Assembly (NCBI GenBank): GCA_951406725.2
Contig: OX597829.1
Coordinates: forward strand, 19,344,001 to 19,408,000
DNA from: Octopus vulgaris
Lineage: Eukaryota
DNA: 64,000 nucleotides
Direction: 5' to 3'
The notes beneath the pieces are model-generated. The model searched no databases. It worked only from the letters and a program-made list of their open reading frames with translations, and had not been told where the DNA came from. Shown in pieces: positions 1 through 64,000 of the stretch. The position numbers were made by a program, and so were the translations under genes. The stretch's first letter is position 1, and each line of letters opens with the position of its first letter.

Positions 1-29
1 TTAATGTCTTTTTAGTCACTGATGAAGTA

Positions 30-183
30 ATGAATATGTGCGTGTGTGTGTGTATATATATATATATATGCACATGTGTTTGCATATATATATGCATGTA
101 TATATACATATATACTTATATGAATACACACACACACACTTATATATTTATATATCCTACTATTAATTAATACTATATATGTG

Positions 184-234
<51 letters not shown>

Positions 235-295
235 GCATATATATATGCATACATAAATATATACACTTATATATAGATATAAATATTTATTTATG

Positions 296-374
<79 letters not shown>

Positions 375-760
375 TAAGAATAGAAGAATTTTGCGAGCAA
401 GAAGTAGCAGAGGGTGTATTTCAATATGAATTATTATAGTTTTATCGTATTTATTAGAAGCTGAAAACTTTAATAGCTATTACTCGGAGTTACAAGTGTT
501 CAGTAAGAACCACACGCACACACTCATACATATACACAAGTAAATACATGTACACACACATATATACATATGTATGTGTAATATAATAATAATGAAATTA
601 TTGCATATAGTGCTCAGGTGCACTACAACATATATATATACATATATATATATATACATACACACACATATACACACACTCACACACATATATGTATACA
701 TATATGTATGTATGTGTGTATGTATGTTTGTATATATGTGTGTGTGTGTATATATGACCT
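30..760. repeat. Compound (TA)n/(CA)n/(TG)n microsatellites
   Basis: Visible dinucleotide runs. Confidence 0.95.
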
Positions 761-944
761 TTCTTTGTTTTTTAGTGTTATTTATTTATTTATTGTTTTT
801 TTTTTTTATTTTCATGGAAATTAAAATGTGAAAATCAGCCCACCCGGATATACAGCGGATGTTTGTTTCTTTCTTCGTTTGCTGTTGTTGTTGTTGTCAT
901 CGTTGTTGTTTTGCGGTAATTGTTATTGTTTTAATTTTTTTCTT

Positions 945-945
945 C

Positions 946-986
<41 letters not shown>

Positions 987-1440
987 CAATACATGCACAA
1001 ACACTCACAAACACACACAAATGCATGCACAGACTCACAAACACACACACACATACAAACAAACAGACAAATACACACGTATGTGCACACACACACACAC
1101 ACACATGCATACACACACGCATACAAACACACACATGCATACACACACGCATACAAACACACACATGCATACAAATGCACACTCGCGCACACAAATACAC
1201 ACACACACACACACATATACAAACACACAGACAAATGCACACATATGTGCACACACACACACACATAAATGTGCACACACACACACATAAATGTGCACAC
1301 ACACATGCATACACGCACACATACAAACACACACATGCATACAAATGCACACTCACGCACACAAATACACACACACGCACACACACACATACACGCGCGC
1401 TCACTCACACACGCACACACACACACTCATACACACACAA
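945..1440. repeat. (CA)n-based minisatellite with repeated ACACACATGCATACA units
   Basis: Visible repeat. Confidence 0.9.
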
Positions 1441-1879
1441 GAATAAATGGAATATTGATTTCTATGATAACCAGAAATTTTGGTGATGGGCACAATTCTA
1501 TTACTGCCACCTCCACCGCCGCTGCCACCACCTCCACCACAGTCAGCACCACTACTACCAACACCACCACCACCACCCCCCACCACCACCACCACTGCCA
1601 CTGTCATTGTCATTGTTTTATTGATTCCAGGAGGTGAATGGAATGTAAAGTTTACTCTGATGCGATTTGAACCCAGAACAAAAAGAGATAAGACTAAATA
1701 TGACAGGTCGAATATTTTCTTTCTGTTTTTTGTTGTTTCTCCTTTGTTTATTTTTGGGGGGGGGGATCTGCTGCTCTGTTTTGCCAATCCTTTCATTCTC
1801 CCCTTTTAAATGGAATAGTGTTGCAACTAAAAGAGAGAAAAAAATGGGAAAAAAAAAAGAAGAAAAAACAGTGATGGAT

Positions 1880-2275
1880 AGTGTGTGTGTATGTGCGTGT
1901 GTGTATGTTTGTGTATGTGTGTATGTGTATGTGTATTTTGTACATGTGTATTGTGTGAGTTTGTATTGTGTGTGTGTGTGTGTGTGTGTGCACGTGTGTA
2001 TTGTGTAGATTTGCATAGTGTGTGTGTGTGTATGTGTGTTTGTATCGTGTGTATGTGTGTACATTGTGTGTTTGAATTGTGTTTTTATTATGTGTGTGTG
2101 TGTGTGCATGTGTATTGTGTGCATTTGTAGCATGTATATTGTGTGTTTGTATTGTGTGCGTGCACACATGTATGTATGTGTGTTTGAATGTGTAAAAGAA
2201 TTGGAGAGAAACAGAGGAGGAAATGGAAAAGAAAGACAAGAAAGGAAGGAACGGTAAAGAGATATTGAGAAAGAA

Positions 2276-2324
<49 letters not shown>

Positions 2325-2779
2325 AAGAGAAAGTGAGTGAAAGTAAAGAAAAGAAAATGGGGGAAAAAAAAATACCAAGAGAAGATGGAAGCAAGAGAAA
2401 GAGGTATTGAAATTGTGGAATAGATAGAGAATAATTATAAAATTGTCATAGCATAACGCCTTTATTTCGCTAGCCAGAAAAAAAAAAACAAAAAAAAAAG
2501 GAAAATTGAAACTAGGTCAAATTCATTTACATAGTTCTGAAAGATCAAACTACCTGATTGATTCTGTATTAGAATTGTATCTCAGAAAGTCCAAATTTGT
2601 ACCCATAAATTAGCACAAAAAAAGAGGAGGAGGAGGAGAAGAAAAGAAGAAGAAGAAGAAGAAGAAGAAGAAGAAGAAGAAGAAGAAGAAGAAGAAGAAG
2701 AAGAAGACGTTGTACAAATTGAGCTTTTATTAAAATCTGTTGAATGAGTTTCATTATAACAACGAAAACAATAATGGTT

Positions 2780-2823
<44 letters not shown>

Positions 2824-2830
2824 AATGGTT
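1880..2830. repeat. Cluster of (TG)n, (GA)n, (GAA)n and (GAT)n simple repeats
   Basis: Visible runs at 1880-2190, 2279-2320, 2636-2706 and 2780-2824. Confidence 0.9.
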
Positions 2831-2976
2831 CTTTATTTGCCACAAGGTCAATGGATGAGGTAGACAATGCTAAGACTGACATGAAGAATTAACACAGAAT
2901 GGAATGATTTCAAAAAAGAAAGGAAGAACAAACGGTATACAGTATTAACAAAAGAAGTAATGAGTGCAAGAATACA

Positions 2977-3105
2977 GGCACAGGTGTGGCTGTGTGATAG
3001 GAAGTTTCCTACCCATGGCTGTGGGTTCAGTCCCACTGCATGGCACCTTGGGCAAGTGTCTTCTATTATAGCCTTGGGCCAACCAAAGCCTTATGAGTGG
3101 ATTTC
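2977..3105 (+). mobile_element. tRNA-derived SINE, family A (CORE-like), 5' part
   Basis: A box TGGCTGTGTG, B box GGTTCAGTCCC, then CACCTTGGGCAAGTGTCTTCT. Many copies in the window. Confidence 0.8.
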
Positions 3106-3370
3106 ACCATCATTATCATCATCATTTAACGTCTGCTTTCCATGCTGGCATGGGTTGGAAGGTTTAACTAAAAATTGGTAAGCCGGGGAGCTGCACCAGA
3201 TTCCAATCTGATTTGGCTTGGATTCTACAGCTGGATGCCCTTCCTAGTGCCAACCACTTTATAGTGTCTGCTGAGTGCTAGAGCTGGGAAGCTGGAGAGC
3301 TGCACAAGGTTCCAATCTGATTTGGCAAGGTTTCTACAGCTGGATGCTCCTCCCAACACTAACCACTCCG
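3106..3370 (-). mobile_element. (GAT)n-tailed RTE-type 3' end/SINE with an internal 109-bp duplication
   Basis: Reverse complement of ...CCCATGCCAGCATGGAAAGCAGACGTTAAATGATGATG. Contains two units like those of the 28511 array. Confidence 0.75.
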
Positions 3371-4739
3371 TTGATTGGTGGTTATGGGTGACATGTCACA
3401 ATACCAGATATCAATTATGTAACAATATCATGCTATATCATTTTACTGAAGTGGTGATTGTATAAGTGTATGAAGGTTGTTGTTATATTAACAGAAGGTG
3501 ATTGTGTTGGATGTGTTGAGTTTGGTTGTCTCACATTATTGAATTAGTGATTACATTTTCTATGCATTTGGTGAGTTGCTGCAGGTGTAGAGGATGTTTT
3601 ACGGTATTAGTTGTTGATTATGTAGAGGAGTATCATATTGTTGTATACTTTTATTGGATAGTAAATATGTGTTGCATGAATTGTGTTACTTGTTCCATAG
3701 AAAGGGAAATATCATGTACAGAATTTAGGCTGCATGCTGCATGACTATTTTTTTTAGACTATATGGGTTTTTGTTAGGTTTTAATTATAGGTTTTGTTGT
3801 TCATGTTGTTTTTTAGCATAACTAGTGCTCCAGTTACACTGTGTAACACGATTTTTATCCTTAGGTAGCAACTGTTACATCCTATATGACAGTATGAAAA
3901 ATAGTCAATATTTCCTTCAGACTTTGTTTTTGTCACATTTATTCAAAACCCCAAAGAATCCCTCTTAACACGTAGTTGTGATGTCTCCCCCCCCCCCACT
4001 ACTCCTGCTCATCATCAAAAATGCACATATTGTCAACCACCAAAGGATAAAGTGGTTAATGTCAAGCAACTTACAAACAAATCTGTGATATTAAGCAGAA
4101 TATTTGCTATAACGATATTTCTGCTTCAGCAACTCAGTTGAATCTGTTTGAAATGTAATGGAAAATAAGTTAATTTGAAAACATTGATGTCTAGGTGGTA
4201 AAAGCAAAGTTTGAAGGGAATAGTAGTCATTTCCTTTGATTTCTACATAGAAGTAAATAAGAAATATTTCTCAATGACCAAAGACACGAAAATAATTAAA
4301 ATTTTCTGTTTTTTTACTTACATGAAATGCATTTCCTTTTCAAGGATTTTGTAGTTTTAGTAATTTCTTAACTTCTTTCTGGCCAATGTTTCATCGAAAA
4401 GAAACAAAGATTTGTTTCAGAGAGCAGACTTTCATCCCTTTCTTTGATAACAATATCTGGTAGGTTGATTGTCTTGACAGTCATGCCTCAAATTAACACA
4501 GCCAAATCATTGTCACATCACTTTATCATGTAAACTGGCCAAATAAGGCCCAAATATTCTACCTGCTTTATGTCCTTGCTGGCCTGATTGGACCTCTTGC
4601 ACCTACCCTACAATGTTATTTTAAAAGTAAACAATCACATCTCTTGTATCTTGAAGCTGCAACAGGATAATGCATGATTACTTAAAAACAATGTGGATAA
4701 ATAAGCTTTACATTAGACAGAATAATTTGAATGTGAAAT

Positions 4740-5060
4740 GGTTACATACACACACACACACACACATGCACATGCACACACATACACACACACACATGCA
4801 CACACATACACACACACACACACATTCATACACACTCACAGATATACACATACATTCATACACACTCACAGATATACACACACATACATGCATATATACA
4901 CACATATACATACATATATACTTACCTACCTACCTACATACCTACATACATACATACATACATACATACATACATACATACATACATACATACATACATA
5001 CATACATACATACATACATACATACATACATACATGGATGCATGCATCCATGCATACATA
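4740..5060. repeat. (CA)n and (TACA)n microsatellite
   Basis: Visible repeat. Confidence 0.95.
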
Positions 5061-5061
5061 C

Positions 5062-5595
5062 AATTTACAATGCAATCCACCAAAAAGACTGCCTGAAATA
5101 AACTTAGAAAACCCCTCTGTTATGGAATACATTCATAAACACAAACTCAAGGAATACTGGTGGAATATTCCCATTAAAATTTCTGTCAAATGTAAACATA
5201 ACAGGCCACATATTGTTGTTTGGGGCAGAGGAGCAAAGGTATGCACCATCATAGAGGTTAGCTGCCCTGCAGATATAAATATCTCTTTGAAAATCAAAGA
5301 AAAAAAGAGGATATCTATGGACAACTACTTTGAAACCCCCAGCTTCTATATCCATACCATGAATTCATATTCATACCAATAATAATTGGAGCATTAGGTT
5401 TTGTTAGTAAATGCTTAAAGGAGAATCTGGATGGATTGGGATTTTCAGAAAGAGAGATCGACCGGCTAATTTGTACATTACAAGTGCAATCTTGTCTGTG
5501 TTAATTACATCCCATAGATGGAGCCTTGTATCTTTGTTGGAAACCGGCTCCCTCCTCAGTTAAAGATTTATAATAATTAAAAAATAGAAGAGACA
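5062..5595 (+). mobile_element. 3' fragment of a restriction-like-endonuclease non-LTR retrotransposon (R4/Dong-like), degenerate
   Basis: Translation WWNIPIKISVKCKHNRPHIVVWGRGAKVCTIIEVSCP...FIPIIIGALG resembles the HNRPD...IEV-C-P restriction-like endonuclease motif. Flanked by (CATA)n on both sides. Confidence 0.75.
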
Positions 5596-6042
5596 TACAC
5601 ACACACACACACACACACATCCACCCATTCATCCATCCATCCATCCATCCATCCATACATACATACATACATACATACATACATACATACATACATACAT
5701 ACATACATACATACATACATACATACATACATACATAGGTACATGCATATATATAAATCTTTTCTTTAATTGCTATGGCAATCATTGAACTGCAGCCATT
5801 CTGGAGATATACTCTGAAGGGTTATAGTTGAACTAATTAACACCATACTTATACTTTTTTTTTAAGCCTGATACTTACTCCATCGATCTCTTTTGCCAAA
5901 GTACTGCTAAGTTACAGGGCCATAAACAAAAAAACGCCATCTGCCAAGCACTGGTGGGAGTGAGGAGGGACACATACAGACATGCAGAAAGACATATGTA
6001 TATGTGTGTATGTGTATGTGTATGTGTATATGTGTATATATA

Positions 6043-6125
<83 letters not shown>

Positions 6126-6127
6126 AG

Positions 6128-6460
6128 GTCTCACTGAGGCAATGACTAGTGACCGAGACCTTTGGAAGTATGCTGTGCGTAAGAAGACCCAGCAGGACAA
6201 GTGAGACCATAACCCGTGGCCTCTACCTGGGATGTAGCCAGTCCACTTATGCATACCTTTCCTTCTTGGGACACAAAACTCTGCTTGCGAAGACCTGTTG
6301 AGGCAAGTGAAATCGAAATCGATCAAAAAATCAATGGAAATTGTAGTTGTGATACCAGTACTGGTGGCACGTAAAAGAACCATCTGAATGTGGCTGTTGC
6401 AGCGCTACCTCGACTGGCCTCCTGACGTTAAATGATGATGATGATGATGATGATGATGAT
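6128..6460 (+). mobile_element. RTE-type LINE 3' end ([20 protein letters not shown]) plus 3' UTR and (GAT)n tail
   Basis: DR..W C-terminal motif typical of RTE-clade ORFs, followed by ACGTTAAATGATGATGAT. Confidence 0.7.
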
Positions 6461-6872
6461 AGATATAGATATATAATGCAGACACAAACACATGCACACA
6501 TATTCATGCGACAGGCTTCTTTCAGTTTCTCCCTACCAAATTCATTATCAAAGACACTTTCCCAAAGTGTCATGCAGTGGAACTGAACCTAAAACCATAT
6601 GGTTGTGAAGCAAAATTCTTAGCACACAGCCATGCTTCTACCTACACATATGCACACACACACACACACACACACACACAATGGACTTCATTTACCAAAT
6701 TCCACTAACAAAGTATTACATAACACAACATTAGAAGATGTTTACCAAATGTATCATGCTATGATCTACATTCTTAACTGGACATCTCCATCTGCAATAG
6801 TCATGACAAGAGATACACTACAGTCAGACATATGTGCAACAAGGCTCTGGGAATTCTAAGACAAAGCACTTT

Positions 6873-7086
6873 CACCCTTTAGCATTCAGATTTCTTTGTC
6901 AAATGTAATGCTTGTTTATTCACATTGCTTTGAATTAATCAAGCGTTATCTCATAGCTTCAAGATTTTCAATGGTGTGTTTCTATATTTTTAAACTGACA
7001 TTATAGGGTAGGATCTGGTCAGTTTTAACATAAAACAAGTAAAACATTTGGGTTGGACACTGCCAGATTAAATGCTAAAGGGTTAA
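6873..7086. mobile_element. piggyBac-like MITE (TIR CCCTTTAGCATT, TTAA flank)
   Basis: ACCCTTTAGCATT...AATGCTAAAGGGTTAA. Relatives at 4490-4740, 10880-11304 and 16695-17340. Confidence 0.7.
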
Positions 7087-8289
7087 TACTTGTAATGCAA
7101 ACTTTAAAAAAAAATTCCAGCTAAGAACTTGCTTTCAATTACTTACAACCAAAAAACCAAATCAACTTTGCCTTTACTCGGAGAAAAAAGTAGCTAAATG
7201 GTTAAGAACAAAAAGTCTAAATCTATTTCAATAGAAATGAAACTCAAGTAGCACTGACACCACTAAAAACAGATTTGTGGAAATCAATACAAAGCACTAC
7301 CAAATAAAAGATTAAGGTAACAATTTTTTTTATAAATAAACTACTAAATAAAGGACACCTTGGAACAAAAGAGAGATGGAAGTAGGGACCTGAAGAAATT
7401 AAGCAAACTGTTAAGAGTGCAGGTTAACCAAAATGGAGATAGTCTGAGTTAATTAATATCGGATGAGAAGGTGTTTAAAATAGTGTATTTGGGAAAATAA
7501 AAGTGATAACATTATAAGCAAAATTTTTTTTTTTTTAGTCTTTTAAGATTATAATTTCAACTTCACTCAATGAATGTCAACCATAAATATTAGATGGTGG
7601 ATATGATATTAGAGTTTTTGAAATGAAATATAATAGAAAGTTTTTCAATATCTCTATCTATTTCTCTCTCTCTCTCTTTCCATTTTCTTTCCATCTGAAG
7701 TAACATAGCAGTTTGGCAAAAGAGATTGACAGAATAAGTACCAGGCTGAAAAATAAATCCTGGTGTCAATTTGTTTGACTAAAACCATTCAAAGTGGTGT
7801 CCCAGTATGGCCGCAGTCCAATGACTGAAACGAGGAACAGGTAAAAGATAAATGCAAGGTACCATCTTGGAACTTGATAATCTTGAAAGAACGGTTCATC
7901 CTCTCTGGCAGCAATCTCTAAACTTTTTTTTTCTTTTGCACCACAGACTGGTTTCATGCTAGACAATTTTCCCATGGGCCAGGGAGATCACACATGCTTA
8001 ACAAAACACAATAAAAATGCATAATATATAATTCAATCCATCTTGAAAAGGTCATGGACAGCAACGAAAGAATTTTGATTAAAAAACAAGCAACTAATTG
8101 ATTGTTTAAACAACACATTAAACTAATGATCAATTAGTTAGTCGATTAGATATTCAACAAATTGACTAATAATAAATAAAAAAGTAGAAATGAACCTGTG
8201 AGTGTGTTATTACTATTGCTGTAATGATTCTCTCAAGACATAACAATATGTTATTTAACTATTACATATATAATACATAAAAGTAGACT

Positions 8290-8755
8290 ACTGCAAAGTT
8301 CCTGGCTTTGGGTAAAAGAAAATACAGGAGGATCAGTTAATTATGATTTCATTCACCATATTATTCCCCTGTCAGATTCACACACTTGTTGCAGTGGTCC
8401 TTCAGTTTTCCTGAACCCTGTAAAAGAACTCAGAAGGTTGGGTCTCCAACCAAGTCTTCTGTAACACCCTTAAAGTCAGGAACTTTTCAGCATCCCCTTG
8501 TACACACACACACACACACACACACATACATGTATACATATATATGAGGTGCTGAAAAAGTTCCTGGCTTTGGGTTAAAGAAAATACAAGAGGATCAGTT
8601 AACTATGATTGTATTCAACATATTCCTCTCTCAGATTCACATACTTATTGCTGTGATCTTTCAATTTTTCTATGCTTTGTAAAAGAACCCAGGTGTTTGG
8701 GCCTCCAACCAAGTCTTTCACGATACCCTTAAAACCAGGAACTTTTCAGCACCGT
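8290..8755. mobile_element. Two adjacent ~210-bp Tc1/mariner-type MITEs (TIR GGTGCTGAAAAGTTCCTGGCTTT)
   Basis: Each copy has terminal inverted repeats GAAAAGTTCCTGGCTTT / AAAGTCAGGAACTTTTCAGCA. A third copy lies at 9690-9908. Confidence 0.75.
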
Positions 8756-8769
8756 TCCCACACCTCATG

Positions 8770-8803
<34 letters not shown>

Positions 8804-9199
8804 TACATATACATATATATGAAGAAAATAAGACAAGGTAGAAAATGCTAAAATGCAGTAGCCAAGGAAGGAGGAGACAAAGAAGAAGAAGGTGTAGGAA
8901 GAGAAGAGAAAGAATAAGAAAAATACAGGTGTGTATGACAATAGTAGGATGCTTAAATGGTCAAGTGACCTAAAAGCCACCTGTGGTGGTTATAATAGTA
9001 GTGACTGGAATTGTTCTGAATAAATTCATGGTTAGTGACTGTTCTGAATATATTGTTTTTAATATCTGTGTGGGTATTATTCTAAGGCCCTTGTGGTAGT
9101 GCCATTTGTGGTGGACGCATTCAAAAGGGTTTATATTTTGTGATAAAATGTGACTTTTTGCTAATGCGCTGATTGTAGGTTGCATCGTCTCTGAATTTG

Positions 9200-9625
9200 T
9201 AGAGGGGGGAAAATTCTGAAGCTGGGTTGTTTGTTAGTGGCATAAATGTCCATAAGTTTGCTAAATGCTATTTTTCTGTATTCCAGAATTTTAATCTGGG
9301 ATCTATGTAGAGTCATCCTTTGAAATAGACTGTTTCTGGTGCCACCTATGTATTGCTCTCGACACGCTGAGCAAGTTGATACATATATTAGGTTTTCTAA
9401 AGCACATATGAAGTTGTTTTACACTGTAAAATGTTGACCCTGTTTGAAAGAGAATTCTGATCCCTCAATTAGGTTGACAGTTAAGTCTTCCATTTTTTTT
9501 TTACTGACGGCTTTAATGTTGTCGTCAAGTGTACTTGAGCTTGTGTTAGGAGACTTTTTATAGATTTGGGTTGTCTTTTGCTCTTTATAATGGTGTGCAT
9601 TTGGAAGATTAAATTCATTTTTAGT
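9200..9625 (-). mobile_element. Penelope-like element GIY-YIG endonuclease fragment (pseudogenised)
   Basis: Minus-strand translation NLIEGSEFSFKQGQHFTV*NNFICALENLIYVSTCSACREQYIGGTRNSLFQRMTLHRSQI shows the N-x-IY...C-x2-C...YIG-x-T...R-x3-H signature. Confidence 0.85.
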
Positions 9626-9689
9626 AGAGGAACACACACACACACTCACATATATATATACATACACACACACACATATATATATATAT

Positions 9690-9908
9690 ACAAGGGCATG
9701 CTGAAAAGTTCCTGGCTTTGAATAAAAGAAAATACAAGAGGATCAGTAAATTATGATTTTATTCAACATATTCCCCTCTCAAATTCACACACTTATTGCA
9801 GCAGTCTTTCAGTCTTTCTAAGCCCTGTAAAAGAACTTGGAAGTTTGGACCCCCAGCCAGGCTTTTCATGATACCCTTTTAAGCCAGGAACTTTTAAGCA
9901 CCCCCTTA
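9690..9908. mobile_element. Tc1/mariner-type MITE, third copy
   Basis: Same TIR and body as 8290-8755, with TA at the ends. Confidence 0.75.
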
Positions 9909-10409
9909 CATATAATACAAAACTGCTCTACAGACTACAATAGTTTATAAAATAAAGATGAAATATAAAAATGTATCTTTCTGTGTGACCTAGTACAAAA
10001 TGATCTACAGCTTGATGTTTCAGGACCTCTGTTTTATAGTCTAACAATGCAGGCCTATGATCAAAGGCTGTCTAACCAGGACCATCCTGTGTTTTTAGGA
10101 TTATCTGAAAATATATTAAACAATGTGTCCTTATTTTCAAGTATGATTTAAGGAAGATTTCTCTGGCTGAGCCAGTGTGTAATTACAATCTCTCCAACTT
10201 GAAAGAAATTAAGACTTTCAGACTGAATAAGTTAAGGCAATTTAGTCGTGTGTTAAGATGCTGAATAAGGTCAAGATTATCAATGAATTCACTGAACAAT
10301 TTAATGCACCATTAACTCACCTAAAGCTATTCTCATTATCACTGCTCTCTTCACTGGTAATTAATTGTGGTGTAGTGACTGTAATGGCTGTTTGTGATAC
10401 GGTAGTTAC

Positions 10410-11410
10410 AATAGTGCAGTTAGAGAATTCAGTTCAAATTGTTAGGTCATGAGTTTGATTCCTGGTGATATATTGTGACTTTGAGCAAGACACTTTATTT
10501 CACATTGGTCCAGTCCACTCAGATGGCAAAAATTATTTGTACCTGTATTTCAAAGGGCCCAGCCTTGTCACACTATGTCTCATGCTGAATCTCCCTGAGA
10601 ACTACATCAAAGTTACACATTAATTTCACAAGCAGGCTGTTTGGTCAATCATATCAACTGGAACCCCCTTTGTGAAGATGCATGGCTTAATGGTTAGGGG
10701 TATTAGGCCCATGCTTGTTAGGTCCTGAGTTTGATACTTGGCAACACATTGCATCCTTGAGCAAGACTCTTTATTTCACATTGCTCCAGTCTACTCAGCT
10801 GGCAAAAATGAGTTGTACCTGTATTTCAAAGGGCCAGCCTTGTCACTCTATGTCATGCTGAATCTCCCTGAGAACTTTATTAACCCTTTAGCATTCTGTC
10901 AAATATAAAGCATATTTATTCACATTGTTTTGATTTAATCATGCATTATCTCATAGCCTCAAGATTCCAATGATGTAATTGCTAATTTTTAGAATGACAT
11001 TGTAGGGTAGGTGTGAGAGATTGGATCTGGCTACTTTGAATGTAAACAAGTAGAATGGGTCAGATATGACTGTTTTAACCCTTTAGCATTCAGATTAATC
11101 TGCCAAATGTAATGCTTATTTATTGAATTAATGTTTTGAATTAATCATGCATCATCTCATAGCTTTGATATTTCAATGATGTGATCACTTATTTTTACAA
11201 TGTCATTGTAGGGTAGGTGTGAGAGGCTAGATCTGGTCAGTTTGAACATATAATGGGTGGAATATTTCAATTGGATATAGCTGGTTGAAATACTAAAGGG
11301 TTAACTGCATGTATCTGTAGACTACTCAGCCACTTGCACATTAAGTTTCATGAGCAGGCTGTTCCATTAATCAGATCAACTGGAACCCTCAAATTAGCTG
11401 ACGGAATGGC
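10410..11410 (+). mobile_element. Two tandem family-B tRNA SINEs, the second interrupted by piggyBac-like MITEs at 10880-11304
   Basis: TGGCTTAATGGTTAGGG...CCTTGAGCAAGAC...AATCTCCCTGAGAACT breaks at a TTAA and resumes at 11305 (CTCAGCCACTTGCAC...CAACTGGAACCCTC), collinear with the intact copy at 60252-60578. Confidence 0.75.
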
Positions 11411-11519
11411 AGTTCTCTTCACCAAATTAATAAATATCATAATTCTTCCTACTATAGCAATAAGGCCCAAAATTTTTAAGAAGGGAGCCACTCAATTATA
11501 CCAACCCCCAGTCCTCAAC

Positions 11520-12075
11520 TGGTGCTGTGCTTGAGAAGACCTGGCAAGCCAAGTGAGATTGTAGCCATGGCCTATGCCAGTGTCACATAACTGGCCCATT
11601 TAAGAGTATCCTTCAATTGTTATGCAATATGTTATGCTTCAGAAGACTTGTTGAGTCAAGTGAAATCGTTGTCGTAGCCGATGCCAGTACTGCTTGACTG
11701 GCACCCATGCCAGTCGCATGTAAAAAAGCACCATTTGAGTATGTTTGATGCCAGTGCTGCCTGACTGGCTCCCGTGCCGGTGGAATGTAATAAGCACCAT
11801 TCAAGTGTGGATGATGCCAGTACTGCTTGACTGGCTCCTGTGCCAGTGGCATGTAAAAAAGCACCATTTGAGTGTGGTCGATGCCACCTGACTGCCCCCC
11901 ACCCATGCTGGTGGCACATAAAAAGCATCTACTACACTCTTGGAATGGTTGGCATTAGGAAGTGTATCCAGATCAGATTGGAGCCTAGTGTAGCCTCCTA
12001 GCTTACCAGTCCTCAGTCAAACCATTCAATTCATGCCAGCATGGAAGCTGACATTAAATGATGATGATGATGATA
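11520..12075 (+). mobile_element. RTE 3'-UTR-type repeat with internal ~55-bp tandem units and (GAT)n tail
   Basis: Repeated GATGCCAGT.CTGC.TGACTGGC...AAAAAGCACCATT units, then the common 3' tail. Confidence 0.75.
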
Positions 12076-12229
12076 ACAGTGAAAGATCAGCTGAATTTGA
12101 ACTCAAAACATAAAGGCCAGAAGGAATACTGCCAAGCAATTTGTCTCCCAGTTGTGCCAGTTAGCTGTCTTCAGTAAATGTCATAATAACAAATAATGAC
12201 CAGAGATATGATAGCAGAGAATTTCTGTC

Positions 12230-12640
12230 AGCTAACACACAAGGTTTTAATAGAACTGGGCACCACTGCATAGTGCCAAGGACTCCAAATTTGCCATCAA
12301 GATGTAGGACAAGATACTGCAACAGCCTGGGCTTCAGAGGCCCACAGCTCTTCAATAACCTCCTGAAGGACCTGAAAGACCTGCATGGGATGAATGTAGG
12401 TGTCTTCAAAATAAAGCTGAACCTCTTCCTGTCAGGTGTCCCAGATGAACCAACTTCGCGGCAGGAGGTGCAGATGAGGGCAGCTGCATCAAACTCTCTC
12501 ATGCACCAAATGTCAATAGCTAAAAAGCATTCGTGAAGTAAAATTATGTAGCAACACCAAATGGCGGTGCCCCAGCATGGCCACAGCTCGTGAGCTGAAA
12601 CCAGATGAAATAAAATAAATAAATAAATAAATAAATAAAA
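12230..12640 (+). mobile_element. CR1/L2-group LINE 3' end with (TAAA)n tail
   Basis: ORF end NSLGFRGPQLFNNLLKDL...VFKIKLNLFLSGVPDEP matches the (W/F)N-x-LP...FK-x2-L C-terminal pattern of CR1/L2/Jockey-group ORF2. Confidence 0.75.
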
Positions 12641-13257
12641 ATATTACAGTAGGATTCTCCTGACTCCCACACATCCCACCAAAATTGGAGTACTCTAACT
12701 GTGGTAGGGCTGCATTGCTTGCCAAAAGCAGTTGAAAAGTTGGGTCTTCTAAGAAGCATTCATAGATAATGCCAGAAAAGTGCAATTAACAGCATATTGT
12801 TTAGTACTGTGGATAACGGAAAATACCTGCCTAAAGAGCTGCCATCCTTATATGGGAAAGATTGAGTGAGACATGGGTGTCTATTTAAGTGGGTATGTGT
12901 AGGTGTGGTTAACCATAACAACAACAACAATCACCACAACTACCACCACCATCACCACCGTCACCATCACAGCCACAACCCTGACCACCACCATCACCAC
13001 AATGGTAGTATATGGCAGTGTAGCATGAGAAAGAAATCTTGTTTTTTTTTAAAATTTTTTTACTCATTTCAGTCACTGAACTGTGACAAAAGAGCAATCC
13101 CAGTACTTTTGCTTTAAAGTCTGGTAATTACTCTGTTGGGTCTCTTTTGCTGAACCATGAAGTTACGGAAACATAAACAAACCAACACTGGTTGTCAATT
13201 GGTGAGTGGGGATAAACACAAACACACAGATATATATATATATATATATATATGACT

Positions 13258-13754
13258 GACACAGGTGTTGCATAAAAAGTACCTGTGTTGGTGTCACATG
13301 AAAAGCACTTGTGCCAGTGCTATGTAAAAAGCACCTGTGCTGGTGTCACATATGGAGCAGGTGCCACATACAGAGCATCTGTGCAAGTGCTATGTAAAAA
13401 GCACCTGTGCTGGTGCCGCATACGGAGCACCTGTGCAGGTGCTATGTAAAAAGCACCCATACTGGTGCCACATATGGAGCAGTTGTTACATATGGAGCAC
13501 CTGTGCCAGTGATATGTAAAAAGCACCCATGCTGGTGCCACATACAGAGCACTTGTGCCAGTGCAACTTATAGGGCATCCATGCTGGTGCCATGTAAAAA
13601 GCACCCAGTACACTCTGTAGAGTGGTTGGTGTTAGGAAGGGCATTCAACCATAGAAACCAAGCTAAAGCAGACAACTGGTGCAGCTCGCCTGCTCACTAA
13701 ATCCAGTCAAGCCATCCAAGTCATGCAAGCATAGAAAATGGACATTAAATGATG

Positions 13755-13829
<75 letters not shown>

Positions 13830-13830
13830 G
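13258..13830 (+). repeat. Minisatellite-like expansion (AAAAGCACCTGTGCTGGTG.CACATA.GGAGC) inside a (GAT)n-tailed repeat
   Basis: Many short degenerate units at 13258-13605, followed by the standard 3' tail and a long (GAT)n. Confidence 0.75.
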
Positions 13831-13854
13831 ACAGGCTTCCACATATTTTTGTTC

Positions 13855-14112
13855 TGAATTCTCAGGCTCTAATGCCCACAGACTCCACTAAGGACTTCTC
13901 TCTTGCCATGGTATTAAACCCTGCTGCAACCATCACAGTTTCTTGGTTTGTGCAGCCATGGAGGGTATCTCACATAATGCAGTAGTAAGCCTCCATCTCC
14001 TCATCTGTTTTGTTGTAAGTGAATAAACCTGGATCAAAGAGAGATTGAATGGTGGAGCCTTTCAAATATGCATAGGACACCTGATTATTGACTCCCCTGT
14101 AGGGGATCCAGT
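13855..14112 (-). mobile_element. RTE LINE AP-endonuclease fragment
   Basis: Reverse complement is collinear with 31675-31935 (KAPPFNLSLIQVYSPT). Confidence 0.7.
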
Positions 14113-15164
14113 TCTTCTAGACACTTGCACCAAGATGCTGCACAGTGGGACTGAACCCAAAACCACAGGGTTACAAAGCAGGCTCTTTAACCATACGGCT
14201 ATGCTTGTGAATGTGAAGCTTCTGCAGAGAGTAAAAAGAAGAAGGTGGGGTGTAAGAGGAAGAGTTGTTGCACAAGATGCAATGTTTAGGAACAACTTGA
14301 GAAAATTGAAAGTAAAAAGAAGAAAAAAACTGTTGGCTGGTACAAGACTACAGTGAGAAAAATACACAACAAAGAAGAATTCAAAGACTGAATGTGAAGA
14401 AATTAGCTCAAAATACACAAGACTAAATCTTATGAGTAAGAGAGATTACATGGAAATACACTGTTTTAAATGAGCTATCCAATACTTACGAGAATGGACA
14501 AAAAATATTCATATATAAATTCAACTTATGATGAAAGTAAACAAAGTTTGCTTTAAAAGCGTCAAGATGTATTGAAAGATAGATTTATAAATCCTACAAT
14601 TGCAGAACAATTTGTTACTGGTCAGTTTAGCTTAAAGGTAAAGCACTTGATGTGTAATCATAGGGATGTGAGTTTGGGTCTCATGGCTGGTCGGTAACAA
14701 ATTTTTCTGCAATATATGGATAGTTTCAAATTTTAGCACAAGGCCAGCAGTTTGAGAGGAGAGATAAGTTGATTCCATCAACTGTCAGCTCTCAACTGGT
14801 TCTTCTTTTATGGGCTCTGAAAGGATGAAAGACAAAGTTGACCTCAGCAGAATTTGAACTTTGAACATAAAGACGGATGAGTATTTCACCCAGCATGCTA
14901 ATGATTCTGCCTGCTTGCTACCTTTACTACCAAATATATTTAAAGGTTTATAAGTTAATACTGTGCCTCACATGTGTTAGCAGTACAATTCAATCACTTT
15001 TAAAAGTGATCTCTACAGGTTTTCTATAAAAATTAGATCCAGCACAGACTAGTTACAACATTACATAGACATATTCATACACAAAACATCGTAACAAATC
15101 AGTGCTGTTTTTCTTCTAGTGCTGACTTAAGCTGCCCAAGCTGCTCGCAGTAGATCTCTTTTGT

Positions 15165-15528
15165 TACAGTTCTATTTTTAAGAGATGAGGAATTATGTAT
15201 ATTATTTACATTTGACGTATATTTGTCCTCATCTTGTTTGTTGTTAACAAAACATTTTGGCTGATATACCCCCCAGCCTTCATCAGGTGTCTTGGGGAAA
15301 TTTCAAACCTGGCTTCTCATTCCTAAGGTATTTTTCGATGTTGTTATTATTATTATTCAAGTTACTGCCTGGAATCAAACTCGGAATCTTGGGGTTAGTA
15401 GCCTGCACTCTTAACCACTACGCCATATGCCCAAGACACCTGATGAAGAGTGGAAGGTATAACAGCCGAAACATTGTGTTAACAACAAACAAGATGAGGA
15501 CAAATATCCGTCAAATGTAAATAATGTA
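15165..15528 (-). mobile_element. tRNA-headed SINE with a hammerhead-like tail, preceded by an inverted copy of that tail
   Basis: Minus strand from 15430 reads GCATATGGCGTAGTGGTTAAG (A box)...GAGTTTGATTCC (B box). Arms 15198-15296 and 15430-15528 are inverted repeats. Confidence 0.7.
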
Positions 15529-16249
15529 AATCAGTGCTGGTTCTAATTTCTATAGAAAACCTGCAGAGATAATTTTAAAATATGATATTGAAACATGCAT
15601 GATGATGATGATGATGATGATATAAGTGACATGCAACTATTTTTTTAAACCTGCCTCATTTGCACAGCACTACAGAATATAGGTTAAGTCCTAGCTTCCT
15701 TGATAAACAGACTACAAAGCAAAAGAAATCTTAACATAGTCAAAAGAGTCATACACCCAATAATTTACAGAAATAAATGGGAAATTGAGGTTGATGTCTT
15801 AGAGAATGAAAAATGAACTAAACTGCCTTCAAGCAGGAATTAAAACCAAAATCTGTATGGTAGTAAAATAAAAAAATATATTGTACACCTATGTATAATA
15901 TTATATACAAATATTATACACTTCAGTAGAAAGCATAGCAAAATAACATTTTGTGAAACACAAATAAGTCTTTGACACACTAGAAAAGATTTTTTCAGAG
16001 TTTTTATTTTATTTTATTTTTTTGCTATTAACCTCATTTTAGAAGTGAAATATTTTTTCACCATTCATGTCTATACTAGCTCTTATTTACATAACAACAC
16101 TGTTATTTATCACTAGGCCACCATTGTTAATATTGCAATTTCAGGAACCATACAGTGCTGGGTTTACTCGGTCACTAGTAAGCATTGAATACATTGATTC
16201 TTTGACGTTTTTAACCTTCCCAAAGAAGAGAAAGTCTTCGATCAAATTT

Positions 16250-16640
16250 AGAAATTTCATTTCGTAGAAGTATATATAATTTTCCTTTTTCAAGCCTTTC
16301 CTAACTTAGATGTTTTCCCTTTCATTAAGGCTATTTGATGTTTCTTTTCTCTGTCCCACCAACACGTTCCACATGATGTGTTTGATGTTAAAGATACACT
16401 TTTTAATGTTTAATTACTCTTGATAAAGAACCTTTGAAGTGCAGTGTTACTTTTGAACACAGTTCTGATATTATAGGTTTTGCATACTCTTTGAATTTTC
16501 TCAATCCCTTTCAGTAATGTAGACATTAGTTAAATCTCTGCTTTGTGCATGACAGTAACTGAAGGTTTTCTACGATAAGCTCTGTATTTCTTCTGCTTAA
16601 TCTTCACAAATAACAATTTTCTTCTCCTTAATCAGATAAA
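16250..16640 (-). mobile_element. Degenerate Penelope-like fragment (RT-endonuclease linker)
   Basis: Minus-strand translation IEKIQRVCKTYNIRTVFKSNTALQR resembles the PLE linker; multiple stop codons. Confidence 0.55.
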
Positions 16641-18064
16641 TTGGTGCAGGTTGCTTTTCACTGCTTTTGTAGATATTTGGCAATTCCTTTCATAACTCTT
16701 TAGCATTTAAACTGGTCATATCCAGCCTAAATCTTCTACCTGCTTTACTATCAAACTGGTCAGATCTTGCCTCTCACACCTACCCTTCAAAGTCATTCTG
16801 AAAATAATCAAAATCTTGCAGTTACGAGATAATGCATGGTAATTTAAAGGGTAATGGGTAAAGAACCCCTTCAGTCATGAATGATCATGGGATTGCATCT
16901 AGAAAGTTCCTTTCTTAGGTACAAGTCCTGGCAAGGTTGTTTATATGGAAAACTAGCTGTCACCCATGCATACCAGCTTCCCCTCTCCACACCATTGATG
17001 TTATCCAAGGGAAAGGCAAATACCGATACAGTTTGGCACCAGTGACATTACAAATGATTTCTACAGCTGAGTGAACTAGAGCAACATGAAATAAAGTGTC
17101 TTGCTCAAGAACACAACACACAGCCCAGTCTGGGAATCAAATTCACAAGCTCATGACTGTGAGCCTGATACACTAAACACTGAGCCATGCACAGACGTGG
17201 ATGTGTGGTTAAGAAGCTTGGTTCCCAACCAAATGGTCTTAAGTTCAGTCCCAGCAACTATCACTTTCTGATTGTTAATTCAAAACAATTTGAATAAATA
17301 AGCATTGCATTTAACAGAGTAATCTGAATGCTAAACGAAGGCCTACAAGAAATTTGGACAACATTTTGGTGTTGCCAGAGTTAAAGACACAGCTACCTTC
17401 CTCCAGATAGAATTGATATAAAAACAGGAAGTTTGACTTCATTCTCATTTGCAGTACTAGTGATGACTCGTAGTTATCTTTTGATTTGGTAAATTTCATT
17501 ACCAAAGAACAAATGACAAGAAAGTATTAAGAGGTTAAGTAGTTTGAAACATGTAAACATCAGAAAAAAAATCACCCACTATGTTTTGTTCCTTCAGCAA
17601 GACACCTATTCCTTCCCCTCCATCATACTTTCGCCTCCTTCAACACTATATCTCCACTCATTTGATAGGTCTTGATTTGAGTTACTTGGAGACTTCACTA
17701 GAGCTTGTACTACAGACACACAGGCATAAAGTGCTTAGTACAATCTGTAAAGTGGTTGGCATTTGAAAGGGCATCCAGCAATAGAAACCATGCTTGGCAG
17801 AGTCCTCTGGCTTGTTGGTTCCTGTTGAACCATCCAACCCATGCCAGTATTGAAAATAGGCATTAAATGATGATGATTAAAGATGAAAGCTAATCGCTAA
17901 TATCAAAAGTTGCTATTTTAATATTTATGGAGATTTTGATATTTAAATTAATCTAGATCTGTCAACAGACAATGTCTCATCTTTTAAACCACAATATAAT
18001 TAATCTTGTACGAGGTTCATACAAATCAGGAGATAGCTTAATGGCTGACATATTCTCTCTCATT

Positions 18065-18600
18065 AACTTGTTTCAGTCATTTGATTGCGGCCATGCTGGA
18101 GCACCGCCTTTAGTCGAGCAAATCGACCTCCAGGACTTATTCTTTGTAAGCCTAGTACTTATTCTATCAGTCACTTTTGCTGAACCACTAAGTTACAGAG
18201 ATGTAAACACACCAGCAATGGTTGTCAAGCGATGTTGGGGGAACAAACACAGACATACAAACACACACATATATATATACATATATACGATGAGCTTCTT
18301 TCAGTTTCCGTCTACCAGATCCACTCACAAGGCTTTAGTCAGCCTGAGGCTATAGTAGAAGACACTTGCCCAAGATGTCACGCAGTGGAACTGAACCCGG
18401 AACCATGTGGTTGGTAAGCAAGCTACTTACCACACAGCCACTCCTGCACCTATAATGTATACATATATATACAACAGGCTTCTTTCAGTTTCCATCTACC
18501 AAATCCACTCACAAGGCCTTGGTCGGCCTGAGGCTATAGTAGAAGACACTAGCCCAAGGTGCCATGCAGTGGGACTGAACCACACAGCCACTCCTGCGCC
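18065..18600 (-). mobile_element. Family-A SINE, full copy plus tandem partial copy
   Basis: tRNA-like head at ~18450 and ~18600, central (CA/TA) run, tail GGCGGTGCTCCAGCATGGCCGC...CTGAAACAAGT. Confidence 0.8.
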
Positions 18601-18726
18601 TACATGCTGAATTTCTATGATTAACAACAGTTCTTTGTGGATTTTGTTTTCTTTTAGAAGAGGAAACCTGCACATGAGGTAACTTACAATGGCTGTTGCA
18701 TAAAGCTGGCAATATTGATAGTCAAT

Positions 18727-19172
18727 AAATCGGAATCGAAATTGAACCAATCCTATGACTGGCACCCGGCAGATGCCAGGACCCCTGGACTGGAGATACG
18801 TAAAAAGCACTATCCGAATCGTGGCCGAAGCCAGTACCGCCTCGACTGGCTTCCGTGCAGGTGGCACTTAAAAAGCACCATCCGAATCGTGGCTGAAGCC
18901 AGTGCCGCCTCGACTGGCTTCCGTGCCGGTGGCACATAAAATACACCAATCCTGACCGTGGCCGTTGCCAGCCTCGCCTGGCACCTGTGCAGGTGGCACG
19001 TAAAAAGCACCCACTACACTCACGGAGTGGTTGGCGTTAGGAAGGGCATCCAGCTGTAGAAACATTGCCAGATAAGACCAGAGCCTGATGCAGCCTTCTG
19101 GCTTCCCAGATCCCCAGTCGAACCGTCCAACCTATGCTAGCATGGAGAACGGACGTTAAACGATGATGATGA
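18727..19172 (+). mobile_element. Young, CpG-rich RTE 3'-UTR-type repeat with internal tandem units and (GAT)n tail
   Basis: Units AAAAGCAC.ATCCGAATCGTGGC.GAAGCCAGT.CCGCCTCGACTGGCTTCCGTGC, ending CGGACGTTAAACGATGATGAT. Relatives at 21148-21601, 43600-43905 (minus) and 48470-48955. Confidence 0.8.
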
Positions 19173-19917
19173 ATAAAACAGATTTCATTTGCAGTAGGAC
19201 TGATATCTTCCATTTGGCAGATACAGTTGGGATATTTTAAAAATTCTTATTAACCTTTTTTGCAAGAAAAACTCTGTGTATTCTATCAAACTCATGACTA
19301 TTGTAACATTACCCTTAACTGCAGATAGAAGTAGGATCCTAGTCTTCCTGGGTGGCTTTGATGGCCTTTTTCTCATTGAACGCTATTTCCATTCAAACAC
19401 AACTGCTGCTTCAAAGCAATTGAGTGAGAGACAGTGGAAGGCAAGTGGCAGTTCCTGGGTCAGAGAGAGACCTGTGTTGCCAGATGCTGCCATAGTTATT
19501 GTACCAGCAACTGCCCAACATCCAAAAATTGATTTTTTATTTACTGTTTTATTTCCTTATTTTTTGTAGTCCTAAGTGTGGATGGTCTAAAGTCAAGGAG
19601 GAGGTGTAAATACATATCATCATCATCATTTAACATCCGTCTTCCATGCTGTCATGGGTTGGACAGTTTGACAGTAGCAAGCCAAGTAGAAGACTACTAC
19701 AAGTTGCTGTGTCTGTTTTGGCAGGGTTTTTTTATAGCTGGATGCCCTTCCCAACACCAAGTGTCCTATAGAGTGGCTAAATGCTTTTTACATGGCACCA
19801 GCACTGGCAGGGTCACCAAGTAACTTTGCAAGACGAGGAATTTTTGAGAAAGGAAGGGGTAGAGAGAGAGAGAGAGAGAGAGAGATATGAAAGAGATAGA
19901 AAGTGATAACATTTATA

Positions 19918-21647
19918 TATTGGATCATCCCATAAATAATGCGGTTTTTTTCAATTGCATGAACTAAAAGTCAGAGGACGGGATAAGCTACCTACATCAA
20001 CTTGCTATAAAAGCAGGTAGTAATTTTTACCTTGTCCTTATTCTTAGTGTAAGTTTTGAAGAGTGCAGTTCGATTTTAACAGTTATTTTTTCAAAGCTAT
20101 AATGGAAGTGACAAAGGAGAATATATGGCATATTTTGCTTTATGAGTTCAATAAAGGCAACAGAAAGTATGAAGAATATTAATGCAGTATATGGGGATCG
20201 GACAATAAGCATAAACCAGTGTCAATGGTGGTTCCAGAAATTCTGTGCTGGAAACTACAGCCTAGAAGACAAGCATCATCTTGAAAAATCTGTAGAGCTC
20301 AATGAGAACATCCTGCAAACCCTAGTGGAATAAAATCCCATTGTAACCATTGAGGAACTAGCAGAGAAGCTTGGATTTGGTCATTCAATCATTCGTCAAC
20401 ACCGTGTGCTACTGGAAAAGCCAGAAAATTGGGTCAGTGGGTCCCTCACAAACTTTCCAAGTTTAATTGTGCACAGAGGGTGAATGCGTGCTCTTCTTTG
20501 CTGTCAAGTCTCACAAATGAACCTTTTTTGGACTGAACAGTGACTGGTGACGAGAAATGGGTTCTCTATAAAAATGTCAAGTGCTGAAGACAGCCGGTAG
20601 GGAAAGCAGAAACACTGGCACCCCAGGCTAAAGAAGGTCTTCCCCCACATAAAGTGTTGTTATCTGTTGGGTGGGATATGAAAGGTTTAGTCCACTTTGA
20701 ACTTTTAAACCCAAACAAAATAACAAAGGAGATCTACTGTGAGTAGCTTGAATGACTTAAGTCAGCACTAGAAGAAAAACAACCATCTTTGGTTTCAAGA
20801 CAAAAGGTCTTCTTTCATCAGGATAATGCTCAGTCATATACAGTAAGGATGACATTCCGGAGGCTGGAGCAGTTTGAATGGGAAATGATGCCCCACCCAC
20901 CATATTCGCTGGACATTGCCCATCTTATTATCATTTATTCCGCAGTCTTCAAAATCATTTAGATGGAAAAAATATGAATTCTGTAGACAAGGTCAGAACA
21001 GTACTGGAGGAGTATTTTTCGTCATAGATGAGCAAATTTGGAAGGGGTGGGCCCTTGTCAATCTACCAGATAGATGGAAGAGCTTTGAGTAAAATGAAGG
21101 ATGGTATATTTTAGATTAAAAAAGAACTCTTCTTTATCTTAATTTTGAATTGAAATTGAACCAAATTCAATGACTGGCACCCGTGTCATCCGAGCGGGAT
21201 CAATGCGAGAGCAGCTGTCTGGCTTCCGTGCCAGTGGGCACATAAAAAGCACCATTTGAGCATGATCGTTATCAGCGTCGCCTTACTGGCATGTGAACAA
21301 AACATTCAAACGAGGTCGTTGCCAGTGCTGCTGGACTGACTCCTGCGCAGGTGGCACATAAAAAACACCATTTCGAGCGTGGCCGTTACCAGTACCGCCA
21401 GACTGGCCCTCATGCCGGTGGCACGTAAAAGTACCCACTACACTCTCGGAGTGGTTGGCATTAGGAAGGGCATCCAGCAGCAGAAACTCTGCCAGATCAA
21501 GATTGGAGCCTGGTGCAGCCATCTGGTTCGCCAGTCCTCAGTCAAATCGTCCAACCCATGCTAGCATGGAAAGCGGACGTTAAAGGATGATGATGATGAT
21601 GAAAAGAAGTATAATAAAACCACATTATTTATGGGATAACATAATAT
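19918..21647 (+). mobile_element. Near full-length mariner (DD34D) transposon, pseudogenised, with a retroposon inserted at 21148-21601
   Basis: TIRs TTGGATCATCCCATAAATAATGCGGTTTT and AAAACCACATTATTTATGGGATAACATAA, TA flanks. Transposase from ATG 20102 (MEVTKENIWHILLYEFNKG) with WVPHKL, VTGDEKW, HQDNA and HPPYSLDIA motifs, broken by stops and frameshifts. Confidence 0.92.
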
Positions 21648-22299
21648 ATACAGGTAGAGAACTGAAACAATAGAATATTAAACTAAAGCAGACAGGTCAA
21701 CTCTGCTGGTTGCATGCTCTCTACCACCTGTATGAATATCATACTTTAACTTTCAGTCAATGATTCAAAACAGTTTACAGAGATTCAACATCTAACAATG
21801 CTTAAATATTATAAGAGTATTTGTCTTATTAAAAGATAAGGTATACATTTCCATAAAAAGTAGAAAAAAAAATAGATAAAAAAAAAAGGACGAAAATCTC
21901 AAGTAAAGAAATTCAGCATCATAATTTTTCTTTCTTTTAAATGACCAAAAAGTAACTTGTTTTTTAAATACAAAGCTATTTCTTTGAAATTAAAAAGCTT
22001 TATATATACACACATGTATATACACAAACAGTGTTTATTCACAATATTTAACACGAGTTTTATTTATGCTTTAACTTCATAAAAACAAGGTTCTTCACCT
22101 GTCATTAAGTTATGGTTAAGAATTCTGTCTATATAGATGAAAACTAGAGACACATGTTGCAGGCAACTACCTGTGTGTATGTACACAATGAACAACAAAA
22201 CACAAACATATGATATAAAGACAAATAGTCTTTAGTCTTTTCTGCTTTAAAAGATCATTATACATAGCTGATATCATGATCTGAAGTGTCTTTGTGTTT

Positions 22300-22540
22300 A
22301 TATATATATATAAATAACTGAGAATGTCTGTATGTGCACATTACTAAAACTTGAAAACTACCCAACCAATTTCATTTGAATTTTATACATGCCTTACTTA
22401 GGGTCCATGCAGTGTCATGGGCCAAAAACATTTTCAACCTCTTGCCTAATGCAAGCCCAGAGCAATCCTATCTCTTACACTATTTCAGTATTACATGTCA
22501 AACAATAACATCTCTATTATAATGTGAAATAATACTTTCA
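22300..22540 (+). mobile_element. Possible non-autonomous Helitron-like 5' end
   Basis: TATATATAAATAACTGAGAATGTCTGTATGTG start resembles non-autonomous Helitron 5' ends. No 3' hairpin-CTAG was identified. Confidence 0.3.
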
Positions 22541-22570
22541 CTATGTATTTATATACATGTTTGTATATAT

Positions 22571-22609
<39 letters not shown>

Positions 22610-22950
22610 TATGTATATATGTATATTTATGTGTATATATATGTGTGTGTGTGTGTGGCACCGTGGGCAAGTGTCTTTTACTATAGCATTGGGCCAACCA
22701 AAGCCTTGTGAGTGGATTTGGTAGACAGAAACTGAAAGAAGCCCATCATATATATGAGTGTGTGTGTGTCTGTCTTTGTTCCGACCCCAACAAACATCGC
22801 TTGAGAACTGATGATGGTGTGTTTATGTCCCTGTAACTTAGCAGTTTGGCAAAAGAGATTGATAGAAAAAGCACTAGGCTTAGAAAGAATAAATCCTGGG
22901 ATCGATTTGTTCGACTAAAGGCAGTGCTCAAATGACTGAAACAAGTGAAA

Positions 22951-22993
<43 letters not shown>

Positions 22994-23042
22994 TAAACTG
23001 ATTAGCTGTGTAAATAGGCATAAATAAATTAGGTGTTCCCCT

Positions 23043-24175
23043 CTTAGGAATGTCCCATGCAGTGAACATCTAGATATTTGTGCAAATGGCAAATTTTAAA
23101 TATTCCCATTTTACAAAATAAAAGATGAAAATATTACAAAATAAATGATGAAGACTATGAAAGGCAAAAGAAGAATACTTTATAAGAATTCTAAATCCAA
23201 AATTAAACCGAAAATAGCCAACACCACAAATAAACAATGGTAAAAGAATATTTATAACCAAAACCATAAGTCTGAAAATAAACCTGTAATAATACTACCA
23301 CTACCACAAAAATAAATTCCTCTTTAAGAGCACATGTGTTTGAAAAGGTTTAACGAAAGCGCTCACATACTACAAAAAAACTTCTTCCCAAAAAAGGTTA
23401 GTAAACATACTCATAACAGATTTCATAACATTTTACACTTCAAAAACTATTAAGTAATCCTCATAGACTTTCAAATACACACACACATATATATATACAT
23501 AAATATGTATAGTAAGAGAAGGGATATCCAGGCAGATATGGAATAAAAAGCCAAGGCTGGTTCCTTCTGGGTTTTTTGGTAATTGTCCTTTAGGTCCCAT
23601 CTGATATTCATTTTATTTCTTGGCTACTTAAGAGTGAAAAGTACAATATTGATAACAAAGAATTTGAACATTCAAACTTTATGTCTATTTCCAGTTAGTT
23701 TATTCATAATAATTGTTCAACTAACCAGAAATAAAAATGAAATTTGAAAGTTCAAATTCTTCATTCTCCTTTATATATATATGTGTTACATCTGTTTACA
23801 GGAAACATTTTGATTATGCCAATAAAGCTCTTATTCCATTATGCCAGCCACATCTTATGACACTGACCGGTGAACCACTTTCTGGGGATAAATATAGTGA
23901 TAATAACAATAATCCTTGGATGGGATTTATAAACATTTCATTTAATCAACCTCCTTGCTGGTCAAAAGGGATTAAAAAAACAGTTAAACATTCATTAATG
24001 TTGTATCACCTGAAGAAATGAATCCATGAAGATAATCTGTCTGATGTCCAAAGATACTATGGACTACACTGTAATCATCCCAGGAATATGGACTGTAAGC
24101 TTAAGAGACATGTGATTCGCAAAACGTGCATAGCGATGCATTAAATGTTTATAATTCCATCCAAGAATGATTATC
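23043..24175 (+). mobile_element. Penelope-like element 3' end: endonuclease C-terminus, UTR and degenerate hammerhead
   Basis: LRNVPCSEHLDICANGKF*IFPFYK...KAKEEYFIRILNPKLN matches the PLE GIY-YIG C-terminus. Hammerhead-like relic at 24003-24139. Continuity of the intervening ~800 bp is inferred. Confidence 0.65.
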
Positions 24176-24348
24176 ATTATTATAAATATACATATACTCT
24201 CTTGACTCTTTTACTTGTTTCAGTCATTTGACTGTGGCCATGCGGGAGCACTGATACACACACACACACACACATATATAATATATACATTATATATATA
24301 TAGACACTTATACATACATAATACATATATATATAGACATACACACAC

Positions 24349-24396
<48 letters not shown>

Positions 24397-24586
24397 CCCA
24401 TGCTAGCATGGAAAACGGACGCTAAATGATGATGATGATGCATATACACACACACACATATATATACACACAAGACAACTTATTTCCAAACAGAGACAAT
24501 GTTAGAACAGCAGAAACATTGGACAAATTACCCTTTACACATTTCTGTGCTTATAAACCACTCCCCAAAAAAAAAAAAAGCTTGTC

Positions 24587-24625
<39 letters not shown>

Positions 24626-24699
24626 CAAACATACTCACAGGTATGATGCCTATTAATCAAAAGCACAAAGCAATTTTTAAATTCTATTTTATCCATTTT

Positions 24700-25410
24700 A
24701 TTTACATAAAAAAAGCATAACAATACATAGTGTTTCAGAGAAAAGTTAAGTACTCTGCACTAAATTTCATTCCTTAATCATAAAGATTAGCAAAAGCCTA
24801 ACTGTAATGTGTATGAAGGTAGTTTTATTATTTTTTTTACTCAGTATTTTATAGATAGGTATATAAAGAAAATAATCTGAAAGGCAGCATCAGGACTAGA
24901 AAAAAAAATCCCCAAATTACATTTTATTAACAAAGGAAATATATATATAAATTTTAAAAAAGTCTTTAATGAGTTAAAATCTTAACTAATATCCCCACTT
25001 ATTTCAATCTTGGTTGGCTTGCACAACAGAATAATCTAATTAAAAAAAATCTAAATTGAGAATTAAAAAAAAAAACATATGAAATACTGAAGAATAAAGG
25101 AAATATATGGATGTATATATGTAAAAAAAATTGAAATTATATGTATAAACCAAGTTAATGTTTTAAATTTTATTTGGTATTTATATTCTTTCTTTCTGTT
25201 AAATGAATACGTCACCAGTTATATATAATACCTGAAATGATGACAATGAATGAATACAAATGGTAAATGCCATGGATAGCCAACAGTCCCTTACTTATTG
25301 AAGATGCTTGTAATAATTTCAATAAACTAGGTGTTTAAGAAATGTACATGGGTGCACATAACTTTCTGTCCCTTTTTGATTAGGTTCATTATATTTTTAT
25401 GGTGCTAGTC

Positions 25411-25455
<45 letters not shown>

Positions 25456-26232
25456 TATATATGTATATAGATATATATATATATATATATAGATATATAT
25501 AGATATATGCATATAGATATATAGATATATATAGATATATGTATATAGATATATATATACATATATATATTCTTTTTCTTATATAACAAAGAGTAGGTTG
25601 TTTTCCTTTTACTAGTTGTGTTTTATTTTTATATTAGAAACTTTTCAATAGTAATAGGCTACTGAAGTTTGCAAACTAGGCATAGGAATGGTCTTCATGT
25701 GACAAAACAGATCAGATGGTGAAAAATGTTTCAGATGATTAATAAATATTAACCTTTGATAGGTCAAGCAAAATTGTTTGTTTTGTTTGTTTGGATTTTT
25801 TGTTTATTTTTATTTTATTTTTTTTATATATTAAACTTTGTGTAAAGAACTTTACATGATAACATTAGGCAAGCCATCAGACAAACATTACACTGAGTTA
25901 ATTCAGAAAGCTGTACACGCATCATTTTTTATATTTTTAAAAATTTTTTTCTTTTTTCCACACATCCATCGCCATGCAATAACTGACTCAGGCAAACAGT
26001 AGAGTCATACCCGAGCTAAAAAAATTGCATATCTAATATAGTTGTACAGGTTCATGTACATAATGAGCAAGGTTACAATGACATCTTGTAACAGGTTTCT
26101 TAGATAGCAAGATCAACATAGTGATCCCTGATGATAGAATCTTTGTGTTATTTATTTTCAATACATATATATATATATATACATACATACATACATACAT
26201 ATACATACATATATATATACATACATACATAT

Positions 26233-26263
<31 letters not shown>

Positions 26264-26765
26264 AATATATACACACAAACATGTATGTATGTATATATGT
26301 TTATATACATATAAGACTGATGAAGCTGTAAACCGGTTTTGTCAAGTTTGGATCTGCATGCTACCATTTTTAGATGAATTTATGGCAGTAAGTGAGAAAG
26401 TGGCTGAGGTAATTTGGAAAATTTACAAATCCCCAAATGAAACCTTTTAATCTTACATAAAAAAAGAAATGAAAAAAAAAAAAGGAGAAAAAGGTTTATT
26501 GTAAGATGAAGATTGTACTCCAGCTTTTTCACAGCCAAATTAATTTAGTTTGGTGTCAGTTTTTGTTTTTGTATTTTTCCCCCTTTATAATTTTTCTATC
26601 TTGCCTTTTTGTCCCCCTCCCCCACCCCCACCGCCAAATTCTGTAGTCTGTGTTATACACATGCACACTTGTACATACACACACATTTATATTCACATGT
26701 ATTTCACACACACATACACGGATGCATAAACATACACGTTCAGATACATGCACACAGACACACAC

Positions 26766-26819
<54 letters not shown>

Positions 26820-27292
26820 ATTTATATATATATATATATCTTTAAAGGGACATTGGATTATTTTTTTTTCTCCAAACATCTCAGCTGCTGCAATTCTCAG
26901 TCACCACACTTCCCGTATTTCCATCATGCCCTTCTATCATGAGGCGATACAAATACATCAATGCTGGTTCTTCACAGAAAACTAAATCCTTTTCTTTTGT
27001 TTTTGTTTTTTTTTTTTGTCTTGGAAAGAATGTGTTCATAAGAGTCACAAGTTCGGGAGAACGAAGAATTTGAATAACTAAAGTATTCTCAGTCATCAGA
27101 TATGCTTGCTTTCACAATTTAAATGTTTCTTCATGCAGTTCCTTGCTTTTTGATTTCTGGTGTATGGTGATAGTGTATTCCAATAAGAAAAATGAATATC
27201 ATCCCCAGTCCCTGACTAACCAAGCTGGTGCTAATAAGTCAATGATGACTTTTTTCATTTTTCCAGTTTTTTTACCAACCAATATGGTTTGG
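24700..27292 (-). other. UBL3: Probable UBL3 3' UTR (end point uncertain)
   Basis: Follows the stop codon. AT-rich, almost free of SINEs compared with its surroundings, with several minus-strand AATAAA (plus-strand TTTATT). The true poly(A) site cannot be fixed from sequence alone. Confidence 0.45.
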
Positions 27293-27354
27293 TCAAAGTA
27301 TAATACAACAGTTACTACATGCACTTTCTCCATTTTTATCCTTTTTCAATTGTC
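27293..27354 (-). CDS. UBL3: UBL3 terminal coding exon: (G)QLKKDKNGESACSNCCIIL*, with CaaX prenylation motif
   Basis: Acceptor ttcttgcag, in frame with the previous exon. Ends CCIIL-TGA, like the CCVIL terminus of UBL3. Confidence 0.95.
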
Positions 27355-28004
27355 CTGCAAGAACAATACAAAACAAAATTTATTATAATAATGATATATA
27401 CAGAAATGTACATATATACACATAGAAATATGTATGCACACAAAGACATGCTTTACCCTCTCTTACATACACAACTTTATGACAAGATAGGACCAAATAC
27501 AGATGGCTCTTTGGTAAGGTGTAGCACCCAAAAGTCATCTGACAGATGGTTTTAAGTGAAGCACTCTAAGTAGCATTATAATGCATGGTTTTAGAGAAAA
27601 AAAAATGTTTTTAAATCATCCACTGACTAATAGAGTCACTCACATGTTGCTGGGAAGAGTAACGCCTGTGAGATCAATGGCCAAGGGCACACTTATGTTT
27701 TCAAAGTGTATCATTGCTAGCATTTATAGCCCAAGCAGCCAAGTATATTATTTGCCAATGTTAAACCCTAGTAAAGTTGACTGAGTGTTGTTTTAATGCC
27801 ACAGAATTTTTATTAACTTCTAATTTCCAGCAGGTTAGGGAGGGAGGAAGGGAAAGAAAGAAATAGAGTAAACAGATCCCTTTGAGCATCAGTTTCATAA
27901 CCAACATGTTCAAAAAACAGCAATGAAACTAAAAGTCTGCATCAAAATGAATATCTCTTGAAAACGACATTTCTTAAATTATGTTTTAAATATTCTTACT
28001 ACTG

Positions 28005-28420
28005 AGGCGCAGGCGTGGCTGTGTGGAAAGAAGTTTGCTTCTCGACACACATATGTTGTGGGCTCAGTCCCTCTGTGTTCCAATTTGGGGAAAATGTTTC
28101 CTACTGTAGCACCTGGCCGACCAAAGTCTTGTGAGTGGAGTTAGTTAGATGGAAACTGAAAGAAGCCTGTAACATGTGTATTACTGTTTCCTTGCCTTCA
28201 CAGTGCATGCTACTTGTAAATGAGAGTCACTATCATGCAAATGGTGCTATTCACTTCCAGTCTTGTGTCTGGTTGTGATGAAATATTACCATGCCAGGAA
28301 ACAAGTGAGGGTTGGTGACAGGAAGGGCATCCAGCTGTAAAAAGTATCTACCTTAAAAATTTCTGACCAACCGATGTGAGTATGGAAAAGTGGACATTAA
28401 ACAGATAATGATGATGGTAT
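28005..28420 (+). mobile_element. Family-A SINE head with alternative (GAT)n-type tail
   Basis: GGCGCAGGCGTGGCTGTGTGG...GGAAACTGAAAGAAGCC...GGAAGGGCATCCAGCTGTA...CATTAAAC. Similar copies at 37065-37450 and 53200-53600. Confidence 0.7.
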
Positions 28421-28510
28421 TCCAATACATTTTATTTTTAGGCTGTAAACGTCTTTATTTTTACATAAAACCTCAATGCTGGTATGGGTTGAACAGTTTG
28501 ACCTGAGTTG

Positions 28511-29695
28511 GCAAGCTGGAGAGCTGCACCAGGTTCCAGTCTGATTTGGTTTGGTTTCTACAGCTGGATGCCCTTCCTAGTGCCAACCACTTTATAGTGT
28601 GTGCTGAGTGCTAGAGGTGGCAAGCTGGAGAGCTGCACCAGGTTCCAGTCTGATTTGGTTTGGTTTCTACAGCTGGATGCCCTTCCTAGTGCCACCCACT
28701 TTATAGTGTGTGCTGAGTGCTAGAGGTGGCAAGCTGGAGAGCTGCACCAGGTTCCAATCTGATTTGGCTTGGTTTCTACAGCTGGATGCCCTTCCTAGTG
28801 CCAACCACTTTATAGTGTCTGCTGAGTGCTAGAGGTGGGAAGCTGGAGAGCTGCACCAGGTTCCAATCTGATTTGGCTTGGTTTCTACAGCTGGATGCCC
28901 TTCCTAGTGCCAACCACTTTATAGTGTGTAGTGAGTGCTAGAGGTGGCAAGCTGGAGAGCTGCACCAGGTTCCAGTCTGATTTGGTTTGGTTTCTACAGC
29001 TGGATGCCCTTCCTAGTGCCAACCACTTTATAGTGTGTGCTGAGTGCTAGAGGTGGCAAGCTGGAGAGCTGCACCAGGTTCCAGTCTGATTTGGTTTGGT
29101 TTCTACAGCTGGATGCCCTTCCTAGTGCCACCCACTTTATAGTGTGTGCTGAGTGCTAGAGGTGGCAAGCTGGAGAGCTGCACCAGGTTCCAATCTGATT
29201 TGGCTTGGTTTCTACAGCTGGATGCCCTTCCTAGTGCCAACCACTTTATAGTGTCTGCTGAGTGCTAGAGGTGGGAAGCTGGAGAGCTGCACCAGGTTCC
29301 AATCTGATTTGGCTTGGTTTCTACAGCTGGATGCCCTTCCTAGTGCCAACCACTTTATAGTGTGTAGTGAGTGCTAGAGGTGGCAAGCTGGAGAGCTGCA
29401 CCAGGTTCCAGTCTGATTTGGTTTGGTTTCTACAGCTGGATGCCCTTCCTAGTGCCAACCACTTTATAGTGTGTGCTGAGTGCTAGAGGTGGCAAGCTGG
29501 AGAGCTGCACCAGGTTCCAGTCTGATTTGGCTTGGCTTCTACAGCTGGATGCCCTTCTTAGTGCCAACCACTTTATAGTGTGTGCAGTGCTAGAGCTGGC
29601 AAGCTGGAGAGCTGCACCAGGTTCCAGTCTGATTTGGCTTGGTTTCTACAGCTGAATGCCCTTCCTAGTCCAACCACTTTACAGTGTGATGAGTG
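28511..29695. repeat. Tandem array of 11 x 109-bp units derived from a retroposon 3' segment, inside the last UBL3 intron
   Basis: Unit starts at 28511, 28620, 28729, 28838, 28947, 29056, 29165, 29274, 29383, 29492 and 29599. Confidence 0.95.
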
Positions 29696-29923
29696 ATTTT
29701 AATGCGGCACTAGCACAACTCTTTTGCAGGATGATCCTCTTCACCAGTGAGGAGTGACCCTTAACACTTCTGGTGTGGAAGATGATCAGTAAAGGCAAAT
29801 CAACTGATTTACTTCATAATAACTATATAAATATACTTTCAAAACAACAAAGTGAATCAAAATTGATATGCCATACTAGAAGAGCCATGCTAAATCTGAG
29901 ATAAATGAAATAAAGATACATAC

Positions 29924-29998
29924 CCTGGTTATTTGGTTCAGGTAAGTTTTCTCTTGCTACTAGATGCATCACAGTCTTCCCAAGTGGGAGCTGAAGAG
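29924..29998 (-). CDS. UBL3: UBL3 coding exon: (A)LQLPLGKTVMHLVARENLPEPNNQ
   Basis: Matches UBL3 ALKLPFGKTTVMHLVARETLPEPNSQ. Acceptor ttctttgcag, donor GTATGT, 75 nt, phase 1-1. Confidence 0.96.
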
Positions 29999-30137
29999 CT
30001 GCAAAGAATAAAAACAATAATGATAATTTTTCATCAAAACATAGCATTGTTGCTTAGATGTTTCTAGAGGATTAATCACTGGTTCATTGAGTTTCAGATG
30101 GTAGGGGTGCCAAGAAAGTGCCTATATGAGTGAAAGA

Positions 30138-30189
<52 letters not shown>

Positions 30190-31599
30190 CCTCGGGCTGA
30201 CCAAAGCCTTGTGAGTGGATTTTGTACATAGATGGAAACTGAAGGAAACCCATCATATATATGTGAGAGTGACTATCGTTTGACAACCAATGTTGGTGTG
30301 TTTACGTCCCTGTAACTTAGTGGTTCGGCAGAAGAGACCGACAGAATAAATACTAGGTTTACAAAGAATAAGTCCTAGGGTAGATTTGTTCAAGTAAAGG
30401 AGGTACTCCAGCATGACTGAAACAAGAATGTGTGTGTGTAAATATATATATATATATATACAAAGAGAGAGAGGGGGGAGGTGAGGCAGGGGGAGAAATA
30501 TACATATATATGCTTGTCCTTAAAAGTTTGGCAAATAGTAATTCATTGAGTAACAAATACCTGTTTCATCAAACATGTACAAGAGCTCACTGCCTGCTGG
30601 CAAGAGTTTTCAGAAGGTCCAAAACCTCAGAGCCCAGAACCCCCACGATCAATATTGGTAAAATGAAAGGAGAGTCTAGTGAGATTGTTTAAATGCTAGT
30701 GGAGACAAGACAGCTGCATAAAAAAGTGATGATTGCTAAACAGGGACAGAATCTATAGAAGAAGGAGACCCTGGACGATGTGAGACAAGTAGTCAAAGCT
30801 GATTTTGAAATGATGAGCCTCACAAAGGACAAAACAGAAGACCCAGATGATTGGCAATTTGTCATGCTTGAGCAGAACCATTTCATCTCAGCAAAAAAAA
30901 AAAAAAGAAAGAAAAAAAAGGGTCATGTCCAAAAAAGGATACTCTGTCAATCCTAAAATCACCCTACTAGCTAAAACACTATTCATTCAAGTACTGTAAA
31001 ATGATACTGTTTATTCACCTATACTTTGTCTCTTCACTAGAGCCCCTTATTACCTCCATCCACCTCCTCCTACCTGACTCAATCATATTTCCTTCAACCC
31101 TGTCACAAAAGTGATAAGTTACTATTGATCACACCTCCACTTGAGTGCTCCATTCACTATATCCACCTCTACTCCCATCTCCAACCATGTATCGCTCTCC
31201 TCTCACACACTTGAGAACTTACCATACAACTTTTCTATTTTTTTTGTAAGTGGTTCTCAACCATTTTTGTCCAGTGGACCTTACTGATTCTTATTTTGCA
31301 TGTGTGGACCCTCAAAGCCATTCAATGTCAAAAAACTCCTATTGTATTTTTATAATTAAATATTAGGAATTGCTTTTAAAAACATTGTTAAAATATTGTA
31401 GAAGAATAGCATTCATAATTTTTAACAAGAAAATCTTATATGGACACCAGATGAGAACCTTGTAGCCTGAGTGCACACCCTGATTACCTCATTTCTCTCT
31501 TTTGCCAACTGGGGAAGCCACGTATCTCATCTTCTGCAAGACACAAGTGGTGAGGAAATGAAACAATGCATTTGACAGAAACCAGGCACACTAGATCAA

Positions 31600-33430
31600 G
31601 CTAGCTCATTATTCTGAAAGGAATTGGTACAGAGCTAGTGGTGTAGTCCACTCTAAGAATGCCACAAAGAGCTGAATCTCCTAAAAAGTAGTCAATAATC
31701 GGGTGTCTATGCATATTTGAAAGGCTCCACCATTCAATCTCTCTTTGATCCAGGTTTATTCACCTACAACAAAACAGATGAAGAGATGGGGTCTTACTAT
31801 TGCTTTGTGCAAGACACCCACTATGGCTGCCCAAGCTGAGATATTGGCCCAAGCCGAGATATTGTGATAGTTGCAGCAGGGTTTAGTATCATTGTAGGAG
31901 AGAAGTCCTTAGTGGAGGGCATTAGAGTCAGGGAACTCGGAACCACACAAGGAAATACCTTGTCTGCTGCCACAACAACCTTTTTATCACAAGTACTGCA
32001 TAGAAGAGAAAACAGAATTAGAAAGATAAAGCTTAATCTTGATGTCTTAAGACAACCTGCAAAGCCACGGAATTTAACAAATTTCATAATTGTTTGGAAT
32101 GGAACATTGCTATAATGAGTTGTTAGAGACTATTGGACAGGAGGCACTCATTCAGGACTACACAATTTTCTTTAGAAGAGACTAAGCAGAGATATGAAGC
32201 ATCTCACAGAGCAAAACAATACCAATCTAGGCAGGAAAGGGCCTAATGGTTGGAAAGGCAGTGTAGAGAAAAAGAAGATTTTCACCATAACACAACAATA
32301 GGCAATTCTGTCATAAAAAAAAAAATTTAGAAAAAAATTTCCAACCAAACAATGCAACATTAAGTATGAAGAAAGCTAACAGACTTGAAGGATATTCTGA
32401 GAAGGTAGGAAGAATACTATCAGGATGTCCAGGACTTTGCCGATTCAAACTGTAACTGTAGCAGTAACATACTGCACTGCATGCTAGAAATTCTGAAAGA
32501 GGAAGTGAGGGAAGTAATTTGGCACCAACCCAATAACAAAGCAGTAAGTGGTAATGACCTTCCTGCAGAGTTACAGACAACAAACAACATGATGACAAAA
32601 GTTCTCACCAAGCCGTGTAATAATATCTGTGAGATAGGCAAACAGCCAGCAGACTGCAGGCAAGCAGACTTAGTTGAACTACCTAAGGCTGAAGAAGACA
32701 CAGTTGAATGCTCGGAACACTGCACCATAGCAGCACAAGCAAGATGTTGCTGGAAACTCTGCCAAACTGGATGGAATGGATTACTGAAGAACAGTCCACA
32801 GAAGTGTGAATGGAGTTTCATAAAGGGGTGAGAATGGGGGACCAGGTCTTAATATCAAGAATCTCATCCAAAAAGCCAGCAAACATAATGTTCCACTGTA
32901 CACGGCATTCATAAACTATATAAACAAAAGCTTATAACTGAGTCTAGCATTCCACGACAAGAGAGTCATTACACATGATGAAGGTCTAGCAGTTAACTTA
33001 TGGCACAGACTGTACAGTGGTCAGCAAGGAGTTATTGGAATAGAATGCAAACTTAGCATCAGCAAGGGAGATCAACAAGGGTGTCATGTTTCACATGTCT
33101 GCTTTGTCCACTATTACTAAGAGATAATGAAGAGGGGTTAGCAGATGATCTTAGTTGAATCCACAAGCAGCAGCTGTATAACTTTTGTTGTTATGCTAAT
33201 GACACTGCAGATTGCTACTTTTCCAAATGAACTCCAGGAACTGATCGACAAAGTTAGCACGTTTCAACTTGAGATCAGCACCAAAGAAGACCATGGCTGA
33301 TAGCAGAAATCCAGAGCAGTTCATGACATGATGCCAGTCAGCAAGTCCAAACTACTGGGTTCCATCATTGACCAAACAGTAGACTACAGACGGGAAATTA
33401 GGTAAGACTCGATCTTACCTTGACTTCCTG
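31600..33430 (+). mobile_element. Decayed RTE-clade LINE (AP endonuclease and RT remnants)
   Basis: KAPPFNLSLIQVYSPT (AP endonuclease); EILKEEVREVI...NNKAVSGNDLPAEL...ELPK...ECSEHCTIA (RT N-terminus); many stops and frameshifts. Confidence 0.8.
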
Positions 33431-35159
33431 GCTGCAGAGTGTGTGTGTGTGTGTGAATCAAATAGCATCAGTATCCCTAATTTATATCCACTTCCCATGA
33501 TGGCATGGATTGGATAGGTTATATGGTCCAAGACATGGTAGGAGACTTTGTCTGCTCATGAAGTTTACCATGGCACCCTAACACTAAAGAAGCTGTCATG
33601 GCTTTGATAACATAGGACTAAAAAGTCCTCTCGATCCATAACCCTATGCTGAGCTAGTCACTTGACAGAATATATTGGATGGATTTTATAGTGGCATCAT
33701 CACTAGTGAAATTTCCTTGAACTTTGCAAATCAAAAAGGGATCCTCACAACTATATGTTGTATCCATTTGAGGCAAGTGGGTAAGGTGGAAAGGGAGTTC
33801 AGAAAATTAACAAAAGTAGGCGCAGAGAAAGAGTAAGAAGCAAAATTATGAGGGAGTGGGGCAGGGGACAAAGCAATCAAGTGACAGTATGGAGGGAATG
33901 ATAAATGGGAGACACTGTAAGAAAAAGAGACAGACAGTAAGAGAGGCCATAACTGCAGGGTGTAATGAAAGATAGTAAACGCAGTGGGTGGAACAAATGA
34001 TGAAACAGTTATAGAAACAGTTAGTAGAAAGAGTGTGTTAGACATATCAATAATGAGTGACACCTGGGGAAAAGGAAGTGGTGGCTAGTAATATAGAAGG
34101 GTAAAGTTAACAGGGTAAAATATATCAATAAAGGGGTGAGAGAAGGGGGAGTAGTGGAAGGTAGCACATGTTTATAGGTGAGTGGGAATGGGAGAGAGGT
34201 GGGGTGGCAGTAAAGAGTATCAGGTTCCATCAGATCTATTGCAACTTGTGTTAGGTATTGCAATGCAAGAGACACCAACGAAGATGGAGATGCCAATAAA
34301 GAATAGCAGAGGAAAAGGGGTGTAGGTTAACAGCATAAAAGGGTTATTATGTTAGCTGGTAAGAGTTATAGATGTCAGTGAAGGAGTTAACATGAGGGGG
34401 TGGGAAGGAAGCATTGACAAGCAGTATATAAGGAAAGAGATGAAAGTGTACCAGGTATTAAGAGATCTGCTGGAATCCCTCATTACTAAAAGCAGTGCAG
34501 TTTGGAAGGAGAGAGGGGCAGCAAACTACAGATGGTGGTAGAGGCAGGAGAAATTAAGTCACAGACGGTATGGTACTTTGAATAAAAAGGGATAACAGAT
34601 ATTTGAGGATATCGAGTAAGCAGTAGGGGCAGCAATGGGTGACTTAGATACAAATGTGTGAAAAGCTAAGAATTTCCTAGCCTCCATCATTCCTTGCTCT
34701 CAGTTTAATATAGGTTTTGCCAAGCACTAGCTATCTCCAGTGTTTTTTCACACAAATGCAGCACTTTGAGATCAGTGTTCACCATTTTGTTTCAAGTATT
34801 TCTCATTTTCCCTCTTCCACATGTTCAATTCATTTTGAACACTCAACACTTCCTCATACAGTTGCTATTCTCTATACCAGTATTCTTCAACCCTCTTTCT
34901 ACCTCTGGACCCCTTTGATTTCTATTTACACTACTGAACCCCCATAGACATTTGAAGTTTTTTAAAAATTCAATTATGTTTTTAGAATTAAATATCATAA
35001 GGGATTGTAAAAACGAAAAACATTAAAATATTTTGTATACAGTAGAAGTATAACTGATTCATAGCACTTAATTTTTAACAATTAAATCTTAAAGGGACCC
35101 TAAAGGGTATATGAACCCCTATTGAGGACCACTGGTGTATACTAACCACATACTGCTAT

Positions 35160-36450
35160 CAGCACAACGTTCTCTCTTTCATATCAGACTAGATTCCTCT
35201 AATATTCAGCTTTTCTGAGCTTCAATGTTTATTCACACTGATGTTTCCCTATTAGCAAAGCATGCTTGCTTGCTTCATTTTTTGTCAGGTTTTACCTGTC
35301 CACTGAATTCAGGGTCCCGAGTCTTGACTACTATGCATTATCGTACCTCATGCAAAGGAATCAATACCATCTGCCCATCACACTAAGGGGAAAGCTCTTT
35401 ATTGCCTGCTCCCCATAACTTTTTTTCCAACCCACTCTTACTCTGCTACTACACTTCTAAACATCTGCTTCCACAACTAATTAGGCCACATATGTAACGA
35501 AATATATCAACTACTTTCAGAGAGCCGTTTGGGTATTTGAGAGAATCTATTTCCTGAATGCTTTCAATGATTACAGTTCCAGTGCACCTGCTGCATATGG
35601 AATCTACCTTCTCTGTTAACTTGCAGATGATTCCCACATCTTATACACCCATTCTTTGCTAAGCACACCATATCATATTGCTACCTACTCCTTTAATGCA
35701 TATTGAGTACAAACATTTTCAAGACTATTTTACTTCCTACTTGCTAAAACTTTTGCTTTTGCTTATTTCACCTTAACGCTTTTATTACCATATTTCTGTT
35801 GAATAACATTGCATTTGCTTCAATTAATTTTGAAAATAATAAAGAATTTGATAAAATATCTTGGTCATTACTAAGCTGGTAATTGGAACTTTAAAAATTA
35901 ATGAAGAATTTTAATGGGAAACTTTCATTTAGATCACATTATATAGAAAGTTTAGATCATGGGTTGGTATCAAAAGAGTTAAGGCCGACCAATTCTAGGT
36001 TTTTGTTTTCACCTCTAAAATTACCACTCCTTACTTCTCACAGATTCTGCTATAAGAGCTAGGTCATCAGCATACAGATGTTCCCATAAACAGCTAGTTT
36101 TAAGTTGCTCTGTTCTGCTTTGGAAAAACTATAACAGACAGGAAAGGACTGTGAACTTACGTTCTGTTACTACATGCTAAAACCATTACTACTCAACTCA
36201 ATAGTAATAAGTGCACTTCTATAAAGTATCTGCACAGCTCCCAAAAGTCATTCACCTATTTCAGCTTCCTTTGTAACTCTAAGATAACACAGCAAGGCAT
36301 TCAAAGGCATTCTCAAGATCAATGAATGCTAGGGGCTTTCTCTTAGCTAAGAACTTCTCTTACAGTTGTCTCACAAAGAACATGGCATCAGAAGCACTTT
36401 TCAGCACAAAGCCAAACTGCATCTCACGCAGGCTTCAGAACCATTGGCTG
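35160..36450 (-). mobile_element. Decayed RTE-like LINE RT fragment, interrupted by a MITE at ~35760-35982
   Basis: Minus strand carries CWELLYADDL-like and SLKVVDIFRYICGLISCG segments, homologous to 53700-55310. Confidence 0.65.
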
Positions 36451-37469
36451 ATGGTTCATTTCCACTACATTAACACTGTTGGTTGATGTCTTCAACTATA
36501 GCTGAAAGTTGACCAATAACCTGTGAGTGAAATTTGATAGATACAAACTGGAAAAAGCCCTTTGTGTGTGCATGTGTATGTATGCATGTATATGTATGAG
36601 CACAACCATGACTGAGTATATATATATATACCTTGTTTTGATAAATGCAGATTATAAACAAAACAGTCCCATTTCTTAGCAATTCTTAGCAAAAGCAAAG
36701 CCAGGTTGTTTCTTGCTCAATAGACTAAAAGAATTGTCAATTTCTTTAGAAATCGATAAAAGGTTAGTGACAGGAAGAGCATCTGCTTCCAGGAAAATTT
36801 ACTTCACAGTTATCATCTGCGCAATGCATATTACACACACACACACACACACCAGAGGCACCCACTACACTCTCAGAGTGGTTGGCATTAGGAAGGGCAT
36901 CCAGCTGTAGAAACATTGCCAAATTCAGACTGGAACCTGGTGCAGTTCTCCAGCTTACCGGTTCCAGTCAAACCATCTAATCCATGCCAGCATGGAAAGC
37001 AGACATTAAATAATGGTGATGCTGATGATGTATGTATATAAAAATATATATAAATATATTTTATAGAGATGGTTATGTGGTTAAGTAGTTTGCTTCCTAA
37101 CTACATGGTTTTGGGTTTAGTCTAATGTGTAGTACCTTGGGTAAGTGGCTTCTACTACAGCCTTGGGCTGACCAAAGAATTGTGGCTGGATATGATAGAT
37201 GGAAACTGAAAGAAGCCCATTGTGTTTGTGTGTCTCTTTGTCTCATTGTTCAGGATACACGTAAACAAAAACTGCCACAAGTGGCAATATTTATTTCCAA
37301 TCTTCTGTGGAGAATTATGGAATTATGGTCTGGTTTGGAAACAGGAGAGGGCTAGTGACAGGAAGGACAACCAGCTGTAAAAAAATTTACATCAACAAAT
37401 TGTATGTAACTCATGTAAGCTCAGAGAAGTGAGTGTTAAAACAATTATGAAGAAGAGGACATATACTCT

Positions 37470-37880
37470 CTCTTTTACTCTTTTACTTGTTTCAGTCATT
37501 TTGACTGTGGCCATGCTGGAGTACCACCTTTAGTCAAGCAAATCGACCCCAGGACTTATTCTTTGTAAGCCTAGTACTTATTCTATAAGTGTCTCTTTTG
37601 CAGAACTGCTAAATTACGGAGACGTAAACACACCAGCATCAGTTGTCAAGCGATGTTGGGTGGACAAACGCACAAACATACAGACACACGCACACGCACA
37701 CACACACATATATATAGGACGGGCTTCTTTCAGTTTCCGTCTACCAAATCCACTCACAAGGCTTTGGTCAGCCCAAGGCTTTAGTAGAAAACACTTGGCC
37801 AAGGTGCCACGCAGTGGGACTGAGCCCGGAACCATGTGGTTGGTAAGCAAGCTACTTATCACACAGCCACTCCTGTGCCT
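37470..37880 (-). mobile_element. Full-length family-A SINE
   Basis: Head GGCACAGGAGTGGCTGTGTG...GGTTCCGGGCTCAGTCCC, CORE-like GCACCTTGGCCAAGTG, tail CCAGCATGGCCACAGTC...GACTGAAACAAGTAAAAGAG. Confidence 0.85.
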
Positions 37881-38309
37881 AAACAAATAAACAAGTGAAT
37901 TATATCTGTGTATATGGGGGTCATGCAGATCATGGTCAATAACTTGTTAGCATCCAGTACACAAATGGCTTGTATGGAACTCTTGAAAGAAAAATAATCG
38001 ATCAATAAAAAATATCAATCAATATATACGATTCACTTCATCCCATTTCGAAATTATTGGAATAATTTTGACAAGATGACAAGTGCTACACAACGCCAAA
38101 TTCAAAAGCAACTTGCATTGTGGGATATGCAATAAATAAACAAATGAATTATAATGGACAATTACAGTTCAATACAACATGGATTTTTGTTTTGTTTTGT
38201 TTTTTTGCTTTTGAAACTGGTCATACAAAACTGTGACAGCTATTCTTAAATGCATATTTTATAAATATATATATATATATATGTAGAATAGTTAACATGA
38301 ATGGTGTTT

Positions 38310-38570
38310 AAAATTTACAATAGCTGTTCTGGTAGAATTTTATTTAATATATTCTTAAAAGATTACATCATAATATACAACTCACCATCATCAGGTAAAA
38401 TTAGGTAAAGTGGATATAGCCATCATTTGTCGGACTGAACTAGGCCAACAAATCATAGCTAAATCCAAGTTGACTGTTTAAAATTTTATCTGATGATGGT
38501 GGAATGTCTATTATGATGTAATTTTTTGCAACTATATTACATAAATTCTACTGAAATGCCAGTATTTGTA
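38310..38570. repeat. Long imperfect fold-back containing two inverted hammerhead-like relics
   Basis: CACCATCATCAGGTAAAATT (38383-38402) against AATTTTATCTGATGATGGTG (38482-38501); pairing continues inward and outward. Confidence 0.7.
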
Positions 38571-38989
38571 TTCACTGTTTTATGCTTATGCTGCCCTGAT
38601 GCTCTGCTGGCGAGTCAGATCAGTGGTTACAAATTGGATTTGGTACTTGCATATCAACAGTATCCCACCAGCACTTGAAGTCTACAATATTGTTTTATTT
38701 CACTGAGAGCTCTCTGTGATCATACCTAGCCATTTTCTAGCATCTTACATGTTGATGTGCCTTGATTCTTAAGGAATTCATATAACCAAATATCACAACT
38801 GTCCAATGAATGGAAACATGAAACTGAGTAACAATCTTGTGAAAATTTTACAGCTTTAATAAAAGCATATTACTCTACCTTTTTGGTATTTGAGTACTAT
38901 TTTCCCACTTTGTTTTGCACTTACATGCTCACCTCTGTGCATGTGTGTGTATATAGATACATACATAAACACAACCATATTTATATTTA

Positions 38990-40230
38990 TCAAATTATTG
39001 GACCAGGTTATGGAAGCCACAGAGAGAGAGAGAGTTATCAGTTGATTGTTAACTTAGATGAGATACAGTTTGATTTTGTGCCAGGAAGAAATACTACTGA
39101 TGCCATCTTCTTAATAAGACAACTACATGAGAAGTTTTTAGCTAGATAAGTTGCTGTATGTAACATTCAATGATCAGGTGAAAGTCTTCAATAGAATCCT
39201 TTACTCTGCAATCTGGTGGCCACTGAGGAAGCTGGAAGTGGACAAAGGGCTCGTGAGTGTCTCATACAAACCATGCACAGGGTGCTGTCAGCATGTGAGA
39301 TTAACAATGAATACAGTGACAAATTTAGTGTGCAAGTAAGGGGTCTACTAGAGCTCAGTGCTTGGTCCTCTTCTAATTATCATTGTCATCCTTGCTAATA
39401 AATAGAGGAGTTTGAGACTGGGTACCCCAGGGAATCTTTATAAGCTGATGACCTTTCTTACAGTTGATCTATAGAAAAGAACATTCATTTGTGAAAGGAA
39501 AACAGACAGATCTCTGCTTCTATCAAGGAAATGGCTTTGCTCAATACATGTACCAAATGCTGATTCCACTGCACCTTTTGTGCAGTGGAAACACAGGCAG
39601 TTTAACACTGAGATGAGATGTAGATGCTCTCAGTTACCCACAAGGATCCCTAGACATAGTAGATAGTCTCTATAACATAGGTGAGCTAATTAGCTGTGAT
39701 GGAAGACAATTAGAAAGTAATAGTAACCAGAGTAAGAACAGGCTGGAGAAAGTTCAGGGTGCTATTATTTTTGTTGGCAATAAAAGGTTTTTAACTCTCA
39801 GAGTGAAAGGTAGATTGTATGGTGCTTGTACACAAATTGCAATTCTATATAGTAGTGAGATGAGGGCCCTGAATACAGAGAACCTGATAGAAAGAAATGA
39901 AGCAAGTGTGCTCTTTTCAATGTGTAATGTCAATGTTCATGAATGATGGAATACAAATGAGCAAATGTGTTAAGAGAAAAACTGTGCAGAAGAAGAATCA
40001 AATGAAATGTACTTGTTTGGCCATGTGATGCGTATGGATGAGGACAGTTGCATAAAGACGTGGCTATCACTTCTAGTAGACAGAACCTATGGAAAAGACT
40101 CTGGATGAGGTGGGAGGAAGTGGTGAAGGCTGACCTCATGATGTTGAGCAGCATGGGGGATGACAGGACCAAGATGATTGGCAGGTGAGATGACAAAGGA
40201 CTGAGACAAAATCCACTGCTTGAAAAAACC
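38990..40230 (+). mobile_element. Decayed RTE-like LINE RT and 3' end
   Basis: LDEIQFDFVPGRNTTDAIFLIRQLHEKF (RT QFGF..GRSTTDAIF motif), later FGHVMRMDEDSCIK. Confidence 0.85.
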
Positions 40231-40284
40231 TGCTCAGCAATGGTAGCACAGTATGACTGAAGTTCAGAAAGAATAAGGAGTATG

Positions 40285-40475
40285 TATAGTAATCCCTCGC
40301 CATATCACAGTTCACCTATCACACACTCAGTACATCGTGGATTTTTCTGGCAAATGTATGTAAATTTATATCATGGGGTTTCAGCGGCTAATAGGTATTT
40401 GTAATCTTTTAGATTTTAATTATTTCTGTGGGAGGTTTTGGAACATAACACCCATGATAGTCGAAGGATTACTGT
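40285..40475. mobile_element. Tigger/pogo-type MITE
   Basis: TATAGTAATCCCTCG...CGAAGGATTACTGTA terminal inverted repeats with TA flanks. Confidence 0.6.
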
Positions 40476-40959
40476 ACACAATTAAAATTGTGAACACACA
40501 GATGCACAATATAAACGTAACTGCCCCTTCCCCCTCCCCTAGCATCTTTGTCACATCTATTTTCCCCTCTCATCTAGACAACTGGATCCCCACCGGGCCC
40601 TTTGTCACCCACCTATCTATACTTACCCTCACTTTTTACTATTATCTACCCCATCTCAGTTTTATCCATAACTCACTCTCCCACAGCACTCTTACAGCCT
40701 TGAACCTCACCATTCATCTTCCATTAGAACGTATTACAAACCATTTCGCATCAGCTTTTCTGTACTGCCCATATCCATGCTCTCTCTCTCTCTCTTTCCC
40801 CTCTCTAAGCTACTCCCAATTAACATCTACCTGTCCATCATTCTTACCATCCCTCAATTCATGTTTATTATTGATCCCCCTCACCTACTCTTGTTTCACC
40901 ACTCACCACATTCATTTCCTCAATACATCTGACCATCACCTCAAACCATGTTTATATCC

Positions 40960-41690
40960 ATCTCTTTTGCAGAACTGCTAAGTTACGGGGATGTAAACAC
41001 ACCAGCATCAGTTGCCAAGTGATGTGAGGGGGGGGGCAAACACACACACACACACACACAAACATATACACACGCAAACATACATATTTATATATATATA
41101 TATATATATATACATACATATGTAGGATGGGCTTCTTTCTGTTTCCCTCTACCAAATCCACTCACAAGACGTTGGTCGGCCCAAGGCTATAGCAGAAGAC
41201 ACTTGGCCAATGAACCTGGAACCATGTGGTTGGTAAGCAAGCTGCTTACCACACAGCCACTCCTGCGCCTATATATGTATAGTATGTAATCATTATTTTA
41301 ATTCTTTTTCATTCTTTTACTCATTTCAGCCAGTTAACTGCTATGCTGGAGCACCACCTTAAAGAGTTTTAGTTGAACATATCGACCCCCACCCCCAGGA
41401 CTTATTCTTTGTAAGTATAGTACTTATTCTATCAGTTTGTTTTGCTGAACCACTAAGTTGCAGGAACATAAACACAACAACATTGGTTGTCAAGCAGTGA
41501 TGGGGAGGACAAATACAGACACACACACACAAAGATAAGCTACTTTCAGTTTCCATCTATCAAATCCACTCACTAGGCCTTGTTGACCCAAGGCTGTAAC
41601 AGAAAATACTTGCCCAAGGTGCCACACAGTGAGGCTGAACCTGAAACCATGTGATTGGGAAGCAAGCTTCTTAACCACACAGTCACACCT
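40960..41690 (-). mobile_element. Two family-A SINE copies
   Basis: Same head and body as 37470-37880. Confidence 0.75.
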
Positions 41691-42090
41691 GTATTAGTAT
41701 AGTGTATAATTATCACCATTATTTTAATGTTTACTTTTCCATGGTTGCATAGGCCACACAAGACTACATTAGGGTGGACTTTCTGCAGCTGAATATTTTC
41801 CCTGACACTAACTTCCACTTGTTTCTAAGCTATGTGACAATCTCCCCAACTTTTGAACCATGAACAGCTGAGGCAGGATTACAAGGGTAACTGGAAACAA
41901 ATCACACAACATGAATGAGCTGTTTGTTTACAAAGATTATGCAACATGTCAAGACATGTCCTGAAGCCCAGATATACTTTTATAGAGGACTACCAGCAAA
42001 TGGCATTGTTTGTATGGAGAAAATGAGGCTTTGTTGACAAATATCAAACTCTCACAAAGACAAAAGGAAATACAAACTCACTCACACATC

Positions 42091-42129
<39 letters not shown>

Positions 42130-44108
42130 GTGATGGGAGTTCTTCAGTTTCTGTTGACCAATCTCACTCACAAGGAATTGTAATATAGCAGAGGACACAA
42201 GCTGTCAGTGACAAAGCAGTAGGACTGAACCCCTAACTATATGATTCTGAAGTAGACTTCCTATCCACACAGCCATGACTGCACACACACAATTGAAGTG
42301 TGATGTAGAATCATGTGGTCATCACAGAAAGCTCCTCTAACAGATATGGCTAGCAGACCATTTAATAATCCAATTTGGAAAGCTATAATGCTGAGTTCTA
42401 TGTAGCTAAAATGCAGGAGATCTGATCAATGAAATTATTTCAAGGTGAGTATATAAACCATCATAAGTCAGAAGGTATGAGAGGTGAATGTATTTACTTA
42501 ATCACTTAGGATTATAACCATTTTGCAGCCTTCATTATATAAGAATTTCAGGGTGGAAGAATTGGTATAACCATGATACTCTAGTGATCTGATGAGCTAG
42601 CTAGCTTTCTTTATTTGCACCAATTTGTAAACATACAATTGCACTACATAATGCATAACAGGCACGTTAGTGCAGACATATAAAAATACTTTATTATACA
42701 AGGAAACTATTACCACATGAAGGCTGCGAAACAGCTGTAAACCTAAGGATCACAAGTGATTAAATAAATATATTCACCTCTCATACATTGACATTTTATG
42801 GTTTACATACACACACACAATCATCATCATTTAAAGTATGTTTTCCATGCTGGTATGAGATTCAATGAGTCAGAGGACTGAATCATATTCCAATGAGTGC
42901 TTTGGCATGGCTTCTGCAATTGGATGCCCTTCCTAACATCAAAAACTTTACAGAGTGTACCAAGTACATTTTTCATGGTACCAGCATTGGTGAAGTCAAC
43001 ATGTATCTCATAAGGATAAGACACCCTTCAACTGAGTAGGACTCTAGTAGACAGAGAGGAGAGACAATAGCAAGGTATTAGGATGAGATTCCAAAGTACA
43101 AGAGGGTGAACAGAAACTGGAAAGAATGGTGGATAGTGGTCACAGGTGTGTACAAGAAGAGTAAGTGGTAATTAGATACATTAAGAGTGGGGGAGAGTGA
43201 GGGATGATTAGAGATACATAGGGGTGGAAGAAGATGTAGAAAATAGTTCACAAGGGTAGAAGGATAACTGATGGTAAGTACAAACCGGAGGGAAGGTAAG
43301 AGAGAGTAGGTAATGATTGGCACAACGGAAAAGGTAAGAACAACAGAATAAGTAATAAAAGAAATAGAAGATAGCGGACAAAAAAGAGGCTTTGGTCAGT
43401 CTGGGACTATAGTAGGAGACATTTGCCCAAAGTGTCATACAGAGGGATTGAACAGGAGACCACACACAGTTGGGAAGCAAGACTTTTAACCACACAACCA
43501 TGTCTGCTGTATGCAGTAGATTAATGCAAAGTAGAAAATTTTCATTCACCCAAGCAATACCAGACAGGTACTGCTGGTTATGTGTGTTTCAGCATTCTCT
43601 TATCATCATCATCATCTCTGTTTAGCGTCCGCTTTCCATGCTAGCATGGGTTGGACGGTTCAACTGGGGTCTGGGAAGCCAGAAGGCTGCTCCAGGCCCA
43701 GTCTGATCTGGCAATGTTTCTACGGCTGGATGCCCTTCCTAACGCCAACCACTCCGTGGGTGTAGTGGGTGCTTTTTACATGCCAGACGAGGCTGACAAG
43801 CGGCCACGATCGGATGGTGCTTTTTATGTGCCACTGGCACGAGGCCAGTCGGGGTGGCGCTGGCAATGGCCACGTTCGGATGGTTCTCTTACGTACCACC
43901 GGCACTTTTTGTTTAACATATAGGCTACACAAAGAGCTACACTGCTGACCCTTAAAGGTATGAATTTACATCCTTACTACCATCATTTCACTGTGGATCA
44001 AGCTTTAATCTCCAACACACAACTGAGCTGTTATGATTAGAAAGTAACTGTGCAACACTCCATAGGCAAATTCTTAAATTCCCAGAACCATTCTAGTATA
44101 TTCTAGAT

Positions 44109-44515
44109 CAGGTCTGGCCAACTCGAATTACATTGTGGGTCACTTTAATCACAGAAAGTTTTTTGAGGGCCGCTTGTATACTGATGGATTTGAAAGCATT
44201 TTGCTTTTTACTCTCTCTTTACTCTTTTACTTGTTTCAGTCATTTGACTGCAGCCATGCTAGAGCACCACCTTTAATTTGCATTAATCTACTTTATTGCT
44301 ATTACTACAATAATGAATGAATGATCATTGATTCAACATGAAATATTATCGTCGCAAGAACAGTAGTATCTTTATTTTTTTACTTTTCATTTCAATCTCT
44401 AATTTTTGATAAAATTCTTTTAAATGTTTGTTTAAATAAAGCCATTTCAAGAAAGTATTAACTGGGCGGAAAGATAAAAGTCTGAAGGCCGTGGGCCCCA
44501 AGTTGGCCAGCCCTA
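44109..44515. mobile_element. hAT-type MITE with 8-bp target site duplication TTCTAGAT
   Basis: TIRs CAGGTCTGGCCAACT / AGTTGGCCAGCCCTA. TTCTAGAT at 44101-44108 and 44516-44523. A SINE tail is inserted inside. Confidence 0.8.
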
Positions 44516-44959
44516 TTCTAGATCAATAACAGCCATAATAGACTATCAAAGAAGCAAAATGGCCAGGTGAATATGTATTGGATTACAAATTCAAATCTCC
44601 TTCAGATATTTTATCATGGTAGAAAGCAATTCTAAATACTTCAGTTCCACTTAGCTTTGAGGAATAAACATCAAAGGAAAAGTTATCAGTGACAAAGCTA
44701 TCCTACCTAGCGCCAGACAATTTTTTTTCTTTTAACTTTACAGAAACCACCAGATCTATAGAGCTCTGTGGTTCTTGAAAGAATAATATCAGCTTCAAAT
44801 TTATTTTAAATTTATAAAACTCACTGAGTAACATGCTAAATATCAGCTGTGAAGATCAAAATACATGTGTGTGTGTGTGTGTGATATATATATATATCCA
44901 CACATACATACGCACACACATATATACACATACACACACACATATATATATACATATAT

Positions 44960-44990
<31 letters not shown>

Positions 44991-45267
44991 TATATATATA
45001 CACACACACACACATATATATATATACATATATAAGAGAGAGAGAGAGAGAGAGATACAGGTGTGGCAGTTTGGTTAAGAAGTTTTTCGAAGCAAGAAAA
45101 TGTAGATGTTAAAATGATGATGATGATGAAGACTGTCTACTTGTGGGACAAAAACTTATCTCAAAAATGTTTGTGAAGCAATTCTATTTTAATGGTGGAT
45201 GAAGTTCAACTTAACCCTTTATTTCTGAGTATATACACAAGCACAACTACATGTCTGTGTGTATTTA

Positions 45268-45308
<41 letters not shown>

Positions 45309-45336
45309 TTTATTTAAAGCAGCAGACAATTCAACA

Positions 45337-45382
45337 AAATCTGTTACTCTGAGTTTCTCGTTGCCATTCATCAGACAGTTTT
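45337..45382 (-). ncRNA. Minimal type I hammerhead ribozyme-like motif (PLE type)
   Basis: Minus strand AAAACUGU-CUGAUGA-aUG-GCAA-CGa-GAAAC-UCAGA-GUA-ACAGAUUUU: intact core, stem I CUGU/ACAG, near-palindromic stem III ACUC-A-GAGU. Confidence 0.6.
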
Positions 45383-46456
45383 TGTTAGAATGGAACCGAT
45401 ATATCAATTCAATCCAGACTCTTACAAACGCTACACCTTTAAAAAATGGACTTGTTTGATTGGCCCTTTAGAAATATATATATACACACTCATATTTTCA
45501 TACACACAAAAACACAATTGTGTGCAGATTTACATAAAAGGTCGCATATGAGCAACAAAATCAGCAGGAATAAGTAATGTTGCAAGGTTGCAAGAGAGTA
45601 GTGATGAGAGAGTGAAGGATGGACATAAATATGGGGCAGAAGTAGTCAAATGTGTACACGGTATGAATGTAGCGAATGATGAACAAGAGCAGGTGTAATC
45701 AATGGTAAATAAGAGTTGGTGAGGGTGTTTAATAAGAATGGCATAGCTTAGAAGAGAGTGAGTGGTGACTGGCAATAATTTTGTAGTAACAGGTTTTTAA
45801 TTTCATTAATTATAGCTGCAAATTAAAACAGTAGATAGGTGTGAAGTGCCCAAATGGTGGTTTTAATGGCAATAGGGATTAGAGTAGTGAATAGAACAGG
45901 GTTTGTCTTGTACATGTAAAAATGATGGAATGGATGGCTCCATGTTAAAAGCACCCAGTACACTCTGTAGTGGTTGGCATAAAGAGAGGCATCCAACCAA
46001 AGAAACTATGCCAAAACAGACAATGGAACTTGGTGTGGCCCCTGGCCTTACCAGCTCAGGTCAAACCATTCAACCAATGCCAACATGGAAAATAGATGTT
46101 AAATGGTGATGATGATGAATGATAGTTCCAGGATAGAGATCCAGTTGTTTGAATAGGGGGAGGGAAAGAGAAAAAAAACAGCTGTACACTTGATGAGGAA
46201 GGATAATACTTATGCGCAGGGTGTGCAAACACATTATACTTTCAGAACTTCATTTTTGTCATGCAAGCATAGCAGGTTGGATTTTCTTGACCACTGCATA
46301 TCACCAATCATAACTGCCTTTTTGTTGTGTTCTCTGTGAGGTTCAACATCCTGAGATCAACCTTCACTACTTCATCCAATATCTTCCTCGTTTCACAAGA
46401 TTCTAGCTTTAGCAATTGGCAATTCTTTGTACAATTTATGCATGTGCATGTGTGTG

Positions 46457-46517
<61 letters not shown>

Positions 46518-46782
46518 CATCATCATCATCATTTAACATCCACTTTTCATGCTGGCATGGGTTGGATGGGTTGACTGAAACTGGTATAGCTGGGGAGCTG
46601 CACCAGGTTCCAATCTGATTTGGCATTGTTTCTATTGCTAGATGCTCTTTCTAATGCCAACCACTCTAAGAGTGTAGAGGTTGCTTTTTACGTGTCACTG
46701 GCACAGGTGTCATTTACATATCAGCAACTTCCATGACTATGATTTCATGTAGATACACACACATTTATACACACACACATAC

Positions 46783-46823
<41 letters not shown>

Positions 46824-46834
46824 CATATATACAA

Positions 46835-47066
46835 GGGCGGCGAGCTGGCAGAAACGTTAGCACACCGGGCAAAATGCGTAGCCATATTTCGTCTCCCGCT
46901 ACGTTCTGAGTTCAAATTCCGCCGAGGTCGACTTTGCCTTTCATCCTTTCGGGGTCGATAAATTAAGTACCAGTTACGCACTGGGGTCGATGTAATCGAA
47001 TTAATCCGTATGTCTGTCCTTGTTTGTACCCTGGGTTTAGCCCCTTGTGGGTAGTAAAGAAATAGA
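46835..47066 (+). mobile_element. Young family-C tRNA-derived SINE
   Basis: GGCGGCGAGCTGGCAGAA (A-box-like)...GAGTTCAAATTCC (B box), central GCCTTTCATCCTTTCGGGGTCGATAAA...AGTACCAG. CpG-rich. A decayed minus-oriented relative lies at ~14730-14925. Confidence 0.8.
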
Positions 47067-47609
47067 TATATATACATACATACACACATATACATACACA
47101 TATATATACACACATACATACACACATATACACACACACACATATATATACACACATATATACACACACATATATATACATACATATATATATGCACATA
47201 TATATACGCACATATACACGCACGTATATATATATACACATATACACGCACGTATATATATATACACACACATATACACGCACGTATATATATATACACA
47301 CACATATACACGCACGTATATATATATACACACACATATACACATACATATATATATACACACATACATATATATATACACACACACATATATATACACA
47401 CATATATACACACACACATATATACACACATACATATATACACACACACACATATATATATACACACACACACATATATATATACACACACACACACATA
47501 TATATACACACACACACACATATATATACACACACACACACATATATATACACACACACACACATATATATACACACACACACACATATATATATACACA
47601 CACACACAC

Positions 47610-47658
<49 letters not shown>

Positions 47659-47895
47659 CACACACACACACATATATATATACACACACACACACACATA
47701 TATATATACACACACACACACATATATATATACACACACACACACATATATATATACACACACACACACATATATATACACACACACACACATATATATA
47801 TACACACACACACACATATATATATACACACACACACACATATATATATACACACACACACACATATATATATACACACACACACATATATATAT

Positions 47896-47956
<61 letters not shown>

Positions 47957-47970
47957 CACATATATATATT
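47067..47970. repeat. ~900-bp compound (TA)n(CA)n minisatellite
   Basis: Alternating TA and CA blocks. Explains the 270-427 aa artefactual ORFs. Confidence 0.95.
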
Positions 47971-48289
47971 ATATTCAGTGTACAGACCTACAGCTGCTGA
48001 ATGACCAGACACACACGAGTACAATGTGCATACACATACATATGTACTTACAACCATACATGTAACTCTCCCTCTCCCTCTCTCTACATATATATACACA
48101 CAATATTTAAACATAGTAAATATGGTAATAAAAAATAAATGGGTCACTGGTAATAATAATTTATTTAATATATACACACATGTAGACATGTACAGACACA
48201 TATATATTGAGATAAAGAAACTGAAATAAGACAGCTTATTTCTCATAGGGTATATTTGGATTTTTAAGTCAGATAATTTAAATCATTCA

Positions 48290-48331
<42 letters not shown>

Positions 48332-50178
48332 ACAATAATCTGGAAAAAAAAATCCTCAATATTGTTTTTGAAAACAACAATAAAAAAAAAATCATGCCTT
48401 GTAATTTTTTTCCATTTTCAGCACTGAACCAACTATAACTTGAATTTACTTATTTTCGATCTTTGAACGTAGGGCCTCATGGAGGAAATGGCTACTGACA
48501 GACCTTTTGGCAATATGCCATACTAGAAAAGACCCGTCAAGCCAAGTGAAATCATAGTGCCAGTGGCACGTAGAACGCAGCTTTTGAGTGTTAGGCCTCA
48601 TGGCAGCAAGGTGACCAATGCCAGTGGCATGTGAAAAGTACCTTTTGAATGTTGGGCCTCACGGAGGCAGATCAAGACCCTTGGCATTATGCTGTGCTTG
48701 AGAAGAAGACCCATAAAGCCAAGTGAAATAGTAGTCGTGGTAGATACTGGTGTCATACAAATAGTACCTGTGCTAGTGGCACCTAAAAGCACCCATTACA
48801 CTCTTGGAGTGGTTGGCATTAGGAAGAGCATCCAGCCATAGAACACCATGCCAAATCTGACAGGAGTCCGGTGCATCCTTCTAGCTTGCCAGCCCTGGTC
48901 AAACAATCCAACCCATGCCAGCATGGACCATGGACATTAAATAATGATGATGAGTTTGCTCTTCAAAATGGTCCTTAATTTTTTACACTCATCTATCATT
49001 TATGTAAGTGTTTATATGCAATTGTGTGTGTGTGTGTTACTGTATCTATAAAATTTGCATACTAATGATTAGTTCTAATGATTTTGGCAAGTTTCACTGT
49101 GTTTCTTCATACTTTGATGCATGAATTATCCCATGTGGACAGTTGTTTTGTTCTTTTATTCTTTTACATGTGACAGTCATTTGACTGCAGCCATGCTAGA
49201 GAACCACCTTAAAGGGTTTTAGTCAAAGAAATCGACCCCAGGACTTATTCTTTGTAAGCCTAGTACTCATTCTATTGGATCTCTTTTGCCAAAGAGCTAG
49301 GTTACAGGGAAGTCAACACACCAACATCAGTTGTCAAGCGATGGTGGGGGACAAACACAAACATGCGTGCGCGCACACACACACACACACATATATATAC
49401 AACAGGCTTCTTTCAATTTTTGTTGCAAGGCTTTGATCAGCCGAGGCTATAGCGGAAGACACTTGCTCAAGGTGCCACAGTGTATATATGTGTGCGTGCG
49501 TGTGTATAATTTAATAAACAGGATATAAATGAAAGCTACTATTTTTTTTACGTTTCTGATTACAGAATAGTCAATTGAGCTTGTATAGCATGCCATGTAC
49601 TATTAAGCATTCATTCAATAAACACATATATACATATTTGTACATATACACACATACACTTGTATATGTATACTTGACCCCACATTTCTTCGCCATGACA
49701 TCACCTGACCAGTTGTAACATTTGTGTACTAATCATTGTCACCATCATGCTTGCAGGAGTGAGACAATTTGTTGAGACTATTTCTCTTCTTTTCTTCAAC
49801 TCTCCCTCGTTTGCAGCAAGGTGTTGTTATCCCATGAATGACCAGAAACAAGGAACTTTGCTTGCATGGAAGTAACACTCTTTATAACTATCCCATGCAG
49901 TGAAGACAAGGAGGCACAAACACACACATTATATATATATATTATATATATATATATATATTACAAGGAAAACACACACACACAAAGATAAGGTAAAAAA
50001 CAAAAAAAGAAACAATGTGTATTAGGTTGACACTCAAGAAAACTGGAAGAAATCTAATGTTTCAAGCTCATGTTCTTCTACAGAGGGGAGGGATGAGGAA
50101 AGAGAAAACATAAAAAAAAAAGAACAAGCATGTTTCAATTAGACAGTCATGCATGCTATATGTATGTATAATATATAT

Positions 50179-50441
50179 AAAGCAAATAAGCAACAAGGAT
50201 GTCCAGATATCAGTGCATTACGGCTGTTTCAAGTGGCTCCATTTAATCAATCAAGGCAAACATTACATCAATTTGAAATAAACCACTCTCCTCCATTCTC
50301 ATATAGATTTCCAACCTACAGGATACTCTATTAAAATTTTTTAACAAATTGATGTAATGTTTGCATTGATCAATTAAATGGAACTACTTGAAACGGCCCT
50401 AATGCACTAATACCCGGACATCCTTGTTACTTATTTGCTTT
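50179..50441. repeat. Older fold-back element related to the 50657 family
   Basis: Arms 50179-50275 and 50345-50441 are inverted and share AAGCAACAAGGAT.TCCAGA and GCAAACATTACATCAATTT with 50701-50790. Confidence 0.8.
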
Positions 50442-50522
50442 TTATTCAACCAGCTACAAGCTGTGAGGACTGACTTGGTGCCTCAACTTAAGTACCTAAT
50501 TCAACTGAATCTTAATCATTTC

Positions 50523-50594
<72 letters not shown>

Positions 50595-50656
50595 AAGTTC
50601 ATTAAAATTTAGATTCAGATGAATATGGTACTAATTTTAAAGGCACCAGAATTTAG

Positions 50657-51318
50657 TATGGTATTATCCATATTATTCAAAATGGGGTGATTATAATCAA
50701 AACAAGCAACAAGGATATCCAGAGGTAATGCAGTACAATCGTTTCATGCAACTTCATTTAATTGAACAATGCAAACATTACATCAATTTAAAATGCAGAG
50801 CAAACTTCAGCTGCATAAAAATATAACTATACAAATGAATCCTTCGAATTTAACTAAATTCTATATTTTTATGCAGCTGAAGATTGCTCTACATTTTAAA
50901 TTGATGTAATATTTGCATTGTTCAATTAAATGGAGTTGCATGAAACAATCGTACCGCATTACCTCTGGATATCCTTGTATATGGTATTATCCATATTATT
51001 CAAAATGGGGTGATTATAATCAAAACAAGCAACAAGGATATCCAGAGGTAATGCGGTACGATTGTTTCATGCAACTCCATTTAATTGAACAATGCAAATA
51101 TTACATCAATTTAAAATGTAGAGCAATCTTCAGCTGCATAAAAATATAGAATTTAGTTAAATTCGAAGGATTCATTTGTATAGTTATATTTTTATGCAGC
51201 TGAAGTTTGCTCTGCATTTTAAATTGATGTAATGTTTGCATTGTTCAATTAAATGAAGTTGCATGAAACGATTGTACTGCATTACCTCTGGATATCCTTG
51301 TTGCTTATTTTGATTATA
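50657..51318. mobile_element. Tandem pair (period 323 bp) of palindromic elements in flip/flop configuration, with four hammerhead-like motifs
   Basis: Direct repeat starts at 50657 and 50980. 50692-50978 is the near-perfect reverse complement of 51032-51318. Motifs at 50871-50959(+), 51194-51282(+), 50728-50816(-) and 51051-51139(-). Confidence 0.8.
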
Positions 51319-52746
51319 TATATATATGCGTGTGTGTGTGAGTGAGAAACTGCAGTAAAGTTTGTCCTAACAGAACATCCATGTTTAAGTGGGGATAAAT
51401 ATTACCTCTTGGTAGTAATACTGCCTCTGTCACTAATATATACATGATAAGCTTCTTTCAGTTTCCATCAAACAAATTCTAGTGTGAACTGAATCCAAAG
51501 CAATACATGGCTATATTGTTAAGAAGCAAACTTCTTAACAACATAACCACAGCTGTGCCTGTAGTCATGCCTACACCTATCACACAAGTGAAAAATATTC
51601 AGCAGCTAGGGGTTCAAACATGAAAATAAGGGTTCACCATAGAAAGATGTCTCAAGGAGCACCCAAAATAGTAAAAACAAAAGCAGACTCTCATACACAC
51701 AATGGCTTTTGCACAGTTTCGATTATGATGTTCCATATGCGACAGATCTGTCAATCTGAGGCAGTGAGAGAAAACATGCCAATGGTGTTGCAAAGTGGGA
51801 TTGAACCCAGAACTACCTGTTTGCCTTTGCAAAGCAAACGTCTTAGCCACACAGGCAATTAGTGAATTTACTTAAGTAATATTATATTACAAGTAACTTA
51901 TGTCAAGCCAAGAACAAAAGACAACAGTGTTTGAAGTCGGATTAAGGATCAAACTAAATACAATATTGTCTCTAATTTATGAACAAAGCCAACAAATTTG
52001 ATGTGGAGTGGGAGTGGGATTAGCTGAAAACACTGACACCCCCACCCCAGCCTCTGAGGGAATAAAAAGCTAAGCTGGGGCGCAAGTGCTGTAACAGCAC
52101 ATTGCTGCATCCACCATGTTGGTAATTCCCAAACCCTAACAGGTGACATCTTTGCACCACTCAGATGACAGCCCTCCAACCCATGGGTCTCTCTGGTGAA
52201 GGTTTTACAAGGTAGGAGTGCAAACCTCTTTTAGTTGCCTTTAACAACAACGTTGGGACTATCCTTTGACATACCAATTCCCACACAGCACTAGAGCAAT
52301 GTGAAATGAAGTACTTTGCTCAAGGACTAACTTACTGCCCAGTTCAGGAATCAAACCCACAACCTTGCAAATCATGAGTGCAACATCCTAACCACAAAGC
52401 CATGTGTCTTCATGTACAATCATAAAGAACCAAAAAAAAAAAAATACTACAAGGCATGTTCTCTGATACTGTAGCACTTATTTCCTAAAATGATAACTTC
52501 TCAAAAATAAAATAAAAGCATTTAATTTTGTTAAAGTCAGAAACTATAATTCTTAATTTGAAGAAATTCCATAAAGTGATCTAATTACATTGTTAACAAA
52601 CAAGGAAATTTTTTAACTGGGGAATGGGGGAGATACAAATGCTGATTTTTACCAAGATAACTTGAAAAATCAATACCACTAAATTTTATGGCATTTCTAA
52701 AGCCTTTTCTATAATCTCAAAAATTATTATATAATTACTCCTCAAT

Positions 52747-52784
<38 letters not shown>

Positions 52785-53689
52785 GACTAAAAATAAGGAA
52801 TTTTAAATTCTTATATTGTAATTATCAACCTTATCTTTTTCGTTTGTTTCCTCTACGTGATTGTTTACATAATTAAAGTTCAAAACTAAATATAAATTAC
52901 AGTAAGCAATGATCAACCTTAAGTTTGGGTATGGAATACATTTGTGAATTTTCAAGTGAATCTGGTGATAAGAAAAAGAGATTAGATATGGTCATGAGAT
53001 ATACCAATATCTTATTGTTCATATATATATATATACTAGATAAGGGTTTGAGTCATACTTAACTTTCCTTCTTGTTTTGTCCTCTATGATACGCAGCAAG
53101 TTAATAATTATTAGGAAGTTCAAAGAATTATACATGTTTATGAATACAAAAAATTTATAGTCTCTGTTTTATTAGGTTTTTTTTTCTCTGCATTAGATGC
53201 ATGCATGGTTGTGTGGTTAAAAAGCCAGTCTTCTAGCCATGTGGTTTCAGGTTCAGTCCCACTGTATGGCACCTCAGGGTAAGAGTCTATCTAGTCCTGG
53301 GCCAATCAAAGACTTGAGTGAATTTGGTAAAACAAAAACTGAAAGCCTGCCAAGCGCATATGTGTGTGTGTGGATGGGTGGGCAGGTGGATTTCACCCAT
53401 GCTTGACATTACGTGATGGTTCTAAATGAACATCACAATCATAGAAAGTGTGTGTCTGACCATGGGAAAAAATTTCCTTGCTTGGAAACAGGTGAGGGTT
53501 GGGGTCAGGAAGGTCATCTGGGTGTAGAAAATCTGCTTCCTCAACAAATTCCATTTGACCCATGCAAGCATGGAAAGATGGACATTAAAAGAGATGATTT
53601 AGTTAAGCTGACGTGAAGTAGCCAACTAGATATGGCACTGGCTCACAATTTACAAGAGCATATCTACCGTGTCTTGTTTCTTAAATCTA

Positions 53690-55315
53690 AGTAACTTCAT
53701 GAATGGGAGAAAGGGACCCCCCCCCCCTATGTGAACCCAACAGAGGCCAGCTATTCTAGCTGACAGCAGTATGACAGATAAAGTAATTAAGGATATGAAG
53801 ACAAGGAAAGTCTCTGGTCCATTTGGAATTACTGCCAAGATGCTTAAAATACCTGGTGGAGTAGGATACAGTCTAGTTACCCATGTAGTTAATTAGCTTA
53901 TTCAAGAAGGTGCCGTCCACAATGACTGGTGTAGCAGCATAATAGTCAGCTGCTAAAGGGTAAAGACAGAAGTAATTATGGAAGTATCAAATTATTGGAC
54001 CACATCATAAAAGTTACAGAGATAGTTACAACCCAATTAATCAGGAACATAATTAGAGTAGATGAAATGTAGTTTGGCTTTGTGATAGGGAGAAGTACTA
54101 CTGACACTATCTTTTAGTCAAATGAATACAGGAAAAGTATTTAGCTCAGAATAAACCACTGTAACTAACATCCATTGACCTAGAAAAATCCTTGTTCTGT
54201 GATATGTGGGCAATGAGGAAGCTAAAGATAAACAAATAGCTTGTCAAAACTGTACAGGCCATGGACTGGGGTGCCGTCAGTAAGGTAAAAGTTAACCATA
54301 AGTACAGTGACAAATTTAGTGTACAGGTAGGCATTCATCAGGGCTCAGATCTCAGTCCTCTCCTATTCATCATTGTCCTCCTGATGATGATTGAGGAATT
54401 TTAGACTGGCTGCCCTTGGAAACAACTATTACACCAATGATCTCACTCTCATAGCAGAAGCTGTAACAGAGTTAGAAACTCCAGGTGTGGAGGCAAAACT
54501 TGGAACTGAAGGGTTTTAGAGTTAACTTAGCAAAGACTAAAGTTCTAGTAAACAAGAAAATAGACAAAGCTTAACATCCTTCAGGTGAATGGCCCTTTCA
54601 GTATGTAGCAGACAGGAATTTCATATGGTATACCTAGTGTAAGCTATGGACATACAAGAGGCTCAGTGGAATTATAGGAAGGTTAATGGAGAAAGAAGTG
54701 TTTGTGTGTGGAAAGTGCATAGGTGTCATAAAGACTACAGATACACAAATACATTTTCTCAAATATTCTGGAAGCTCTCTAGAGGTAATTGATAATTTCT
54801 GTTCCTTAGGTGACCTAATTAGCAGTAGAGACGACTGTCCTAAAAGAATAGTTGCTAAAATAAGATGAGGAAGGAGAAAATTCATGGAACTTTTACCTCT
54901 GTTGACAGCAAAAGGCCTCTCCAAATAAAAGGAAAATTATATAATGCTGGTGTACAAACTGCAATTGTTACAAGGTAGTGAGATGTGGGGCCTAAATACA
55001 GAGAACATACAAAGACTAGAAAAAAATGAAGCATGTGTGCTTTGTTGGATTGCAATATCAGCACTCATGTAACAAAGTGCTAGCATACTGAGAGAAAAGT
55101 TAGGCATTAGAGAAATTAGATTTAGTGTGCAAGCGAGAAAGCTTCACTGGTTTGGTCATGTAATGGATATGGATCAGGAGAGTTGCATAAAGAAGAGTTA
55201 ATTGCTTAAAGTAGATGGAACTTGTAGAAGATGGAGATACAGGAAGACATTGGATGAAGTATTAGAAGTAGGAGATTACTGGCATTTTGCTGTGGTCGAG
55301 AAAACCCAACCACCA
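53690..55315 (+). mobile_element. Decayed RTE-like LINE (RT through 3' end)
   Basis: KTRKVSGPFGITAKMLK, FGFVIGRSTTDTIF, VQVGIHQGSDLSPLLFIIVL, FCSLGDLIS and LHWFGHVMDMD; numerous stops. Confidence 0.88.
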
Positions 55316-56322
55316 TAGCAGAAATTATACCCTATGGTTGGTGGGGTTATCAAGCTTTTCTCCAATACCTTAGCCCCTAACACTTGTATCTTCTCTGACT
55401 ATGGTACTACTTAGCGGCTGAAATCATCACCTGAGAGCAGAATAACAACATAATATCCCCACACAACCACTTCCATTCCTCATTATCTTCCCCTTCCCTC
55501 CACTGTTTCCACAAATCACTGGCTTTCTGTGCCTTCTTCCATTGCTCTCTCTCACCTTCCTCTGCTATACTCTGTCCTTAACACCTCTTATCTGCTTTGC
55601 TCTCAATCCCCCACACCACTCCACTCTGAGCCACTCCTACATCTCTCATTATATCACTAGCTACAGTCAGATCTACCTCATCTCTAAACATCTCCCTCAC
55701 ACTTCCTTCTCTATCACCCTTCTTTCCACTCACTCTGTCCAATCGGCTGTATCATTTCACCTAGCTGTCTCGACATCTCTACCACCATTTCTCTCTGTCT
55801 CTCTCACTAACTGGGGTAGCTATGTATCTTCTCTACAGCAAGACATCTGTTTCTGTCCCTCTTGCAGAGTTTAGCCGCTCATCAAACACAAAACCACCTC
55901 TCTCAATACCACTCCCTCTGAAGGTTGAAAGGTCTTCTGTCTTTCAAGTTATTTGGTGACCATTCTGGTGCTGGTGCCACATAAAAAGCACCCAGTACAT
56001 ACTGTAAAGTGGTTGATATCAGGAAGAGCATCAAGCTGTAGAAACCATGCCGAAGCAGATAATAGAGCTTGGCACAGTCCTCCGGCTTACCAACTCCTCT
56101 CAAACCATCCAACCCATGCCAGCATGGAAAGCAGCCATTAACTGATGGTATATTACTTTGCCAAAAATTGTATACTTACAAACCGAAAAACTGAAAATCA
56201 TGTTATTCACCAAGGCATTAACAACATAATTGAAATGAGATGGATTCAAATATAAATTGAAACTAAACTGCAATTTTAGCTATTAGAGAGTCTACCTCTT
56301 GTTTCATAGTACCTTCCACCTT

Positions 56323-56543
56323 TTAACCCTTTGGTTACCAGCCCACCTGGGACTACCCCATGTTCTATCACATAAATTTACAGTTTTAAAGAGGTCTAAA
56401 TCATAATATTCCGACAAAATTTTATGCTAAATTGCTCCAGACCCCAGATTAATAATGAGGTTATTTTACTAAATATTATTCTAAAAATTAATTGAAACAA
56501 AGGCAGTGTATTTCAACAGAAATATTGTAACAAAAAGAGTTAA
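56323..56543. mobile_element. piggyBac-like MITE ~50 bp from a UBL3 donor site
   Basis: TTAACCCTTTGGTTACC...GTAACAAAAAGAGTTAA, TTAA at both ends. Confidence 0.55.
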
Positions 56544-56590
56544 TTATTAAATTTAAGATGTAAAAAAAAAAGTAAATAAATGTTACTTAC

Positions 56591-56677
56591 CTCCAAGGGT
56601 TACATTTCCATGAAGAAACCGTCCTTGGTAAATCAACCTCAAAATATTTGTAGATGGCAAAGCCTCATCTGCCCAAT
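56591..56677 (-). CDS. UBL3: UBL3 coding exon: (D)WADEALPSTNILRLIYQGRFLHGNVTLG
   Basis: Carries the diagnostic NILRLIYQGRFLHGNVTLG. Acceptor ttttag, donor GTAAGT, 87 nt, phase 1-1, in frame with its neighbours. Confidence 0.97.
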
Positions 56678-57979
56678 CTAAAATATATATAAAATAAGTT
56701 AGAGAAATATTCTGAAATGTATTAAATTTATAGCTTAAGAATAAACTTTAAAAAAAAAGGTCAAAATCAGTAGTGATTATTATTAAGAAATTATGAAACA
56801 ATTGTATGTCACACAAAACAAAAATATCAACTATTATTCCAGTTTTACTAAATTACTACAGAAAAATATTCATTTCAAATAATTTGATATTGTGACTAGA
56901 TTTTTGGTTGTAAAATAATTATTTCTTGCTGGTACATAAATGAAAAGTTATGGCTTTCATTAATTCTCTTAAAACAAACATTTGATGCAAAACAGAAAAC
57001 TAAAATACTGATTTCTTACAATGGCATAAGACCATAAATTGGTGTGGTCTGGGAAAGGCCTATCTGACTGAACAGACCTGGCACACACAATACATTTTCT
57101 TGATTTCCTTGAAATGAAAAAGTCAAAAACCTCAACAAGGTTGGAACTAAATATCCAGTACACCTATTTCAGTAGTTTCATTCTGTTTGAATGACATCAT
57201 AATTTCAATATATAATAAAAAATTTATCTCAACTAAAATACTTGGTAGTAAAGCTTTATGGCTATTTGATTCAATCCAACATAATGTAAATATTATTTTA
57301 GCAATTCTAAAAATATTTAAGATTTATGTAGTTGCTCATTCCATTACAAGCAGCAAGCTCAAACTACCAAATGGAATGGTAAGAGGCATCAAACTACAGG
57401 ACTGCTATGCATATAAACCTGGCCATAACTGTTTTATATACATAAGAGGTTGGTTGTTTGTTTTTTAATACACAGGCATAAAATCAGACTGATACATGAA
57501 GAAATATCTACCAAGTGCAATCTATTTTTTTCTGTTAATCAGTGGTGTATAATTAATCATAAATTGGAAATTTGGGTCTAAGTTTAATAAGAACTAGGGA
57601 ATAAAGAGAGAGCCTTTATGTAGTTGCTCATTCTATTACAAATAGCAACCAGTACTACCTCAAAATATATTGCTATTTTTACAAAGGAGAGATACTTTGG
57701 ATAATGTGGTATAATATGACTGAATAGAAAGCAGGATGGTCATGACTGGATTAGATATAATCAAAGCTGGTTCAAGACGGGCCTGGGTCTAAGCAATAGC
57801 AATTTCTCAAAAAGCACCAAATTTTACATTTTTAAGAGGAGTACATTTTTAGCTTTCATAAATAGAAAGGAAACTGCTAAAGTTGATAATTGAAACTATG
57901 TGATTTAGTCAGTGCACCAGCAGCTTACCTCTCACACAACAAAAACATTAATCTCAATAACAACATTAGCATAACTTAC

Positions 57980-58088
57980 CTTCTGGCCAATTACTATAAA
58001 CATATTCTGTAATGTCAGCAGCTGAATCATTAGGAGAAAATATAAACTCTTTTGTTTTCCCACTGACTAATATTAGTCGTATTGTGAT
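57980..58088 (-). CDS. UBL3: UBL3 coding exon (equivalent to vertebrate exon 2): ITIRLILVSGKTKEFIFSPNDSAADITEYVYSNWPE
   Basis: Translation closely matches the UBL3/MUB N-terminus as I recall it (human INLRLILVSGKTKEFLFSPNDSASDI). Acceptor ttttgtcttcag, donor GTAAGT, 109 nt, phase 0 to phase 1. Confidence 0.96.
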
Positions 58089-58185
58089 CTGAAGACAAAA
58101 AAAGAAATGAGTATGTGTTAAGTGAGGTACAGTGAATTGCAACACGGAATTTCTTGAAACAAAATTTATATAGAATACTCCAAGC

Positions 58186-58696
58186 CAGTAGGTGCCAACC
58201 ATTTTTTACCAATAGACCCCTTTGGTTTCTATTTTACTCTACTGGGCTTTCATGGCCATGTGGAAAAAGCTAAGTGAAATCTTAGTTGTAGCTAGTGTTA
58301 GTAACACATAAAAGGCACCCATGCTGGTGGCACATAAAAGACACCTGTGCCGGTGACATGGAAAAGGCACCCATGCTGGTGATGCATGAAAGGCACCCCC
58401 TATGCTATGGTTGGCACTAGGAAGGGCATCCAGTAGTAGAAACCAAGCCAAAACAGACTGGAACCTGGTGCAGCTTTTGAGCTTACTAGCTCAAGTCAAA
58501 CCAGCTTGCCCATGCCAGAATGGCAAACAGATATTAAATGCTGATGATAATGACAATGAGAATGATTAAGATGATTAGAAATTGTATAAAAAAAAAAAAT
58601 TAATATTTTGTGTATTATAGAATAACCAATTTGTTACTGATAAATTTTAACAAAATCATATATGGGCCATATGGACCCCAGTTGAAAAACACTGGT
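58186..58696. mobile_element. hAT-like MITE with a nested (GAT)n-tailed retroposon
   Basis: CAGTAGGTGCCAACC...GTTGAAAAACACTG ends. Body similar to 31248-31460 and 34868-35134. Confidence 0.55.
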
Positions 58697-59516
58697 CTAA
58701 GTGAGTTCAGCTCAAACAAAAAAAGTATAATTTAGGAGAAACTTTAAAATTATATTTTGTTTTTGGATTTGGTTTGCAAGATTCTTTATATGAGTTTGTG
58801 TGTTGAAGCACATTCTGTTGTGTCTGGGGCGAGTCATTTTGTTTTTGTGCCTTATAATTTAACACACTGACCAGTAAAATTTCCACTTATTTCTTATTTT
58901 TATTTTCCTAAAATTTTCTTTTTGTTGTGTCTTGCAACCTTTTCAATAGTCTTAAAATTTATGAAAACAACATATTGGTAACAAAAATATTTGAAGTTTC
59001 AAAATGATCACCAAAATTTTACTATGAGAAACAAGTGAGAAAATTAAACAAGTATTAGTCAATTGAAAAAGTATCTGAATATGCAATCAATATGTAGAAT
59101 CACATTGATAGAAGTGGCACCAATAAGTGGAAGTACCACAGTGAGGTTAGACTACATGAAAACCTGAGAAATTTTGAACTTTACAGAGAAGTCAGAACAT
59201 TTGTTTGTTATGCAGAACTGTCCAAACAACTGTGGGGAAAAAAAAAAAAGAAAAAAAATCACTGAAATAATGATCAAGATTATAAAGATCAAAAAGGTCA
59301 TGTGTGTAACTAGCATGGAAAAGATTCAAGTTATATGAGCCAGCATTGAGTGAATGTGTAAAAAAAGTGTTTCATGTCTAGTCTTGTAAATTTGGATAAT
59401 ATCAATTATTGGAATAGGTAATTTGAGGAGAGTTATAGACAGGCAAAAGAGTTGGGGTGGGGCTCACATTCTATTGTAGTCACGCTGTATCTAAGGTTCT
59501 GATAAAAAAATAATGT

Positions 59517-59878
59517 AAGGCGTAGTAGCTGTGCGGTAAGAAGTTAAGAAGTTTGCTTGCCAACCACATAGTTCCAGGCTCAGTCCCACTACATGGTACC
59601 TTAAGTGTCTTCTACTATAGCCTTGGGCTGACCAAAGCCTTGTGAGTGGATTTGGCAGACAGAAACAGAAAGAAGCTTGTTGTATATATACATACATGCA
59701 TATATACTTACATCCATACTCACAGGCGTGACTCAGTGGTAAGAAGCTTTCTTCCCAACCACATAGTTCCAGGTTCAGTCCCATTGTGTGGCACCTTGGG
59801 TAAGTGTCTTCTGCTATAGCCTCAGGCCGATCAAACCCTTGTGAGAGGATTTAGTAGATGGAAACTGAAAGAAGCTTG

Positions 59879-59923
<45 letters not shown>

Positions 59924-60100
59924 ACTACCACCACTGTTTGACAACCAGTGTTGGTATGCTTACATCCCTGTAACATAGCAGTTCAGCAAAAGAGACCAAT
60001 AGAATAAGTACCAGGCTTTAAAAAAATTTTTCAATGCAGTGCCCCAGCATGGCCACAGTCTAAGTCTAATGATTGAAAACAAGTAAAAGACAAAAGACAG
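59517..60100 (+). mobile_element. Tandem family-A SINEs (head-only copy then full copy)
   Basis: Two heads at ~59517 and ~59722; tail CCCCAGCATGGCCACAGTC...AAACAAGTAAAAG. Confidence 0.8.
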
Positions 60101-60251
60101 AAGATATGCATCTCATTAGGCTGCAGTGCCAAGTTCAACTGCACCAGAAGAAAGAAGGTTGGAGAGGATCAAAGCTTTCTTACACTGAAGCAGAGTCCCT
60201 AATATTATTTACTATGCATTATGAAACAACTAACACTTGATAGTGTACTAT

Positions 60252-60578
60252 AGTGGTACTCTGTCGGTTACAGCGACGAGGGTTTCAGTTGATCCGATGA
60301 ATGGAACAGCCTGCATATGAAATTACTGTGCAAGAGGCTGAGCACCCCACAAACATGTGTATCTTTAACATAGTTCTCAGGGAGATTCAGCATGATACAG
60401 AGTGTGACATGGCTGGCCCTTTGAATTACTGGTACAACTCATTTTTGCCAGCTGAATGCACTGGAGCAACGTGAAATAAAATGCCTTGCTCATGGACATG
60501 CCATGCTGCCAGGAATCAAACTCCCAACCTTACGATTGTGAGCTGGTTACCCTAACCATTTAGCCATGTACCTTCACA
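60252..60578 (-). mobile_element. Full-length family-B SINE
   Basis: Minus strand TGGCTAAATGGTTAGGG...GAGTTTGATTCC...CCATGAGCAAGGCA...CAACTGAAACCCTCGTCGCTGTAACCGACAGAGTACCAC. Confidence 0.8.
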
Positions 60579-62221
60579 CTTGATAGTAGCAATCATTCAA
60601 CTTTAATAATTGTTTTGTCAAGTTAATACACTAGCATTAATGTCATAATTTAAATTGAACATCTGAGAATTCTAAATCTTTAATATTTACCATTAACAGA
60701 TTAATCAGGTTTACACAACTCTTTTTTTTTCATTGCATAATCCACAGTACATGATTATCTCCTAAATTAAGGGATTTTAGATTACTCAAACTCAGCTAAG
60801 CAAGGAGATAGTAGTATTAGCTGTCTGTAAAGCAATACTTACATGTTTTCTATGGGTGAATAATTTATTTAGGTTTTTTTAATTCTTTGATAGAAGTTTG
60901 CTCATAGGATGAGCAAGAACAATGTGTCTTAAGTGATAAAATGGCATAATCTGATACTTAAGTGGATGAGGCAGAGAGATAAACCAAGAGATAAGTGATT
61001 CAGTCATGAAATGAGATGTGACAAATACAGCTCTATCAAAAATCATTCTAGAACCAGAAAAAAAAAGCAGCTGTATAGTCCAGTGCATATGATTTAAAAG
61101 TAATTAAATAATTATAACAATTCTTCATTATCAACAATAGACAAACAATTTTTTTTTAATATACAAATATTTTCAAAATACCAGCCAGCAAACTGGTACA
61201 AAAGATATAAGTTTTATTTGAGTTTTCTTGAACATGGCTCTACTTTACTCGCAGATAAAAATGCACTCAGAAAAATTTCACTAACTACTTATATAAAATG
61301 ATTTCTTTAAAAGCTAATAATTTCTATGGGAGTTAGACAATAATGGATCCAAAAAAAACTAAACCTTGTTTTAAGCTCATTTTTTAATGAGAACTGCAGC
61401 TGACCAAGACAAAGAAAATTCTAATTTTATATTTATCTTGTTTCTTGTGCTGTGTGCCAACAAAGGTGATATGATGATGGATGGAAATGATTTAGTAACC
61501 AATAAATATGTCAAGGAGAGGTGTGTTCAAAGCTGGTTTAAGGATTGTTGGGACTCCAAACAATCTATACATTTAAAATAGAGGACATCCTGCTGAGGAC
61601 TTTAAAAGAGTACATACATACACACAGGCATTAACAAAAACATTTTGATATTCTGTGTATCTAAAATAGATTCCTTATTTTTGTTTAAAATCCTTCTTGC
61701 CATTGCAATAGTTGTTTGCTCTTCCTAATACCAACTACTTCACAGAGTGTGCTAAAAGCAGCCAACACACTTTAAAGTGGTCAGCATTAGGAAGGGAATC
61801 CAGTCATAGAAACCATGCCAAAGCAGACTGGAGTCTGATGCGCCCCCACCTCCACAAAAAAAAAAAAATTGCCAGCTCTGGCCACACCATCCAGCCAATG
61901 CCAGCATGCACAACAGACATTAAATGATGATGCTGTAATTTGAGGATGTACATGTTTTAAGACAAGAACTATAGAATAACACAGTCCCTGTTGAAGAAAA
62001 TTATTTCAAGTCTAGATACAAAGTGAAAAAAAAAATTATTGTTAAAAAAATTATTGTTAAATAAATTTGATCTGACTTTATAAATTAATAAAGTATATAT
62101 TTAATCTCAATAAATTGAAAGTTAAGTATCAACATCCTTTTGAGTTTATTACATACTTTACATTCACTCACAAAATCCAGTTGTAAAAAATACAGCATTA
62201 ATTCAGGAATGAAAGATAGAT

Positions 62222-62670
62222 GAATGTCGAGGGGGTTTGGCCACATGAAGAGGATGGATGAGGAGTGGATGGTAAGGATAGTGATGAAGGCAGAAGTGGT
62301 AGGCAGCAGAACCAGAGGCAGACATCGGTTTGTGTGGATGGATGGAGTGAGGAAAGCCTTGGTGGTTAGAGGTGTTGGAGTGAGAGAAGCGAGAGAGTTT
62401 ATTAATGATAGGAAAGCTTGGAGAGTGTTTGTGGACAGATGAGTAAATTTGATGTTGCTCAAAGGGGTACGGAACCAGCATGATGTGGCAGGAGTAAACC
62501 AGCTGAAGTTGTCGGGCTCCATTGCTGATATTGGGGGTTGCTTTCTCTGCCTTGACCCGAGCATAGGACAGGGCTCACCTCTTTGAGATGGGAAATGAAT
62601 TAAATGTCTCGTATGTGTCTTGTGGCTACCCCCTCTTCTGGGGGAAAAGGCCTTGGTAAATAAAAACGTA
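62222..62670 (+). mobile_element. RTE-clade LINE 3' end
   Basis: GFGHMKRMDEEWMVRIVMKAEVVGSRTRGRHRFVWMDGVRKAL...DRKAWR matches the WFGH..RM...G.R.RGRP..W.D RTE C-terminal signature. Confidence 0.85.
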
Positions 62671-64000
62671 TTCTATCACACCAGATTTTTAAATCTGGAA
62701 TTTATGGATGCTTGGAAACTAAATGTTACCCATTTTTCGAAAGTAATATTCAGATAAGTTGTATCTATGTCCAAAGATTGTATTGTGCAAAGTTGTTTAC
62801 TATCTTACATATAGATCAAAACTATACAGTAAAAAAAAAGATAAAAATGGAACCAATAAAATGATAAAATGTTTCAGTTTATATATTGCTACATACTTCT
62901 GTTTGCATGTATATACACTGCAGCAAGAACAAACTTCTTAAAACTTTATTTGTTCCAACCTGCTTATAGTAGGTAATAACACAAAAGAATTTCATCCAGT
63001 CAATATGTTGCCTAATATGTGAAAACTGTTTAATATAAAAATGTTAATTAAAATCTTATAGGGAAATTTTTCCTATTATTTTATTTAACAATTAACATTT
63101 TATTAAGCTATATATATGGTATAATAATAAAAAAATTACTACAACCGAAATGTCCGATGTTCAAAACACCCAAAAATTGCTCAAGAAATGCATAAAAATA
63201 AAATGCTGGGAGTTTCAAAAAATATCCTCACTTAATAGTTGTTCTGTAACAAGTGATAAAACTGAGTATGTACGTCATCAAAATCAAGTTGGGCTAGAAA
63301 TAAAAAGAGCAATTATGTGTCAATTTTATACAACAGGTGCACTCTTACAGCCAAAGATGGAACTGTTTCAATAGACACATTTTACAAAAACTCAACAAAA
63401 ATAATTTTTATTTGAAAGTTTCCAGAAGAAATATTTACAAACAGAGACATAATTCTGTCCATGACAATTGTTAAGACAAGAGACCAAGACAAGCTAAATG
63501 TGCAAGATGTAATGACAAAGTAACACAGAATCTCAATTTATCAAAACTGAAAAATTCATAGTCTGTTTTGGAGTGGTAGTGGTGAATGGGGGAATAAATT
63601 CTTACTAGACCAAAACAAGTAAATGATTTGAAATAGTTTGTCATAGTGTGTTTTTATTTCTCACCAACATCATTAAAAATAGTCAGTTAACTTATTAAGC
63701 TAGCATTGTTGGAAGCAAGACATTTATTTACAAAAGGAATGAGTCATTTACAAAAAAGTAAGAAAGTTTTCAAGGGAAAAATTGATGAATGCAGGTAAAT
63801 ATGTGATTGTTCTAGAAGAGTCAAACAATTAAGATATAAGCTGCAATATGCTTAACATACAATCTCTGACCTTCGAAACCATTTTGAAAACAAAATAAAG
63901 TTAGTGTATGGTATAAGATTTACTTATTTTTAAGTATTATTGGTTTTTATAATGCAGGATTGTTAATTTTTGTATTTTCTATTATTGCTAGTTTCAGTTT

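Follow-up and report, generated by a model that had tools for sequence, protein, structure and literature searches.

A flip/flop tandem hairpin in Octopus vulgaris: probable Penelope-like element debris with a proposed template-switch duplication

The 64-kb stretch of Octopus vulgaris DNA analyzed here (the window, by whose positions all features are numbered) carries, at 50657-51318, two tandem hairpins with oppositely oriented loops. We consider it probable, though well short of certain, that the locus is an old head-to-head fragment of the end of a Penelope-like element (PLE), 323 bp of which were recopied once, and recently, by a two-step DNA template switch. The structure is real and, on this reading, combines retroelement debris of a known kind with a copying error of a known kind.

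Anatomy of the locus and of the copied segment

Comparison of the direct repeats confirmed the two tandem units described in the earlier note, at 50657-50978 and 50980-51301, with a period of 323 bp. The hairpin reported for the first unit lies at 50709-50978 and has 117-nt arms and a 36-nt loop; that of the second lies at 51015-51318, with 134-nt arms and a loop of the same length, and in both the arms are 94% complementary. Also borne out were the inversion of the second loop (51149-51184), which is the exact reverse complement of the first (50826-50861), the swapping of arm substitutions between units (14 of 14) and the near-perfect inverted repeat formed by 50692-50978 and 51032-51318, which spans 287 nt with a single mismatch at 50703. 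The description of the leader stood only in part: its orientation is direct, as claimed, but the unique part measures 35 bp rather than ~50 bp, and these inner 35 nt are element sequence. They occupy 50657-50691, with a second copy at 50980-51014 on the minus strand (direct-repeat comparison, string identity), and belong to a one-sided 3′ tail of the long arm, ~85 nt in length (50607-50691, minus strand; outer boundary approximate, 50596-50607). This sequence and its outward flank are those of a repeat family, and loose ends of family contigs run into the tail.

The likely original of the two hairpins is the 304-bp head-to-head structure at 51015-51318, made up of arm A (51015-51148), the loop (51149-51184) and arm B (51185-51318). 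Between its arms, 8 of 134 positions have diverged, but no difference separates the two units, so an old hairpin was recopied very recently, or was recopied in assembly. The first loop (50826-50861, plus strand) represents element sequence 5′ of the hammerhead, namely, the extra length of the longer of the two head-to-head copies, and is multi-copy in contigs.

The new segment consists of two pieces, both exact by string identity. The first, at 50657-50731 on the plus strand, is a direct copy of 50980-51054, and the second, at 50704-50978 on the minus strand, is an inverted copy of 51032-51306 that includes arm B, the loop and arm A shortened by 17 nt. The change from direct to inverted copy falls within junction J1 (50704-50731), a 28-nt stretch identical in both arms. 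Position 50703 matches its direct partner and positions from 50732 onward match the inverted partner, so the apparent mismatch at 50703 is the mark of a crossover and no true mutation. At junction J2 (50977-50981), arm A lacks its last 17 nt and runs straight into the middle part of the tail, with a 2-nt GT microhomology and a repeated AT. On the minus strand, antisense B, the loop and A come first, followed by 35 nt of tail, then by antisense A and the antisense loop, and finally by B, an A-type end and the full tail.

These exact junctions suggest the following path: a polymerase would have moved leftward, in window coordinates, through the hairpin and 35 nt of the tail, folded back by ~53 nt at the GT microhomology, used the opposite strand as template for arm A, the loop and arm B, and rejoined the original strand within the 28 nt that both arm ends have in common. 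One such two-switch event explains at once why the repeat is direct, why the loop is flipped and why the arm substitutions are swapped. Template switching was one of two mechanisms offered in the earlier note, and it fits the junctions. At long inverted repeats, a pair of template switches is an accepted route to spacer inversion (PMC8755829, which cites the four-point template-switch model of Loytynoja and Goldman), and the rearrangements described there share with this locus an exact inverted copy, one switch within arm homology and a flipped loop. They differ in that the switches reported in that work only invert, whereas here the polymerase would have returned at a point behind the one it had left, for a gain of 323 bp. 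Both junctions lie away from the natural ends of the element, which argues against re-mobilization by the element's own enzyme.

The same final sequence could also arise from two host events, a microhomology-mediated direct tandem duplication followed by inversion of one hairpin through recombination between the outer parts of the arms, where stretches of 28 and 23 nt are identical. We regard this as quite improbable, as two rare events would be needed before any substitution had occurred across 322 bp.

Unlikely, but by no means negligible, is the possibility that only the single hairpin is real and that the flipped copy is a chimera that arose in assembly or in the library, from a fold-back read or a consensus error at the palindrome. 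A fold-back read of the simple kind should give a mirrored flank and no return to the original strand, whereas two precise switches are required here, and the assembly contains no N in the window. Zero divergence between the copied pieces speaks for a chimera, as do reports that tandem and inverted PLE structures trouble assemblies (10.1101/2021.04.23.441226). The contig comparison described below covered 50826-51031, a span that takes in J2, with J1 outside it; none of the 32 pieces listed (10,685 further) bridged J2, a result consistent with a chimera, although short contigs over J2 could be missed among the pieces listed, where the shortest span for run X1 was ~97 nt.

Hammerhead-like motifs and the family that carries them

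The locus contains four hammerhead-like layouts, two per strand, in all of which 58 nt separate the core halves; both variants named in the earlier note are present. Those of the arm B type lie at 50728-50816 (minus strand), with a change of A9 to U, a GAUU loop and an intact stem I, and, by the layout scan, at 51194-51282 (plus strand). Those of the arm A type lie at 50871-50959 (plus strand), with an intact core, an A-C mismatch in stem I adjoining the cleavage site and an AAUC loop, and, again by the layout scan, at 51051-51139 (minus strand). Each motif thus has one defect in the core or stem I and one palindrome mismatch. A strict descriptor (CUGANGA, GAAA, a palindromic stem III with at most one mismatch and at least 5 of 6 stem I pairs) matched twice in the window, and 100 simulated 64-kb sequences from a second-order Markov model contained no match. 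Comparison with Rfam at E≤10 returned 25 matches, none of them a hammerhead; the miRNA matches were rejected, as they fall below gathering scores and merely reflect the long hairpin.

A single isolated arm folds no better than its shuffles (z of −0.55 to −1.07), and the predicted energy of the hairpin is −190 to −204 kcal/mol versus −9 to −15 kcal/mol for the hammerhead fold. Because the hairpin so far outweighs the hammerhead fold, no cleavage is predicted at the locus. The copies are head to head, so that a transcript of either strand contains the complementary arm ahead of the motif. The local hammerheads are predicted to be inactive, enclosed within a long duplex of the host pre-mRNA. Just 5′ of the hammerhead core, at 50851-50876 on the plus strand and at the equivalent positions of the other arms, a T-rich tract ends in GCAG and resembles a 3′ splice site, a matter of resemblance only. 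The intron of the Penelope element in Drosophila virilis ends at the 5′ end of helix I (PMC4209133).

Contigs of four public runs were aligned to 50826-51031 (206 bp) at 82% likeness, and 4168, 3625, 2451 and 383 of them matched. The first three counts come from DNA or unlabelled runs; the fourth is from run X14, which is only presumed to be RNA, and is not evidence of expression. Summed arm depth in the three larger runs was 10^5-10^6, reaching ~1-1.5 million, with single listed contigs there at 14-150; summed contig depth is not a copy number, and from these values we infer a family of roughly tens of thousands of arms. No description of the family was listed in the article literature searched.

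The majority letters of this family repair the damage seen at the locus. At 50947, G makes up 89-94% of summed depth and restores the ACGAUCGU palindrome (GAUC loop); at 50955, T (U) makes up 98-99.8% and leaves stem I fully paired. Within the CUGAAGA core, only N7 varies among the variants listed (3-15%). The family majority carries the type I hammerhead core, NUH and helices I-III at the level of sequence layout. The GAUC consensus that had been inferred in the earlier note is therefore right at the family level, where core, stem I and palindrome are all intact. The letters of arm B at A9, 50933 and the loop are absent from the variants listed at an 8% threshold in family contigs and so are private to the locus. 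Measured against the family majority, the arms gained private substitutions after insertion, namely, two transitions of CpG type in the palindrome of stem III, the A9-to-U change and the mismatch in stem I.

By analogy with characterized PLE ribozymes, the family hammerhead would work as a weak type I ribozyme assisted by dimerization or by protein. Cleavage by PLE hammerheads is reported to be low and dimer dependent (PMC4209133; PMC6765202), and the ribozyme of an anole element is described as protein assisted and dispensable in vitro (PMC11167929). With the metazoan PLE type I hammerheads of the first two sources, the family shares the CUGANGA/GAAA core, a 6-bp helix I, a 2-bp helix III and a palindromic loop suited to dimers, as well as the occurrence of pairs on opposite strands a few hundred base pairs apart; minimal hammerheads with a palindromic helix III are reported in such pairs at 100-700 bp (PMC4209133). 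Helix II sets it apart, with 58 nt here against a stem of 7-8 bp in the published metazoan examples, and with U-U at its base (G-U in a sister subfamily described below) against the usual G10.1-C11.1; a U-U base is reported for the axolotl HHR_Amex2 (PMC7229834). The 58-nt helix II is the sole unusual trait of otherwise ordinary debris.

Opposite-strand turn joints near the loop were heterogeneous: eight different ones occurred among those listed, each represented by one contig per run at a depth of 24.5-92. Three runs contain the joint from 50826 to 50868, which is no more than 6 nt from the turn at the locus itself and may represent the ancestral hairpin. Amplification of a hairpin as a unit should yield one dominant, deep joint, though assembly, or the choice of contigs listed, may hide short high-copy joints. 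A fixed turn recurring in two orientations did not appear among the joints listed, from which short high-copy contigs may escape.

These observations bear on the main proposal of the earlier note, that of a non-autonomous hairpin element copied by hairpin priming, with flip/flop isomers, a rod-like RNA and ribozymes in both polarities. The private damage is common to both units, the turn joints listed vary and stand at single-copy depth, the junctions fall inside the tail and an arm, away from element ends, and in any transcript an antisense arm precedes each motif. The proposal is thus unsupported, and we hold it to be very improbable, even though the opposite loop orientations, the same-strand motifs 323 nt apart and the core kept intact at the family level agree with it, and although self-priming has been proposed for inverted PLE junctions (PMC3846280) and PLEs tend to insert beside existing copies (PMC6765202). 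A related version, in which the hairpin and its tail are a protein-less passenger of a Penelope-type reverse transcriptase, recopied flip/flop by hairpin priming and with an active family hammerhead whose 58-nt helix II escapes standard searches, seems to us just as improbable.

Two further searches yielded rejected candidates. A metagenome scan with a 19-nt family motif returned 2 loci, and a viral scan with a gapped motif returned 33, none of the latter exceeding 4 of 6 stem I pairs; in neither scan did homology extend beyond the motif, and the matches were put down to chance.

A sister insertion and the Penelope-type origin

A third hairpin of the family, overlooked in the earlier note, lies ~250 bp away at 50175-50445 and is 77-79% identical to the main arms. 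Together with a one-sided tail from 50446 to ~50517, it makes up an insertion of a sister subfamily (50175-50517, plus strand). Its 108-nt arms are 86% complementary, its turn point differs and the 5′ half of its core has decayed, while it keeps the 58-nt spacing; helix II closes with 11 consecutive pairs, and the stem III loop is close to GGCC. Loose ends of GGCC type occur in contigs of two runs. The palindrome is kept across subfamilies, as GAUC in one and near-GGCC in the other. Between the two, helix II shows 2 double changes in 7 pairs, a level that is not significant in a comparison of two sequences, as 130 of 500 shuffles reached it. On the minus strand, at 50296-50310, the left arm of the sister lacks 5 nt relative to the main family in the interval from a shared CTATAT to A9, and a small deletion across stem I and the start of the core would explain the missing 5′ core half.

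The sister hairpin and 51015-51318 share one plan, in which a short arm ends in a TA run, a long arm leads into a one-sided tail and the 3′ ends face outward. The tails, ~70-85 nt long in the two hairpins, are homologous: 50607-50648 aligns with the sister tail at 33 of 42 positions, a score reached by none of 5000 shuffles and none of 1649 window segments. Both tails end at a (CT)n(TA)n microsatellite (50522-50594), and the short arms terminate in TA runs at 51315-51326 and ~50160-50178. All four outer ends of the two insertions thus adjoin TA or CT runs, and no target-site duplication was resolved beyond the TA repeats. The two insertions, 50175-50517 and 50607-51318, stand tail to tail across this one microsatellite, an arrangement that suggests repeated targeting of the same run.

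Judged by its architecture, the hairpin-bearing family is likely of Penelope type. Head-to-head inverted, 5′-truncated copies with variable truncation are seen in both hairpins and in the eight turn joints, and the family majority letters would place a type I hammerhead on the sense strand of the terminal repeat. These letters restore an intact type I layout, in support of the Penelope-type, hammerhead-bearing source suggested earlier for the arms. At the locus, a reverse transcriptase encoded by the element would have inserted a head-to-head pair of 5′-truncated 3′ ends at a TA microsatellite; one member of the pair is 36 nt longer on its 5′ side (the present loop) and bears the ~85-nt tail.

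Published accounts of PLEs describe an adjacent inverted, 5′-truncated copy, a tail of 30-40 bp on one end and a bias toward microsatellites (10.1101/2021.04.23.441226), as well as head-to-head inverted junctions (PMC3846280); in the anole element, the tail corresponds to the span between two internal starts of reverse transcription (PMC11167929). Insertion units of endonuclease-positive (EN+) PLEs, as portrayed in these three sources, resemble those found here in their unequal head-to-head 3′ ends, one-sided tail, AT or microsatellite targets and sense hammerhead. They differ in tail length (~85 nt here versus the published 30-40 bp), and here no start of an open reading frame (ORF) was recognized in the hammerhead or tail, nor was a target-site duplication or an autonomous partner found. 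Within the window, no reverse transcriptase or GIY-YIG ORF was linked to the family, and its arms and tails contain no conserved open frame.

The lack of an ORF would suit a family outside the PLEs, such as a hammerhead-bearing non-LTR retrozyme, a SINE-like repeat or a MITE- or Helitron-like foldback with a chance resemblance to a hammerhead, and the 323-bp period falls within the retrozyme size range (PMC7229834; 10.64898/2026.07.22.740005). Animal non-LTR retrozymes, as those two sources present them, also share with this locus a period of ~300 bp, low GC, a type I hammerhead and PLE ancestry. They are, however, head-to-tail repeats with a complete, functional ribozyme in each unit and circular RNAs, whereas the present locus is a foldback accident of two copies, head to head, with a one-sided tail and damaged motifs; head-to-tail units with complete hammerheads were not found here, only the two foldback units. 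The absence of the hammerhead layout from the 100 simulated windows speaks against chance resemblance. A MITE was rejected, since the variable turn and one-sided tail are unlike fixed terminal repeats. Taken together, a non-PLE family appears decidedly improbable, and we retain a Penelope-type origin as the likely one.

The host intron and what the locus implies

Exons of a minus-strand gene were located near 58046, 56636, 29969 and 27307 with sequence motifs expected of UBL3, and the locus falls in an intron of this gene. One exon matches Pfam PF13881 (Rad60-SLD_2) at E 7e-05. The earlier placement in a UBL3 intron therefore holds as regards an intron of a ubiquitin-like gene, which is presumably UBL3. 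Just downstream of the exon near 29969 lies a 109-bp tandem array (28505-29688; 10.9 copies, 96% matches). Imperfect hairpins at 38332-38551 and 23658-23761 are 74% and 77% self-complementary and are unrelated to the family at 50657-51318. A relaxed scan also picked up an isolated CUGAUGA...GAAAC on the minus strand at 45374, whose helix II spacer measures 10 nt and whose stem I forms 5 of 6 pairs; it may be due to chance. Open frames at 12165-12536, 32409-32831 and 4726-5382 had no Pfam match at E≤0.05; we take them to resemble LINE fragments.

As an intronic duplex of 287 bp and near-perfect pairing, the inverted repeat would be strongly suited to editing of double-stranded RNA. An excess of A>G changes was considered as a sign of A-to-I editing and rejected, as it is present in DNA runs and reflects the substitutions of arm A itself.

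On the reading preferred here, the locus is of modest importance: it offers a clean example of how a pre-existing imperfect hairpin becomes a flip/flop tandem through one copying slip, and it warns against reading such pairs as products of hairpin replication. At the level of the family, it points to a very abundant Penelope-type repeat whose hammerhead has a long helix II and escapes Rfam, so that hammerheads may be undercounted in such genomes.
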